Shown here: positions 1 to 64,000 of the stretch, piece by piece
Numbering within the stretch: the first letter of the stretch is position 1
How the letters are laid out: each line of letters starts with the position of its first letter
DNA from: Planctomycetota bacterium
Lineage (GTDB): Bacteria; Planctomycetota; Planctomycetia; Gemmatales; Gemmataceae
Direction: 5' to 3'
Assembly: GCA_021325115.1 (NCBI GenBank)
Contig: JAJPHU010000126.1
Span: forward strand, 3,066-67,065
Length of the DNA: 64,000 nt
Translations under genes and position numbers: made by a program
The notes under the pieces: model-generated
Database searches by the model: none
What the model was told of the DNA's origin: nothing
Seen by the model: only the letters and a program-made list of their open reading frames with translations

Positions 1-138
1 AGGCACGGCGCTTCAAGGGGCTTTCTATCGGTCGCCGAACGGGTCCAGGGTGTGACAACAATATGATGGTAAGCAAGATCAAGATGGTCTTGGTAAAGGG
101 CAGGCGAATGAGAGGCGGCGGGAAAAAATGTTAGCGAA

Positions 139-423
139 ATGGCCTCGGCCGAGAACTATTATACAGGAGACAACCTGTTCTCGATCCGGAGAAGCGGTTG
201 GAAAGGCGGTCCCCAGGCGAGCATTGATCGCTTGCTCAGCGGCAAGACGCGCGAGGGCGTGTCGGCGGACTTTGAGCGTGTGGCGGGGCTGTTGGCCGAT
301 GCCGCCGTCAGCGCCGGCGATCTGGCGCGGCTGAAAGCGTGGTGGGTCTATCGCATGTTGTTCGGCTCCGATCTGCTGGGCGAACGACGGACATTTTTAC
401 TATACCTCGCAGGGTGGTTATGA
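139..423 (+). pseudogene. DUF1800-family N-terminal fragment (truncated)
   Basis: The ORF reads ...ASIDRLL...LKAWWVYRMLFGSDLLGER and then terminates. This matches the N-terminal part of DUF1800 proteins up to where the conserved LTLFWHNHF motif normally follows. No continuation exists in any frame before the convergent gene ending at 568. Confidence 0.4.
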
Positions 424-567
424 CACACACGCGGCCCAGCTATTTACTCATGCCAATGCATTTATGCGACGATCCTGGAAGATTGGCTGGGTGTGCCCTC
501 GAAAGGCGCTGGGCGGTGTGTTTGAGCGCTTACCGTTATTTTATAGCTGAGGTGGTGGTGAAGTACA

Positions 568-1494
568 TCAAAAATCCGGAATCGGTTGCCCATCGGAAAT
601 ATTGGCCAGCAGGGCCAGGGTGTTGGGGTCCGCGCTGTTGGCGATGGTGCGCACGCTGCCGTCGCCAAAGAGAAACTGACAGACACCCGTGTGATAGCCG
701 CCGAAGCCGATGACGGCATCGGTCGGCTTCTGAGCGATGGGATAATTGGGTCCGACCGAGCGGCTGGAGCACATCCAGTAGTCGCCGTTATACAGTGAAC
801 AATCAAGCACGCCGCAGCCAAAATAGCCGATTAGGACATGTTTATCGCCGACAAAAATCGTGTTGCTGAGTCCGTCGCTGATGTCCGTCAAGGAGAGATA
901 GCCAAGCGGTTGGCCATATTGGTTCATGGCAGCGCGAAAAGCGCCGTTGTAAACGTGACCGTCACAGTCGCAGCCATCGCAGTTATCGGTGCCGGTGCAA
1001 GTGGCGTAGTCACCCAGCGCTCCCGGAACGAACGGCCCCAGCGTTGGACCGATGTCGTCGTTCTGATCGCCCGAGATGCTGTGGCCGGGAGGACTTTGTG
1101 CTGTGCGCCGCGACGGACAAAAGTAGGTCGGCACCGGCGTCAATCGGGCAACATCGGATTGGTCATAGTAGACTTTGGAGATGTCCCATTGAGCATATAG
1201 ATTGCCCTGTTCGATGTAGGGGAGGATCAGCACGGCCCAGGTGGCGTGCAGGTCGCTAAGCCGATTGGGCGGTAGATTGCCGTAGTTATCGTGGTACAGG
1301 GTGATGGCCAGGCCGATCTGGTGAAGATTGTTGCTGCAGCTGGTGCGGGCCGCGGCCTCGCGTACTTTCTGCACTGCCGGCAATAAAAGCGCCATCAGAA
1401 TCGAGATGATGCCAATGACCACCAACAATTCAATGAGCGTGAAGCCGCTGCGCCGCCGCGCCGTTGCTCGCATTTCCATGACAGACCTCACCAT
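568..1494 (-). CDS. DUF1559 domain protein with prepilin-type N-terminal cleavage/methylation motif
   Basis: The N-terminus is [38 protein letters not shown], followed by a DUF1559-like body ([18 protein letters not shown] ... FLFGDGSVR). This is a typical planctomycete pseudopilin-like family. The true start may be the Met at 1479 or 1473. Confidence 0.9.
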
Positions 1495-1509
1495 CAGGTA
1501 TCGGGGGCT

Positions 1510-2343
1510 CTACAGGCCACTGATCATGCTTCGGGGGATTTGAAAACGGAACTCGCCAGCCAGGCCGAAAGCGGAGGCTGGCAACATCAGCCGCAGATAG
1601 GAGGCATCCCTTGCCGGGACGGGATAGACCAGCACTTCTTTCACTTGATGCCCTGGATTGAGAGCATCTACGTCTGCCCGGCCAGCCACTTTCCAACCAG
1701 GCTCCAATGTCTTCTGGGTGTAGATGCGGCCCTGATCATCGACCAGCGTGGGCGGATGCTTGGAAGGCGAATCGACGAGGTCGGCCCACGGCTCATAGGG
1801 CGTCTGTTGAAAAACGACCCCTTCGTAGCTGACCCGCAAACGGATCGTAAGAAAGCGTCCCGCCGATGTCGTGGCCGAGGATTTCCCTTTTAGGTCCACC
1901 GGGCCGACGCGGGCCGACACGATTTCCACACGCACATCGCCGCGCTTCAAAGCATTGGTGGAAGCGTCCACCCATTCGTTCTCACCGAGGGGCTGGTAAG
2001 CAGCCATCCCTTGTTGCTTAAGAGGGATCTTCATCAGCGCAGGAGGCGGAGAGGAAACATTTGGCCAACTTCCCGCGAAAAGTAGTACGAGAAAGCACAG
2101 GACCGACAGGACCAAAGGAAGAACGGTATTCTTTCTACGCCACAGCGCCGGCAACACGCCGCCTAGCAAACCCGCCAACACTCCCAGGAGGGCTATCGGC
2201 TTGATGAAAAGTTCCAATGGATAAAACGACGTGAATAGCAACGCCACGCCAAAACAGAGAAAAGCCAGGGCCGAGCCGAAATCAATGGCGCGTACACGGT
2301 CAAGCAGGGAAGGCGGACTTTCCGCCATAGTAATCATCCGCAT
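1510..2343 (-). CDS. hypothetical membrane protein (3-4 N-terminal TM helices plus a beta-rich extracytoplasmic domain)
   Basis: 277-aa ORF immediately upstream of, and co-oriented with, the DUF1559 gene (15-nt gap). It has hydrophobic N-terminal segments. I recognise no family. Confidence 0.6.
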   Translation of the reverse strand: MRMITMAESPPSLLDRVRAIDFGSALAFLCFGVALLFTSFYPLELFIKPIALLGVLAGLLGGVLPALWRRKNTVLPLVLSVLCFLVLLFAGSWPNVSSPPPALMKIPLKQQGMAAYQPLGENEWVDASTNALKRGDVRVEIVSARVGPVDLKGKSSATTSAGRFLTIRLRVSYEGVVFQQTPYEPWADLVDSPSKHPPTLVDDQGRIYTQKTLEPGWKVAGRADVDALNPGHQVKEVLVYPVPARDASYLRLMLPASAFGLAGEFRFQIPRSMISGL

Positions 2344-2606
2344 CGAAGGCCAATCCGAGCAGCCTCCCTACCTCCTGCGGAACCGATCTCCTTGAAGTTT
2401 TTGATTCTACCTGTCGGGGGGGACCGTCGCAATGCTTTTTCCCGCCACGGATGGGTCTCTCGAAGTAGGCGAACGACTGGCGTTAGCCGGCCGTTCGCCA
2501 GCAAATGCCTACTTCGGGAGGCATACCTCTCTGCAAGGGGCGATTCCTTGAAATTTATCGCTAAAACATCCCATGTGCCATCGCTCACGTGGAGGGACAT
2601 TGGGTT

Positions 2607-4136
2607 ATGTTGCCTGAGTTGACCCCGGCTGTTGCACGCGTCTTGGAGGCGGCCCAGCTTCACGCCTGTCTTCTGGGCTTGTCCGAAGTGCTGCCCATCC
2701 ATCTGTTGCACGCTTTGCTGGCGGAGGAAGAAGGGCGGGCCTGCTCATTAGCAGTCGCCGCCGGACTGGACGCCGCTGCTTTTCGCCGAGCCGGAAGCGT
2801 TCGCGACGGGGGGATAGTGTCTGTCGCGAACGCTTCCGGCTCGGTGTTACCGCTGCATCCGCGCACGCGCTCGGCCCTTTTCACTGCGCGCGATCTGGCC
2901 CGCGAATTGTCCGGCGAAAGCACCGTCGCCAGCGATGCGCTGCTTCTGGCCCTGCTTCGCAGCGATGAAACACTGCCTGCCGAGTTGGAATCGTTCGGTC
3001 TGTGTGTCGCCAAGTTGGAATCCATTCTGCTGGCACAACGTCAGCCGCCGCCAAAATTGGAGCAACCCCTGTATCTGGACACCAACACTGAGCGCATGGA
3101 TGCGGCCCGCCTTCTCGATGCCTGTACCAACCGCGCCCGCGAAGGACTACGCGTCCTGGAGGATTATTGCCGTTTTATCCTCGATGATGCCTTTTTATGC
3201 CGTACCTTGAAGGAACTGCGACACGATCTGACGGCGGCCTTGGCCGAGCTATCTCCGAGCCTATTTCTGGAAGCGCGTGATACTCAGCACGATGTCGGCG
3301 TTGGGTTGTCCACGCCGTCAGAGCAGCAACGCACTTCGTTGTGCGATGTGGTGCAAGCCAATTGCAAACGTCTGCAAGAAGCGCTGCGCAGCTTGGAGGA
3401 ATACGGCAAGATCTACAGTCCGGATCTGGGAGAGGCGCTTGAGCAGTTGCGTTACCGCACCTATACGCTGGAGCGTGCCCTGGTCCTCGGCATCAACGCC
3501 CGCCAGCGTCTGCAAGGGGTGCGATTGTACGTGTTGCTGACCGGCTCGAAATGCGTGGCTACGTTAGATTGGATCATTGCCGAGACCGCCGCTGGTGGAG
3601 CGGGCATCGTGCAGCTGCGCGAAAAAGACAAAAGCGATCGTGAATTGCTCGAACGTGCCCGCCAGGTGCGGCAGTGGACGCGGCAAGCCGGCGTCTTGTT
3701 TATCGTTAACGATCGCGCTGACATCGCTCGCCTGGCCGAGGCCGATGGTGTACACCTGGGTCAAGACGATTTGCCGGTTCGGGAGGCGCGGCGCATCCTC
3801 GGTCCCGATGCGCTAATCGGCGTCAGCACACACAACATGGAACAGCTGCGGCAAGCGATCCTTGACGGCGCCAGCTACGTTGGCATCGGCCCAACATTCC
3901 CCTCTGGTACCAAAGATTTCGCGGAGTTAGCAGGTCTGGAATTCGTGCGTCAAGCAATGGCCGAGACGACGCTGCCTGCCTTCGTCATCGGCGGCGTCAA
4001 CCCACAAACCGTCGGCGCTGCCGTCGCCGCTGGAGCACGGCGTGTCGCCGTCAGCAGTGCCATCGCCACTGCCGAAGATCCACGTGCTGTCTGCGCGACC
4101 TTGCTTGCCGCGTTGCCCGCCCTGCCCGAATCCTGA
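2607..4136 (+). CDS. thiE: thiamine-phosphate synthase with N-terminal Clp_N-like repeats (three-part fusion)
   Basis: The C-terminal ~210 aa is clear ThiE (VLLTG...GAGIVQLREKD...FIVNDRADIA...DGVHLGQDDLP...IGVSTH...YVGIGPTFPSGTK...FVIGGV). Residues 1-150 show two Clp_N-type repeats (LTPAVARVLEAAQLHA...IHLLHALLAEEEG; LHPRTRSALFTARDLA...DALLLALL). ATG 2607 follows GGAGGGA at 2591-2597. Confidence 0.85.
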   Translation: MLPELTPAVARVLEAAQLHACLLGLSEVLPIHLLHALLAEEEGRACSLAVAAGLDAAAFRRAGSVRDGGIVSVANASGSVLPLHPRTRSALFTARDLARELSGESTVASDALLLALLRSDETLPAELESFGLCVAKLESILLAQRQPPPKLEQPLYLDTNTERMDAARLLDACTNRAREGLRVLEDYCRFILDDAFLCRTLKELRHDLTAALAELSPSLFLEARDTQHDVGVGLSTPSEQQRTSLCDVVQANCKRLQEALRSLEEYGKIYSPDLGEALEQLRYRTYTLERALVLGINARQRLQGVRLYVLLTGSKCVATLDWIIAETAAGGAGIVQLREKDKSDRELLERARQVRQWTRQAGVLFIVNDRADIARLAEADGVHLGQDDLPVREARRILGPDALIGVSTHNMEQLRQAILDGASYVGIGPTFPSGTKDFAELAGLEFVRQAMAETTLPAFVIGGVNPQTVGAAVAAGARRVAVSSAIATAEDPRAVCATLLAALPALPES

Positions 4137-4290
4137 TCTCTTCCGCTTCGGCTTGCGGGCGCGGCTGGTTGGCTGGCGGTCAACGGTTCCAAATACGGAC
4201 GGATCTGCTCCGGCGACAAGTCTGCCAAGCGCTCCTCCAGTGGCAACGATTGGAAGACTTCCTGACGCATTTCAGAACCTGTGTACAAAG

Positions 4291-5265
4291 CTATCTACGC
4301 CCCTGCCGGCGAAAATGCCAGAGCAGGCAAGTCGTCAGGACGCCGGTACCCAGGATCAGTAACAACAACGCAAGTCTGTGCATACGGTGATCCGGCGTGG
4401 GCGGATGACTGGTCGAGGACGGTTCTTTGTTCGCGGGTTCTCCAAACGAGGACAGATGCTCCTCGGTAGATTCGGTGTGTTCAATGTGCGAGGCCACCTG
4501 CGGGCCGATCAGCGGCACTTCCGCTGGATCGCCGGTGGAGACTGGATGGCGCAGGAATAGCCAGAGCAAATAAGCCACGACCAGGCCGACTGCCACGATG
4601 ATGAGGATCGGTTTGAGCCGTGCCTCAACCCCTACAATCAGCGTCTTGACCGAATCGCCCAGCCAGAAACCGAGGAAAAAGAAGAAGCTGTTGCCGACAA
4701 CCGCGCCAAGCCCGTCAGCGAGCAGAAAACGCGGCAAGGGGAGGTGCATAGAGCCGGCCGTCAGGAATAACGGCGCGCGGATGCCAGGTACAAGCCGGCC
4801 GAATACCAAGATGCTGACACCGTAGCGGTGGAAGTTCTCTTCGGTACGCTGGCGGCGCTGGGGCGGCATCAAATGGGCTATCCAGCGGTGTCTTAGCAAT
4901 CGATCGCCGAGATACCGCCCGCTGGCGTACAGCAAGACATCACTACAGATCACGCCGACAATGCATACCGGCAGCAAGATCCACCAGCGGACATGGATCG
5001 TGTCAGGCGGACTGGTCTTGAAGGCTGGCGCCGCGCGATCGAGAGCAACCCAGGGCAGGCCGCCAATCGAACCGGCGTTCGGATCAACGGCCAACAAAGC
5101 GGCCACGTCTTGCGGCTTTAGTTCATAAGGAGGGGGTGGTAATTGACCCGCCAGCACACCGGCGCCGCTAATTACCAGCTCTTCAGGCGCCGGAAAACCC
5201 AGACCTGCGGCCACCAGGGTGACAAAAAAGCCCAGGTAGATCCACAATTCGCCTACGGATACCAC
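4291..5265 (-). CDS. DedA/SNARE-associated (VTT) family membrane protein with extended C-terminus
   Basis: The core matches the DedA family: LLYASGRYLGDRLL...HRYGVSILVFGRLVPGIRAPLFLTAGSMHLPLPRFLLADGLGAVV. An extra Ser/Pro-rich tail and a terminal TM helix follow. Confidence 0.8.
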   Translation of the reverse strand: MVSVGELWIYLGFFVTLVAAGLGFPAPEELVISGAGVLAGQLPPPPYELKPQDVAALLAVDPNAGSIGGLPWVALDRAAPAFKTSPPDTIHVRWWILLPVCIVGVICSDVLLYASGRYLGDRLLRHRWIAHLMPPQRRQRTEENFHRYGVSILVFGRLVPGIRAPLFLTAGSMHLPLPRFLLADGLGAVVGNSFFFFLGFWLGDSVKTLIVGVEARLKPILIIVAVGLVVAYLLWLFLRHPVSTGDPAEVPLIGPQVASHIEHTESTEEHLSSFGEPANKEPSSTSHPPTPDHRMHRLALLLLILGTGVLTTCLLWHFRRQGRR

Positions 5266-5394
5266 GCCGTCCCTCCGCTTTTAGGGTTTGTCTCCCAGCC
5301 CGCAGCGCAAGGGAAGGGTTTACTTTTGCTTGCGCTGGGGGCTGGGAGGTTTTGTCCTATCCTATACCCTAAACTCTAAACTCTAAACCCGAAA

Positions 5395-6231
5395 ATGAGC
5401 TGCAGCACCATGAAACTCGGATTGATCAACTCCGCCTGGGCACAAGCCGGATGCGATACCGCCTTTGGCATTCGCATGACCAAGGAGATCGGCTTCGACA
5501 CTATCGATATCTTCGCCGATCCGCTCGACCTCGATGTCCGCGAGCGATGCCTCATCCGCCGTGAATGCGAACGCGTCGGCCTGCCCATCGTCAGCCTTGC
5601 TTGCGTCGCCGTCGGACTTCTCGACTTTAATCCTAGCGTGCAGCGTTTCCATCTTGAACGCTGCCGCCGCTATCTCGACTTAGCTTACGAATATGAGGCC
5701 AAAAATCTGTTGCTGGTGCTAGGTGAGTACATTTGGGAACGCCAGGTCATTGCCCCGGCCGAGCAGTGGCAAACCGGCGTCCGCAACGTCCGCGAGTTGG
5801 GCAAATATGCCGCCGATCTCGGCTTGCAGATCGCCCTGGAGTTGGAGCCGTTCAAGCTCTCGCTCATCAACAATGTCGACACGATGCTGCGTTTCCTGCA
5901 CGATGTCGCTCATCCTGCCGTGCGGGCCAATATTGACATATCGCACTTGCACTTATCGGGCACGGCGGCAGAGGAGCTACAGCGTCTGAAGGGCTTGGCA
6001 ACGCACGTGCATTTGAGCGATTGCGACGGCAAAGTCCACGGCGACCTGCCGCCTGGCCGCGGCGTCGTCGCTTTTCTGCCGTATCTGCGCGAAATCAAGA
6101 ATCTGGCCATCGATGGCGCAATCAGCATCGAGTTGGAGTATTCACCGCAGCCGGAGCGTATCGTCGATTGGGTGCGCGAAGCCTACGAGGCGACGGATCG
6201 GCTGATGCGCCAGGTCGGCTTGCGCGATTAA
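5395..6231 (+). CDS. sugar phosphate isomerase/epimerase (xylose-isomerase-like TIM barrel)
   Basis: 278-aa ORF with the pattern of the AP-endonuclease-2/xylose-isomerase-like fold (...LALELEP..., ...ANIDISHLHL..., HVHLSDCDG..HGDLPPGRG). An alternative start is the Met at 5410. Confidence 0.75.
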   Translation: MSCSTMKLGLINSAWAQAGCDTAFGIRMTKEIGFDTIDIFADPLDLDVRERCLIRRECERVGLPIVSLACVAVGLLDFNPSVQRFHLERCRRYLDLAYEYEAKNLLLVLGEYIWERQVIAPAEQWQTGVRNVRELGKYAADLGLQIALELEPFKLSLINNVDTMLRFLHDVAHPAVRANIDISHLHLSGTAAEELQRLKGLATHVHLSDCDGKVHGDLPPGRGVVAFLPYLREIKNLAIDGAISIELEYSPQPERIVDWVREAYEATDRLMRQVGLRD

Positions 6232-6280
6232 TGGAGACGAACTTGCTCACGACGAAGTTGGTCTGTACAGTGAAAACCAT

Positions 6281-6586
6281 GCTGGAGTGGCGGAAACGGC
6301 AGACGCATCGGACTTGAGAAATTGAGCACCGGAGCAGGAAACTCTCCGCGTGAATTCAGTCGAAGTCGGGGAAACCGCAGCACGTCCGAAGATGGTGGCG
6401 GCAATCCCGAGCCAAGCTCCGGTCAGGTCCGGAGAAGGTGTAGAGACTTGGCGGCTGAGGCCTACCGGGAATACCTATGGCCAAGGGAAAGTCCAGACCA
6501 CAAACCGTAAGGGTGGCGAAAGCCATAGTGGTACGAAAATCCGAAGGGACGAAAGTCCCGTGAGGGTTCGAGTCCCTCCTCCAGCA
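6281..6586 (+). tRNA. tRNA-Leu(UAA) interrupted by a group I intron (exons 6281..6315 and 6536..6586)
   Basis: The exons fold as a type-II tRNA. Acceptor GCTGGAG/CTCCAGC; D arm TGGCGGAAACGGCAGACGC; anticodon stem TCGGA/TCCGA; anticodon loop CTT|AAAA (UAA). Long variable arm GGGAC-GAAA-GTCCC; T arm GAGGG-TTCGAGT-CCCTC; discriminator A; CCA not encoded. Confidence 0.9.
6316..6535 (+). ncRNA. group I self-splicing intron, IC3-like, in the tRNA-Leu anticodon loop
   Basis: 220 nt inserted between U34 and A35. P1 has a U.G pair (cttGA / TTGAG). Conserved blocks resemble the Anabaena tRNA-Leu intron as I recall it: AATTGAGC, GGGGAAACC, GGCAATCCCGAGCCAAGC, AGAAGGTGTAGAGACT, AAAGTCCAGACC, GGCGAAAGCC. 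It ends in G and contains no internal ORF. Confidence 0.85.
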
Positions 6587-6624
6587 TCTTGAGTAACAAA
6601 GTCGAACAACAAGGAGTGAAACAC

Positions 6625-8430
6625 GTGGCGGAGTGGCAGCGCACGCACACCTGCGGTGAATTGCGGCAAACACACATCGGACAGACGGTCGTACTCAACG
6701 GCTGGGTCAACAGTTACCGGGCCTACAACGATCAAGTTTTTGTTGATCTGCGCGATCGCTATGGGCTAACTCAGGTGGTCTTCGAATCCGATCAAGCCGA
6801 ATTGTTTGCTGCCGCTGGCGACATCCGCAACGAATGGGTACTGTCGGTGCGGGGCAAGGTGCGCGAACGTCTGCCGGGCAAGCACAATCCGAAGCTGGCC
6901 ACTGGCGACATCGAACTGGTGGCCGATGCACTGCATATCCTCAACCGTTGTCCGCCGCCGCCGTTCGAGGTCATGTCCATACCGTTGGAGACAGGCTTCG
7001 GTGATCCCGAATTGGCCGGCGAAGATCTGCGCTTGCAATATCGCTATCTCGATCTGCGTCGGCCCACACTGCAACGCACGCTCAGCTTGCGTCATCGTCT
7101 CAACAAAGTCATCCGTGATTACCTCGACTTTCAGGGATTTCTGGAGTTAGAAACGCCCCTATTGGGGCGCAGCACGCCGGAAGGCGCCCGTGATTATCTG
7201 GTGCCCAGTCGTATTTGGCGCGACGAAAAGACAGGCCGACCGCACTGGTATGCTCTGCCGCAGTCGCCGCAGCTATACAAACAGCTCCTCATGGTGGCTG
7301 GCTACGATAAATATTTTCAAATCGCCCGTTGTCTGCGCGATGAGGACTTGCGCGCCGATCGGCAGCCGGAGTTCACGCAGCTCGACCTGGAAATGTCCTT
7401 TGTCGAAGTGAACGACGTGCTGGTGCTCATCGAGGGACTGATCGCCGAGATCTTCCAGCGCTGCGCCGGTGTGACGATTCCCTTGCCGTTGCCCCGACTG
7501 GGTTACGAAGAAGTTATGCTCAAGTACGGCAGCGACAAGCCGGATTGGCGTTTTGGCCTGGAGATCGCTGAGTTGAGCGACCTGGCAACACAGACGACCT
7601 TCAAGATCTTTCAAGAGGCCATTTCTTCCGGCGGCAAAGTGCGCGGCCTGAATGTTGTCGGCGGCGCAGAGAAGTTTTCGCGCAAGGGAATCGACCAATT
7701 GACCGAATTCGTCGGCCGGCTGGGGGCGAAGGGATTGGCCTGGATCAAGGTCGAGGCTGACAAGTTTACGTCGCCGATCGAGAAGTTTCTACCAGCAGAC
7801 GCACAGGCAGCGCTGCGGCAGCGGCTGAAGGCAGGCACCGGCGATCTGCTGCTGATCGTTGCTGGCCAAGAAGAGATCGTTTGCCAAAGTCTCGGTGCCT
7901 TGCGCACACACCTGGCAACCACGCTGGGGCTGATCGATTCGGCGCGGCGCGACTTCCAAGCGGCCTGGATTATCGATTTTCCTTCGTTTATTTGGGACGC
8001 GGAGGAAAAGCGCTGGGCAGCCAATCACCACCCGTTCACGGCGCCACGCGATGAGGATCTGCCCCTGCTGGAAAGCGAGCCAGCGAAGGTACGGGCCAAG
8101 GCATATGATCTGGTCATCAATGGATACGAAGTAGGCGGCGGCAGCATTCGTATTCACAATCCGGAAGTACAGGCGCGTATCTTCGCCGTGCTCGGCATGG
8201 CACCGGAGCAAGCACGACAGCGTTTCGGCTTCCTGCTCGATGCGCTCAAATACGGTGCTCCGCCGCACGGCGGCATCGCTCTGGGGCTCGACCGTCTGAC
8301 CATGATTCTTTCAGGCACAACGAACATCCGCGATGTCATCGCCTTCCCGAAGAACCAGAAAGCCCGTGATCTGATGACAGGAGCACCCGCTGCGGTGGAT
8401 CCGAAGCAGCTACGTGAGTTGGGACTGTGA
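6625..8430 (+). CDS. aspS: aspartate--tRNA ligase
   Basis: Full-length bacterial AspRS: an OB-fold N-terminus (TCGELR...VVLNGWV), class II motifs (FQIARCLRDEDLRADRQPEFTQLD; GGGSIRIH; GIALGLDRL) and the GAD insertion. GTG 6625 sits 8 nt after AAGGAG (6611-6616). The TTG at 6589 in the ORF track would abut the tRNA. Confidence 0.95.
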   Translation: MAEWQRTHTCGELRQTHIGQTVVLNGWVNSYRAYNDQVFVDLRDRYGLTQVVFESDQAELFAAAGDIRNEWVLSVRGKVRERLPGKHNPKLATGDIELVADALHILNRCPPPPFEVMSIPLETGFGDPELAGEDLRLQYRYLDLRRPTLQRTLSLRHRLNKVIRDYLDFQGFLELETPLLGRSTPEGARDYLVPSRIWRDEKTGRPHWYALPQSPQLYKQLLMVAGYDKYFQIARCLRDEDLRADRQPEFTQLDLEMSFVEVNDVLVLIEGLIAEIFQRCAGVTIPLPLPRLGYEEVMLKYGSDKPDWRFGLEIAELSDLATQTTFKIFQEAISSGGKVRGLNVVGGAEKFSRKGIDQLTEFVGRLGAKGLAWIKVEADKFTSPIEKFLPADAQAALRQRLKAGTGDLLLIVAGQEEIVCQSLGALRTHLATTLGLIDSARRDFQAAWIIDFPSFIWDAEEKRWAANHHPFTAPRDEDLPLLESEPAKVRAKAYDLVINGYEVGGGSIRIHNPEVQARIFAVLGMAPEQARQRFGFLLDALKYGAPPHGGIALGLDRLTMILSGTTNIRDVIAFPKNQKARDLMTGAPAAVDPKQLRELGL

Positions 8431-8458
8431 AAGAACAAGCTGGAAACTGTGAAAAAAT

Positions 8459-8509
8459 GAGCCGGAAGCGTAAGCGACAGCTTGGTCCCGTCACTTACGC
8501 TTCTGGCTC
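8459..8509. terminator. 20-bp imperfect inverted repeat between convergent genes
   Basis: GAGCCGGAAGCGTAAGCGAC ... GTCACTTACGCTTCTGGCTC, with 2 mismatches and an 11-nt loop. It lies between the aspS stop (8430) and the stop of the minus-strand gene (8522). There is no clear U-tract. Confidence 0.5.
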
Positions 8510-8521
8510 ACTAGCTTCTAC

Positions 8522-9145
8522 TTAGCGTTGGGCGACGCCAAGCGTGGGCAAGGTTAGCGTGACCGGCGTGGTTTGTCCAGCTTTCACCGTGACGACCTTT
8601 TCGGCTTTGATAGGCTTGCCAGCTCGGACCACTTCAGCCCGGAGAGTATATTGATACTCCTTGCCAGGCTCCAAGATCGGCGACTGAAAGACACGGCTTG
8701 CACCGGTCGAGGTAGTTGCCTCGTTGTCGATGAGCAACTTGGCATCGGCAGGCAGCTCGACCACGATGGTCGCCGGCGCTGGCGCCATGCCTTCTTCTCG
8801 TTTTTCCTGCGGCTTCGGGGCTTTTTCGCCTCGAGGCTGCTGGGGGGCACCCTGGATGATTACGCCGCCACCATAGCCGTAGCCGCCGTAGCAGCCCATG
8901 CAGCCGTAACCCCAGCCACCGCCGTAGCAGCCCATGCAGCCGTAACCCATGCCCCAGCCGCCGTAGCAACCCATGCAGCCGTAACCCCAGCCACCGCCAT
9001 AACAGCCACAACAGCCGTAACCCCAGCCGCCGCCATAACAGCCGCAGCAACCATGCCTACGTCCACCATAGCAGCCACCGCGACAGCCAAAATCCGGCAG
9101 ATCTACACCAGTCGTTAACGCTGCCATCAGGACCACACTGTACAT
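8522..9145 (-). CDS. secreted Cys/Gly/Tyr/Trp-repeat protein with C-terminal TIGR03000-type domain
   Basis: Signal-like N-terminus MYSVVLMAALTTG, then GCCGCYGGGWGYGC(C/M)GCYGG repeats. The C-terminus ATIVVELPADAKLLIDNEATTSTGASRVFQSPILEPGKEYQYTLRAEVVRAGKPIKAEKVVTVKAGQTTPVTL matches the planctomycete TIGR03000 domain. ATG 9145 is preceded by GGGAGGTGA. Confidence 0.8.
   Translation of the reverse strand: MYSVVLMAALTTGVDLPDFGCRGGCYGGRRHGCCGCYGGGWGYGCCGCYGGGWGYGCMGCYGGWGMGYGCMGCYGGGWGYGCMGCYGGYGYGGGVIIQGAPQQPRGEKAPKPQEKREEGMAPAPATIVVELPADAKLLIDNEATTSTGASRVFQSPILEPGKEYQYTLRAEVVRAGKPIKAEKVVTVKAGQTTPVTLTLPTLGVAQR
8864..9090 (-). repeat. coding tandem repeat (GCxGCYGGGWGY units)
   Basis: On the plus strand, near-identical units recur head to tail: gccgtagcagcccatgcagccgtaaccccagccaccgcc. 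They lie entirely inside the CDS above. Confidence 0.7.
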
Positions 9146-9449
9146 CGAAGTCACCTCCCTAAAAATTGGAACAACCCAGCAGCCCCGCGTGGAGAACCCC
9201 TCCACGTCTCAGGCTGTCCGTTTTGAGGCTATCCCGAACAACAGTGGTCGTGGACAAACGAAGAAAAGAAGTGCCCCACATCCTGCAGGGGAGCCAAAGA
9301 TAGCTCGCTCGTGCATTCAAGCCTTGGGCCCTCCTTCCCCACAACGGCGGATATTGCATCCCGCCGCTACGCTACCGATTGTAGCGATTGAGATGAATAG
9401 TAAAGTAGGCAAAAAGGGGTGTCAATAGCAATTTGGGAAGTTTAAGAAG

Positions 9450-9509
9450 AATGGGAGAAAAAACAAAAAATAAAAACCCCCACGGCAGGTTGATGTAATG
9501 CCGTGGGGG
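9450..9509 (-). terminator. rho-independent terminator (minus strand)
   Basis: The minus strand reads CCCCCACGGCA-loop-TGCCGTGGGGG followed by TTTTTATTTTTTGTTTTTT. It sits ~190 nt downstream of the aminotransferase stop, in an unusually AT-rich patch. Confidence 0.75.
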
Positions 9510-9642
9510 CAGGGAGGGATTAATCTTGATGATTTGTCGACCGGAACAAAAGAACTATCGAACAAAACCACAAGGCATGCGGACAGCGTGTCTGAAAATA
9601 AGCAGACGGGCAACTATGCCTTACATAGCCTTCCGTTATTCC

Positions 9643-9711
9643 CCATGAGTCCGTGATTCGTAGTAAGAGACACGACACGTCTATCTTTTGCTACGAACTA
9701 CGGACTCATGG
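9643..9711. repeat. 21-bp inverted repeat overlapping the aminotransferase stop codon
   Basis: CCATGAGTCCGTGATTCGTAG ... CTACGAACTACGGACTCATGG (2 mismatches, 27-nt loop). The right arm contains the last codons and the stop of the 9698..11044 gene. Confidence 0.6.
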
Positions 9712-11044
9712 CCAGCGCCGGTGTTTGTCGTTCGCTCAATACCGTATCCAAAATGCGGATGGCTGTCTCGACCTGCTCGGCGCTGATACACAGCGGTGGG
9801 CAGAAGCGAACGGCACTTTCGCCGCAACCCAGAAGCAGCAAACCGCGTCGGAAGGCAGCCTGAATCACCTCGTCGCGCCGCGCTCCCAGCGGGGCGCCGT
9901 CCTCGTTGGCCAGATCCATCGCCACCATCAAGCCGAGGCCGCGCACCTCGCGGATCTCCGGGTGCCGCTGTTGGAGGCGTTGCAACTCATGCTTGAGCTG
10001 TTTGCCGCGCTCGGCCGCGTTGGCGATGTAACCGCTTTCGAGCAAATCGAGAGTGGCCAAAGCGGCACGGCAGCTGACGGGATTGCCGCCGAAGGTGCTG
10101 GCATGGCTGCCCGGTGGCCAATCCATCACTTCCTCGCGGGTCACGATCGCTCCCAGCGGCATGCCACTGGCGATGCCCTTGGCCAAACAGATGATGTCCG
10201 GCTCCACGTCCCAATGCTCGACGGCGTAGAGCTTGCCGGTTCGGCCCATGCCGGTCTGTACCTCATCGGCGACGAGCAGGAAGCCGTGCTTATCGCACAG
10301 AGCGCGAAGGGCAGGCAAAAAGCCGGGCGGCGGCACGTAGTAGCCGCCTTCGCCCTGGATCGGCTCGACGAAGACGGCGGCGACCTCATCCGGCGGCGCG
10401 ATGCGGCGCAACACCGTCTCCTCGATCTGCCGGACGCACTCACATTCGCCACCGCTGTCGCAGCCGTGGCAGCCACGCGGATAGGGAACGTGATGAATAT
10501 CCGGCACCAGAGGGGCGAAGCCACGACGATGCACCAGCTTCGAGCCGGACAACGACATGGCCCCGTAAGTGCGGCCATGAAAGGCCCCGAAGAAAGCGAG
10601 GGCGCGCGAGCGCCCTGTGTGCCAGCGGGCCAGCTTCAACGCTGCCTCCAGCGCCTCGGCCCCGCTGTTGGTGAAAAAGACGCGCTTGGGCGAGGCGCCG
10701 GGACCGCTCTCGGCCAAGCGTTGAGCCAGGTCAATCTGCGGCTGATAATAAAAATCGGTGCCAGACATATGCAAGAGTTTGTGCGCCTGATCGGCGATGG
10801 CTGCGGTGACACGCGGGTGACAGTGGCCGGTGGACGTAACGGCGATGCCGGCGGTGAAATCGAGGAACAGATTGCCATCCACGTCCTGAATGACCGCCCC
10901 GGAGCCGCGCTCTACCACCAAGGGATAGATACGGGTGTACGATGGTGACATGTAGCGCGCATCGCGTTCGAGCAACTCGCGGGCCTTCGGCCCCGGCAAA
11001 GCCGTGCGAATTTGCGGGACGGTTTGTTTGTCGAAAAGCCACAT
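9698..11044 (-). CDS. class-III PLP aminotransferase (4-aminobutyrate/acetylornithine aminotransferase-like)
   Basis: LPGPKARELLERDARYMSPSY...VVERGSGAVIQDVDGNLFLDFTAGIAVTSTGHCHP...LLVADEVQTGMGRTGK...DIICLAKGIASG...STFGGNP. ATG 11044 follows GGAGGA. It lies downstream of, and co-oriented with, the aldehyde dehydrogenase. Confidence 0.85.
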   Translation of the reverse strand: MWLFDKQTVPQIRTALPGPKARELLERDARYMSPSYTRIYPLVVERGSGAVIQDVDGNLFLDFTAGIAVTSTGHCHPRVTAAIADQAHKLLHMSGTDFYYQPQIDLAQRLAESGPGASPKRVFFTNSGAEALEAALKLARWHTGRSRALAFFGAFHGRTYGAMSLSGSKLVHRRGFAPLVPDIHHVPYPRGCHGCDSGGECECVRQIEETVLRRIAPPDEVAAVFVEPIQGEGGYYVPPPGFLPALRALCDKHGFLLVADEVQTGMGRTGKLYAVEHWDVEPDIICLAKGIASGMPLGAIVTREEVMDWPPGSHASTFGGNPVSCRAALATLDLLESGYIANAAERGKQLKHELQRLQQRHPEIREVRGLGLMVAMDLANEDGAPLGARRDEVIQAAFRRGLLLLGCGESAVRFCPPLCISAEQVETAIRILDTVLSERQTPALAMSP

Positions 11045-11150
11045 GGCGTTATCCTCCTGTAGTACGCCGGTCATCAACGAATCCGTTCACATTACTTCGC
11101 CGATAATCCGAGCTGCGACCGTAAAGGAGCGGCCTAGCCAACTGCTCCCT

Positions 11151-11289
11151 TAGAGCTACCGGACAAAACCTCCCCCCTCGTGGGGGAAGGCTGGGGTAGG
11201 AGGTGTCAAGGCAAGGGAGCCAAGGAGTGGTGTCCCCCCCACCCGAACCCTCCCCCACAAAGGGGGGAGGGAAAAGTCCGCTAGCTCTC
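11151..11289. mobile_element. MITE-like palindromic repeat element with 14-bp terminal inverted repeats (copy A)
   Basis: The ends TAGAGCTACCGGAC / GTCCGCTAGCTCTC are inverted repeats (12/14). The interior has two G/C hairpins (CCTCCCCCCTCGTGGGGGAAGG; CCCTCCCCCACAAAGGGGGGAGGG). The left ~80 nt recurs at 49861-49940, and the right hairpin type recurs at 18114-18152 and 41113-41158. Confidence 0.55.
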
Positions 11290-11310
11290 ATGGTCGCGGC
11301 CCCGGTCCCT

Positions 11311-12822
11311 TTATGCCGGTCCCCCTTCGATGTCGGTGGTCAGCCCCTGCGCCATTTTCACTTCCGTGCTGTGATTGACTGTCCACGCCGTCTTGTGCGT
11401 CACGGTCTCGATCAGCCCCGCTGCGGACGGATGGCCGTTGCCGCTTTTCTTGACGCCGCCGAACGGCAGATGCACCTCGGCGCCGATGCACGGGAGATTG
11501 ACGTAGCCCATGCCGTATTCACATTCCTCGCGGAACATCCGCATGGCCCGATAATCCTCCGTCACCACCGCCATCGATAAACCGTAGGGCGTGTCATTAT
11601 AGATACGTACCGCATCTTCATTGGTCTTAAACGGCACTAACGCCAGGTGCGGGCCGAATACTTCCTCGCGCAACACACGCACTTCGGGACGATGCTCCAT
11701 GCGGTAGATGAACGGCGACAGATAACATCCGGCCGCATGTTCGCCATCGGTCATGCGGCCGCCATCGAGCAGCACTTGCCCTCCTTCCGCGCGGGCCAAG
11801 GCGTTGTAGCGCTCAATCTTCTCGACGGCAGCGCGATGGATAACCGGCCCCGTGAAATTGCCGCTATTCAGCGGATCGCCGATGCGTAGCCGCCTTGCTG
11901 CGGATATGAGCTTGTCTGCAAATTTGTCGAAGAGCGACTCGGCGACGAGAATGCGTCCCGCCGAGACGCAGCGTTGACCGCTGGTTTTAAACGCACTAAT
12001 GAGAGCGCAATTGACGGCTAAGTCGAGCCGGGCGTCGGCGCAGACGATGACAGCGCTTTTGCTGCCCATTTCGCAAGCGACGATGCGATCGTAATGCTCC
12101 GCCGACAACTGCTGGATGCGATGGCCCACCTCATAGCTGCCGGTGAATAAGACGATGTTGACCCCCGGATCGCGCACCAGCGCCTCGCCCGTCTCGGCGG
12201 CGCCATGCACAAGGTTTAGGACGCCGGCTGGAAAACCCGCCTCCACGAACAATTCGGCCAGGCGCTGGCCGATGGCCGGCGTATCTTCGGACGGCTTGAA
12301 GACCACGGTGTTGCCTTCGAGCAGGCTGGGCCCAAGCATCCACAACGGCACAGCAAAAGGGAAGTTCCACGGTGTGATGACTGCAACGACACCCCACGGC
12401 TTGCGTCGCATGAAAGCATCCTTCTCGGCGATTTCCGAGGCCAGTACCTCGCCGATTGGCATGCGTCCGGTGCCGAAGACGTATTGAATCATGTGCAAGC
12501 CTTCAATCACCTCGGCCCGGCACTCACTGACGACTTTGCCGCACTCCCGCGCCATCAACCGGGCCAGGTTATCCGCTTCGCGCTTGACGATCTGCGCCAG
12601 GTTGTCGAACAGTTCAGCGCGATAAATACGACTGGTGCGCCGCCAGGCCGGATACGCCTCCCGCGCTGCAGCGACGGCTTGCCGTGCTTCTTCGACGCTG
12701 CTGCTAGGAAAAACACCCAATACTTCACTCTCACGCGCCGGGCTGCGGCTCTCGAAGCGCTCGCCATTGCTTGATTGCCAGCGGCCAGCAATGAGGTTTT
12801 TTCCGGTAAGAGTGGCAGACAT
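11311..12822 (-). CDS. NAD(P)-dependent aldehyde dehydrogenase family protein
   Basis: 503 aa with ALDH hallmarks (VVAVITPWNFPFAV, FKPSEDTP, ACEMGSKSAVIV with catalytic Glu, GQRCVSAGRILV with catalytic Cys, EEVFGP). Confidence 0.9.
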   Translation of the reverse strand: MSATLTGKNLIAGRWQSSNGERFESRSPARESEVLGVFPSSSVEEARQAVAAAREAYPAWRRTSRIYRAELFDNLAQIVKREADNLARLMARECGKVVSECRAEVIEGLHMIQYVFGTGRMPIGEVLASEIAEKDAFMRRKPWGVVAVITPWNFPFAVPLWMLGPSLLEGNTVVFKPSEDTPAIGQRLAELFVEAGFPAGVLNLVHGAAETGEALVRDPGVNIVLFTGSYEVGHRIQQLSAEHYDRIVACEMGSKSAVIVCADARLDLAVNCALISAFKTSGQRCVSAGRILVAESLFDKFADKLISAARRLRIGDPLNSGNFTGPVIHRAAVEKIERYNALARAEGGQVLLDGGRMTDGEHAAGCYLSPFIYRMEHRPEVRVLREEVFGPHLALVPFKTNEDAVRIYNDTPYGLSMAVVTEDYRAMRMFREECEYGMGYVNLPCIGAEVHLPFGGVKKSGNGHPSAAGLIETVTHKTAWTVNHSTEVKMAQGLTTDIEGGPA

Positions 12823-13219
12823 GGCCTGGCTCCTCCTGAACGTATTATGGTTGGCAGCAGACGATCGCGCCGAGAAGAATACTCATGGAGAAATGACACA
12901 GCGTTCGATCGTTAACCGTTGTTATTATACCGGGAAGCACAATCTCCTCAACCGGAGACTGCACGAACCGATCCAAAACGAAGTACCTGCCAATCGATCG
13001 GGTAGCAGCTTGTCGTGCCGTTATCTGTGAACTACCCCACAGCGGCCGGATCGTCTAACTCATGCCAGCTGAAGGGATAAATGCGAACATTGGCATCCAA
13101 AAAGATCGTGGTGCCCGAAAAGGCGAACTTTGTCGTGTTCTTGCAGCGGCAGTATCAGAGTTGGCGCTGCACTCAGACGCTAAACCGAACGAGCCGGAAG
13201 CATAAGAGTTAACGAAAAG

Positions 13220-13281
13220 CCCTGCAGAGCAGGCGGCCAGCGTGTCCCGATTTCGGTACACTGGCCGTCTGCCCTGCAGGG
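13220..13281 (-). terminator. 21-bp inverted repeat downstream of glnN
   Basis: CCCTGCAGAGCAGGCGGCCAG ... CTGGCCGTCTGCCCTGCAGGG (2 mismatches), ~30 nt past the glnN stop at 13308. There is no obvious U-tract. Confidence 0.5.
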
Positions 13282-13307
13282 TCTTGCAGCGGGCTGGCGA
13301 GAGGGGG

Positions 13308-15515
13308 TTACTTGATAAACAACATCTCCCGATAGGTCGGCAACGGCCACAAATCATCCGCGACCATCGTTTCTAGCTTGTCGCCGAAGGTGCGGACCTC
13401 GGCCATCGCCGGCAAGATGGTGTCGCGGAAATACCTGGCGTGGGCAAGCACGTCGCCGTCGGCATGGTGGGCCAAGGCGCGATCGAGCGTCGCCGTCGCT
13501 TTCTGGAAATCACTGAGGGTCGCCGTCAGCGACTTGAGCAACTCGACCTGGGCACTGTTGTCGGCGCCGGCGGCCTTGGTTGCGTTGACTGTCGAGGCTA
13601 CCTCACCCTGATAACGCAGGGCGGCCGGCAGGATCATCGTCTTGGCCATCATGCTCATCAGACGCGCTTCGATGTTCACCGTCTTGACGTAGTTTTCGCA
13701 CAAGATAGCAAAACGGCTTTGCAATTCGCGCTCGGTATAGACACGATACCTGGTTAATAGCTCAATGGTATCCTTGCGAAGAATGACCGGCAGGGCGTCC
13801 GGGGTGTTGCGCAAGTTGGGCAGGCCACGTCTCTCGGCCTCTTGATGCCATTCTGGAGTATAATTGTCGCCATTGTAGATGACTTTCTTGCTCTCTTTGA
13901 TGATACTCGGCAGCAACTCCTGGATGGCCTTGTTGATGTCCTTGCCCTGGGCCTTGGCTTTCTCCAGGTTGGTAGCGATGTAGTCGAGCGATTCGGCGAC
14001 GATGGTGTTGAGCACTGTGTTGGGACCAGCGATCGATTGCGAGCTGCCGACAGCGCGGAACTCGAACTTGTTGCCGGTGAAGGCGAATGGGCTGGTGCGA
14101 TTGCGGTCGCCGGCATGTTTGGGCAGCTTGGGCAGCACGCTGACACCAATCTCCAGATAACCGCCCTGCTTGGTGGACTTGGCTGCTCCTTTTTCCAGCT
14201 GATCGATGACGTCCTGCAATTGATCGCCCAGGAAAACGGACATGATCGCCGGCGGCGCTTCGTTGGCGCCGAGGCGATGGTCGTTGTGAGCACTGGCCAC
14301 CGAGACACGCAACAGTTCGGGATACTTGGCGACAGCGCGGATGACCGCTACGCAGAAAACGAGGAATTGCGCGTTGTCATGCGGCGTGTCGCCCGGTTCC
14401 AGCAGGTTTTCGCCGGTGTCGGTGGCCATCGACCAGTTGTTGTGCTTGCCGGAGCCGTTGATGCCAGCGAACGGCTTCTCGTGCAACAGGCAAGCCAGGC
14501 CGTAACGTGGCGCCGTCTTGCGTAGCACTTCCATAATCATCATCTGATGATCGGTAGCCAGGTTCGAGTCCTCGAAAATGGGCGCAATCTCGTGCTGGCT
14601 GGGTGCGACTTCATTGTGCCGCGTCTTGACCGGCACGCCAAGTTTGAACAGCTGGGCCTCGCAGTCAGCCATGCAGGCAAGGACGCGCTCATGGATGTGG
14701 GCGAAATACTGGTCTTCCATCTCCTGCCCTTTGGGCGGCGGAGCGCCGAACAGGGTGCGGCCGGCATTGATGAGGTCGGGCCGGGCATAATAGAAGTTCT
14801 TGTCGATGAGGAAGTATTCTTGCTCAGAGCCTACCGTGGTGAAAACGCGACGCGCCTCGGTGTTGCCGAAGAGCCGCAAAATGCGTAGGGCTTGATTGGA
14901 CAGCGCTTCCATCGAGCGCAACAGTGGCGTCTTTTTGTCGAGTGCTTCGCCAGTCCAGCTGAGGAAAGCAGTGGGGATAACGAGGGTGGCGCCATTGGGG
15001 CTTTCGAGAATGTACGCGGGGCTGGTCGGATCCCAGGCAGTGTAACCGCGCGCCTCGAAGGTAGCACGGATGCCGCCGGAAGGGAACGATGAGGCGTCCG
15101 GTTCGCCGCGCACCAGCTCTTTGCCGGAGAACTCCAAGATGGCCTTGCCGTCGCCGGTCGGCACTACAAAGCTGTCGTGCTTCTCGGCGGTCAGGCCGGT
15201 CATGGGCTGGAACAAATGGGTGAAGTGGGTGGCGCCGTGCTCGATGGCCCAATCTTTCATGGCGGCGGCCACCGTATCGGCGATAGCTGGATCGAGCGGT
15301 GCGCCCTGCCGAATGGTCTTTTGCAGTGCTTTGAAGATTGGTTTAGGCAGCCGTTCACGCTGAACAGCTTCGCTGAACACATTTTTGCCAAACAGGTCTT
15401 TCATATGAGTCTCAGTAAAGTTGACCTGTTGGAGCTGATACTCGGCGGAGGCGATGGCACGTAAGGCAGCCAGACGCGGATTTGTGTGAGTCATAAGATC
15501 GATTCTCGAAACCAT
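13308..15515 (-). CDS. glnN: glutamine synthetase type III
   Basis: ~730 aa, the size of GSIII. The N-terminus ([28 protein letters not shown]...[32 protein letters not shown]) and the core ([27 protein letters not shown]) fit. An alternative start is the Met at 15494. Confidence 0.9.
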
Positions 15516-15597
15516 TAATGTTGTGAAAAACTGTTTTCTTCTCAGGCGAAAAACATTCCCCTATCCTAGCGGGAATACAGGGCGCGGGTAGTGGCAG

Positions 15598-15661
15598 GCG
15601 AGCGGGGTCGCTAAGCGTCCCGAGTGCTATGGTACTCAGGACGCTTAGCGACCCCGCTCGC
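15598..15661. repeat. perfect 23-bp inverted repeat between glnK and glnN
   Basis: GCGAGCGGGGTCGCTAAGCGTCC ... GGACGCTTAGCGACCCCGCTCGC, beginning 6 nt after the glnK stop. It shares the GAGCGGGGT outer motif with the repeats at 16047-16111 and 40162-40250. Confidence 0.65.
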
Positions 15662-15666
15662 AGAGA

Positions 15667-16020
15667 TCATGGCCCAATGGCATCCGTCCCGCGTTCGCCG
15701 GTACGGATGCGGATACAATCGTCCAGCGGCAGGACGAAGATTTTGCCATCACCGACTTGGCCAGTCTCCGGCGTACGGGCGGCGTGGACGATGGCCTCGA
15801 TGGCAGCTTCGACGAACGCCTCATTGACAGCGATCTCCAGTTTGAGCTTGGGCAAGAGCCGCACCTGGAATTCGGTCCCGCGGTAGACCTCCGTGTAGCC
15901 GCGCTGCCGGCCGCAGCCACGCACGTCGCTAACGGTCATCAAATAGACATCTCGTTCATTCAGCGCTGTTTGTACGGCTTCCAGACGTTCCGGGCGAATG
16001 ATGGCGACAATTAGTTTCAT
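15667..16020 (-). CDS. glnK: nitrogen regulatory protein P-II
   Basis: MKLIVAIIRPERLEAVQTALNE...VSDVRGCGRQRGYTEVYRGTEF (T-loop Tyr)...GDGKIFVLPLDDCIRIRTGERG. 117 aa, immediately downstream of amt. Confidence 0.95.
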   Translation of the reverse strand: MKLIVAIIRPERLEAVQTALNERDVYLMTVSDVRGCGRQRGYTEVYRGTEFQVRLLPKLKLEIAVNEAFVEAAIEAIVHAARTPETGQVGDGKIFVLPLDDCIRIRTGERGTDAIGP

Positions 16021-16046
16021 CGGTTGGGTGTCCTTGTGAAATACCC

Positions 16047-16111
16047 GACGAGTGGGGTGTGTTAACATCCCCAGGAGTATTCACCGGGGCGTTAACACAC
16101 TCCGCTCGCTG
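16047..16111. repeat. long imperfect inverted repeat between amt and glnK
   Basis: GACGAGTGGGGTGTGTTAACATCCCC - 12-nt loop - GGGGCGTTAACACACTCCGCTCGCTG. It belongs to the same family as 40162-40250. Confidence 0.6.
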
Positions 16112-16120
16112 GTGCGGTCA

Positions 16121-17791
16121 TTAACTCTCCACACGCGCATGCAGTTTCTTGCCGCGCAAACGTTCCTCAAACAGGCGCGTGAGGGCGGCGCTGAGGATGT
16201 GCGGATCGCCGCCACGGAACTGGAAGCGATTGCCCTGGACGGTCGTGAGGAAGGGATAGACGGCACGAAGCTCAGCGGGCGCCGGCTGTGGACCGGCCTG
16301 GCACAACTCGGACCAGGTCTGCATCAACTCCTGTGGAGCGGCGCCGTCGAGAAGGACAGCGAATCGGCCCTTGCTGCCCGGCGGCACCCTGGCCGGGCGC
16401 GGCTCGGTCGGCGGCGTTTCCGGGACTTGCTCATAGGCCATACCCGCATCAAAGCCAACTTCGCCGTGCTGGGTGCGGTCGAGACCTTCGTTCTCGGTCT
16501 GTGCTTCCAGACAGAAGCCCCAGGTAGCATCAATCGCCTTGACGATCACAAAGGTGACGGCGAAAGCGAAGACAACAGCGATGCTGGCGGCGGTGAATTG
16601 GATCTGGAGTTGGTTGAAACTGGCGTCCGCGCCGGCTTCATTGATCGCTTTGGTGCAGAAAACGCCGGTCAAAAGAGAGCCTAAGAAACCGCCAACGCCG
16701 TGGACGCCGAAAGCGTCCAGTGAATCATCATACTTGAAGAACGGTTTGAGGCAGACGACTGTATAACACACGACGCCAGCCAGCAGACCGATCACCAGGC
16801 CGCCGACCGGTTTGACGAACCCGGAAGCCGGTGTTACGGCCACCAGTCCGGCAACCATGCCCGAAGCCAGACCTAGCGCGGTTGGTTTGCCTTTGTGGAG
16901 CCATTCGGTAAGCATCCAGCTGAGGGCGGCGGCGGCGGCAGCGATCTGAGTGGCCGTCAGGGCTGAGCCGGCCAGCGGATTGGCCGCCAAGGCACTGCCA
17001 CCGTTGAAACCAAACCAGCCGAACCACAGCAAACTGGCTCCCGTCAACGTCAGTACCATGCTATTGGGATGCATAGCGTGTTCGGGGTAGCCGATCCGCT
17101 TGCGCAGCACGAGGATGGCAGCCAGACCCGATAGCCCTGCTGCAATGTGGACCACCGTGCCGCCCGCGAAATCGAGGGCACCCATCGCTCCTAGCCATCC
17201 GATTGGTTTGCCATCAGCTCCGACTGCCCAAACCCAGTGAGCCAGCGGAGCGTAAACCAGCGTTCCCCACAGGAGAATAAACAGGCAATACGGCCCGAAC
17301 TTGATGCGCTCCGCCAACGCGCCGCTGATAAGCGCTGGAGTGAGAATGGCAAACATCCCTTGGAACATGCAGTGGACCAAGACGGGGATGTGCGTGCCGG
17401 GAAAGAGGTCGCCGGAATTGACGCCTTGTAAGCCGACAAATTTGGGTTCCCAGCCAATCCAGCCCTCGTGCGTGGAACCGAAGGCCATTGAGTAACCGAA
17501 TAACACCCACTGAACGCCCAGGATCGCCAAAGCGACCATGCTGTGCATCATGGTGCCCAAGACGTTCTTGCGACGAACCATTCCGCCGTAGAACAAGGCC
17601 AAGCCAGGCGTCATGAGCCAGACTAGACTGGTGGAAATCAGCATCCAGGCAGTATCGCCCGAATCGATCTTGACCTCTGCATTGGATGAGGCTGCTGGGC
17701 TGGTGGGTTCCGGGTCCGCTTCAGCACGGACGAGCGGGCCAGTTAGGAATAGCGCTGAGGCAACCAATAGCGCAAGCAGGGAATGCTTCAC
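16121..17791 (-). CDS. amt: ammonium transporter (Amt family) with signal peptide and ~130-aa C-terminal extension
   Basis: Amt core: DTAWMLISTSLVWLMTPGLALFYGGMVRRKN...ALDFAGGTVVHIAAGLSGL...DDSLDAFGVHGVGGFLG. GTG 17791 follows GGAGGAG. An extra soluble tail of unknown family (GSKGRFAVLLDG...TVQGNRFQFRGGDP...) follows the last TM helix. Confidence 0.9.
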   Translation of the reverse strand: MKHSLLALLVASALFLTGPLVRAEADPEPTSPAASSNAEVKIDSGDTAWMLISTSLVWLMTPGLALFYGGMVRRKNVLGTMMHSMVALAILGVQWVLFGYSMAFGSTHEGWIGWEPKFVGLQGVNSGDLFPGTHIPVLVHCMFQGMFAILTPALISGALAERIKFGPYCLFILLWGTLVYAPLAHWVWAVGADGKPIGWLGAMGALDFAGGTVVHIAAGLSGLAAILVLRKRIGYPEHAMHPNSMVLTLTGASLLWFGWFGFNGGSALAANPLAGSALTATQIAAAAAALSWMLTEWLHKGKPTALGLASGMVAGLVAVTPASGFVKPVGGLVIGLLAGVVCYTVVCLKPFFKYDDSLDAFGVHGVGGFLGSLLTGVFCTKAINEAGADASFNQLQIQFTAASIAVVFAFAVTFVIVKAIDATWGFCLEAQTENEGLDRTQHGEVGFDAGMAYEQVPETPPTEPRPARVPPGSKGRFAVLLDGAAPQELMQTWSELCQAGPQPAPAELRAVYPFLTTVQGNRFQFRGGDPHILSAALTRLFEERLRGKKLHARVES

Positions 17792-18113
17792 GGAAAATCT
17801 CCTCCGACCTTCCAGTACGGCCCCCCAAGCGCAGCAACACCGGGGAGAGGGATTGTCAACGAATGGGCACCTTTCTGAGCAACTCATGTGCCGGATGAAA
17901 TCGACGCTCGCACAAGTGCTACAACTTCTTATTTGGTAAAGAGATAAGGGAAATTATGCTTGGCATCGCCATCAATACCCGCCCTCCGTTTGCTGCCCAT
18001 ACTGCCAGCATTTGGTGCATAGAAATTCAGCAGCATCGACTGCGAGAACTTGCTTGGGTTGATTTCCACGTTTTTGAGCGGGAGCTGACAGCTATTGGGG
18101 ATGAGCAAACATT

Positions 18114-18152
18114 TCCTCCTCCCACAAGAGGGAGGGGGGTGTCCGCTAGTCT
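18114..18152. repeat. CCTCCC-loop-GGGAGG hairpin repeat (partial MITE-like copy)
   Basis: TTCCTCCTCCCACAAGAGGGAGGGGGGTGTCCGCTAGTC. Compare 11246-11289 (CCCTCCCCCACAAAGGGGGGAGGGAAAAGTCCGCTAGCTC). Confidence 0.5.
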
Positions 18153-18381
18153 TTACCGGCCTTACCTTACGAAAAAAAGGCACAGGTACAAGGAATGTAT
18201 GCTGTTCGTATCAACTCCATACGCTGTTCCAACTCGCGTACTGCGTGAAGAAACAACAAAGTGAATAGAAGTGCTTCGGTGTATGCCGATCGGCCGCACC
18301 GTGGGCTTCCGTGAAGGCAATCCGATCGCCGCATTGCTGGAGAGGAAGATTTCTTAGTTCGCTTCGCCTATAACAATCTGC

Positions 18382-19500
18382 ATGGCAGAACATCCTGACG
18401 TATTGATTCTCGGCGGCGGCGTTATCGGTTTGACGACGGCCTGGTTTCTCTCAGAAGCCGGTGTCCATGTTGAGGTCGTGGATAAAGGCGATTTTGGCCA
18501 ACAAGCTTCGTGGGCCGGCGCCGGCATCCTTTCCCCCGCAAGTTTGGAACATGCCCATACCGCCCTGGATCAACTCCGCGCGCACAGCTGGGACTTGTTC
18601 TCATCGCTTTCGCAGAAGCTGCGCGAACAGACGGGGATCGATAACGGCTTTCTCATTTGCGGCGGACTGGAGCTATGCACCCATGCAGAGGAGGAGCCTT
18701 CTGACGAATGGCGCGGCGAGGGTATCGCCTTTGAGGAATTGAGCGGCGACGAGTTGCACCGCCGCTATCCCGATCTATCTCCGACCCTACCGCGTGCTTA
18801 TTATTTGCCGGAGATGGCGCAGCTGCGTAATCCGCGCCACCTCAAGGCGCTGCAAGCGGCGTGTGCGGCTCGCAGCGTTTCGATGCGTCCGAGTTGTGCC
18901 GTCCATCAACTGGTGCGCAAGGGTAACCGCATTGAATCTGTGGACACCGATCAGGGCCGGCTCACCGCGGGCCGTTACCTGCTCGCCGCAGGCGCCTGGA
19001 GCGAGACGCTCTTGGCACCGCTTGGCTGGCGACCGGGCATTCGGCCGGTGCGGGGCCAGATTACTCTCTTGAACACCGGCACGGTAGGGATTCGCCCGCT
19101 GCTCTTGTGCGGCAAGCGTTACCTGGTGCCGCGTGGCGATGGCCGTGTGCTGGTTGGCTCGACCGAGGAGGAGGCCGGTTTCGATCCGCGCACCACTGCT
19201 GCCGCTATCGCCGAGTTGCTTCACTTCGCTGCCGCGCTCATGCCCAGCCTGTCTGGGGCCGCCGTCGAACGCTGCTGGGCCGGCCTACGCCCTGGCAGCC
19301 CGGATGGCAAACCGTTTCTGGGCGCCGTCCCTGGTATCGATAATCTCTTCGTTGCCGCCGGTCACTTCCGCGCCGGCATCCAGTTGTCGCCCGGGACTGC
19401 CCTGGTGATGAAGCAACTACTCTTGGGCGAAAAACTGGCAATACCGTTGGAGGATTTCCGCCTCGACCGTCCCTTCGGTCCTCCAGCCCACGGGAAGTAA
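18382..19500 (+). CDS. thiO: FAD-dependent oxidoreductase, glycine oxidase ThiO-like
   Basis: DVLILGGGVIGLTTAWFLSEAG dinucleotide-binding motif, DAO-family body, and CWAGLRPGSPDGKPFLG near the C-terminus. Confidence 0.7.
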   Translation: MAEHPDVLILGGGVIGLTTAWFLSEAGVHVEVVDKGDFGQQASWAGAGILSPASLEHAHTALDQLRAHSWDLFSSLSQKLREQTGIDNGFLICGGLELCTHAEEEPSDEWRGEGIAFEELSGDELHRRYPDLSPTLPRAYYLPEMAQLRNPRHLKALQAACAARSVSMRPSCAVHQLVRKGNRIESVDTDQGRLTAGRYLLAAGAWSETLLAPLGWRPGIRPVRGQITLLNTGTVGIRPLLLCGKRYLVPRGDGRVLVGSTEEEAGFDPRTTAAAIAELLHFAAALMPSLSGAAVERCWAGLRPGSPDGKPFLGAVPGIDNLFVAAGHFRAGIQLSPGTALVMKQLLLGEKLAIPLEDFRLDRPFGPPAHGK

Positions 19501-19567
19501 ATAAGGCACTCCAGGGCATGCAGTTCATCAGAACAACAAATAGATACGTGTTTTTGTGTTTCTATTT

Positions 19568-19610
19568 AGGGCAAACGGCAAGCCCTGCAGGGCAAGCTGC
19601 CAACTTGCCC
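19568..19610. terminator. two adjacent short GC hairpins between convergent genes
   Basis: AGGGC-aaacggcaa-GCCCT followed by GGGCAAG-ctgccaa-CTTGCCC, between the thiO stop (19500) and the stop of the minus-strand gene (19631). It contains the GCCCTGCAGGGC palindrome also seen near 13220-13281. Confidence 0.4.
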
Positions 19611-19630
19611 TACGGTTGTGTCCGCCAGTC

Positions 19631-19888
19631 CTAAGAAACCTCGGCAGTTTGCAGGTATTCGAGGATCTGTTCCAGCGTCATTCCCTGGATGCCGGGAAAG
19701 AGGTTCATCTGCACAGCCAAGGCGGCAAGGATCTGTTCCTCGGTGACCAGGCCCATGGCACGGGCTGCCTGACCAAATTTCTGCCGTCGTCCACTCTTTC
19801 GCAGCGTCTCCAGGACGCGATCGCGGTCGATGCGGTTGAGGGCCTTCAAACGAAGTAAAATTTCGCCGAGTTTCTGTTCTGCGCTCAT
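19631..19888 (-). CDS. small stand-alone T2SSE_N/MshEN-like domain protein
   Basis: 85 aa: KLGEILLRLKALNRIDRDRVLETL ... KFGQAARAMGLVTEEQILAALAVQ. It resembles the tandem RLGxxLLxxGLIxxxxLxxALxxQ motifs of GspE/MshE N-terminal domains. Co-oriented with, and 72 nt downstream of, the TPR gene. Confidence 0.6.
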   Translation of the reverse strand: MSAEQKLGEILLRLKALNRIDRDRVLETLRKSGRRQKFGQAARAMGLVTEEQILAALAVQMNLFPGIQGMTLEQILEYLQTAEVS

Positions 19889-19960
19889 CGGTTGTGCCCT
19901 CCAGCGACGACAGAGGGGTGCCGTCGTGATTCAGCACAACTATAGCTCACGGTTAGCCTG

Positions 19961-20887
19961 TTAGAGGTTGGCAAATTGCGCGTTGAGGTTCTGAAGGCGC
20001 AGGATGCCCGCCTCCAGATTCTTCTGGGCGGCCAGCATGTGATCCAGGGCTTCCGCAAAGCGATTGACGCAGGCATTCAGCTCACTGGTGGGGGCATCGG
20101 GATAGAGCAGGCAGCTGGACAGTTCCTTGATGGCCACGTCCATTTCTTCGAGGAGCACTTTTTGGAAGTTCCGGCCCAAAGCTTCGGCAGCTTCGGATCC
20201 CGTGTATAGGGCAGTCAGCAGGGTGGAATGGAGGTTGGGATCGATCACCTTATCTTCGGCGACGGCCGATCGTCCGCCGCCGGCCGGAACAGACGCTGGC
20301 GCCGCAGGACGATCGCCGGACAAGAGCATCTCCGCATGCGCCCGCCCTTCCAGCGCCTTTTCCCAGTGAGGCCGCAGCTTCAACGCCTCCTCGTAGTTCT
20401 GGATGGCTTGGCGATATTGCTGCTTCTCGACGTAAATGTTGGCCAGGTTCAAATGGGCATCGGCCATGCGCGGATTGAGACGGATGGCTTCGCGATAGGC
20501 TTGGATGGCCATATCCAACTGGCCTTTGCGACGATAGACCAAGCCAAGATTGTAATAACCTTCGACGCGCTGCGGATCGAGTTGAATGCCGCGGCGCAGA
20601 GCGGCAATCGCCTCGTCGTATTCCTGCAAGAGATTGAGGACGGCCCCCAGGTTGATGTAGGCACCCGCGCGGAGCGGATCGAGACGGGTCACTTCACGGA
20701 AGTGATGGGCGGCGCTGGTCAGCTCGCGGAGTTGGAAATAGACTGTGGCCAGGCCCATGTGAATATCCGGAGCGTCGGAGCGCAGCCCCAGCGCCATGAG
20801 ATAGGCTTGTTTGGCCCTTTCCCAATCCCGGTTTTCGATGGCTTGTTTGGCTTTGAGACAAAGCCGTTCGATTTTCCCCGGTTCCAT
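19961..20887 (-). CDS. tetratricopeptide (TPR) repeat protein
   Basis: Repeated 34-aa TPR units (AYLMALGL.., HMGLATVYFQLRE.., AYINLGAVLNLLQEYDEAIAALRRGIQLDP, GYYNLGLVYRRKGQLDMAIQAYREAIRLNP, AHLNLANIYVEKQQYRQAIQNYEEALKLRP). Confidence 0.8.
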   Translation of the reverse strand: MEPGKIERLCLKAKQAIENRDWERAKQAYLMALGLRSDAPDIHMGLATVYFQLRELTSAAHHFREVTRLDPLRAGAYINLGAVLNLLQEYDEAIAALRRGIQLDPQRVEGYYNLGLVYRRKGQLDMAIQAYREAIRLNPRMADAHLNLANIYVEKQQYRQAIQNYEEALKLRPHWEKALEGRAHAEMLLSGDRPAAPASVPAGGGRSAVAEDKVIDPNLHSTLLTALYTGSEAAEALGRNFQKVLLEEMDVAIKELSSCLLYPDAPTSELNACVNRFAEALDHMLAAQKNLEAGILRLQNLNAQFANL

Positions 20888-21005
20888 GATCTGCCCTCCG
20901 CGTCGAGGCGCCCCGAGGTGCTGGGCGCGTGAACACAGCGAGTCATTCCCCGATTATAAACCGATACGAATACCCCCTACAACGGCAGTTATCCGGTCGT
21001 TCGCC

Positions 21006-22280
21006 TCAGACCTTATCCGGCACCACGAACGGCGCGCGATAGGTGCGACCTAGCAAGCCATTGGCCGCGGCGTCGTCGTGCAGCGTCTCCGTGGCGGCGT
21101 CGAAACTCAGACGACGGCCAACACGATAAGCAATGTTGCCCAGATGACAAAGACGAGTGCTTTTGTGGCCTTCTTCGATGTCGGCGTTGGGCCGTTTGTG
21201 CTCGCGGAGGCAATCGAGAAAATTGCGCAGATGCGGCTTCTCGATCGGGGCTGCTTTATCCGATGCCATCACGCCGTCTTCGACGTGCCAGCCTTTTTTG
21301 TCGAAAATCAGCGTGCCTTTCTCGCCGTAAAGGATGATGCCAAACGGCTCGCCGGCCACGCCGGTTTTCGACCAGATGCGGTGCTCCCAGAGGACCGTTG
21401 TACCGGGAAAATCGAAAAAGGTCACCTGAGTGTCGGGCACTTGTCGATCGTCGTCGTAGAACAGTTTGCCGCCGCCCGTGGCGATGGTTTGGGGCGCGTC
21501 CAGTCCAAGCACCATGCGGACCACATCCAGGGCATGGATGCCGTTATTGCCGATTTCTCCTGTCCCATAATCCCAGTTCCAGTGCCAGTTGTAGTGGAAG
21601 CGATTGGGATTGAACGGCCGCTGGGGCGCCGGCCCCAGCCACAGGTCGTAATCGACACCGGCAGGCACCGGGCAGTCGGCCTTGTGGCCGATCGCCGGTC
21701 GATTGCCGGCAATCCAGGTACGGACAAACGGCACCTTGCCGAGCTGGCCACTGCGGATGAATTCGGCAGCACTGTGGAAATGCGCCCCGCTACGCCGCTG
21801 CGTGCCGACTTGCACAATGCGATCGTACTTGCGCGCTGCCTCGACCATGCGCCGCCCTTCGATCAGATTGTGCGCAATGGGCTTTTCGACATAAACGTGT
21901 TTGCCGGCCTGGCACGCCCAGATGGTGGCCAAGGCGTGCCAGTGGTCCGGCGTGGCAATGACGACAGCATGAATGTCCCGATCATCGAAAACATGGCGGA
22001 GATCCTTCACGCACTTCGGTTCTCGCTTTTGTCGCTGATTTACAGATTGGAGCGCCTTGGCAAAAGTGTTCTCATCTGGGTCGCAAATGGCCGCGATTTC
22101 CACGTCAGCAAAGGACGAAAAACCCTGTATCAAGGCGCGGCCGCGTCCATAGACGCCGAGAACAGCGAGGCGAATTTTCTCATTGGGCTTGTCGGCCGCG
22201 CCGGCGATGCTAAGGGTCGACAACGCGGCCACGGACGCGGCAGAGGTTTGCAGGAAGCGACGGCGATTTAGTGCGGACAT
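21006..22280 (-). CDS. Gfo/Idh/MocA family oxidoreductase with Tat signal
   Basis: N-terminal twin-arginine signal MSALNRRRFLQTSAASVAAL, Rossmann segment IRLAVLGVYGRG, and EKP motif (VYVEKPIAHN). Confidence 0.9.
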   Translation of the reverse strand: MSALNRRRFLQTSAASVAALSTLSIAGAADKPNEKIRLAVLGVYGRGRALIQGFSSFADVEIAAICDPDENTFAKALQSVNQRQKREPKCVKDLRHVFDDRDIHAVVIATPDHWHALATIWACQAGKHVYVEKPIAHNLIEGRRMVEAARKYDRIVQVGTQRRSGAHFHSAAEFIRSGQLGKVPFVRTWIAGNRPAIGHKADCPVPAGVDYDLWLGPAPQRPFNPNRFHYNWHWNWDYGTGEIGNNGIHALDVVRMVLGLDAPQTIATGGGKLFYDDDRQVPDTQVTFFDFPGTTVLWEHRIWSKTGVAGEPFGIILYGEKGTLIFDKKGWHVEDGVMASDKAAPIEKPHLRNFLDCLREHKRPNADIEEGHKSTRLCHLGNIAYRVGRRLSFDAATETLHDDAAANGLLGRTYRAPFVVPDKV

Positions 22281-22373
22281 AGTTGATCTCCGGTTGCGAG
22301 GGAGGCGAGCTACTTCCCGCGAGTTTACCGCAGCGAAGGACGATGAGCAATGGCTTCAAGGAAGCACTCCTGA

Positions 22374-22646
22374 AACTTCTTTCAAGAAGGATCGATACTC
22401 TCTCGGCCCAAAGCGCTTTTTACGCTCCTGGATGATACTCCCGTTATCTTTCCACAGTGGGAGGAGCTGGTGATCCAGTATCAAGTCCAGGGAAAGGACG
22501 CCCACGACGCCCGTCTGGTAGCGGCTATGATGGTTCACGGACTCAGCCGGATTCTCACCTTCCATGTCGGCCACTTTCAGCGCTACCAAACCCTCCTTGT
22601 TCTGGGAGCGCAACAGGTACTCGCGGCTTCGTCTCGTAACCCTTGA
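22374..22646 (+). pseudogene. PIN-domain (VapC-like) toxin remnant, C-terminal half only
   Basis: This frame reads ...KALFTLLDDTPVIFPQWEELVIQYQVQGKDAHDARLVAAMMVHGLSRILTFHVGHFQRYQTLLVLGAQQVL*, which matches the C-terminal half of a PIN family (..GK.AHDARLVAAM..HG...LLTFN..DF.RY). An in-frame TGA at 22371 and the lack of any N-terminal D-containing segment indicate truncation. Confidence 0.5.
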
Positions 22647-22681
22647 CGGGTTTCCAAAGGAGGCCATGCCAGGATTGGCAG

Positions 22682-23842
22682 TTATGCCAGTGCCTGCCGC
22701 AGATCCTCCTGCAAATCCTCGGCGTCCTCGATACCGACGCTGAGGCGGATCAGCCCATCATCGATACCGCGAGCGATACGAAGGTCGGCGGGGATGCTGG
22801 CATGTGTCATCGTCGCTGGATGACAGACCAGCGATTCGACACCGCCGAGGCTCTCGGCGAGGCTGAACAATTTGGTACGCGGCAGGAAGCGCTTCGCGGC
22901 TGCCCCGCCGCCTCGGAGACGAATGCTGACCATGCCGCCGAAATCGCGCATCTGCCGCTTGGCGATCTCGTGTCCCGGATGCGATGGCAAGCCCGGATAA
23001 TAGACGCGTTCGACTTGCGGTTGTTCGCTCAGCCATGCGGCCAAACGGCGGGCGTTGGCGCTATGGCGCTCCATGCGGATCGCCAACGTTTTCAGGCCGC
23101 GTAGCGTCAGGTAGGCATCGAATGGTCCCGGCACGCCGCCGGCCGCATTCTGATAGAAGGCGATCGGTTGCAGTAGATCCTTGCGTCCGATCACCGCGCC
23201 ACCGACCACATCTGAATGTCCGCCGAGATATTTCGTGGTACTGTGAATGACGAGATCGGCGCCCAGGGCGAGCGGTTGTTGCAGGTATGGTGAGGCGAAG
23301 GTATTATCGACGGCTAGCAACGCACCGGCCTTGTGCGCCACGTCGGCGATAGCAGATATATCAAGGATTTGTAAGAGGGGATTTGTCGGCGTTTCAATCC
23401 ATACGAGTTTTGTAGCTTTCGTAAGGAGCCTGGTGAAACCGGCAGGGCTAGGATCATCGGTATAGCGCGTCACCAGTCCCCAGGGTTTGAAGACCCGCTC
23501 GAGCAGCCGATAGGTGCCGCCGTACAGGTCGGCGGCAGCGACGACTTCCTCGCCGGGTTTCAGCATCGAGAGCACAGCCGTAGTCGCCGCCAAGCCGGAG
23601 GCAAAAGCCAGGCCGCGCTCGCCGCCTTCCAGCGACGCCAGGCACGTTTCCAGGGCCGTGCGCGTCGGATTGGCGGTGCGTGAATACTCGTAGCCCTTGT
23701 GCTGACCGGGAGCCGCCTGCGTGTAGGTGGAGGTGGCGTAGATGGGTACGACCGTGGCGCCCGTGGCTGGATCAGGATCCTGGCCCGCGTGAATGGCGCG
23801 CGTGGCGAAACCGTGATGAGCTATTTCCCGGGACATTGCCAT
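22682..23842 (-). CDS. cystathionine gamma-synthase/gamma-lyase family PLP enzyme
   Basis: FATRAIHAGQ...YSRTANPTR...VWIETPTNPLL...AVDNTFASPYLQQPL.LGADLVIHSTTKYLGGHSDV (PLP lysine). ATG 23842 lies 7 nt after AAGGAGG. Confidence 0.9.
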   Translation of the reverse strand: MAMSREIAHHGFATRAIHAGQDPDPATGATVVPIYATSTYTQAAPGQHKGYEYSRTANPTRTALETCLASLEGGERGLAFASGLAATTAVLSMLKPGEEVVAAADLYGGTYRLLERVFKPWGLVTRYTDDPSPAGFTRLLTKATKLVWIETPTNPLLQILDISAIADVAHKAGALLAVDNTFASPYLQQPLALGADLVIHSTTKYLGGHSDVVGGAVIGRKDLLQPIAFYQNAAGGVPGPFDAYLTLRGLKTLAIRMERHSANARRLAAWLSEQPQVERVYYPGLPSHPGHEIAKRQMRDFGGMVSIRLRGGGAAAKRFLPRTKLFSLAESLGGVESLVCHPATMTHASIPADLRIARGIDDGLIRLSVGIEDAEDLQEDLRQALA

Positions 23843-24154
23843 GACTGGCCCTCCTTCCTCTTTATTCCCAGGTCCGGCTGGTTTTGGCACAGCGCCGCGA
23901 TGGCTTGGTGTATCTGCTGAGTCGCCTACCAGTCAGGATCCTTCCTCAGATTCATGGTTGAGATGAAGACGATCCATGGATCACACATTCACGAGGTCAA
24001 TGCCAAAGATTCTAAGGAGGAACAGGGGCAAGAACAAGGAAAAACGAAACGCACCCAGCTTTGGACGAACGACCAGGCGTCTGCCGGTCGGTGAGGTTGT
24101 ACCAGTCGGCGTACACCGGCCGTTCACCTATGCGCGTCACGCTGACCTCCACTT

Positions 24155-25345
24155 TCAAGTGGCCCGTTGTGACGTAGGCTTCCTCATAGTGCCGCAACGG
24201 AGTTGCTGACGATAGGTACTCGGCGTCAGCCCTATCATCTGGCGGAAGACGGCGGAGAATCGTTTGGCGTCCGTAAATCCGGAGCGTTCCGCGATACTGT
24301 GAATGGGCAGGTCTGTCTGAGCCAGTAGTTGGCGGGCACGTTCCACATGCACCCGGCGTATCTCGTCTAGAATGCTCCTTCCCAACACCTTACGGAACCG
24401 CCGTTCGAGATAGCGACGCGATGTAGGAATCTTTCGGAGCAGATCCGTTACTCGAATGGGCTGATGGGCTTGCTGCCGGATAAAACGGAGAGCGGCGACC
24501 ACATCCACCTCCCCTATGGCCAGGATGTCCGTCGATCGGCGGGCGATTACTCCTAGCGGCGGAAAGAGCGATATCCGCGCGTCGGCTTGCGCCCCCCTTA
24601 AGAGACGATCTACTTCTCGCGCGGCTTCGTAACCGATCCGCTGTGTCGGCAAGGCGATGCTGGAGAGCGAGGGGCGTGCAAATTCACACAACAAATCATC
24701 GTCATCCACGCCAAGAATAGCGACATCCTCTGGCACCCTCAGGTCGGCCCGAAGGCAGACCTCGGTGAGCTGCACTCCCCAGATATCGTTGGTAGCGAAG
24801 ATGCCGACGGGACGAGGGAGGGCGCGGACCCAACGTTCGACGGCTCGGTCCTGCGCCCACAATCGCCCCATCGGGTCGAAGGGGCGCCGCCCCGGCTCGT
24901 GGTAGCTTGTCACGCTGGCTCCCGAGGACGCGATCCTTTCGCGGAATCCCGCCTCCCGCCGAAGTGAGTAGACGTGGTTGCGGTGACCGACGAAGCCGAA
25001 GTGCCGAAAACCACGTTCCAGAAGATGTTCGGCTGCTAGGACTCCGCAGCGATAATCGTCCACGCCAATGCGCGGAAAAGCGGATTTCGGCAACACCCCG
25101 CAGACGTTCACGACAGGCACCCTCAGTCGTTTCAGGGATTCGGCCAACTCCTCCGAGAAAAGGTGAGCGATCACCGCAGCAGGACGAAGCGACCGTAGCG
25201 TGCGGATGGCTTGCGGCTCCGGAGATACGGGCAGGAAGGTCCAGTGAGGAACCGTTTCAGCGTAGTGTTTGATGCCGCGGAGGACGCCTCGGCAGTACGC
25301 CAAAGTATGACTGAAAACCAAACCGATGCGGGTCGAAGCTTGCAT
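24155..25345 (-). CDS. XylR-type regulator (periplasmic-binding-protein-like sensor plus AraC HTH)
   Basis: N-terminal LacI/PBP-like fold (RIGLVFSHTLAYCRGVLRGI...VGIFATNDIWG...ILGVDDD) and a C-terminal AraC-type HTH (IHSIAERSGFTDAKRFSAVFRQMIGLTPSTYR). Divergent from the two secreted-protein genes. Confidence 0.85.
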   Translation of the reverse strand: MQASTRIGLVFSHTLAYCRGVLRGIKHYAETVPHWTFLPVSPEPQAIRTLRSLRPAAVIAHLFSEELAESLKRLRVPVVNVCGVLPKSAFPRIGVDDYRCGVLAAEHLLERGFRHFGFVGHRNHVYSLRREAGFRERIASSGASVTSYHEPGRRPFDPMGRLWAQDRAVERWVRALPRPVGIFATNDIWGVQLTEVCLRADLRVPEDVAILGVDDDDLLCEFARPSLSSIALPTQRIGYEAAREVDRLLRGAQADARISLFPPLGVIARRSTDILAIGEVDVVAALRFIRQQAHQPIRVTDLLRKIPTSRRYLERRFRKVLGRSILDEIRRVHVERARQLLAQTDLPIHSIAERSGFTDAKRFSAVFRQMIGLTPSTYRQQLRCGTMRKPTSQRAT

Positions 25346-25469
25346 ACTTCTTACTATATGCGGTTGTCGCAAAAGAGGAAAAGAATGCCGCATTTTGACC
25401 TGGAACTCAGTAGGAAAGGCATGTCAATTTGGAACAGAGAGATTTACCCATCCTCCGAGGAGTCATTTG

Positions 25470-27431
25470 ATGCGAAGCATCTACTTGTCGATTTGGACTT
25501 GCTTGGTTGTCGGTTCGAGCCGTGCAGATGATTATTCTAAGATAATTCACGCACCTCCGGGCCACCTTCAAACGAGTTGGATCGGGAACTCTTTCGGCGG
25601 GAACGGCGGGCCGAATGGATTCGGTTACTGGGTCCAAAACGCTTCCGCTCGTAGCATCGTCACTCCGGACGGGACGATGATCGTCGGGATTGATTGGGAC
25701 GAGGCAGGTCGGTGCGTTGGTCTGTACAAGGACGGTCGCGTCAATCGTATCCTGCTCAAGGCAGAGGGAGGCACACTCCCGGATTCGGCCTGGGGCTGGG
25801 GCACGGGCAACGATGGGGCCATCGCAGCCGTCGGGACAGACCTCTATGTCGGGACCAAAGGCAAGAAACTGCTCCGTTTCCAGTGGCAACCAGGCAAGCT
25901 CGACTCGGCCAAGTTTGTTGGGGCCACGGACCTTTCGGCCTCTCCGCTAGGACTTTCTGCACGCGGCGACGTGCTGGCCGTTGTAAACGCAAAACGGATC
26001 GAGCTATGGTCGATTCCTCATGAGAAATTGCTCCACAGCTTTGATGTCGTTGCCCAGGATGCGGCCATCGCACCGGACGGTTCGATCTGGGTACTCACCC
26101 GCGGCAAGATCCGGCACTACTCGGCGGAAGGCCGAGATTTGCATGTCGAGCTTCCCGATATTGGCAATCCAACCGCATTGGCGTTCGCGCACCATGATAA
26201 TACGTTGCTCGTCTGCGACGACGGCCCACGGCAGCAGATCCTCGTCTATGACGTGAGCGAGGAGCAACCAAGACGCGTTCGAACCATCGGTCAGAAAGGA
26301 GGGTTACAGGCTGGTGTTCCGGGAAAGATGGCCCCCGATAAATTCTTCAGCTTACGCGGGGCCGGCACAGACCGGGATGGCAACTTATACGTCTCCATGA
26401 GTTTCGGGAAAGGGCCGAGCGGCTCTCTTACACTGCGGTCTCTCTCGCCACGCGGTGAGTTGCGTTGGGAGTTGTACAATCAAGCCTTCGTGGATACGTT
26501 CGGCTTCGATCCGGATGCAGATGGCAAAGTGGTCTATAGCCGGCTTGGTTTGTTCGATCTGGATCTCTCGCGGCAGAAGGCGGGATCGGAGTGGTCGCTA
26601 CGGGCAATCACCGTGGATCACTTGGCCCATCCGAAGGAGGATCGCCTGAATGGAGGTGCTTCGGTAATCATCCGGCGGCTGAAAGGTCGCCGCATCCTGT
26701 ATTCTATTGGTCAGTATGGAGGCGGTTTCCAGCTTTACACTTTTGAGGAGCCGGCTGGCCTCGTCGCTCGACCGGCAGGTAAGATTCACGCCAAGGATAC
26801 CTGGGCCTGGCACGTGGACTCTCAGGGAGCCATCTGGCATGGGGACGCACCGAAGCGAACCATCCGGCGCTATCCTTTCGCGGGTTGGGACGAGAAGCAG
26901 CAGCCGCAATATCATTGGGACAAATTCGATCACTGGGATTGGCCACAAGATTTTGAATTAGTTCGCCGGGTGGTGTATCGCGCCGACACGGATTCATTGT
27001 ATCTGTTCGGCTACCTTAAAGGGGAAGCCATCGATTCTTGGGGCGTAGTCGGGCGAACCGCACGCCGCTACGATGGCTGGCGCTCGGGCAAACGGACCCT
27101 GACCTGGACGAAAGCGCTGCCCTTGACGCCAGACGGCGAGGGTAAGGGTAAGCCCCTGAGCGCGGAATCGGTGGCGGTGGTCGGCGACTACCTGTTCGTC
27201 GGCATGTGCAAACCACAAGATAACCGACAGTATATCCATATCTTCGCGACCAAGGATGCCAGTTACGTCGGCAGTTTTTGGCCGGGAGATTCCGTGGGCG
27301 GTCAGGCAGGATGGTTGGATATGCCGTACGCCCTCCAGGGGCTGAAAAGACAAAACGGCGAATATCTGCTTCTGGTAGAAGAAGATTTTCGCGGTAAAAA
27401 CCTCCTTTATCGCTGGACACCGAGTCGCTGA
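25470..27431 (+). CDS. secreted hypothetical protein, beta-propeller-like
   Basis: Signal peptide MRSIYLSIWTCLVVGSSRA, 653 aa, with repeated beta-strand-rich blocks containing DG/GxxW motifs (APDGSIWVLTRGKIRHY; DRDGNLYVSMSF). ATG 25470 lies 8 nt after GAGGAG. I recognise no family. Confidence 0.7.
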   Translation: MRSIYLSIWTCLVVGSSRADDYSKIIHAPPGHLQTSWIGNSFGGNGGPNGFGYWVQNASARSIVTPDGTMIVGIDWDEAGRCVGLYKDGRVNRILLKAEGGTLPDSAWGWGTGNDGAIAAVGTDLYVGTKGKKLLRFQWQPGKLDSAKFVGATDLSASPLGLSARGDVLAVVNAKRIELWSIPHEKLLHSFDVVAQDAAIAPDGSIWVLTRGKIRHYSAEGRDLHVELPDIGNPTALAFAHHDNTLLVCDDGPRQQILVYDVSEEQPRRVRTIGQKGGLQAGVPGKMAPDKFFSLRGAGTDRDGNLYVSMSFGKGPSGSLTLRSLSPRGELRWELYNQAFVDTFGFDPDADGKVVYSRLGLFDLDLSRQKAGSEWSLRAITVDHLAHPKEDRLNGGASVIIRRLKGRRILYSIGQYGGGFQLYTFEEPAGLVARPAGKIHAKDTWAWHVDSQGAIWHGDAPKRTIRRYPFAGWDEKQQPQYHWDKFDHWDWPQDFELVRRVVYRADTDSLYLFGYLKGEAIDSWGVVGRTARRYDGWRSGKRTLTWTKALPLTPDGEGKGKPLSAESVAVVGDYLFVGMCKPQDNRQYIHIFATKDASYVGSFWPGDSVGGQAGWLDMPYALQGLKRQNGEYLLLVEEDFRGKNLLYRWTPSR

Positions 27432-27477
27432 ACCCGCGAATGTAAGAGAGTAACTTAGGAGGGAGAGCATTCGTACA

Positions 27478-28908
27478 ATGAAGCCTACGCAATTTTTTCT
27501 GTTACTCGCTTCTCTCAGCTTGTTTGGGCCTTCGGTCGCTCCCGCCGAGGGCAAACAGCTATCCAGACTCAAGGTGAGCGAGAATGGACGATTCCTCATG
27601 ACCGAGAAGGGAGAGCCATTTTTCTGGCTCGGCGATACCGCCTGGGAGCTTTTCCATAGGCTCAATCGGGAGGATGCGGATCGCTACCTGCGGAAACGCT
27701 CCTCGCAAGGATTCACCGTCATTCAGGCCGTCGCCCTGGCCGAAATCGACGGCCATACCATACCGAACGCCTACGGCCATCTCCCCCTGGTTGACTTCGA
27801 CCCGGCACGTCCGGATGTAAAGGACGGTCCACGCAACGATTATTGGGACCATGTGGATTACATTGTTGATCGGGCGAATGAACTAGGGCTTCGTATCGGC
27901 TTTCTCCCAACGTGGGGGCGATATTGGCACGATAAGGTCCGAGACGGGAAGCCGCTTTTCACCAGGGAAAACGCGGCTACCTACGGCGAATGGTTAGGCC
28001 GGCGTTACAAGGGAAAAGGGCTGATATGGATCCTGGGCGGCGACCGGGGTATCGATAACGCCGAGCAGAAAGAAATCATTCGCGCCCTGGCGCGCGGTTT
28101 GCGCCGGGGCGATGGCGGTGTACATTTGATGACCTTTCACCCGCCTGGGGGCACTGGCTCGTCTCAGTGGTTTCACGACGATTCTTGGCTCGATTTCAAC
28201 CTGCGGCAAAACGGCCATGTCACGGAGTATACCGGCCGCTACGCACAGACCCGAACCGACTACGACCGCAAACCCACCAAACCTGTGATCGATGGCGAAC
28301 CATTGTACGAAGGCCATCCAATCGCTTTCAATGCGAAAGCGCTGGGCCATTCCACGGCCGCCGATGTTCGCCGACCGCTCTACTGGGACTTGTTTTCCGG
28401 TGCCTGCGGCCATACCTACGGCCATCATGCCGTCTGGCAAATGTGGCAACCCGCTCGCAGGCCTATCAACGACCCGCTGATGCCCTGGACGGAAGCAATG
28501 GATGAGCCTGGAGCCAGGCAGATGGTCCATGCGCGACGTCTTCTGGAGTCGCGCCCTTTTTTCACGCGTATTCCGGATGATTCGGTGATCGTTACAGATC
28601 GCGTAGCAACCGCCATTCCGGGGGCCGGTCGAGCCCGCTTTGTTGCCACGCGCGATGCGTCCGGAAGCTACGCGATGATCTATGTACCGATTGGCCGAAA
28701 ATTCAAAGTCCGCATGGACAAGATCAGCGGCGCAAAGGTGAAGGTTTGGTGGTTCGATCCGCGGACAGGATCGGTCACCTCGATCGGCGAGTTTCCCAAT
28801 ATCGGCGAGCGTGAGTTTGTATCTCCCCAGCCCGGAGAGTTGCTCGACTGGGTATTGGTCCTTGATGACGCAGCGAAGAACTTTCCGCCGCCTGGACAAA
28901 GCAAATAG
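27478..28908 (+). CDS. glycoside hydrolase family 140-like (DUF4038) protein
   Basis: Signal peptide, then [45 protein letters not shown]...[28 protein letters not shown]...IWILGGD. This is typical of DUF4038/GH140, with a C-terminal beta domain. Confidence 0.8.
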
Positions 28909-29183
28909 CCTATTTCGACATGCCGGCTATGCGTCCGATGGAGGCTGATAATGTCACGACTATTTCCACCTGTGATCGCCTTTGTCTGTTGGCCGGTCAG
29001 GGCGGGCCGGTAGCGAAGAATCTCCCGAAAAGATGGGGCCGGGCAGGCTCAGCGCCCAGGACTGTACCCAGCGGCTCGAGCGCACTAACTCCTGAGCCAA
29101 ACGCACAAACAGTGGCCGGAAGTAGAAGCTATCGAACCGTTATCCGAACCTGCCACGCCGGCCATTTGAAGGAGGATTTGTCC

Positions 29184-29412
29184 ATGCCTCAGGATGACTT
29201 GAAAGAATATCTGAAACGCGAGCCATTCCCGCCGTTTCGCCTTTATCTTTCCCCGGGAGCATTCGTGGACATCTGCCAGCCGCAATTGGCAGGCATATGT
29301 CAGCCACTCGGTCCTCACCCTTGGCCAGTCCATTGAGGGAGACAAACAACGTTTCCTGGTAATCATCTTGATTCACATCGTCTGGTTCGAAGTCCTGCTG
29401 CTCGCACCGTGA
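29184..29412 (+). pseudogene. small conserved-hypothetical gene with apparent +1 frameshift
   Basis: ATG 29184 follows AAGGAGGA: MPQDDLKEYLKREPFPPFRLYLSPGAFVDICQPQLA.. The family-like continuation (..YVSHSVLTLGQSIEGDKQRFLVIILIHIVWFEVL) is in the +1 frame from ~29275 and ends at 29412. The annotated frame stops at 29336. Confidence 0.45.
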
Positions 29413-29575
29413 CGCCGCGCTACGAATCCCGTTTCTTCCTCCTTAAGGACGTGAAAACTACAAGTCCCGTAAATCACTCTATCTCCGCTTAGATGCGCAT
29501 CATTTGCCGCCTGCTCTCGCTTGTTTGGCGAATTGCGGCAGGCGATTGAGAGGGCGAATCATCCGTGAATACCCT

Positions 29576-29608
29576 GGTTAGCGACGCTTCTACGAAGCGT
29601 CGCTAACC
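29576..29608. terminator. perfect 15-bp hairpin after the large membrane-protein gene
   Basis: GGTTAGCGACGCTTC-tac-GAAGCGTCGCTAACC, 10 nt beyond the stop at 29618. It lies between convergent genes. Confidence 0.6.
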
Positions 29609-29617
29609 GGAGCGTAC

Positions 29618-32536
29618 TTACCGCCACGTTAACACACGGAAGATGCCTTCGCGGTGCTTAATGCGATCAGGCAACGCCAGCAAGCGATCGCGGTACATGC
29701 TTAAGAGCAGTCCCGCGCCGAAAAGTATACCACCGCCGACCGTGATGAAAATGGCCACGGCATTCAAGCGACTCCAAGGCACGTAAATCAGCAGCGTGAC
29801 GAAATACAGGGCTGTCAGCGCTGCGCCCACCAGGGTCGTCGATTTCAACTGGAATAGAAAGCCGGTCGTCACCAGAAGCACAGCGGCGGCCAGGAATCCC
29901 AGTTCGTTGAGGACGATGAAATGGTCGCGGCTGCGGTCGATGAAGGTGGCTATCGCCAAGGGCATGCCAACCAGCAGGCTGCCCAGAAACAAGCTCAGGC
30001 TAACCATGTCGTTCTCTCGTTCTTGCTCGCGATACCAGCCGATGTGCCCCGCGACTAAGAGCAGCAGACCGACTGCGACACTGAATATCTCCAGCTTCTG
30101 CCACAGGCTCAACTGGCTCAGTACGGTGATGCCGAGGAAGGTGAGCGCTGCTTGACCAAGGGTGGTCACCACATACCAGCGCCGCCAAGCCGCCTGCTGC
30201 ACCAGCGCCAGCGACAACAAACTGATGGCGGTCAGCGCGGCAAACAGACCTACAAGTTGCCAGTTGATCTGGTGAACGGCCAGTCGGCTTAGGCCCAGAA
30301 AGAGGGCAGCCACAAACGACAACGACAGCAGCGTGTTGGCGCTTTGGAAGGCCGCATTGGCCAGTGGCTGGACGGCAAAGCGCTCCAAGACGGCGAAGCG
30401 GTAGGTCAGTAGCAATCCCAGGCCGACCAGTGCGAAAGTCAGAGTGTAGAACTCGGCGGCTACCCCCCAATAGCTCAGCACTTGCCAGAGTGCCCCGCAC
30501 GCCATCGCGGCGCTCAGATGGATCGTCCATACCTTTTGATAAAACGCTGTGGCCAAGGCATAGAACAGGGCTGCCTCGGTGCAGAACAGGGCCAGGGCCA
30601 GATTGAGCGGTTGGTTCTGAATGGGGGCGAACCCTTCCAACGCCGACGCCAAGCTTGACACCAGCATGACAGCTGTGGCGGCGTGGCTGACCCAGAGCAG
30701 CGGCTGTTCTTCGTTTCGACCACGGTACAGACGGGCAGCTATCAGGTAAACAATGGGCAGCAGCATCAACCAGGGGGCATGTTGTTGCCAGGTATTCAGG
30801 CGGAGCGGAGGCGCGGCCAGCAGCGCCGTGGCCGCCACCAGCGTGGCCGCCGCCGTGGCGAAGAAGTAGACTGCCGCCAGCCGCGGTTGACTATTGCGAT
30901 ACAGATAGGCGCCGAAGCGGCATGACACGGCTGTCAGCAACATCGCTCCCACATATGTCCAGGCCGGCGCTTCGCCTTGCCAGACGCCTTTCAGATTGGG
31001 ACTGAGCGCTTGCAAATACACCAGCAAACCCAAGGCCACGGCCAAGAGCGGAAGCAAAACACCCAAAATAGGGATGGCCCGTGTGTAGCGGCTGCTGCGG
31101 AAAACCGTGGCCTGCGATATGTTGAGAGCCAGAGCGGCCAGGGCCAACACGGCGATCAGCGCATCCATGCCCAGCTCGATATGCAGTAATTGCAAGCCCA
31201 AAATCAAGGTCCACAGCAATGTGCCCGCGGCAATATAAATGTACACCCCCACCCGCCGCACCACCAGGTCGGAATAAATATAGGCGTAGGTGCCGGCGAC
31301 CACGAGGAGCAGCGCCAGCCAACGCAATTCGCCGACAATGGGCGAGGGCGTGGCTCCCCATTTCTCGTACAGGCTTTGGAACACCGGCTTGTACAGCCAA
31401 TCGCCGGCGATGTCGGCGCCGAGGACAAGCAACAAACCGGCCGCCAACAGCGTATGTCCTGACCAGAAAAAAGCCAGGCCGAAACGCCGCCGGCTGAAGG
31501 GACCTTCCTGTTCGGGGAAAGCTCGTTCGGCGTGGATGGCCAGCATACCCAGCACAACCAGCAGCGTAGACGGCAAGGCGATCTCCCAGAACTTCTGCGG
31601 CGACGGCGGCAGATCAGCCAGGAACAGAAGGCCGGTCAAGGTCACTCCGGCCATAAAAATGTAGACGAACAACTCATCGCGCAGCACCAGGGCCGAAGCG
31701 GCATAGAGGACGCTGATGACCAAGGCCGCCACCCAGAGATGGCCATCGAGCGTAAGGAGCCCGTTGGCGTGGTAGTACCAGAGGTTGAGCGGCAAGACGA
31801 GACAGGCCAGGAGTGTGACGGCCCGGCCGGCCAATTGATAGCGGCTGCCGCGCAACAGCCACCAGCCCGCCCCTAGCGTGGCCGCATTCAGAACGCCGAG
31901 TCCGACAGCGACCCCAGGCGGTTTCAACAACTCATTGACCCACAGCCAAATCACCAGTCCCACGACCATTAGCGCTCCGCCAAAGGCCAAAAGCATGTGG
32001 ATGTTGCGTGGGTCGAGCAGGATCTCCATGAGCGGGCGTCGCGGTCGGGCCGGCGGCGTGGCTGCCGATGGCTCAGCGGGCAAAACTGCAGCGAGGCGTT
32101 CCCGGTCCAGACGCCGTTGCAGGGCGGCAAGGCGTTCGTTGCACTCGGCCAGGCAGGCATCGGCAGCCGACAGCGGCAAGGTGCCGGCCTGCTGGAATTT
32201 TTTGATCTCGCTGCATGTGAAAAGGAAGTAACGGAGCTTTTGTGTCTCCGGTGTGTGCGCCGGCGCTCCGCATTCACTGCAATGCCTCGCGTCAGCTGCC
32301 AAGGGTCGCTGGCAACTCCAACACTCGTCTGCCGAGGGCAAGACCAGGGCGGCCGGGACTGACCCGCCGCTTTCCAGGCTGCTCTGCAAGGCGCTGTAAC
32401 GGTTGCGGATAACTTGATGACTCTCGTCACGGATCAACCCCATCTCGTGCCAGATCTCGAAACAACGTTGGGCAAAGGCCACAGCCGCCCGCAAATCGTC
32501 GCGATCGATGGCGTTGCTCGTGGATGCCGCTGTCAT
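29618..32536 (-). CDS. large polytopic membrane protein with N-terminal zinc-ribbon domain
   Basis: 972 aa. Residues 1-170 are soluble, with CWSCQ..(11)..CSECG. More than 20 hydrophobic helices follow. I cannot confidently assign a family. Confidence 0.8.
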   Translation of the reverse strand: MTAASTSNAIDRDDLRAAVAFAQRCFEIWHEMGLIRDESHQVIRNRYSALQSSLESGGSVPAALVLPSADECWSCQRPLAADARHCSECGAPAHTPETQKLRYFLFTCSEIKKFQQAGTLPLSAADACLAECNERLAALQRRLDRERLAAVLPAEPSAATPPARPRRPLMEILLDPRNIHMLLAFGGALMVVGLVIWLWVNELLKPPGVAVGLGVLNAATLGAGWWLLRGSRYQLAGRAVTLLACLVLPLNLWYYHANGLLTLDGHLWVAALVISVLYAASALVLRDELFVYIFMAGVTLTGLLFLADLPPSPQKFWEIALPSTLLVVLGMLAIHAERAFPEQEGPFSRRRFGLAFFWSGHTLLAAGLLLVLGADIAGDWLYKPVFQSLYEKWGATPSPIVGELRWLALLLVVAGTYAYIYSDLVVRRVGVYIYIAAGTLLWTLILGLQLLHIELGMDALIAVLALAALALNISQATVFRSSRYTRAIPILGVLLPLLAVALGLLVYLQALSPNLKGVWQGEAPAWTYVGAMLLTAVSCRFGAYLYRNSQPRLAAVYFFATAAATLVAATALLAAPPLRLNTWQQHAPWLMLLPIVYLIAARLYRGRNEEQPLLWVSHAATAVMLVSSLASALEGFAPIQNQPLNLALALFCTEAALFYALATAFYQKVWTIHLSAAMACGALWQVLSYWGVAAEFYTLTFALVGLGLLLTYRFAVLERFAVQPLANAAFQSANTLLSLSFVAALFLGLSRLAVHQINWQLVGLFAALTAISLLSLALVQQAAWRRWYVVTTLGQAALTFLGITVLSQLSLWQKLEIFSVAVGLLLLVAGHIGWYREQERENDMVSLSLFLGSLLVGMPLAIATFIDRSRDHFIVLNELGFLAAAVLLVTTGFLFQLKSTTLVGAALTALYFVTLLIYVPWSRLNAVAIFITVGGGILFGAGLLLSMYRDRLLALPDRIKHREGIFRVLTWR

Positions 32537-32918
32537 GTGTCACCCCTCTGTATAGACGTGGAAACACGGGACGAAGAAATACACTCTCTCTTGACAAGGC
32601 ACTAGTGAATCAGAAATGTCACACGGCATCTGGTGTTCGCTTGCTTGGTAAATTAAAGCAAACGATCGAAGAAAGCAACACTCTTCGGACTTGATATAGA
32701 GCTTAGAAATCCGAAGAAGCACTTGATACGGTCGCTTGGAGGAAAATTCACCATAACCTTTGAAGAAGTTTGCCAATATCTATGGCAAACCATTCCAGCC
32801 AGTGCGCATTCACTTCAAAGACGATCGAGCAAGAAGAGCCATCAGGAATCGATTTAAGGTCTAAAAAGCATTAAATTCGAGTACGGACATGCTTTGCGGC
32901 GTATCCCAACGGACTGCA

Positions 32919-35900
32919 TCAGTGCGCCAGGCTCCCTGATCCTTCTGGTGGCTCGCGGTGACCGTAGAAACTGTACAGCACCGGCATCAGGTAGCGTGTC
33001 AAGAATAGTGTTATCACCATGCCGCCGACCACCACGATGGCCAAGGGACGCTGCGTCTGCGAGCCGATTTTGGTCGAAAGGGCTGCAGGCAAGAGACCGA
33101 GGATGGCGGTCAGGGCGGTCATCATCACCGGGCGGACGCGCTTGGCGGCGCCTTGCATGATCGCTTCGTAGAGCGGCAGTCCCTGAGCGCGGTGAGCGTT
33201 GAAGGAGGAAATCAAAATCAGGCCGTCCATGATGGCCACGCCGAACAGCGATACGAAGCCGACTGCCGCTGAGATACTGAAATTGGTACGGGTCAAGAGC
33301 AGCGCCCACAGGCCGCCGATCGTCAGAGCGAGGACGTTAGACAGCACTACTACCGTGTCCAACAAGGAATGGAAGGCCATAAACAGGAGAACGCAGATCA
33401 GCCCCAGTGACAAGGGCACAATGAACATCAGCTTGCGCTCGGCCTCTTCCATCTCCTCGAACTCACCGCTCCAGACAGCCCGGTAGGGGGCGTGGAAAAT
33501 GGCCTGGGTGCGCTTGCGGGCCTCGGCCACGGTACTGCCCAAATCGCGGCCGCGGACGCTGAACTTGAGGGCAATCATCCGCTTGCCGTTCTCATGATAA
33601 ATGTCTGAGGCGCCCGTGCGCTCGAACTGGCCGTTGGGGTCCGGGGCGCCATCATCGCCGACCGGCGAAACCAGATCGCGCAGCCGTAGCCGTGGGGCCT
33701 GCTGCGTAATCGGATTATCGGTTCGGGTCAGCGTTCCCACTGTGCTGGGCGGTGGATGGTTGGTGCCGAACGCCGAGGGGACAAGACTGTTGGCGCCTGG
33801 AGGCAAGATTACCTGGTTATTGAGAATATCTATGGGAATGTCCAGGATCGACGATTCGTTGCTGCGCAGCTTCTGGGGCCAACGGATGGCAATGTCGAAG
33901 CGTTTCTCGCCTTCGATCATGTTAGTCTGTGGTTGAGCGCCTAAGGCACTTTGGACCACGTTGTTGACATCGGCGGTCTGCACACCATATTTCGCGCACT
34001 TCTGCGGATCGACACGGAACTCGAAGTGCGATTGGCCGCGGATGTGGAAGATGCCCACGTTCTCGATGCCACGAATGTCTTGCAGGACGTTCTTGACGCG
34101 CGTGGCCAGCTTCTCCAGTTCGTCGAGATCTGGCCCGAAAATTTTCACGGAGTTATCACCCTTGACACCGGATAGTGCCTCCATGACGTTATCGCGGATA
34201 TTCTGCGAAAAGTTCCAGGTAATACCGGGTATCTTTTGTTCCAATTCGTCGTTCATGGCCTCGACGATTTCGCGTTTGGTTCGCGGCCGCATCGGTCCCC
34301 AGAGCCAGCGGCGCCAGCCGCTTAGGGGGACCAGGCGGGGCCAATCTTTCTCTGGCCGCATCGGTACGAAGTATTCGCTGTTGTAAAAACCGGCCGGATC
34401 GGTGCCGTCGTCGGGCCGGCCCAGTTGGGCGACAATCGATTCTACTTCGGGATAAGAGGCGATGATGGCCCGCGCCTGCTTGGAGATCTCGACTTGCCGC
34501 TCCAACGTGTAATTGAGAGGAGCAGTACCACGAATCCATAGATTGCCCTCTTCCAATTCGGGCATGAATTCGCGGCCTACGCGTGGCAACAAGAAGGCCG
34601 TGCCGGCGATGAGAGAGCAGATGACGGCCAGCGTCGCCCAGCGGTATTTCAGGCAAATTTGAAGCTGGCGCAGATAGCGCCGTCGGAGCCAGCGCATGAG
34701 GAAGTTTTCCTCAACCGGCTGGAAGTTCTGGAACAGAAACAGACACAACACCGGCGTCAGGGTCGTGGCCAGGACCAACGCCCCAATCAGGGCGAAAGCG
34801 TAGGTGTCTGCCATCGGCCCGAATAGCTGACCTTCCGGACCGGTCATAGTGAAAAGCGGAATGAAGGCGCAGACCATGATTAACGTCGAGAAGAGCAAGG
34901 CACGCTCGATCTCATGAGAGGCGCGGAGGATACGTTGCCGCAGCGGCAGCTCTGCATGTTCGCCACTGGCGAGATGGCGATAAATATTCTCGACCATGAT
35001 GACCGAAGAATCGACAATGATACCGAAGTCTACCGCCCCAATCGACAGCAAGTTAGCTGACCGCCCACGTAGGTACAGCACCGAAAAAGCAAACAACAAT
35101 GCCAAAGGAATGTTGATGGCCACAATAACGGCGGTGCGGACATTGTTGACGAACAGAAACAAGATCAGGACAACAAGGGCGATACCGACGAACAGATTCT
35201 CCGTCACTGTTTCGGTGGTAACGTGGAGCAAGTCGGCGCGGTCGTAAAATGGCTCGATTTCGACGCCAGGTAGCAGCCGACCGGAGGTGGGATCATTGAG
35301 TTCTTCAACCTTCTTTTTCACATCCTTAATGGCGGGCAACGTTTCCTCGTTCTTGCGTAAGAGTACGATGCACTCGACTTTATCGTCTTCATCGTGGCCC
35401 ACGTCGATGAGACTGAGGCGCGAGCCGGACGGCCGGGGATGATCTGCCTTCCAGTAGCCAACGCGTCCCAGGCGTGTGCGGTGACTGACAACCACCCCCC
35501 GTTCGCCCGGCAGCGCACCCGGATAGGGCCGGCCGCCCTCGACCACGTCTTCAACACGGACAGGCTGATTGTTAACAGAAGAGATAACTAAACTACGGAT
35601 ATCGTGGATGCGGCGCAGTTCCTCCATACGCAAGACATCAGCGGCGCGGCGAGCCGAGCGCTGATTGATGATACGGACGTGCTCGCGCTCTTCCTCGCTG
35701 AGGGCCACGGGCACTTTCCGTCCCGCCAGGCGATCGAAAAAAGTAAGCACGGTCGGCAGTCCCCAGTGTTGCGGATAGGCCGGGTCCACAAGCTGCTGGC
35801 GCAGTCCAGCCCGGATGCGTTCCTTCTGCGCACTTGGGATGTCAAGCTGGGCCAGATACGTTTCTGCTTCCTGATGCTCAAAACCCAGTACTTTGTTCAC

Positions 35901-36647
35901 CGGGTCTATGCCGCCGCCAAACAAACCAATGCTCCGCACCGTCAGGGCCACCTGGCCCTGCTTGACGTAATCGCCGCCCACGGCGGTGTTGCTGTTGGTC
36001 AGGGCCGCCTGGAGCTGAGACAGAGTGACGCCGTAACGGCGAAGTCGATCCGGGTCCGGCTGAACTTCGTAGCGCCGCACTGTGCCGCCGAAACTGACCA
36101 CATCCACGATGCGGGGCACACTGCGAAACTCACGCTCCAGCACCCAATCTTGCAGCGCCTTGATATCGTTGAGGGTGTAAATGTCGCGGCCATCCGGCCC
36201 TTTGGGGGCTTTGAGGATATAGCGGTAGATTTCGCCGGTGGGCGATTCGGGCGAGATGCCAGGCGTCACGCCGGGAGGCAGCGGTTGGTTCAGGGTGCCC
36301 AGGCGGTTGATGACTTCCTGGCGACAAGCCTCATACGTGTATTGAGGTCCGTAATGCCAGTTCATCTTGATGTCGCACAGGCCGTAGAGCGACTGACTGC
36401 GGATGGTTTTCAAGCCGGGCATGCCGGCGAAGGTCACTTCCAGAGGGATGGTGACTTCTCGCTCGACCTCTTCGGCGGAGGCACCGGGAAACTGCGCCAC
36501 CACTTCGACAATAGCCGGTGCCGGATCGGGATACGCCTCGACGTTGACATTGAGGAACGAATAAACGCCGACCCCCGCCAGAGCAACAGCCGCAAGGACT
36601 ACGACGAGAGGATTATGTAACGCTATATCGATGAGCTTGCGAACCAT
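32919..36647 (-). CDS. RND efflux permease (CusA/CzcA-like, HME type) with large periplasmic insertions
   Basis: IDIALHNPLVVVLAAVALAGVGVYSF, GAVDFGIIVDSSVIMVENI, AVGFVSLFGVAIMDG and the overall 12-TM layout fit. It is 1243 aa against ~1040-1060 for typical CusA/CzcA. Confidence 0.9.
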   Translation of the reverse strand: MVRKLIDIALHNPLVVVLAAVALAGVGVYSFLNVNVEAYPDPAPAIVEVVAQFPGASAEEVEREVTIPLEVTFAGMPGLKTIRSQSLYGLCDIKMNWHYGPQYTYEACRQEVINRLGTLNQPLPPGVTPGISPESPTGEIYRYILKAPKGPDGRDIYTLNDIKALQDWVLEREFRSVPRIVDVVSFGGTVRRYEVQPDPDRLRRYGVTLSQLQAALTNSNTAVGGDYVKQGQVALTVRSIGLFGGGIDPVNKVLGFEHQEAETYLAQLDIPSAQKERIRAGLRQQLVDPAYPQHWGLPTVLTFFDRLAGRKVPVALSEEEREHVRIINQRSARRAADVLRMEELRRIHDIRSLVISSVNNQPVRVEDVVEGGRPYPGALPGERGVVVSHRTRLGRVGYWKADHPRPSGSRLSLIDVGHDEDDKVECIVLLRKNEETLPAIKDVKKKVEELNDPTSGRLLPGVEIEPFYDRADLLHVTTETVTENLFVGIALVVLILFLFVNNVRTAVIVAINIPLALLFAFSVLYLRGRSANLLSIGAVDFGIIVDSSVIMVENIYRHLASGEHAELPLRQRILRASHEIERALLFSTLIMVCAFIPLFTMTGPEGQLFGPMADTYAFALIGALVLATTLTPVLCLFLFQNFQPVEENFLMRWLRRRYLRQLQICLKYRWATLAVICSLIAGTAFLLPRVGREFMPELEEGNLWIRGTAPLNYTLERQVEISKQARAIIASYPEVESIVAQLGRPDDGTDPAGFYNSEYFVPMRPEKDWPRLVPLSGWRRWLWGPMRPRTKREIVEAMNDELEQKIPGITWNFSQNIRDNVMEALSGVKGDNSVKIFGPDLDELEKLATRVKNVLQDIRGIENVGIFHIRGQSHFEFRVDPQKCAKYGVQTADVNNVVQSALGAQPQTNMIEGEKRFDIAIRWPQKLRSNESSILDIPIDILNNQVILPPGANSLVPSAFGTNHPPPSTVGTLTRTDNPITQQAPRLRLRDLVSPVGDDGAPDPNGQFERTGASDIYHENGKRMIALKFSVRGRDLGSTVAEARKRTQAIFHAPYRAVWSGEFEEMEEAERKLMFIVPLSLGLICVLLFMAFHSLLDTVVVLSNVLALTIGGLWALLLTRTNFSISAAVGFVSLFGVAIMDGLILISSFNAHRAQGLPLYEAIMQGAAKRVRPVMMTALTAILGLLPAALSTKIGSQTQRPLAIVVVGGMVITLFLTRYLMPVLYSFYGHREPPEGSGSLAH

Positions 36648-36731
36648 GAAGATGTTCCACGTTGAGCGGCGAGCCATAGGCGAGCATGGGCAACCCCGCC
36701 CGCCAACTCGCGGGACTGACTCTGCACTCGC

Positions 36732-38375
36732 CTACGGCTCGCCGCCAAACGATTTATCCTTGCCCGGGCGCGATTCCAAGTCGAGTAGAGCAGCCTTGAG
36801 TTCACCTACGCCGGAGCGGAGAATGCGTTCACCGGGGCGGAGCGGTCCCAACGGCAGCATTCCCATTTCCTGTTCCTCCGCCGTGAGCTGCTCGCTCTTG
36901 TCGAAGGGTTTGCTACGGACAAACGCCGTCTTCTCGAAACGGTGCGTTAGCTGAACGCGGCGCATCGTGTAGTGGTGTTGGACTGGATCGGTCTGCACAA
37001 AGACGACGGCGTATTTGCCGTCCTCCACCACGGCATCGATCGGCACTTCAACCACGTCCTTGGGCGGCGGGATCTGGATCGTACAGGAAACGAACTGGCC
37101 GCTGCGGATCTGTTCTTTGGGATTGTCAATGTAGCCCTTGATGACTGCTGTATGCTGATTGGGATCGATTAGATAGCCAATCTCCTCAATCTGTCCTTTG
37201 AGTCCGCTGATGGAATTGGCCCCGACGGTTTGCACGCTCCAGGTCCGCTCCTCCGGCCGGAGGGCGTTGAGGGTTGGCAGTTCATCCTCCGGGGCGTTGG
37301 CGATGACAAGGAGACGATCTACCTGAGCGATCTGAAATAGATTGATTGTCGGATCTTGCACGATCTCATGCACGGTAATATTGCGCTCGACGATTCGGCC
37401 ATCGAAGGGCGCCCGCAACGTCACCTTGCCCCACGGATTCTCGTTCTCCTTGTCCGGATCGTGGCCGGTGGCTGCCTGCTTCTCTCCCCTGACCCAACGG
37501 CCCTCGCGGGTCTTGAACCAAGCGTCCTTGTTTTGGCTGATTTTTTTGGCCTCTTCGTGCAGGGCGTCGATTTCTTCCTGAGGAATGTTCCACACGAGAA
37601 GGTTATTGAGGGCGCGGTTGATAGCGTTGCGATCCGCCTGCACTTTGCTCCACTGTGCGGCCAACATAAGCTCGGGAATGGCGGCAGATTTGCTGCTTTG
37701 CATGTCGTAAATTTTCTGATCCAGCTCATATTGGACCAAGGCGTCGAGAAGGTCGTTCTTTTTGCAGCCGACATCGATGCTGAAAAAGACACCCAGCACA
37801 TCGCCCTTTTTCACCCGATCGCCCGGGCGTAGCTCACGGTACTCGGTTTGCCCGGACACATTGCCCGGCTCTCCAGGGTAAACCGGATGCTCACCGATCT
37901 TGACGACCTCACAGGGAGCGAAGCGGGCACGGATGCGTACAAGACGGCCGGGATCGAGAGCAGTTGACCCATACAAGGTCAGCGGGCGCGTCTGGGTCGG
38001 TGCCTGGACGATTTCGATTTGATCTTGTCCGCCTTTGCGGATACCCAGCGCGATACGGACCGGTTCGGGCACCCGGAGCGTGTGCGGCTGGTCTTTGACC
38101 AGCTCCACGCCCAGTCGTCGTGGTGGTGCGATCTTAACGTCCTGCTCAGCGGCGGCCATTCCCGGCAGACGCACGCCCAGGACAAAGCCGAGAAAGACCA
38201 TCAGCACAGCTGCTACAATTAAGAGCAATCCGGCCGATCGTACCACCGCGACGAGCCGGCTCATCGTGTGCTTTCTGGCGATCGGTCCAGTAGATGAGAG
38301 AAGGGAAGTATCTCCCGAATCCACAATCGGGTTTGACGCTGGCGGGTTCATGGGAGAGGAATCCTCTAACTGCAC
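36732..38375 (-). CDS. RND efflux periplasmic adaptor (membrane fusion protein)
   Basis: N-terminal TM helix (LLLIVAAVLMVFLGFVL), lipoyl/barrel-sandwich motifs (PGDRVKKGDVL; TLRAPFDGRIVERN; VDAVVEDGKYAVVFV). Directly upstream of the RND permease. Confidence 0.8.
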   Translation of the reverse strand: MQLEDSSPMNPPASNPIVDSGDTSLLSSTGPIARKHTMSRLVAVVRSAGLLLIVAAVLMVFLGFVLGVRLPGMAAAEQDVKIAPPRRLGVELVKDQPHTLRVPEPVRIALGIRKGGQDQIEIVQAPTQTRPLTLYGSTALDPGRLVRIRARFAPCEVVKIGEHPVYPGEPGNVSGQTEYRELRPGDRVKKGDVLGVFFSIDVGCKKNDLLDALVQYELDQKIYDMQSSKSAAIPELMLAAQWSKVQADRNAINRALNNLLVWNIPQEEIDALHEEAKKISQNKDAWFKTREGRWVRGEKQAATGHDPDKENENPWGKVTLRAPFDGRIVERNITVHEIVQDPTINLFQIAQVDRLLVIANAPEDELPTLNALRPEERTWSVQTVGANSISGLKGQIEEIGYLIDPNQHTAVIKGYIDNPKEQIRSGQFVSCTIQIPPPKDVVEVPIDAVVEDGKYAVVFVQTDPVQHHYTMRRVQLTHRFEKTAFVRSKPFDKSEQLTAEEQEMGMLPLGPLRPGERILRSGVGELKAALLDLESRPGKDKSFGGEP

Positions 38376-38714
38376 CGATACTCCGCTCCTCCGACAAGCA
38401 AATGAAGTGCCGTAAAAAGATTAACGGTTGAGCAATTTGCAATTGCTTAATTGGAAGATAGTTGCAACAAATAACCGAGGAAAAGGCTTATCGAGAGTGT
38501 CGTTGGTGTCGGAGTGGAGCGGCCGAAACTGTACAAATTCTGGTCATTCTGAACGGAACTTGGTCACTCCGGAACGGCCGAGCGGTGGTATCATCCAAAG
38601 GACTGGCGGATAAAACCCTAGGGCAAGCGGCTCGTTTGTCCTACCGGGTCTTCCGTTAGCCTTTTAACGACGCGTTCGTAGAAGCGGCGCGAACCGATTG
38701 GGCGGATTCCGACC

Positions 38715-40193
38715 ATGAAGATACGTTTTTTTGCCCGGATGACCTGGCCCATCTTGACGTTGAGCCTCCTTACACTTGGGGGCGGCATCCTCGCAGCCTG
38801 GCTGGTTTACCACTCGCAGAAAGACGCCTTCAACGTTCTGGCGCGGAACGCAGCGAGCATGAGAGCTGCCGAAGAACTGGTGATCGCCTTGCGCGATATG
38901 CGGCACGAATTGCATCTTTTCCTCATCACCAAAAAGCGCAGCCATCTCGACGCCCTTCCGTACCGCGAGATCGACAAATGGCTGAAGGAGGCGGAGCGGA
39001 TGGCGGTGACAGAAAAAGGGCAGCAGCTCATCGGCCGCGTCCGCAAAGGTTACGATCGCTTTTTTGCGGATTTCCAGGATCTTCGTAACAATCCGCAAGT
39101 CCAGACGGAGCACATCCGTCAGTTGGCAGACAAGGTTCTGACGAACGAAATCTTGCAACCGGCCCAGGAGTATCTGGACAGCAACGAAGTCGAAATCGAT
39201 GCTCGGAAGGAAGAGTACAAGCTCGTTACCTACCGTATTGTGTTGGGCCTGGTCCTGCTGGGGATCTGCGGGGCGGCATCGGGGTTCGGCATCTCCTGGG
39301 CCATCAGCCGATCTATCGTCCGCCTCAGCGTGCCGATCCGCGACGCTGCCGGCAAGCTGAACGAAATCGTCGGTCCTATCACGCTATCGGCGCGCTGGGG
39401 CCTGGATGAGTTGGAAGGCGTGTTGCGAACGATCGCCGAACGCATCGGCGCCGTCATCGAACGGCTTCAGCAGAGCGAGCGCGAGGCGCGGCGGGCCGAG
39501 CACTTGGCGGCGGTCGGCCAGATGGCGGCCGGCATCGCCCATGAGCTGCGCAATCCGCTCATGCCTATCAAGATCCTGGTGCAGTCGGCCGCCGACCGTC
39601 ACCCCTCTCCCGGCCTGGATGGCCGCGATTTGGCGGTCCTCGAACAAGAGATCAGCCGGCTGGAACGCTCCATCCAGACGTTTCTCGATTTCGCCCGTCC
39701 GCCGCAGATTGAGAAACGAACCTTCGAGGCCCGCGCGGTTTTGGAACAGATCATTCAATTGCTGGAAGCGCGAGCCGAGCGGCAAGGCGTGCGCATCGAG
39801 CGATGTTTTCCCAATGAACCACTCTGGATCCAGGCCGATGTCGGCCAATTTCGCCAGGTCGTGCTCAATCTGCTCCTCAACGCCCTGGACGCCGTCTCGC
39901 GGGGCGGCACGATCCAGCTGGAGTTGCATAAAGAGAGTGGGAATTGGCTGAAATTCTCGGTGGCCGATAGCGGCTGCGGTCTGCCCCCTGGTCTGGGCGC
40001 CCAGATTTTTGAGCCATTTGTCAGCACCAAAGAGACCGGCCTGGGGCTAGGACTCTCAATCTGCAAGCGTATCATTGAGGCCCACGAAGGCGAAATCCAG
40101 GCCGCCACTCGGCCGGAGGGCGGCACAGTTTTCACTGTACGTTTACCCTGTTTGGTTTCAGAGCTGGCGAGCGGGGTGTGTCAACACCCCTAG
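38715..40193 (+). CDS. sensor histidine kinase (2 TM, HAMP, HisKA, HATPase_c)
   Basis: H-box AAGIAHELRNPL, N-box LLLNALDA, G-boxes DSGCGL / GLGLGLSICKRI. Divergent from the RND operon, with no adjacent response regulator. Confidence 0.9.
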   Translation: MKIRFFARMTWPILTLSLLTLGGGILAAWLVYHSQKDAFNVLARNAASMRAAEELVIALRDMRHELHLFLITKKRSHLDALPYREIDKWLKEAERMAVTEKGQQLIGRVRKGYDRFFADFQDLRNNPQVQTEHIRQLADKVLTNEILQPAQEYLDSNEVEIDARKEEYKLVTYRIVLGLVLLGICGAASGFGISWAISRSIVRLSVPIRDAAGKLNEIVGPITLSARWGLDELEGVLRTIAERIGAVIERLQQSEREARRAEHLAAVGQMAAGIAHELRNPLMPIKILVQSAADRHPSPGLDGRDLAVLEQEISRLERSIQTFLDFARPPQIEKRTFEARAVLEQIIQLLEARAERQGVRIERCFPNEPLWIQADVGQFRQVVLNLLLNALDAVSRGGTIQLELHKESGNWLKFSVADSGCGLPPGLGAQIFEPFVSTKETGLGLGLSICKRIIEAHEGEIQAATRPEGGTVFTVRLPCLVSELASGVCQHP

Positions 40194-40250
40194 TAGAAGC
40201 TACCGGGGTGTTGACACGCCCCGTTCACCGAGCTAGCCCTGCTCGCCAGA
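40162..40250. repeat. long inverted repeat overlapping the kinase stop codon
   Basis: CTGGCGAGCGGGGTGTGTCAACACCCC-tagtagaagctacc-GGGGTGTTGACACGCCCC..GCTCGCCAG. The left arm encodes the last ~9 residues (LASGVCQHP) plus the stop of the kinase. Confidence 0.6.
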
Positions 40251-40369
40251 CCAGAAAATTACAAGCGTCGAATCGATCTTTACAAGGCCGGAGAATACAG
40301 CCAAGATAATATTTCTTACTGGTTTTTCCTCGCCCGTTGTCTTTGGGAATGAAACAGGAACGAACGATC

Positions 40370-40852
40370 ATGGCGAACGATCGTGTGCCGATGACGAGAG
40401 AAGGTTATGAGAAACTCAAGGCCGATTTGGACCGCATGGAGAACGTGGAGATGGTCGAAATTACCAAGCGCATCGCCGCCGCTCGTGCGCTGGGCGACCT
40501 CAGCGAGAATGCCGAGTACCATGCGGCCCGCGAGGACCAAGGCATGTTGCAAGCCCGCATTGACGCACTGAAGGACAAATTGAGCCGTGCCTACATCGTC
40601 GATCGTAGCAATTTGCCTTCGGACACGGTCGTTTTCGGCACACGCGTGCGCATTAAAGATCTCGATACCGGCGAAGAAGAAGTTTACGAACTGGTCGGCC
40701 CCGGCGAGGAAGATTACGACAACAACAAGATCCTCACCACCAGTCCGCGCGGCCAGGGACTCTTGGGCAAAAAGCGCGGTGACATCGCCGTCATTAAGGT
40801 GCCGCGCGGTAACCTGCGCTATGAAATCGTCGAGATCTCTTTCCCCTCGTAG
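40370..40852 (+). CDS. greA: transcription elongation factor GreA
   Basis: MTREGYEKLKADLDRMENVEM..ITKRIAAARALGDLSENAEYHAAREDQGMLQARIDALKDKL..A.IVD. 160 aa. Confidence 0.95.
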   Translation: MANDRVPMTREGYEKLKADLDRMENVEMVEITKRIAAARALGDLSENAEYHAAREDQGMLQARIDALKDKLSRAYIVDRSNLPSDTVVFGTRVRIKDLDTGEEEVYELVGPGEEDYDNNKILTTSPRGQGLLGKKRGDIAVIKVPRGNLRYEIVEISFPS

Positions 40853-40954
40853 GGATAGTGCCTTAAGGCAGTCTTTGGATGCAGTTCCCAGCACGGGCTT
40901 GGCCAGGTCCTCGAAGGGAAACGGGGACTTGGCTGCTCGCTGCTCAGGGTAGGC

Positions 40955-41042
40955 CTCCCGAAGCAGGTGAACGGCCGGTGCCCGCCGGTTGGTAAGGTTT
41001 TACCAGCCAACGGATACCGACCGTTCACCTGCTTCGAGGAGA
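40955..41042. repeat. ~88-nt extended imperfect hairpin downstream of greA
   Basis: CTCCCGAAGCAGGTGAACGGCCGG...CCGACCGTTCACCTGCTTCGAGGAG, with an inner CCGGTTGGTAA/TTACCAGCCAACGG pairing. Confidence 0.5.
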
Positions 41043-41112
41043 CACACTTGCTGTTCGCTGTTGGGTGTCCCTCTCGATTCGGGTGAGCGGGGTTGCGTCA
41101 GCCTTCGAGTAG

Positions 41113-41158
41113 GTTTTCCCCTCTCCTCCCACCAAGGGGGAGGGAAAAGATCGCTCGC
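41113..41158. repeat. CCTCCC-loop-GGGAGG hairpin repeat (partial MITE-like copy)
   Basis: GTTTTCCCCTCTCCTCCCACCAAGGGGGAGGGAAAAGATCGCTCGC. Same type as 11246-11289 and 18114-18152. Confidence 0.5.
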
Positions 41159-41321
41159 ACGGAAGCCCTTCTCCACGCCCAAATCAAGAGAGACACCTTC
41201 GCTGTTCGTTTTCCTCTTGTATTCTCCTTTGCCATTGATACGATTCCAGTAAGTTGTAGAGGTAAAATAGTTCTGTCCACGTAGGCAGGAGTAGCACCAG
41301 GCGGAGGTGACAAGGATCGAG

Positions 41322-41591
41322 ATGGCGATCACCAAGGACCGCAAGAACCAGATTATTGACCAGTTCCGGCGCGAGCCTACCGACACGGGTTCTCCCGAAG
41401 TGCAGATCGCGCTGTTGACCGCGCGCATCAATGAGTTGCATGAACACATGCGTCTGCACAAGAAGGACCACGCCAGCCGGCGCGGTCTGCTCAAAATGGT
41501 GAGCAAGCGGTCCGGCTTGTTGACCTACCTGCGCAACAAGGATCGTAGCCGCTATCTGGCCGTGATTGCTCGGCTGGGTCTGCGCAAGTAA
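41322..41591 (+). CDS. rpsO: 30S ribosomal protein S15
   Basis: [70 protein letters not shown]. 89 aa. Confidence 0.95.
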
Positions 41592-41597
41592 AAATTG

Positions 41598-41684
41598 GTT
41601 TGCGATTTTCGGTTTGCGGCTTTCCGTGAAAGAATGAATTACAAAGTCTTGAACAGTGAAAACCGCAAACCGAAAACCGCAAAC
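41598..41684 (+). promoter_or_regulatory. 27-bp stem hairpin in the rpsO-pnp intergenic region (terminator/pnp leader candidate)
   Basis: GTTTGCGATTTTCGGTTTGCGGCTTTC ... GAAAACCGCAAACCGAAAACCGCAAAC (2 mismatches, 33-nt loop). The arms themselves are internally tandem (AAACCGCAAACCGA x2). Confidence 0.55.
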
Positions 41685-41776
41685 CGAAAAACTCGATTTG
41701 TTGAAATCCGTAAGCTGGCAGTCTGCTCCGGCCGGGAGCACGCCTTCACGGCGGCTCCCCACAGGAGGTATTGTCC

Positions 41777-43960
41777 GTGCAGTTTTGTCGTGTTGAACGT
41801 CCCTTCGGTGCCCACTCCCTCATCTTGGAAACCGGCAAATTAGCTAAACAAGCACATGGCGCCGTCGTGGTCCAGTATGGGGAAACGGTAACGTTGACGG
41901 CGGCTGTCGAAGGCGAGATCGATGAAGGACGCGATTTCTTTCCTCTCGTCGTCGATTACCGCGAGAAAACCTATGCCGCCGGCAAGTTCCCCGGCGGCTT
42001 CATCAAGCGTGAAGGCCGGCCTACCACCAAAGAAATCTTAACCTCGCGCCTCATCGATCGTCCTATCCGCCCGCTCTTCCCTGCCGATTATTTCAATGAA
42101 GTGCAGATCATGGCCAGCACCTTGGCCGTGGACCGTGACAACGATCCAGACGTCCTGTCGATGATCGGCGCCAGCGCCGCGTTGCACGTCTCGCCTATTC
42201 CGTTCTTGCAGCCGACCGGCAGCGTCCGCGTCGGCTACATCGGCGGCGAATTCATCCTCATGCCCAGTCAAGCGCAGCTGGAAGAGAGCGATCTCGATCT
42301 GGTCCTGGCTGGCACGCGCTCGGCCATCACTATGATCGAAGGCTTTGCCCGCGAGATGCCGGAAGCGGACATGCTGGAAGCCATCGTTTGGGGTCATAAG
42401 CACATCGTCACTGTCATCGACATGATCGAGGAATTGCGGGAAAAGGCCGGCCTGGGGGTGAAACAGCTGCCGCCCCCGCCACTGCCTAATCCGCTGATCG
42501 ACGAGTTTCGCCAGCGCTTCGGTGCGGAGATGCGCGAGCGCAAACAGACGCCCGGCAAGGCCGATCGCGCCGCCCGCATCCGCGAGTTGCGCGAACGCAT
42601 CTTTGCCGAATACCTGCCCGAGGACGGCGAGGCCAAATATACGCCGGAGCAAGTTTCGGCTGCCTTTGCTGCCCTCGAAGAGCGTGTGGTACGCGATCTC
42701 ATCCTGGAGGGCAAGCGTATCGATGGCCGCCATCCCAAGCAGCTGCGGCCGATCACCTGCGAAGTGGCCCTGCTGCCACGCGTCCACGGTTCGGCCCTGT
42801 TCCAGCGCGGCGAGACGCAAGCGCTGGTGACGACCACGCTGGGCACCGCCAGCGATGAACAGCGTGTGGATGGTCTCATGGAAGAATACAGCAAGAAATT
42901 CATGCTCGATTACAACTTCCCACCCTTCTCGGTCGGCGAGTGCAAACCGATCCGTGGGCCAGGCCGCCGCGAGATCGGCCACGGTGCCCTGGCTGAACGC
43001 AGCCTGAAGAGCGTCATTCCCGGGCCGGAAAAATTTCCTTATACGATCCGCGTTGTCTCTGACATTCTCGAATCGAATGGCTCATCGAGCATGGCATCGG
43101 TGTGCGGCGGTACCCTGTCGCTGATGGATGCTGGCGTGCCCATCAGCGATCCGGTGGCCGGCATCTCCATCGGTTTGGTCAAGGAACCAGATCGCTACAT
43201 TCTCTTGACCGATATCATGGGCGATGAAGACCATTTCGGTGACATGGACTTCAAAGTCGCCGGCACTGGCCGCGGTATCACCGGCATTCAGCTCGACCTC
43301 AAAATTGACGGTATCGATGCCGAGATCATCAAGGCGACGTTAGAACAGGCCCGCGAAGCCCGACGCGAAATCCTCAAGATCATGCTGTCCACGCTGCGCC
43401 AGCCGCGCCGTGACATCAGCAAGACAGCTCCGCGCCTGTTGACCCTGAAAATCAACCCTGACAAGATCGGCCTGCTTATCGGGCCGGGCGGCAAGACCAT
43501 CAAAGGCATTCAAGAAGCTACCGGTGCCAAAATCGACATTGAGGATGATGGTACGGTATATATATCACATAGCGATGCCGCCGGCGCCGAAGCGGCCAAG
43601 CTCAAGGTCGAGGCGCTAACCGAGGAAGTGCGTGTCGGCAAGGTCTACGAGGGCCGCGTCACTTCTATCAAGGACTTCGGCGCTTTCATCGAAATCCTGC
43701 CTGGTCGCGACGGTCTGTGCCACATTAGCGAACTGGACGATAAGTACGTCGGCCGGGTCGAGGATGTGTGTAAAGTCGGCGATGTCTTGCAGGTCAAGGT
43801 GATCGCTATCGATGAGCATGATCGCGTCAAGCTGTCGCGCAAGGTGTTGCTGCGTGAGCAGCACAAGCCGGCCGACGGCGGCGTGCCACCGCTGCCGCCG
43901 CTGCGGCGGCCGCCGGAGGGACGCCCGCCACACGAGCGCGCTCCGCGGGGGAGGGAGTAG
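41777..43960 (+). CDS. pnp: polyribonucleotide nucleotidyltransferase (PNPase)
   Basis: Two RNase PH domains (ETGKLAKQAHGAVVV; REIGHGALAERSL), plus KH (IGPGGKTIKGIQE) and S1 (VGKVYEGRVTSIKDFGAFIEI) domains. GTG 41777 lies 8 nt after AGGAGG. There is a Pro/Arg-rich tail. Confidence 0.95.
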   Translation: MQFCRVERPFGAHSLILETGKLAKQAHGAVVVQYGETVTLTAAVEGEIDEGRDFFPLVVDYREKTYAAGKFPGGFIKREGRPTTKEILTSRLIDRPIRPLFPADYFNEVQIMASTLAVDRDNDPDVLSMIGASAALHVSPIPFLQPTGSVRVGYIGGEFILMPSQAQLEESDLDLVLAGTRSAITMIEGFAREMPEADMLEAIVWGHKHIVTVIDMIEELREKAGLGVKQLPPPPLPNPLIDEFRQRFGAEMRERKQTPGKADRAARIRELRERIFAEYLPEDGEAKYTPEQVSAAFAALEERVVRDLILEGKRIDGRHPKQLRPITCEVALLPRVHGSALFQRGETQALVTTTLGTASDEQRVDGLMEEYSKKFMLDYNFPPFSVGECKPIRGPGRREIGHGALAERSLKSVIPGPEKFPYTIRVVSDILESNGSSSMASVCGGTLSLMDAGVPISDPVAGISIGLVKEPDRYILLTDIMGDEDHFGDMDFKVAGTGRGITGIQLDLKIDGIDAEIIKATLEQAREARREILKIMLSTLRQPRRDISKTAPRLLTLKINPDKIGLLIGPGGKTIKGIQEATGAKIDIEDDGTVYISHSDAAGAEAAKLKVEALTEEVRVGKVYEGRVTSIKDFGAFIEILPGRDGLCHISELDDKYVGRVEDVCKVGDVLQVKVIAIDEHDRVKLSRKVLLREQHKPADGGVPPLPPLRRPPEGRPPHERAPRGRE

Positions 43961-44047
43961 GACATTCTTGGCGAGCAGGGAGTGCTAATCCCTCGGGGAA
44001 ACTACCGAAGGGGTAGCACTCTCCGCTTGCCAATTGTTCATATTGGG

Positions 44048-44746
44048 ATGGCGCCAATCGTGGTCAATCAAGAATATGCTGAGCTGGCCGAGCTGGCGGG
44101 CGGTTTCGTCCACGATTTGAAAAACCACCTCAGCACGTTGCGCCTCAATCTGCAACTCTTGGCCGAAGACTTTCAGGAACCGCAGACCCAGCGCGAGCGC
44201 CGCGCCCTTGATCGCATCCTACGCTTGCAGAACGAATGCCAGCGGCTCGTGGATATCTCCAATGATTTTCTGCGTTTCGCGCGCGTTAAAGACTTGCAGC
44301 TGACTCCCGCCAACATCGCTGAGGTCATCGAAGAATTAACTGATTTTTTCGGTCCCATGGCGCGGGCGGCCAACATCGAAATCAAAAGCTACCTTCCTGC
44401 CGACCTGCCGCTGGTGGCGTTAGATCGTGATATGTTCAAACAAGCCTTGCTCAATCTGTTGCTCAATGCCCAGCAGGCGATGCCAGCGGGCGGCGAGATC
44501 ACGCTGCTGGCCCGCGCCGAGCCGGAAGGCGTGTTGTTCGAGGTGATCGACACCGGCCGCGGTATGACGCCAGAAGTATTGGCTCAGGCGTTTCGTCCGT
44601 TTTATTCGACGCGCAGCGGCGGCAGCGGACTCGGCCTGCCCACCTCGCGCAAGATCATCGAAGCGCACGGCGGCACGATCGCTGTGCAAAGCGAAGTCGG
44701 CCGCGGCACTAAATTCACCATCCACTTACCTGCCCTAAAAAAATGA
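44048..44746 (+). CDS. cytoplasmic histidine kinase (HisKA plus HATPase_c only)
   Basis: H-box GGFVHDLKNHLSTL, N-box LLNLLLNAQQA, G-boxes DTGRGM / GSGLGLPTSRKI. No TM or sensor domain, and no adjacent response regulator. Confidence 0.85.
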   Translation: MAPIVVNQEYAELAELAGGFVHDLKNHLSTLRLNLQLLAEDFQEPQTQRERRALDRILRLQNECQRLVDISNDFLRFARVKDLQLTPANIAEVIEELTDFFGPMARAANIEIKSYLPADLPLVALDRDMFKQALLNLLLNAQQAMPAGGEITLLARAEPEGVLFEVIDTGRGMTPEVLAQAFRPFYSTRSGGSGLGLPTSRKIIEAHGGTIAVQSEVGRGTKFTIHLPALKK

Positions 44747-44789
44747 TCCCACCTCTGGTCTTGGCCACCGTGTTTGCTACATCTAATAC

Positions 44790-44915
<126 letters not shown>

Positions 44916-45089
44916 CGATACCGCCTCGCGGAAGGGGACCAGAGCATGAGCCACGTCTTCGCTGCATCTTTGGACTCGGCCCCGTGCCGGATTCTTGGAA
45001 AAACCCCGTTTACCGTTTAGCCGCGACTCGAAGGGAAGCGCGGGGGGGTGTTCGCCTACACCTCGCGGCAAAACGAAGGAGGACTTTTT

Positions 45090-45218
45090 ATGGGAACGCT
45101 CCATCAAATGTTGCCGGAGGACGAGATCCTCCTGTGTGGTGTTGTCCTGTTGTGCGGAATGCTGGCCGGCGCCCTGGCGCGCTTGGCGGTCGCTTGGCGT
45201 GAAAGGAGAGCGGCATGA
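45090..45218 (+). CDS. unannotated 42-aa single-TM protein (first gene after the riboswitch)
   Basis: AAGGAGG (45076-82) plus a 7-nt spacer, then ATG: [42 protein letters not shown]. Its stop overlaps the next start (ATGA at 45215). Confidence 0.5.
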   Translation: MGTLHQMLPEDEILLCGVVLLCGMLAGALARLAVAWRERRAA

Positions 45219-45346
45219 ACCTGTTGTTTGCGCATCACATTGAACCTCAACACGTGCCGGTCCTGGCGGTCTTTCTGGCGGTCGGCTCCTGGCTCGGCTG
45301 GCATTTGGTCTCGAAACTGTTGGCCTGGATGAAAGCGACGCCATGA
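45215..45346 (+). CDS. unannotated 43-aa single-TM protein with His-rich N-terminus
   Basis: AGGAG lies upstream: [43 protein letters not shown]. Its stop overlaps the cobN ATG (ATGA at 45343). Confidence 0.5.
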
Positions 45347-48300
45347 CCAAGAAACGGGAACGGACGCGGGTGCTGCGCGCCGACGGGCGGATGATTAACG
45401 TGGTCCGCCGCCGCGGGCATCTGATGGTCTGCGCCAAGGGCTGCTGTTGCGGCCGCACCGAGCGTGGCTATGCGCCCGTTCCCGTCGAATTCTATAAACA
45501 GGAATATAAACGGCGCAAAATCCGTAATGTCATCCACCTGTCGATGAACGGTTGCCTGGGGCCATGCCCGCTGGCCAATGTCGTCTTGCTGTTCTTCGAT
45601 GGCCGACCAATCTGGTTTCAGTCGATCGCCACCGAAGCACAGATCGTCGCTCTTTTTGATTACATCGAGTGCATGATTGCGGCCGACGCCTACATTCCGC
45701 CTCCGGCCGAATTGGCCGAGTATGTCTTCGATTTTTATGCGTGGACAGCGGCGCCTGCTCGGAACACTCAAGCACTTCCACTCGCTGCTCCCCCAGCAGA
45801 CGGTATTCTTCTGTTGACCCACGCCGATACGGATCTACTCGTGCTGCGTCACGCTGTCGCTCTCCTGCCCGATGGTTTTCCGCCCGTTCGCGCTCTGAGC
45901 CTGAACAAGCTGGCCCATGCCGAACACATGGCCGCTGCCTTGACCGAACACAGCCCTAGGACGCGAATCGTCGTGGCGCGCCTTCTGGGAGGGCCAAGCA
46001 CCGTGCCGGGATTTCGTTTGTTGGCCGATACCGTTCGCCGCGGCGGCGGGTATTTTCTCGCCATCAGCGGTACCGGCAATCCTGATCCGGAGCTAGCGGC
46101 CGTTTCCACTGTCCCCCCGGCAATCCTCCATGAAGCCACCGCTTATTTCCAGGCCGGCGGCGCCATCAATTTCGCTCATTTGCTCCGCTTTCTGTCTGAT
46201 CATCTGCTGCGAAGCGGCTTTGGTTACGAGCCGCCGCAGGAACAGCCGCGACATGGTCTGTATCATCCGAACCTGCCGCCCGGAGCCAGTCTCGCTGATT
46301 GGTTGGCCCGTCACGATCCATCCCGACCGGCAATCGGTCTGCTCTTCTATCGGTCCCACTGGATGAGCGGCAATCTCGCTTTCATCGATGCCTTGGTGCG
46401 TGACATCGAAGGCCGCGGCGGCGATGCCTTGCCGGTCTTCACATCCTCGCTCAAGGAAACCGAAGGGACATCGCGCTGGCCGGCTGCATTTGCGTTCTTT
46501 CGACACGAAGGCCGTACGCTTATTGACGTTCTCCTTACCACCATCTCCTTTGCAATGGGTGATGTTAACCCAGATGGCTTGACGCTGAGCGGCTGGTCGG
46601 TCGATGCCCTGGCTGCTCTTGATGTGCCGGTGCTACAAGCGATCTGCGCCGGCACCACACGCTGGCAATGGGAGGCGTCGCCGCGCGGTCTCAATCCGCT
46701 CGATACGGCCATGAACGTGGCCCTGCCGGAGTTCGACGGCCGCATCATCACTGTGCCCATTTCTTTTAAGGAACCCCTGAGCAGAGGAAGGGAGTCCCTC
46801 GAGCGAAATCTCAAAGGGCTTACGCCCCCCGCTCAGGAGGATTCGCACTTGCTTCACTACGCCCCTGCTGACGACCGTATCGCACGGCTGACGGAATTGG
46901 CATTGCGCTTCGCCCAGCTGCGGCGTAAGCCGTGCTCCCAGAAGCGCATCGCCTTTATTCTCACCAATTCGCCCGGCAAGGCATCACGCATCGGCAATGC
47001 TGTGGGGTTGGATGCACCGGCTTCGCTGTTGCGTATTCTCATTGCCCTGCGCGAAGCCGGCTACCAGGTAGGCGATCTGCCGCCCGACGGCGATATGCTG
47101 ATTCACACACTCATCGACCGATGTTCGTATGATGAGACGTTCTTAACGACCGAACAGCTGGCCCAGGCCATCGGCCGTGTCTCCATCGAGCGCTATCAAG
47201 CCTGGTTCGATGAATTGCCAGCGCTCCAGCAGCAGCAGATGATCGAACAATGGGGACCGCCGCCAGGCGCGGCTTACGTTCACGATGGCCACATCGCCCT
47301 GGCGGGACTGGAGCTGGGCAATGTCTTCATCGCGTTGCAGCCGCCGCGCGGTTACGGCATGGATCCCAATGCGATTTATCACCGGCCTGACTTACCGCCT
47401 CCACACAACTATTACGCTCTCTATCGCTGGCTGCGCGACGACTGGCAGGCCGATGCCATTGTTCACCTGGGCAAACACGGCACTGTGGAATGGCTGCCCG
47501 GCAAGAGCATCGGTTTGTCCGCTGGCTGCTATCCGGACTCATTTCTCGCGGATATGCCTCTCTTTTATCCGTTTATCCTTAATGATCCAGGCGAAGGCGC
47601 CCAGGCCAAGCGCCGCGGCCACGCCGTCATTATCGATCACCTGACGCCGCCCCTGACGACTGCCGACGCCTACGGTGAATTGGCCGAATTGATGCAGCTG
47701 GTAGACGAGTATTATCAGGTGGAGATGCTTGATCCGTCGAAGATGCCGCTGTTGCAACGGCAAATTTGGAACCTGATTCAACGGGCCAACCTGCAAGACG
47801 ACTTGCGACACTTGTTGCGACAAAACCACGGCGATCACGTCCACGAGTGGGACGAAGCGTTGACGGCCGACGGTACGCCCTGGACGCTCTCGCAGATGGT
47901 TGGCCGCGAGGTCGCCCATCTTGTCCAGGAACTGGACGGTTATCTATGCGAATTGGCCGGAGCACAGATCCGCGATGGATTGCACATTTTGGGACAAGTA
48001 CCGGACGGCGAGCAGATGCTCGGCCTGCTGGCGGCGCTGACACGTTTGCCCAATCTGGAAGTGCCGAGTCTCCCCGCCGCGCTCGCCAAGGCTTTTGGTC
48101 TATCATTGGACGTGCTGCAAAGTGAACGCGGCGCTCGTCTGGATGGCATCCCCGCAATCCTGGAGCGCCTGGCCGATCGCCCTTTGGTCACGAATGCGGA
48201 TGTTGTAGAGACAATTGAGGAGCTTGGTCATCATTTGCTCGCGTTGCTCCAGCAACGCGACTTCAACACCGATGCCATCAATGCCGTTATAAGGGAAACG

Positions 48301-49863
48301 ATTCCCCTCGTTTTCCTCGTTCCCAAACAGAGTGTGGGAATGTTGTCTGCGAAACACCGTTTCGCGTCTCCTCCGCCTACATCGGGCGGGGGGCGTAAAA
48401 CAGAGTTTCACGAAATTGGTTCCCAAATAGAGTTTGAGAATCAGGGGGAAGCAGAGCTTGAGAACCAGATGGGAGAGTTACGCGCGGTGCTGTCCTTCGT
48501 CTGCGCGCATCTGGTTCCCGCGCTACGACGGACCAGCGATGAAATTGATAACTTGCTTGCCGCTCTGGATGGCCACTACATCCCGGCGGGGCCGAGCGGC
48601 GCGCCAACGCGCGGCATGGCCCATGTTTTGCCGACGGGGCGCAATTTCTATGCCGTTGATCCGCGAGCTTTGCCGTCCTTAGCTGCCTGGCAAGTCGGCC
48701 AAGAGCTGGCGCGCGAAGTTCTCGAACGCTATCGCACGGAAACAGGCGCTTATCCCGAAAGCGTCGGCATCAGCGTATGGGGGACCAGTGCTATGCGTAC
48801 ACAGGGCGACGATGTGGCTGAGGTACTGGCATTACTGGGCGTACGTCCACTTTGGCATAAAGAAAACCATCGCATTGCTGGAGTCGAACCCATTCCGCTG
48901 GCAGAATTGGGCCGGCCGCGCATCGATGTGACTGTGCGCATCAGCGGCTTCTTCCGCGATGCCTTTCCGTATCTGATCCAGCTCATCGATGAAGCCGTGC
49001 GCCTCGTGGCCGCTCTGGACGAACTGCCCGAACAAAACTTCGTGCGCAAGCATTATCTTGCCGACCTGGCCACGGATCTCGCTGCTGGCTTGCCCGATGC
49101 CGAACGGCGGGCGCGTTATCGCATCTTCGGCCCTAAACCGGGCAGCTACGGCGCTGGCATTCTGCCCTTGATCGACGAGCGCAACTGGCACGGCGACGCC
49201 GATTTCGCCGAAACCTACATCAACTGGGGCGGCTACGCCTACACCGGCGAGGAGACGGGCGTGGACGCGCGGGGTGTGTTCCGTAACCGGCTGGCCGGCG
49301 TGCAGGCAGCCCTGCACAACCAGGACAACCGTGAGCATGACATCTTCGACAGTGATGACTATTTTCAGTTTCACGGCGGTATGATTGCTACTATCCGCGC
49401 CCTGACCGGCCGCCAGCCGCAGCATTATTTCGGCGATACCCACGACCCATCTCACCCCGCTGTGCGTGATCTTCGGCAAGAGGCACTGCGTGTCTTCCGT
49501 ACCCGTGTAGTCAACCCGAAATGGCTGCAAAGCATCACCCGCCACGGCTACAAAGGCGGCCTGGAGCTGGCGGCCACTGTCGATTACCTGTTTGGCTACG
49601 ACGCCACCGCGGGCGTCCTTGAGGATTGGATGTACGAACAAGTTGCCCGGAGTTATGCGCTGGATGCACAGATGCGAGAGTTTTTCGCTCGTAGTAATCC
49701 GTGGGCGCTGCATGCGATCGCCGAGCGTTTGTTGGAGGCGGCCCAGCGCGGCTTGTGGGAGTCGCCGACGCCGGACACTCTGGACGCTCTGCGTGAGACG
49801 CTTCTCGACAGCGAGGCGATGCTGGAAGCACGGAATGAAGCGGCGGGGTATAACACAACTTAA
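45343..49863 (+). CDS. cobN: cobaltochelatase large subunit CobN with extra Cys-rich N-terminal domain
   Basis: CobN/Mg-chelatase H-type body ([11 protein letters not shown]..., [67 protein letters not shown]). It is 1506 aa, and the first ~140 aa form an added domain (CAKGCCCG ... [13 protein letters not shown]). Confidence 0.95.
48315..48470 (+). repeat. in-frame cluster of degenerate palindromic repeat units inside cobN
   Basis: Units are gTTCCCAAAcagagTGTGGGAAtg, gtaaaacagagtttcacgaa, gTTCCCAAAtagagTTTGAGAAtc and gaagcagagcttgagaacc. They encode PKQSVGML...[24 protein letters not shown]. Confidence 0.5.
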
Positions 49864-49940
49864 GAGCTACCGGACCAAACCTCCTCTCCCCTCGTGGGGG
49901 AGGGCTGGGATAGGAGGTGTCAAGGCAAGGGAGCCCAGGA
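49861..49940. repeat. MITE-like repeat, left-half copy (copy B)
   Basis: TAAGAGCTACCGGACCAAACCTCCTCTCCCCTCGTGGGGGAGGGCTGGGATAGGAGGTGTCAAGGCAAGGGAGCCCAGGA. It nearly matches 11151-11228, starts on the cobN stop codon, and lies in the cobN-chlID spacer. Confidence 0.55.
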
Positions 49941-50071
49941 ATTGCTTGGCTGAACCCCCGCGATGACATCCACCAGTTTGGTAGATGTACTACTCCACCG
50001 GTCTCATGTTTTTCGGTGCGGATGATGCAGAGCCTGGGACCGAGAACGAATAAATCGAGAAAGGGATCTCA

Positions 50072-51988
50072 GTGAATTATCCCTTCGCAGCCCTGGTGGG
50101 GCAGGAGCAATTGAAGACGGCCCTGCTCGTAACTGCCGTGAATCCAACGATCGGCGGCGTGCTGATCCGCGGCGAAAAAGGCACGGCCAAGAGCACGGCC
50201 GTGCGCGCCCTGGCGGCGCTGTTGCCGCCGGTGCGGCTCGTTGCCGGCTGTCCATTCCACTGCGATCCCGATGCGCCCTGGACGGAATGTCCGCATTGTG
50301 GTTTGCTCCCTGATCCTCCCATCGCCGAGATGCCTGTGCCGTTCGTTGATCTGCCGCTGGGCGCCACGGAGGATCGCGTTCTGGGCACGCTCGATTTTGA
50401 GCGTGCTCTGCGCGAGGGGCGGCGTGCGTTTCAGTCGGGGCTGCTCGCGGCGGCGCATCGCGGCATTCTTTACATCGATGAGGTCAATTTGCTGGCCGAT
50501 CATCTCGTCGATGTCTTGCTCGATGCGGCGGCGATGGGGGTTAACACCGTGCAGCGCGAGGGCGTGGCGTTCCAGCATCCGGCCCGCTTTCTCCTCATCG
50601 GCACGATGAATCCGGAAGAGGGGAACCTGCGGCCGCAATTGCTCGACCGCTTCGGTCTCGCTGTTCAGGTAGCCGGGCCGCGTGATCCCGAGCTACGTGC
50701 TGAGGTAGTTCGCCGTCGCCTGGCCTTCGAATCTGATCCGGCCGCGTTCGCTGCTTGTTGGGCCGAGGAGCAGAATGCCCTCCGCGAACGTATCCGTGCG
50801 GCGCGGGAACTGCTGCCTCGCATCGCGCTTGAGGACGGCCTATTAACACTCCTCACGCGCCTCTGTTGCGAGCTGGACGTGGACGGCTTGCGAGCCGACA
50901 TTGTGTTGCACAAGACGGCGTGTACTCTGGCCGCACTCGATGGCCGCACATGCGCTTGCCTGGATGATATTCGCACGGCTGCGGAGTTGGTCCTTCCGCA
51001 TCGCCGTCGGCGCCGACCTTTCGAGCGCCCGGAGTTGGACCGTGAGCAGTTGGACGAAGCGTTTTCGAAGTTAGAGTCACCATCGGATCAACCGTCGAGC
51101 AGGGGACATCAGTCTCCTGAATCGCATGCTCAGGAGTCTGACGCCTCCCGTTCAGTGGATAGTTTTTTTTCACCCGATCTAATCGACAATGTGAGGCGAA
51201 TCGAAGTGACAGCGGCGACGCAGTCAAACGAGCAAGGCCGGCGCAATCGCAACGCCGGCCGGGAACGCGGCCCCTACGTGCGGGCTGTGCCGGATGAAAC
51301 ACCGGTGGATCTGGCCATCGATGCCACGCTCCGCGCTGCAGCACGGCATGGTCTGCAACCCGATGGCGGTATGACAATCGAGCGCTCGGATCTGCATCGC
51401 AAGGAACGCACCGGCCGGAGGGGAACGCTGATTCTCTTCGCAGTCGATGCTTCCGGCTCGATGACGGCACGGCGGCGGATGGCGGCGGTGAAAGGGGCCG
51501 TGCTTGGCCTATTGCAAAGCGCCTACCAACAGCGCGATGAAGTCGGTGTTATCGCTTTTCGTGGACCGAGTGCCGAAGTTTTACTACCGCCGACGCGCGA
51601 CATCGATCGCGCCGAGGAGGCACTGCATCTTCTGTCGACGGGTGGGCGAACACCTCTAGCTCATGCCCTGGTGCTGGCCCGCGAGACGATTCGGCAAGTC
51701 CAGCAATCCGTCTCCGATCGTCTCGTGCTTCTCGTTTTGCTCAGCGACGGCAAGGCCAATGTTGGCCTGCCGGAGTCGCCCGGTGATCCGTGGCAGCAGA
51801 CCTTGCAAGCCGCTGCCGCTCTGGCTGCCGACGGCATCCCTGCGTTGGTCCTGGATAGCGATGCCGGTTTTGTCCGTATGGGCCGAGCACAGCAATTGGC
51901 GGAGGCGCTGAGTGCAGAATATTTGCCCTTGGAAGACTTATCGGCGGAAACGCTGATCTTGAAAGTACGGCAACGGATAAAGAGATAA
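50072..51988 (+). CDS. ChlI/ChlD-type AAA+ chelatase subunit with C-terminal vWA domain (single fused polypeptide)
   Basis: N-terminal ChlI/BchI-like region (FAALVGQEQLKTALLV..NP.IGGVLIRGEKGTAKST, Cys-rich insert GCPFHCDP..CPHCG, LYIDEVNLL, RPQLLDRFGL). An acidic/Pro linker follows, then a vWA domain with MIDAS motif (LFAVDASGSM). Confidence 0.85.
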   Translation: MNYPFAALVGQEQLKTALLVTAVNPTIGGVLIRGEKGTAKSTAVRALAALLPPVRLVAGCPFHCDPDAPWTECPHCGLLPDPPIAEMPVPFVDLPLGATEDRVLGTLDFERALREGRRAFQSGLLAAAHRGILYIDEVNLLADHLVDVLLDAAAMGVNTVQREGVAFQHPARFLLIGTMNPEEGNLRPQLLDRFGLAVQVAGPRDPELRAEVVRRRLAFESDPAAFAACWAEEQNALRERIRAARELLPRIALEDGLLTLLTRLCCELDVDGLRADIVLHKTACTLAALDGRTCACLDDIRTAAELVLPHRRRRRPFERPELDREQLDEAFSKLESPSDQPSSRGHQSPESHAQESDASRSVDSFFSPDLIDNVRRIEVTAATQSNEQGRRNRNAGRERGPYVRAVPDETPVDLAIDATLRAAARHGLQPDGGMTIERSDLHRKERTGRRGTLILFAVDASGSMTARRRMAAVKGAVLGLLQSAYQQRDEVGVIAFRGPSAEVLLPPTRDIDRAEEALHLLSTGGRTPLAHALVLARETIRQVQQSVSDRLVLLVLLSDGKANVGLPESPGDPWQQTLQAAAALAADGIPALVLDSDAGFVRMGRAQQLAEALSAEYLPLEDLSAETLILKVRQRIKR

Positions 51989-51990
51989 AC

Positions 51991-53379
51991 ATGACGGCAC
52001 GTCTTGTTATCGCAGGCACACACAGCAGCGTCGGCAAAACAACGATCGCAGCCGGCTTGATGGCCGCACTGCGACGGCGCGGTCTGATCGTACAGCCGTT
52101 TAAAATCGGTCCTGATTACATCGACGCCGGCCATCACAGTGCCGCCACGGGCCGCTCTTGCCGCAATCTCGATACCTGGATGATGCCGCCACAAGCCGTC
52201 CGCTCCCTCTTCACCCATGCCAGCCGCGACGCTGACATCGCCATCATCGAAGGTGTTATGGGGGTTTACGATGGTGTCGGCTACGAGGCGGAGATGGGCA
52301 GCACCGCTGAAGTCGCCAAGCTCTTGCAAGCCCCTGTGATCCTGATCCTCGATGTGAGCAAGCTGGCTCGCAGTGCCGCAGCCTTGGCCCTGGGCTATCA
52401 GCGCTTCGATCCAGACTTGCCTTTGGCCGGATTCATCCTCAACCGTGTCGGCAGTCGCCAGCACGGCGCGGGCGTGGCCGCGGCCATCGAGAAAGCGACG
52501 GACCTGCCGGTGCTCGGCTGGCTGCCGCGCGCAGAATCCCTGAAATTTCCGGAGCGGCATCTGGGTCTCGTACCTGTTGTGGAAACGTCCAATGAGTTCG
52601 CACTCGTGGAAGCAGCTGGCGAAGCAGTGATGCGCCAACTTGATTTGGATCGCATCCTCGCCTTGGGACGAAATACATCGTTTAACCGCGAGCCGGAAGG
52701 GAGTATGGCGGCGTTCGCTTCCGACTTACGACTAAACAGCGGCTGCGATAGTCCCATTCTGGCAGTAGCAAGGGATGAAGCGTTTCACTTCACCTACGAG
52801 GAGAATCTGGAATTACTCCAGGCTGCCGGTGCTCGCCTGGCATTTTTTAGCCCGCTTCGCGATACGGCCCTGCCGGACGGCACGGCGGGGGTGATTCTCA
52901 GTGGCGGATTCCCAGAGGTTCACGCTACGCGGCTGGCTGCCAATGTCTCGATGAAGCAAGCCCTTCGCAATGCTCACGAGCGCGGTTTGCCTATTTACGC
53001 CGAATGTGGCGGGTTCATGTATTTGACAGAAGCGATCATCGATTTCAATGGATGTGAACATTGCATGGTCGGCCTGCTGCCGGGGCGCTCGGTGATGAGC
53101 AAGCGGCTCACGCTTGGCTACCGGCTGGCGCGAGCGGTTGGGGCGTCCTGGCTATTCGCCAGCGGTGAGCTAGTGCGCGGCCACGAATTTCACTATTCGC
53201 ATTGGGAAAATCGGCCCGCAGATTTGCCGCCGGCTTACACGTTGCTGCCCAGCAGCGGTGCGGGGGGAGCCTGGGCAGACGGCGCCTGTGTGGGCAACTT
53301 GCTGGCTTCCTACATCCACCTGAATTTTTGGGCGAAACCGGAGTTGGCCGAACGTTTTGTAGCGGCCTGTCGCGGATGA
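51991..53379 (+). CDS. cobB: cobyrinate a,c-diamide synthase
   Basis: LVIAGTHSSVGKTTIAAGLMAAL..RGL.VQPFKIGPDYID, and a C-terminal glutamine amidotransferase domain (IYAECGGFMYL...GHEFHYS). Confidence 0.95.
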   Translation: MTARLVIAGTHSSVGKTTIAAGLMAALRRRGLIVQPFKIGPDYIDAGHHSAATGRSCRNLDTWMMPPQAVRSLFTHASRDADIAIIEGVMGVYDGVGYEAEMGSTAEVAKLLQAPVILILDVSKLARSAAALALGYQRFDPDLPLAGFILNRVGSRQHGAGVAAAIEKATDLPVLGWLPRAESLKFPERHLGLVPVVETSNEFALVEAAGEAVMRQLDLDRILALGRNTSFNREPEGSMAAFASDLRLNSGCDSPILAVARDEAFHFTYEENLELLQAAGARLAFFSPLRDTALPDGTAGVILSGGFPEVHATRLAANVSMKQALRNAHERGLPIYAECGGFMYLTEAIIDFNGCEHCMVGLLPGRSVMSKRLTLGYRLARAVGASWLFASGELVRGHEFHYSHWENRPADLPPAYTLLPSSGAGGAWADGACVGNLLASYIHLNFWAKPELAERFVAACRG

Positions 53380-54170
53380 GGAGCAACATGGGGAAGCCTT
53401 GGCTTGATAAGCGGCACGACTGGCTAAGGTCCAACGTGATAGGCTGTTGGGCAGCGTTGCAGTTCTTGACCATCGCCCCGCCCTTGGTACGCCGTCCCTT
53501 CACGAATGCGGAATTGGGGCGAGCTGTTGGTTATTTCCCTCTTATCGGAGTGCTTATAGGCTGTTTCTTGGTTGGGGCTCACTGGCTCTTCGGCTTGTTT
53601 CTGCCACCGAATGTGGCCGCCGCCCTGGTGCTAACGGGATGGGTTGTGTGTACCGGAGCGCTGCATCTGGATGGCTTTCTCGATAGCTGTGATGGTTTGT
53701 TCGGCGGCCGCACGCCAGAAGATCGGCTGCGCATCCTCCGCGATGAGCATGTCGGAGCATTTGCCGTGATCGGCGGCATCTTGCTCCTGCTCGTCAAATT
53801 TCAATGTTTGACCGCGATCCCTAATCCAAGTGTTACCCTCTATCTGGCCCCCGTCCTTGGCCGCTGGGGCATAACTATGGCCGTGGTTGCGTTTCCTTAT
53901 GCCCGCGCCGAAGGTTTGGGCCGTGCCATGAAAGACCATGCCGGATGGGGTCAGGCGCTGTTGGCCAGTGCCATCGCTGTTGTCGCTGTTTGGTTTGCCG
54001 CCGAATGGTTCGGATTGATTGTTCTAATTCTAAGCGGAGTGTTTATGTTCCTGATTGCACGCTTCGTCCTGACGCGGCTGCCGGGGCTGACGGGCGACAT
54101 CTACGGCACTCTATGCGAATGGCTGGAAGTGCTGGTGCTTCTGAGTTTCGTTGCGCAGGAGAGGAGGTGA
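53376..54170 (+). CDS. cobS: adenosylcobinamide-GDP ribazoletransferase (cobalamin synthase)
   Basis: ALQFLTIAP...GRAVGYFPLIGVLIG...LHLDGFLDSCDGLFGG...RLRILRDEHVGAFAV. A polytopic membrane protein. The start is either ATG 53376 (ATGA overlap with cobB) or ATG 53388. Confidence 0.9.
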   Translation: MRSNMGKPWLDKRHDWLRSNVIGCWAALQFLTIAPPLVRRPFTNAELGRAVGYFPLIGVLIGCFLVGAHWLFGLFLPPNVAAALVLTGWVVCTGALHLDGFLDSCDGLFGGRTPEDRLRILRDEHVGAFAVIGGILLLLVKFQCLTAIPNPSVTLYLAPVLGRWGITMAVVAFPYARAEGLGRAMKDHAGWGQALLASAIAVVAVWFAAEWFGLIVLILSGVFMFLIARFVLTRLPGLTGDIYGTLCEWLEVLVLLSFVAQERR

Positions 54171-54173
54171 GCC

Positions 54174-55262
54174 GTGCCGATGGAGCTGCGCTTGCTAGCG
54201 CAGGATGTGCCACTCGCTGTGCATGGCGCGCCGGATTATGCAGAATTGCGACGCCTCGGCCTGCGCCCCGCCGAAGTGCTCGATTTCAGCTCGAACATCA
54301 ACGCCTATGGGCCCTCTCCCGCTGTGGGCGAGGCGATAGCGCGAACGCCGTTGGGCCGCTATCCAGATGATGAGGCCTTGGCCCTGCGCATGACCTTGGC
54401 TGAATATCTGGGAGTTCCTCCGCAATGTATCCTCGCGGCCAACGGCTCGTCGGAGCTGATTTGGTTGACATCACTGGCTTTTCTTCGCTCTTCCGATCGT
54501 GTATTGGTGCTTGGCCCTACTTTCGCCGAATACGAACGTATGGCAGCGCTCAGGAACGTTTGTCTGAGAATTCATCGCGCTGAAGAGAGAGTGGGTTTTA
54601 TTCTATTACCTCCTGAAATAAGAAAAATTCTTGACTCGTGGCAGCCGCATCTGGTTTTCCTCTGCAATCCGAATAATCCAACAGGCACAGTCCTTGGTTC
54701 CTCATTGATTACAGATTGGTCATTCAGCTATCCGCATACTATCTTCATCGTGGATGAGTCTTATCTGGCTTTCGCTCCCGATCTCGGCTCCGCAGTAGAG
54801 ATCAAGCGGAACAACATATTGGTATTACGGTCGATGACGAAGGACCATGCACTCGCCGGCTTGCGTTTAGGCTACGCTGTGGGTGCAGAGGAATTAATTG
54901 CTGCGCTGGTCCGTGTACGTCCGCCTTGGAGCGTCAATGCTCTTGCTCAGGCCGCAGGCATCGCTGCCTTGCGTGATCGCGAGCATCTGCGACGTTCCCT
55001 GGATTTGTTGGCTGCGGCGAAAAGTGAGTTGATGGCGGCGCTCACTGAGCTGGGAGTGCAAGTACTGCCCTCTGCTGCTCCTTTCTTCCTCGTGCGCGTC
55101 GGCAATGGCGCCGCCGTTCGCCAATCCTTGCTGCACAAAGGCATTTTAGTCCGCGATTGTGCTTCATTCGGCTTACCGCAATATATCCGCATTTGTACGC
55201 GTCGGCCCGAAGAGAATGCCCGGCTCGTCGCTGCTTTGGGCGAGGTGAGACATGCCGGCTAA
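54174..55262 (+). CDS. cobD: threonine-phosphate decarboxylase (class I/II aminotransferase fold)
   Basis: LDFSSNINAYGPSP...YPD.....L...LA.YLGV....IL.ANGSSELI...NPNNPTG...VDESY..F...LRSMTKDHALAGLRLGY. Operon context supports the call. Confidence 0.85.
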   Translation: MPMELRLLAQDVPLAVHGAPDYAELRRLGLRPAEVLDFSSNINAYGPSPAVGEAIARTPLGRYPDDEALALRMTLAEYLGVPPQCILAANGSSELIWLTSLAFLRSSDRVLVLGPTFAEYERMAALRNVCLRIHRAEERVGFILLPPEIRKILDSWQPHLVFLCNPNNPTGTVLGSSLITDWSFSYPHTIFIVDESYLAFAPDLGSAVEIKRNNILVLRSMTKDHALAGLRLGYAVGAEELIAALVRVRPPWSVNALAQAAGIAALRDREHLRRSLDLLAAAKSELMAALTELGVQVLPSAAPFFLVRVGNGAAVRQSLLHKGILVRDCASFGLPQYIRICTRRPEENARLVAALGEVRHAG

Positions 55263-56754
55263 AACACTCATGCTGCAAGGGACCAGTTCATCGGTAGGCA
55301 AAAGTGTGTTGACGGCGGCGCTGTGCCGCATCTTCGCCCGCCGCGGCGTGCGCGTGGCGCCCTTTAAGGCACAAAATATGTCGAACAACGCTGCCGTCTG
55401 CGGCGACGGCGGTGAGATCGGTCGCGCCCAGGCCGTACAAGCAGCTGCCGCTGGCATCGCGCCAACACCTGACCTTAACCCGATTCTCCTCAAGCCTGAA
55501 GCCGATGCGCGCGCTCAGGTCATCGTACTGGGCCGGCGCTGGCAAACGCTGCGGGCCGGCAGCTATTATCACCGCAAAGAAGAACTGTGGCCGATCGTTA
55601 CTGCCGCCCTCGATCGCCTGCGTACAACCTATGAGTTGGTGATTATCGAAGGTGCGGGCAGTCCGGTAGAGTTGAATTTACGTGCTTTCGATATCGTAAA
55701 TATGTCTGTGGCTCGTTATGCCAGCAGTCCGGTGCTGTTGATAGGTGACATCGATCGAGGCGGAATTTTTGCACAATTACTGGGGAGCTTGTGGCTGTTG
55801 CCAGACGAGGAGCGCGCCTTGGTGCGCGGCCTGATCGTCAACAAATTCCGTGGCGATCATACTCTCTTCGCTGATGGCGTGCGCATCCTGGAGGAACGCA
55901 GCGGTGCTCCGGTCCTCGGCGTGGTGCCATACCTGAGCGATCTGATGTTGCCCGAGGAAGACGCTGTCGTGTTGGATACCGACAAGAGGTATGGCCCTGC
56001 TGAGGTCCGCGACATCGCCGTCATTCGCTTACCGCACATTGCCAATTTCGACGATTTCGATCCGCTTCGTTCTGAAATGGAGGTGCGGTTACGCTACGTA
56101 GAATCCCTCGCCGCTCTCGGCCACCCCTCGGCGATCATTGTGCCTGGAACCAAAAGCACCTTGGCCGACTTGGCCTGGCTGAGAGAACGTGGTTTCGCCA
56201 AGGCGATTCATCATCTGGCGGCACGGAATACAGCCGTGGTCGGTATCTGCGGCGGCTACCAAATGCTCGGCAACTCCATTCGCGATCCGGAAAATATTGA
56301 ATCCGATATCAAAGCAATGCCTGGTTTGGGACTGCTACCGGTAGAAACGATTTTTACTGGCGATAAAGCTGTCTTTCAGTCGCGTGCTCGCATCATGGGC
56401 GCATCGAGCTGGTTGGCCGATCTTCACGGCCGGATGGTGGAAGGTTATGAGATTCACATGGGGCGGACGCGGAGCCAAGGCGCCTGGCTGGAGATCACTG
56501 CCCGTAACGGTCAGCCGTGCCATGCGGAGGATGGCTGCATCGGTGCGGAGGGGCGCGTTTGGGGATGTTATCTCCATGGGCTATTTGCCAATGCGCCGCT
56601 GCGCCGCGCTTGGTTGGCCAGTCTTTCGCCGCAAGGCGGCTCAGTGATGGTAGATGCTTCGACATCGCTCGAGGATATGCTAGATCGTCTGGCCGATGCT
56701 GTCGAAGCGGCTTTGGATATGAAACGGCTAGAAACGATCCTCGCAGCAAAATGA
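55252..56754 (+). CDS. cobQ: cobyric acid synthase
   Basis: LMLQGTSSSVGKSVLTAALCRIFARRG..VAPFKAQNMSNNA......GEIGRAQ..QA.AAG..P....NPILLKP, plus a C-terminal GATase (GICGGYQMLG). Confidence 0.95.
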   Translation: MPAKTLMLQGTSSSVGKSVLTAALCRIFARRGVRVAPFKAQNMSNNAAVCGDGGEIGRAQAVQAAAAGIAPTPDLNPILLKPEADARAQVIVLGRRWQTLRAGSYYHRKEELWPIVTAALDRLRTTYELVIIEGAGSPVELNLRAFDIVNMSVARYASSPVLLIGDIDRGGIFAQLLGSLWLLPDEERALVRGLIVNKFRGDHTLFADGVRILEERSGAPVLGVVPYLSDLMLPEEDAVVLDTDKRYGPAEVRDIAVIRLPHIANFDDFDPLRSEMEVRLRYVESLAALGHPSAIIVPGTKSTLADLAWLRERGFAKAIHHLAARNTAVVGICGGYQMLGNSIRDPENIESDIKAMPGLGLLPVETIFTGDKAVFQSRARIMGASSWLADLHGRMVEGYEIHMGRTRSQGAWLEITARNGQPCHAEDGCIGAEGRVWGCYLHGLFANAPLRRAWLASLSPQGGSVMVDASTSLEDMLDRLADAVEAALDMKRLETILAAK

Positions 56755-56771
56755 GGATAAAGGAGAGGTTT

Positions 56772-57380
56772 ATGGAAGAAAATTTACCCGAATTGCATCA
56801 ACAACGCATGATGCGCCGCAAAAAAGCGTTCGAGGCGCGTAAGGCCCGTGCCACGCGCGAAAAGGGCCTGCTCCTTGTCCATACCGGCGCGGGCAAGGGC
56901 AAAACCACGGCGGCCCTGGGATTGGCCTTCCGTGCCCTCGGACAGGGACTCAAGGTCGGCATCGTCCAGTTCATCAAGGGCGCCATTCCTACCGGCGAGG
57001 CGGCACTTGTTCGCCGGCTCAACCTGCCCATCGAAATGCATACGCTGGGCGACGGCTTCACCTGGAACACTCAGGACCGTGACAAAGACATCGCCAGTGC
57101 CCGCAAAGCGTGGGAGCAAGCCGTCGCCCTTCTCCGCGATGAGTCGTTCGGCCTGGTCATTCTCGATGAGTTGAATGTGGTGTTGCACTATGATTATTTG
57201 CCGCTGACCGAGGTGCTCGATGAGCTGCGCCACAAGCGCCCCATGCTACACGTAGTTGTCACCGGCCGCCATGCCAAACCGGAGCTTATCGATCTGGCCG
57301 ACCTGGTAACGGAGATGAAATTAGTCAAGCACCCCTATCGTGAACAGGGAATTAAGCCGCAGAAGGGGATTGAATATTAA
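56772..57380 (+). CDS. cobO: cob(I)yrinic acid a,c-diamide adenosyltransferase
   Basis: KGLLLVHTGAGKGKTTAALGLAFRALGQGLKVGIVQFIKG...LVILDELN..L.Y.YL....V...L..RP...HVVVTGR. ATG 56772 follows AGGAGAGG. Confidence 0.95.
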   Translation: MEENLPELHQQRMMRRKKAFEARKARATREKGLLLVHTGAGKGKTTAALGLAFRALGQGLKVGIVQFIKGAIPTGEAALVRRLNLPIEMHTLGDGFTWNTQDRDKDIASARKAWEQAVALLRDESFGLVILDELNVVLHYDYLPLTEVLDELRHKRPMLHVVVTGRHAKPELIDLADLVTEMKLVKHPYREQGIKPQKGIEY

Positions 57381-57413
57381 ATGTGTATTTACCTCTCCCA
57401 ATGAGCAAAGGAC

Positions 57414-58337
57414 ATGACCATGAAACCCGCAGTTTTATTTGTCGGACACGGCAGCCGTGACCCGGAAGGTACACAGGAATTTTGCCGCCTTGTGGAACAG
57501 TTTCGTTGTGCCGATCCAGGACGGATCGTTGAACATGGTTTCCTGGAGTTCGCCCGCCCCGTTCTCACCGATGCTGTGGAGCGTTGTGTGGCCCAGGGCG
57601 CTCACACTGTCGCCGTGTTGCCGGGGATGCTCATGGCCGCCGGTCACGCCAAAAACGACATTCCCAGCGAGATCCACGAAGCGCGGCACAAATACCCCGA
57701 TGTCCATTTCCATTACGGCCGACACTTGCATTTGCATTCCAAGATCCTCGAATTGTGCCGGCTGCGAATTGAAGAGGCGCTCGCAGCAGCACGGCCGGTG
57801 GAGCGCAAAGACACGTTGTTGCTGGTGGTCGGCCGGGGCAGCAGCGATCCCGACGCCAATGCGGATGTCGGCAAACTGGCACGGATTCTCTGGGAAGGCA
57901 TGGGCTTTGGCTGGGCGGCCGCCGCTTACATCGGTGTGACGACGCCTCTGTTGCCCGAAGCGCTCACGCGTTGTCATCGCATGGGGTTCGCACGCATCGT
58001 TGTTTTTCCGTTTTTCTTGTTCACCGGTGTACTGGAAAAACGCATCCGTCGTTTGACCGCCGAGTTTGCTGAGCGGCATCCTGAAGCCGAGTTTCTCTGC
58101 ACAGGTTATCTCAATGTTCACCCGTTGTTGCTTGAAGTCTTCACCGAGCGCATCGAGGAAGCGCTTCACGGCAGTCCTAACATGAACTGCGAGCTGTGCA
58201 AATACCGTGTGCGGCTGCCGGGCTTCGAGCATGCCGTCGGTCAGCCACAAGTCGGCCATCATCACCACGTCCGCGGCATTGGTCAAGACGGTCAGACTCA
58301 TACCCACGGACACGACCATCACCATCATCATCCTTGA
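57414..58337 (+). CDS. cbiX: sirohydrochlorin cobaltochelatase, long form (CbiX-L) with MxCxxC motif and His-rich tail
   Basis: Duplicated CbiX fold (LFVGHGSRDPEG... and LLVVGRGSSDPDAN...), NMNCELCKYR (an Fe-S motif as in B. megaterium CbiX-L), and the C-terminus GHHHHVRGIGQDGQTHTHGHDHHHHHP. Confidence 0.85.
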   Translation: MTMKPAVLFVGHGSRDPEGTQEFCRLVEQFRCADPGRIVEHGFLEFARPVLTDAVERCVAQGAHTVAVLPGMLMAAGHAKNDIPSEIHEARHKYPDVHFHYGRHLHLHSKILELCRLRIEEALAAARPVERKDTLLLVVGRGSSDPDANADVGKLARILWEGMGFGWAAAAYIGVTTPLLPEALTRCHRMGFARIVVFPFFLFTGVLEKRIRRLTAEFAERHPEAEFLCTGYLNVHPLLLEVFTERIEEALHGSPNMNCELCKYRVRLPGFEHAVGQPQVGHHHHVRGIGQDGQTHTHGHDHHHHHP

Positions 58338-58344
58338 GGCAATC

Positions 58345-59088
58345 ATGAAACCGGTGGGAACATTCTGGGGCGTCGGTGTAGGTCCAGGTGATCCGGAGCT
58401 GATGACGCTCAAAGCGGCGCGAATCCTCACCGAAGTGGATTGGATTTTCTGTCCAGCGGAGTCCATGCAAGGGACCAGCTTCGCTGCGCGCATCGTGACA
58501 CCCTTAGGCTTGCCGGCGGAAAAAATCCGTCCCTCCATTTTGTGTATGTCGCGACAGGGCGGTGCAGCCCAACAAGGCTATCGCCGTGCGGCCGAAGCAA
58601 TCGCGGCGGAACTGCGGCAAGGGCGCTCGGTCGCCTGGATCACGGAAGGCGACCCGCTGTTTTACAGTACATTTCCCCCTATTGCAGAGGAAGTTCGTCG
58701 CCTTTATCCAGAAGTACGGATCGAGATTGTGCCGGGCGTATCATCGGTGCAAGCCGCTGCTGCCCGCGCCGGTGTTCCTCTCGCTCAACTCGACGAAGCG
58801 ATGGCCGTCTTGCCTGCCGCTTACGGACTGGAGCGTTTGCCGATGCTGCTCGATTCCTGTGCTACCGTCGCTTTGCTCAAGGTCCACTCCATGATCGAGC
58901 CATTGCTGGAGCGGCTCGCCGATTTTAAGAACAATATACAGACAATTTATGTAGAAAAAATTGGTACGTCTGAGGAGCGGCTAACGACCGATTTGCACTC
59001 ATTGCGTGGGCAGAAATTGCCCTATTTTTCACTCGTCCTCCTGCGGCGCAATCAAGCGGGTGATACCGGAAAGGAGATCGGGCCATGA
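58345..59088 (+). CDS. cobI: precorrin-2 / cobalt-factor II C20-methyltransferase
   Basis: GTFWGVGVGPGDPELMTLKAARIL...VAWITEGDPLFYSTF...EIVPGVSSVQAAAA. Tetrapyrrole methylase fold, 247 aa. Confidence 0.9.
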   Translation: MKPVGTFWGVGVGPGDPELMTLKAARILTEVDWIFCPAESMQGTSFAARIVTPLGLPAEKIRPSILCMSRQGGAAQQGYRRAAEAIAAELRQGRSVAWITEGDPLFYSTFPPIAEEVRRLYPEVRIEIVPGVSSVQAAAARAGVPLAQLDEAMAVLPAAYGLERLPMLLDSCATVALLKVHSMIEPLLERLADFKNNIQTIYVEKIGTSEERLTTDLHSLRGQKLPYFSLVLLRRNQAGDTGKEIGP

Positions 59089-60500
59089 CGCGTAGCGGCA
59101 GTCTGGTTATTGTGGGGTTGGGACCAGGAGCGCGTGAGGTGATGACAGGTCAAGCGCTGGAAGCGCTCTGTCGTTCGCAGGTAATCGTCGGCTACAGCGG
59201 CTATTTTGATGGGATTGGCGATTTGGTAGATGGTAAAGAATGCCTCGCTTTGCCTCTGGGCACAGAGAGGGAACGGGCGCAGCTGGCAGTGCAGCGCGCC
59301 CACGCGGGCGAGGCCGTGTGTGTGATCTCCAGTGGCGATGCCGGCATTTATGGCATGGCCGGTCTGGTGCTAGAGACACTCGAAGCTGCAGGCAATCCTT
59401 CTGGAATGAAAGTTGCTATCATCCCCGGCGTATCGGCCGTGAACGCTTGCGCCGCCCTGCTGGGCGCGCCGCTGGGCCATGATTTCGCGGTCGTCAGTTT
59501 GAGCGACCTTTTGACACCATGGCCCCAGATCGAGCGGCGCCTGACTGCAGCGGTACAGGCGGATTTCGTACTGGTCCTGCTCAACCCGCAAAGTTCGCGG
59601 CGCGATTGGCAACTGCGCCGCGCTCAGGAGATCTTGCTTCAGGACCGTCCACCGGAAACACCAGTCGGCATCGTGCGCCGGGCCTATCGCCCCGGCCAAG
59701 CGGTCGAGATTACCACGCTCGCCTGCATGACAGAGTCAATTGTTGACATGTTCACAACTGTGGTCATTGGCAATTCCCAGACACGCCGACTCGGTGACAA
59801 GCTGGTGACACCGCGGGGCTATCCGGCGAGTGGGGCGTATCAATATCCCGGTGCAAATCACTCGGCCGTTGACACGCCCCACTCGCCGCAGATTGTAGAC
59901 CAGAGTTTCCACATCATCGAGCGGGAAGTCGGCACGCATGGTTTTGCTGAAGAGGAATGGCAGGTGGTCTGCCGCATGATCCACGCATCCGGCGACCTGG
60001 AATTGGCTCAATTGATTTGCTTCCACCACGATGCCGTGGCCGCTGGTGTGCAAGCCCTGCGACAGGGCACGCCTCTCGTTACCGACGTGCGCATGGTCAT
60101 TGCTGGGCTGAACAAGACAGCTCTGGCATCACTGGGCATTGGCGCACACAGCTTCATCGATGATCCGGACGTGGCGCGCCGAGCCGTTCAGGAGGGACGG
60201 ACACGCAGCGCCTGCGCGATGGAAAAAGCAATGACCGTGATGAAGCGGGCCATCTATGTCGTTGGCAATGCGCCGACAGCGTTGCTAGTGTTATGCGATG
60301 GCATCCGTCGCGGAGTGGTGCAACCCCATCTCGTGATCGCAGCCCCGGTCGGTTTCGTTGCAGTGGAACAGAGCAAAGAACAAGCGTTCGCGTTGGACGT
60401 ACCGCTGATCGGCGTACGCGGCCGCAAGGGCGGCAGCGCCGTTGCGGCCGCAGCGATGAATGCGCTGCTGTTGATGGCGCTGGAGGAGGTACGGCAATGA
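59085..60500 (+). CDS. cobJ: fusion: precorrin-3B C17-methyltransferase (CobJ/CbiH) plus precorrin-8X methylmutase (CobH/CbiC)
   Basis: N-terminal half: SLVIVGLGPG...VIVGYSGY...VCVISSGDAGIYGMAG...IIPGVSA. C-terminal half: IHASGDLELA....FHHDAV.AG..AL..G.PLVTDV.MV..G...........VGNAPTAL...PVGFV....SKE. An ATGA overlap with cobI occurs at 59085. Confidence 0.9.
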   Translation: MTRSGSLVIVGLGPGAREVMTGQALEALCRSQVIVGYSGYFDGIGDLVDGKECLALPLGTERERAQLAVQRAHAGEAVCVISSGDAGIYGMAGLVLETLEAAGNPSGMKVAIIPGVSAVNACAALLGAPLGHDFAVVSLSDLLTPWPQIERRLTAAVQADFVLVLLNPQSSRRDWQLRRAQEILLQDRPPETPVGIVRRAYRPGQAVEITTLACMTESIVDMFTTVVIGNSQTRRLGDKLVTPRGYPASGAYQYPGANHSAVDTPHSPQIVDQSFHIIEREVGTHGFAEEEWQVVCRMIHASGDLELAQLICFHHDAVAAGVQALRQGTPLVTDVRMVIAGLNKTALASLGIGAHSFIDDPDVARRAVQEGRTRSACAMEKAMTVMKRAIYVVGNAPTALLVLCDGIRRGVVQPHLVIAAPVGFVAVEQSKEQAFALDVPLIGVRGRKGGSAVAAAAMNALLLMALEEVRQ

Positions 60501-61771
60501 CGGAACCGCTGGTGGTAATTGGCATCGGCCACGACGGCCCGGCAGGATTATCGCCGGAGGCGCACGACCATATCGCTCGCGCCAAAGTTCTGGCTGGCGG
60601 CGCGCGACATCTCGCTTTCTTTTCCGAATGGGATGGAGAAAAGGTCGTCTTTGATGCAAATATATCTCAAAGGATCGCTTATGTCCGAGAATGTGCTGCG
60701 CAACGAAAGACGGTTGTGCTGGCTTCGGGTGATCCGCTGTTTTACGGCATTGGGCGTCTACTCCTGGAGGTATTCCCGCGCGAACAGTTACTATTTTTGC
60801 CGCATCTCAGCTCCGTGCAACTCGCCTTTGCCCGGATCAAGGAGACGTGGGACGATGCCTGCATCGTCAGCTTGCATGGCCGGCCTCTGCAAGCGCTCGC
60901 ACCCGCCCTCCAGCGCCGGGAAAGTAAGATTGCTGTGTTCACAGATGCTCATAATTCTCCGGCGGCGATCGGTGTTTGCCTCCGCGAGACTGGCTGTGCG
61001 GCAGTGTATCCGGTTGCCTGGGTATGCGAAAACCTCGGGGGACCGGATGAACGCGTTACCTCCTGGACTCCCGGAGAGTTGGAACAAGAGATTTTTTCTC
61101 CCTTGAATATCGTGATACTTCTCCATGGACAGGATGCCGAGCGCCCGGGACGTGCGTTTCGATGCCCTGCGTGGGAGCGAGGGAAGAAACTACCTTTGCT
61201 TGGTATTCCGGAAGAGGCGCTGCGGCATCGGACACGGCGCGGCGATCTCATCACGCGCCGCGAGATACGCTTGCTTTCCCTGTGTTATTTGGAACTCCAT
61301 CGGGGCGATGTTCTTTGGGACGTGGGTGCCGGCAGTGGTTCGGTATCTATCGAGGCTGCGCGCCTCCATTCAGATCTGAAGATATTTGCGATTGAGAAAG
61401 ATGCTGAAGCCTGGGAGAACCTGGAGGCGAACGTCCGGACCTTCGGCGCTCTCAGTGTCCACCCCATTGCCGGCACCGCTCCCGATGCATTCGGACAATT
61501 GCCCGATCCGGATGCTGTTTTTGTCGGCGGTAGCGGCGGCAAGCTCGAAGCGATTTTGGCTGCAGCGCTGGGACGACTGAAGCCGGGGGGACGTCTCATT
61601 GTCAATTGCATTACCCTGGATAGTCTTGCCTGCGGCTGGAATTGGCTGCGTGATCATGATACACAACCACAAGTAACTTCCGTGCAACTGGCGCACTCGC
61701 GACCGCTGGGGAAGTTATACAGCCTGGAGCCGGCCAGTCCTCTTTTCATCTTGCAGGCGCGAAAACAATGA
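60497..61771 (+). CDS. cobL: precorrin-6Y C5,15-methyltransferase (decarboxylating), CbiE+CbiT fused
   Basis: LVVIGIGHDGPAGLSPEA...VVLASGDPLFYGIG (CbiE part) and ITRREIRLLSL..L.....VLWDVGAGSGSVSIEAA (CbiT SAM-binding part). An ATGA overlap occurs at 60497. Confidence 0.9.
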   Translation: MTEPLVVIGIGHDGPAGLSPEAHDHIARAKVLAGGARHLAFFSEWDGEKVVFDANISQRIAYVRECAAQRKTVVLASGDPLFYGIGRLLLEVFPREQLLFLPHLSSVQLAFARIKETWDDACIVSLHGRPLQALAPALQRRESKIAVFTDAHNSPAAIGVCLRETGCAAVYPVAWVCENLGGPDERVTSWTPGELEQEIFSPLNIVILLHGQDAERPGRAFRCPAWERGKKLPLLGIPEEALRHRTRRGDLITRREIRLLSLCYLELHRGDVLWDVGAGSGSVSIEAARLHSDLKIFAIEKDAEAWENLEANVRTFGALSVHPIAGTAPDAFGQLPDPDAVFVGGSGGKLEAILAAALGRLKPGGRLIVNCITLDSLACGWNWLRDHDTQPQVTSVQLAHSRPLGKLYSLEPASPLFILQARKQ

Positions 61772-63669
61772 AATCTTCCCAGAAAATAGCCCTGATCGCT
61801 GTCACTCGCTGCGGACTCCAACAAGCCTGTCTCTTGCGCATGCGCCTGGGATATGGCGAAGTATATCGCCCGGCCCACCTCGGCAATCCCGTGCATCCGT
61901 GGGAATATTCCTTCGCTGGCGTCTTGTCTGAACAGGTTCCCGACTTGTTCGCGCGCTGCGATCAGCTGGTTTTTTTTCTGGCAGTGGGGGCGGTGATACG
62001 CTTAATTACTCCTTGTCTGGTCTCTAAAATGAGCGATCCGGGCGTGTTAGCTGTGGATGAGGCCGGCCATTTCGTCATCGCATTATTGTCCGGCCATCGA
62101 GGTGGTGCCAACGCCTTTGCCCGCACCGTCGCCGGCTGCCTGGGCGCCACACCGGTCATCACCACGGCTTCGGACGTTCTCGGCGGCCTCAGCATCGAAG
62201 AATTGGCGAATACGTTCGGCTGGATCGCCGAGCCGACGGAACGCCTTAAACCCACGGCGGCAGCACTGGTGAACCATGAGCCGGTGGCTATCGTGCAAGA
62301 AATCGGCAGCCGCGGTTGCTGGCTCGATGAGATCGAATTGCCCGATAATGCAATATTCACTCACGAGATTCGCCGCTTGCAAGGCCGACGCTTGGAGCGC
62401 ATCCTGTGGATCACCGATCGCCAAGTGCAGGATTGCCACGGTTGGGACGAAGAGCGCATTCTTTGGCTGCGTCCGCCCAGTCTGGTTCTCGGTGTTGGCT
62501 GTGAGCGCGACATCTCCATGGAAGCACTGGCGGATGGTCTGGAGCGCTTTCTGTACACGCATGGTATCGCGCGGGCCAGTATCCGCACCCTCGCCACGGT
62601 GAACATCAAAGACGATGAAACGGCTCTTCTCGAACTGGCGAAACAACACGGCTGGCAAACGGTTTTTTATCCGGCTGAAGAACTGGCGCGGGTGAGCCGG
62701 ATACCAAATCCATCACCGGTGGTGGAACAATGTATCGGTACACCGGGCGTGGCTGAGCCGGCTGCTCTCTTGGCCGCCGCTGCGGAGCGATTGCTTGTGG
62801 AAAAGCAAGTTGTCGTTTCACCGTTGTCGCCGCGGCGGATGACTTTCGCGCTGGCCCGGTTCGCTTCGTTTCAAGAGCGGACGACGGCAGGCCGAGTGAT
62901 CTTCGTCGGCGCAGGGCCGGGTGATCCGGAGCTGTTGACGCTCAGGGCTTGCCAGGCCCTTCGCCGCGCCGATGTGGTCATTTATGCTGGCTCGCTCGTT
63001 CCTGAAGCGATATTGCGGCACGCGTCGGCAGCAGCCAGGCTGCATAACTCGGCGTCTCTAACACTGGAACAAGTGATGGAGATAACAAAAGCAGCCGTTG
63101 ATAACGGCCAGTGTGTGGTCCGCCTCCATTCGGGAGATACCAGTCTTTACAGTGCCATTCAGGAACAGCTTGCCATTCTTGAAGATACGGGAATCGATTG
63201 CGAAGTCATTCCGGGCATTAGCGCGTTTCAGGCCGCGGCCGCCGCTCTCAAGAGTGAATTGACACTGCCGGAGATCGTGCAGACTGTCATCCTCACGCGC
63301 GGCGAAGGGCGGACGAAAATGCCGTCCGGCGAAGCTCTGGAATCGCTGGCACAACATAAAGCGACTCTCTGTGTCTTTTTAAGCGCTCGATTGGCCGAGA
63401 CGGTGCAGGCGCAGCTGTTGACGGCCTATCCTCCTCAGACGCCGGTAGCCATCGCTTATCGCGTTAGTTGGCCAGATGAACAAATCATTGTCACGACGCT
63501 GGCAAACCTGGCCAATGAAGTTCGCCGTCAGCGCCTGACACGGACCACGCTCCTTTTGGTAGGCGAGGCCATCGGTGGACGCCGCAATCGTTCGCGGCTT
63601 TACGATCGCAATCATGGACATCTGTTTCGGGCAAGGGACCGCGATGAAAGGCACCATCCTTCTGCTTAG
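61768..63669 (+). CDS. cbiG: fusion: CbiG (cobalt-precorrin-5A hydrolase-like) plus precorrin-4 C11-methyltransferase (CobM/CbiF)
   Basis: CbiG N-terminal and middle regions (AVGAVIRLITP...KMSDPGVLAVDEAGHFVIALLSGHRGGANAFA...PVITTASD) and CbiG_C (LVLGVGCERD...). Then VIFVGAGPGDPELLTLRA...VVIYAGSLV...VVRLHSGDTSLYSAI.EQ...L....I..EVIPGISAF. Confidence 0.9.
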   Translation: MKSSQKIALIAVTRCGLQQACLLRMRLGYGEVYRPAHLGNPVHPWEYSFAGVLSEQVPDLFARCDQLVFFLAVGAVIRLITPCLVSKMSDPGVLAVDEAGHFVIALLSGHRGGANAFARTVAGCLGATPVITTASDVLGGLSIEELANTFGWIAEPTERLKPTAAALVNHEPVAIVQEIGSRGCWLDEIELPDNAIFTHEIRRLQGRRLERILWITDRQVQDCHGWDEERILWLRPPSLVLGVGCERDISMEALADGLERFLYTHGIARASIRTLATVNIKDDETALLELAKQHGWQTVFYPAEELARVSRIPNPSPVVEQCIGTPGVAEPAALLAAAAERLLVEKQVVVSPLSPRRMTFALARFASFQERTTAGRVIFVGAGPGDPELLTLRACQALRRADVVIYAGSLVPEAILRHASAAARLHNSASLTLEQVMEITKAAVDNGQCVVRLHSGDTSLYSAIQEQLAILEDTGIDCEVIPGISAFQAAAAALKSELTLPEIVQTVILTRGEGRTKMPSGEALESLAQHKATLCVFLSARLAETVQAQLLTAYPPQTPVAIAYRVSWPDEQIIVTTLANLANEVRRQRLTRTTLLLVGEAIGGRRNRSRLYDRNHGHLFRARDRDERHHPSA

Positions 63670-64000
63670 CGGCACGAGCGAAGGTCCGCTCCTGACCCGT
63701 GCTCTGCTGGACGCCGGTTTTCGGGTCCGTGCCACTGTCACGCGCCTGGAAGCCAGGAACAATTTGTTCGGCTCTTTGCTGGATGCGATTGAGGTGGAAG
63801 TCTGCGGCTTCACGGAACAGAGTCTGATAGAATACCTTGCCCGCGGGGAAATCGCTCTCGTGTTGGATGCTACACACCCCTTCGCCGTGCGGATCACGCG
63901 CATCGCTCAGAGTGTTTGTAAGCGTATGCAGATACCTTATGTTCGCTATGAACGCCCCGATTGGGCGCCTCCCGCTGGCACCTATTTTGCTGAATCGTAC
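63644..64000 (+). CDS. cobK: precorrin-6A/cobalt-precorrin-6A reductase (5' part, runs off the window)
   Basis: MKGTILLLSGTSEGPLLTRALLDAGFRV.ATV.........LV.DATHPFA..I. The open frame continues to the window end and overlaps the previous gene by 26 nt. Confidence 0.8.
   Translation, partial: MKGTILLLSGTSEGPLLTRALLDAGFRVRATVTRLEARNNLFGSLLDAIEVEVCGFTEQSLIEYLARGEIALVLDATHPFAVRITRIAQSVCKRMQIPYVRYERPDWAPPAGTYFAESY

Follow-up and report, generated by a model that had tools for sequence, protein, structure and literature searches.

Among the closest described systems are the group I introns of cyanobacterial tRNA-Leu(UAA) genes, such as those of Synechococcus elongatus (Sel1) and Anabaena/Nostoc, and the IC3 intron of the Azoarcus tRNA-Ile(CAU) gene, for which crystal and cryo-EM structures have been reported (PMC13168695). 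Further tRNA-Leu-TAA introns are described from Beggiatoa/Thiomargarita (PMC4853749) and, as the Ncf2 intron, in Williams 2020 (bioRxiv 10.1101/2020.01.27.920355). That survey counts 5292 bacterial tRNA genes split by group I introns, broken down in a phylum table, and defines the Leu.3Ug class of bacterial tRNA-Leu introns. Genes split in this way lie outside what standard tRNA finders are built to detect (PMC8450103).

Here, we describe a split tRNA-Leu(UAA) gene in a planctomycete window, that is, the whole 64-kb stretch of DNA that was analysed. In the reading that we favour, with a probability of roughly 0.9, the segment 6281-6586 represents a functional tRNA-Leu(UAA) gene carrying a Leu.3Ug group I intron between U34 and A35, and this gene has been inherited in a planctomycete lineage. 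The features on which this reading is based are collected in Table 1.

Table 1. Coordinates of the split tRNA-Leu(UAA) gene, of the elements of its intron and of the neighbouring genes in the window
Feature	Position	Strand	Details
Xylose-isomerase-like TIM-barrel gene	5395-6231		upstream of the split tRNA
5' exon of tRNA-Leu(UAA)	6281-6315	+	acceptor 5' strand, D arm, anticodon-stem 5' strand, C32 U33 U34
P1, CUU/GA with UUGAG, GAAA loop	6313-6326	+	strands 6313-6317 / 6322-6326
Group I (IC3-type) intron, 220 nt, without endonuclease ORF	6316-6535	+	RF00028, model R1, covariation
P2 hairpin	6328-6351	+	GAAA tetraloop 6338-6341; compensatory change in 8/9 pairs across phyla, 4 within the planctomycete clade
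P3 5' strand, UCAGUC	6356-6361	+	partner 6453-6458; 6/6 pairs covary; 98.7% of cells paired
P4, around J4/5, P5 and P5a	6366-6410	+	strands 6366-6370 / 6406-6410; P4 97% paired; MFE-recovered
P5; P5a	6375-6378 / 6398-6401; 6381-6397	+	enclosed by P4
P6 and P6a hairpin	6411-6439	+	P6 6411-6413 / 6437-6439, 96.7% of cells paired; P6a 6417-6434
P7 5' strand, G(A)GACU, bulged A	6443-6448	+	identical to Azoarcus and Synechococcus introns (published alignment)
P3 3' strand, GGCUGA	6453-6458	+	modelled pairing and alignment A1
P8 hairpin, GGCC/GGCC stem	6459-6482	+	receptor-like internal motif CCUA...UAUGG; 98.8% paired; 3/4 pairs compensatory
P7 3' strand, AGUCC	6490-6494	+	partner of 6443-6448
P9 three-way element	6497-6532	+	P9 6497-6501 / 6528-6532; MFE-recovered
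P9a; P9b	6505-6512; 6514-6525	+	P9a GUAA loop; P9b GAAA loop 6518-6521, 4/4 pairs compensatory
Terminal guanosine (omega-G)	6535	+	directly 5' of the 3' splice site
3' exon of tRNA-Leu(UAA)	6536-6586	+	A35 A36, anticodon-stem 3' strand, variable arm GGGAC-GAAA-GTCCC, T arm, acceptor 3' strand
AAGGAG ribosome-binding site	6611-6616	+	read from the sequence, 8 nt 5' of the aspS start
aspS (aspartate--tRNA ligase), start GTG 6625	6625-8430	+	38 nt past the tRNA 3' end; NF001750, 809 bits
TIGR03000 'plancto_dom_1' protein	8522-9205	-	Cys/Gly-rich CYGGGWGYG-like repeats, then the domain

When the two exons are joined in silico, ARAGORN reports an 86-nt tRNA-Leu(UAA) (call taa), joined between positions 34 and 35, whose acceptor stem has 7 bp, whose variable arm is long and whose T loop reads TTCGAGT; the exons thus fold as the complete type-II tRNA that the preliminary description had proposed. 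The discriminator base is A, and CCA is not encoded. The anticodon loop reads CTT, 220 nt, AAAA, with G6316 as the first base of the insert. The earlier placement of the interruption between U34 and A35 of the UAA anticodon is therefore exact, as are the exon and intron coordinates given with it, and the sequence blocks quoted at that stage are all found in the window. An anticodon-loop insertion of the form CUU/...g/AAAA in a valid spliced tRNA-Leu(UAA) is what characterizes the Leu.3Ug class. A pattern made from P7, P9 and the 3' exon of the locus matched once in the window, versus no match in 100 shuffles. The gene is easily missed: a stock, intron-blind tRNA scan of the whole 64-kb window returned no tRNA. 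The intron mode of ARAGORN detected the split gene but misplaced the splice site and called a tRNA-Ser(gga).

The fold of the insert was modelled from P1 to P9 by homology to the consensus of bacterial tRNA/tmRNA group I introns in the supplement of Williams 2020. In the window, each of the 64 modelled pairs is canonical, and the core helices P3-P8 occur in canonical order with the P3/P7 pseudoknot of a group I intron. Alignment A1, made with MAFFT, comprises 40 homologous introns that represent eight phyla or classes. Standard pairs fill 92.1% of its pair cells, compared with 30-44% after the partners are shifted by 1-3 columns; 36 of 58 pairs are changed on both sides, and none of 500 shuffles matched any of the observed measures. 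P2, P3, P6, P6a, P8 and P9b all covary. P6, for example, occurs as GCC/GGU, GCU/AGU and GCG/CGU, and all six pairs of P6a show compensatory change across phyla, five of them within the planctomycete clade. P7 and part of P9 were fixed by the search pattern and are hence invariant in the alignments, so that these positions carry no covariation weight. The form of P7 is nevertheless that of the subgroup: P7 with a bulged A (G-A-GACU/AGUCC) is the same in the window as in the Azoarcus (Aol6) and Synechococcus (Sel1) rows of the published curated alignment. In the homology model, P7 would be the guanosine-binding helix, pseudoknotted across P3.

Other lines of evidence agree with this fold. A covariance model of 233 positions (R1) was built from A2, a set of 32 Leu introns taken from A1, none of them from Planctomycetota. 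Although not fully independent, since its seeds were retrieved with a window-derived pattern, R1 gave a single match in the window, at 6310-6543 (+), which spans model positions 1-233 of 233 and scores 195.9 bits (E=4.7e-65); none of its pairs was flagged as non-canonical. When the window was threaded into the published curated alignment, which holds the Azoarcus and Synechococcus elongatus introns, all consensus pairs of P3, P4, P6, P6a, P7 and P8 were formed; the automatic threading misplaces P2 and P9a (48/61 pairs overall), and the core helices alone were used as evidence. Minimum free energy folding recovers P2, P3, P4, P5, P6a, P8 and P9 (z = -2.47). A check proposed at the outset, the formation of P3-P9 in a covariance alignment, accordingly had a clearly positive outcome.

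The proposed search with the Rfam model RF00028 had a divided outcome. In a region-only search of 481 nt, the match is significant (E=1.6e-6), but its 32.3 bits lie below the curated gathering cutoff of 50, and its 3' end is misaligned into the tRNA variable arm. A default Rfam scan of the window is therefore silent at the locus. The homologues score 35-56 bits with this model, and two of them, L121 (56.3) and L136 (54.2), pass the cutoff. According to Williams 2020, the RF00028 seed holds no bacterial sequence, and 18-20 bits served there as a working score. The low score of the planctomycete introns is thus attributable to the Rfam model with its seed lacking bacteria. Separately, the sole gathering-level Rfam match in the window is a cobalamin riboswitch aptamer at 44798-44922 (+) (RF00174, 41 bits versus a cutoff of 31.5). 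Taken together, the fold, the covariation, R1 and the curated alignment agree with the original assignment to the cyanobacterial/Azoarcus IC3 type, and at the level of comparative sequence analysis they confirm 6316-6535 as a group I intron in tRNA-Leu(UAA).

The window intron shares with the cyanobacterial tRNA-Leu(UAA) introns the gene, the insertion site (CUU, intron ending in g, AAAA), the U·G pair at the 5' site, the terminal G, the order of P1-P9, the GAAA loops of P2 and P9b, and the blocks GGGAAACC, CAAUCCnGAGCCAAGC, GAAGGUGnAGAGACU and AGUCCA. The identity to Sel1 is about 58% over the aligned positions; GCAGAGACU and AGUCCAAUUCUC of the cyanobacterial intron correspond to GUAGAGACU and AGUCCAGACCAC in the window, whose intron differs further in being GC-rich, in its short P6a and P9a, and in its planctomycete host. 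The subgroup architecture and a near-identical core (...UCGGnGAAACC..., GGCAAnnCCGAGCCAAGC, GAAGGUGUAGAGACU and AAGGnAnAGUCCAG) are common to the window and the Azoarcus intron, at an overall identity of about 60%. However, the Azoarcus intron lies in another tRNA and at loop position 5 instead of position 3, and it has a simple P9 hairpin in place of the three-way P9/P9a/P9b element. By reference to the Azoarcus structure, the internal motif of P8 is a putative tetraloop receptor. The Ncf2 and the Beggiatoa/Thiomargarita introns resemble the window intron in class, in GC-richness and in the three-way P9 element, and they were likewise overlooked by tRNA annotation. Ncf2 is 62% identical to the window, whose clade is distinguished by the lineage-specific joiners J3/4 GAA and J7/3 UUGG.

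Both splice sites are marked as expected from the preliminary description. The 5' splice site lies at a wobble pair in P1, U6315 opposite G6324, and U·G is found at this place in 38 of 39 aligned introns of A1. The insert does end in a guanosine, G6535, and an intron-final G is present in 100 of 100 verified homologous introns among the matches listed. P10 could comprise only about 2 bp. By analogy with the established chemistry of group I introns, splicing may proceed as follows. The precursor would be transcribed, possibly together with aspS, and the intron would fold to P1-P9 including the P3/P7 pseudoknot. P1 would present U6315, wobbling with G6324, and an external guanosine bound in P7 would attack 3' of U6315. 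G6535 would then occupy the same P7 pocket, and the free 3'-OH of U34 would attack before A6536, so that the exons would be joined to give the UAA anticodon and the intron would be released. These catalytic steps, and the self-sufficiency of splicing, are here inferred from the known systems.

Some relatives of the family, the plastid tRNA-Leu introns, are not known to self-splice in vitro. Given these relatives, dependence on a protein stays as a minor rival: the group I fold would be present in the window, but splicing would require a host protein or be poor alone, and under physiological conditions the intron would be no autonomous ribozyme. The minimal P10 would fit this possibility, as would the joiners, which are GAA in J3/4 and UUGG in J7/3 where the consensus of the other phyla has AAA and UAGA, and the receptor-like motif of P8, which differs from the common CCUAAG...UAUGG. 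On the other hand, the catalytic core is near-identical to those of the Azoarcus and Synechococcus introns, neither the L2 and L9b GAAA loops nor any core helix is disrupted and all of them are conserved, and the clade-specific joiners are fixed in six of six planctomycete introns, indicating that they are tolerated. We therefore consider protein dependence unlikely.

The survey of homologues changed the significance that had been attached to the locus. A generic IC3 core pattern (ATCCYGAGCCAAGC ... AAGGTGYAGAGACT) gave at least 120 matches in viral contigs alone (IMG/VR, L001-L120). A narrower pattern, consisting of the GC-rich P7-P9 form and the Leu 3' exon, was used to scan bacterial genomes at one genome per species. 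It gave at least 120 matches in these species-representative genomes, from at least eight phyla or classes; the sample is pattern-selected, not random, and the counts are lower bounds. The matches listed come from Acidobacteriota, Alpha- and Gammaproteobacteria, Bacteroidota, Bdellovibrionota, Chloroflexota, Firmicutes and Planctomycetota, the last with at least seven genomes that include two Gemmataceae and one Tepidisphaerales. We verified 100 of the 120 listed matches as tRNA-Leu split between positions 34 and 35 (96 UAA with U-1 and 4 CAA with C-1), and most of the remaining ones are cut by locus edges.

These results do not support the earlier view that such introns are known only from cyanobacteria and a few proteobacteria, with none in Planctomycetota, and the case for rarity is further undone by the 5292 split bacterial tRNA genes already published, as counted in Williams 2020. 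In the literature covered, which included the text of that survey, we found no paper specifically describing a planctomycete tRNA group I intron. Since the same intron occupies the same site in many phyla and in other planctomycetes, the window intron is an ordinary class member; the locus is a real Leu.3Ug gene and not novel in kind.

Two of the homologous loci deserve separate mention. A 3-kb contig of a MAG assigned to Candidatus Woesearchaeota archaeon (L211, CAYMJZ010000082.1) carries a bacterial-type split tRNA-Leu intron (R1, 128 bits) and is most likely a misbinned bacterial contig; misbinning is also suspected for a similar case in Williams 2020. In Salinisphaera sp. PC39 (L187, 6070-6246 and 6562-6777), the 5' half of the intron is unalignable to the family and R1 gives only 82 bits, with a second partial intron-like match of 45 bits about 300 nt upstream. 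This may be a rearranged or degenerate intron copy.

Within the survey, the window intron belongs with those of other planctomycetes. Its nearest relatives among the matches listed are L210 (90% identity; Gemmataceae MAG SMAG_U3846, DATBGU010000308.1), L149 (89%; Planctomycetota MAG MFD09603), the Gemmataceae intron L237 (82%), L209 (81%) and L122 (78%), whereas the listed introns of other phyla reach at most 74% identity. In a neighbour-joining tree of the matches listed, the window intron and these five, all from Planctomycetota, form one clade. Over the whole split gene, L210 and L149 are 90-92% and 89% identical to the window, with the same helices and, in L210, a 5' exon that differs by 1 nt; the flanking genes are others, and where P2, P6a and the tRNA variable arm differ, the changes are compensatory. 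L237 (Gemmataceae MAG SMAG_U14588) has an insertion of about 84 nt in P5a relative to the window and is elsewhere 82-85% identical to it. Across the six planctomycete introns, 98.1% of the cells pair and 11 pairs are changed on both sides, and in the planctomycete exons the acceptor stem and the variable arm have changed in a compensatory manner. This combination of intron pairing and exon covariation suggests that selection has kept the tRNA as well as the intron functional.

The position of the window intron inside the planctomycete clade makes it look inherited in the lineage and not recently acquired. Alternatively, a recent horizontal transfer from another phylum could have brought in the intron alone or the entire split gene. 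Cross-phylum transfer does occur in this family, in which the introns of one Gammaproteobacterium and of a subgroup of Terriglobia branch within those of Alphaproteobacteria, and four loci carry an upstream relic of a displaced intron-less 5' half. Moreover, the flanks of the planctomycete loci are not syntenic, and neither aspS nor the TIM-barrel gene lies beside tRNA-Leu in any other planctomycete locus examined. Against a transfer stand not only the all-planctomycete clade of the five nearest introns but also two measures over the matches listed: the nearest neighbour of an intron belongs to the same phylum or class in 88 of 98 cases, versus about 23 by chance, and intron and exon distances are correlated (Mantel rho 0.55, p<=0.001). 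In addition, the GC content of the intron (58.2%) equals that of its surroundings (58.8% for the window), and a second tRNA-Leu 5' half upstream, of the relic kind, is absent from the window. We thus regard a recent transfer as quite improbable. Judged by sequence comparison, the intron looks to have been inherited together with its tRNA gene within a planctomycete, Gemmataceae-related lineage.

The signs of transfer elsewhere in the family are of two kinds. The introns of the Terriglobia loci L138, L143, L144, L160, L163, L176 and L182 and of Halioglobus (L146) fall inside the alphaproteobacterial cluster at distances of 0.17-0.20, which suggests that the intron, or the tRNA locus as a whole, has crossed between phyla. 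In L158 (Bdellovibrionales), L181 (Bdellovibrio), L166 (Alphaproteobacteria) and L191 (Bacteroidetes), a truncated second tRNA-Leu(UAA) 5' half lies 144-210 nt upstream. These halves are identical to exon 1 at 29-35 of 38 nt and have an uninterrupted CTTAAAA loop followed by unrelated sequence. They look like the displaced intron-less gene, perhaps left by locus replacement through recombination. Half of the apparent second 5' exons proved to be ARAGORN false positives and were set aside.

Uninterrupted genes also bear on whether the window locus is alive. If it were a dead or decaying pseudogene disrupted by its intron, UUA and UUG would be read by another tRNA-Leu gene. Uninterrupted tRNA-Leu(UAA) genes with the same junction number at least 120 in metagenomes. 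The closest among the matches listed, L283 and L355, lie on soil metagenome contigs of about 1.1 kb without informative flanks; they have the acceptor, D, anticodon and T arms of the window clade and differ by compensatory changes in the variable arm only, which makes them candidate intron-less alleles in relatives. Together with a sigma-70 scan that found no promoter-like site at the locus, although such a scan says little for Planctomycetota, these genes are what could be cited for a pseudogene. However, all helices of the tRNA and the intron are intact, and exons and intron are 81-92% conserved, with compensatory changes, in planctomycete genomes whose flanks are not syntenic, a pattern that a pseudogene would not be expected to show. 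This explanation is therefore very improbable.

A protein-coding function of 6281-6586 has a negligible chance of being correct, because, although ORFs of 80-105 codons exist at 6350-6592 (+), 6356-6673 (-), 6462-6710 (-) and 6475-6735 (-) and aspS could be extended from TTG 6589, none of the ORFs has a Pfam match, the covarying structured RNA accounts for the region fully, the gene caller of a public assembly has nothing here and starts aspS at GTG 6625, and an AAGGAG motif lies 8 nt before that GTG. The assembly in question, GCA_037025125.1, has the exact 601-aa AspS on record and no gene called over the split tRNA, and its contig and the window disagree at 3 of 7806 bases. Translated from GTG 6625, residue 4 of AspS aligns to position 3 of the 590-position NCBIfam profile. 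The profile alignment and the identical public product thus bear out the start that the preliminary description had chosen, as the missing Pfam matches bear out its dismissal of the ORFs over the intron as artefacts. Its further statement that the intron has no internal ORF stands in part: there is no Pfam match and no endonuclease, but stop-free stretches of up to 70 codons exist and several six-frame ORFs cross the intron. No homing endonuclease ORF (LAGLIDADG, GIY-YIG, HNH or similar) was found in the intron, which at 220 nt is too small for such a gene; without one, it is not an actively homing element.

The neighbourhood is consistent with the presumed host, since the TIGR03000 protein encoded downstream and the occurrence of the closest introns in Gemmataceae both support the planctomycete origin suggested at first sight. 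A scan found no terminator-like site between the tRNA and aspS, and co-transcription of the split tRNA with aspS is therefore possible.

The working split gene inherited in a planctomycete lineage is first of all of practical value. As tRNA finders are not built for split genes, the genome would seem to be without tRNA-Leu(UAA), and annotation could place spurious ORFs over the locus or begin aspS at the wrong codon. For the evolution of the family, the window adds one further data point to an already broad distribution. The grouping of the introns by host phylum and their co-variation with the exons, among the matches listed, favour long co-inheritance with occasional transfer, a conclusion that rests on the survey and not on the window locus, and for which a larger survey has already been published. 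More far-reaching is the idea that the tRNA-Leu(UAA) intron is old and mostly vertical in many phyla, with a planctomycete clade of its own, as opposed to a cyanobacterial invention that has occasionally leaked; we hold this to be doubtful, with an outside chance of being right. If it is true, the intron may have entered the gene before several phyla diverged, and the long-running question of whether it is ancient or has spread laterally could be tested directly by mapping occupied and empty sites throughout Planctomycetota.
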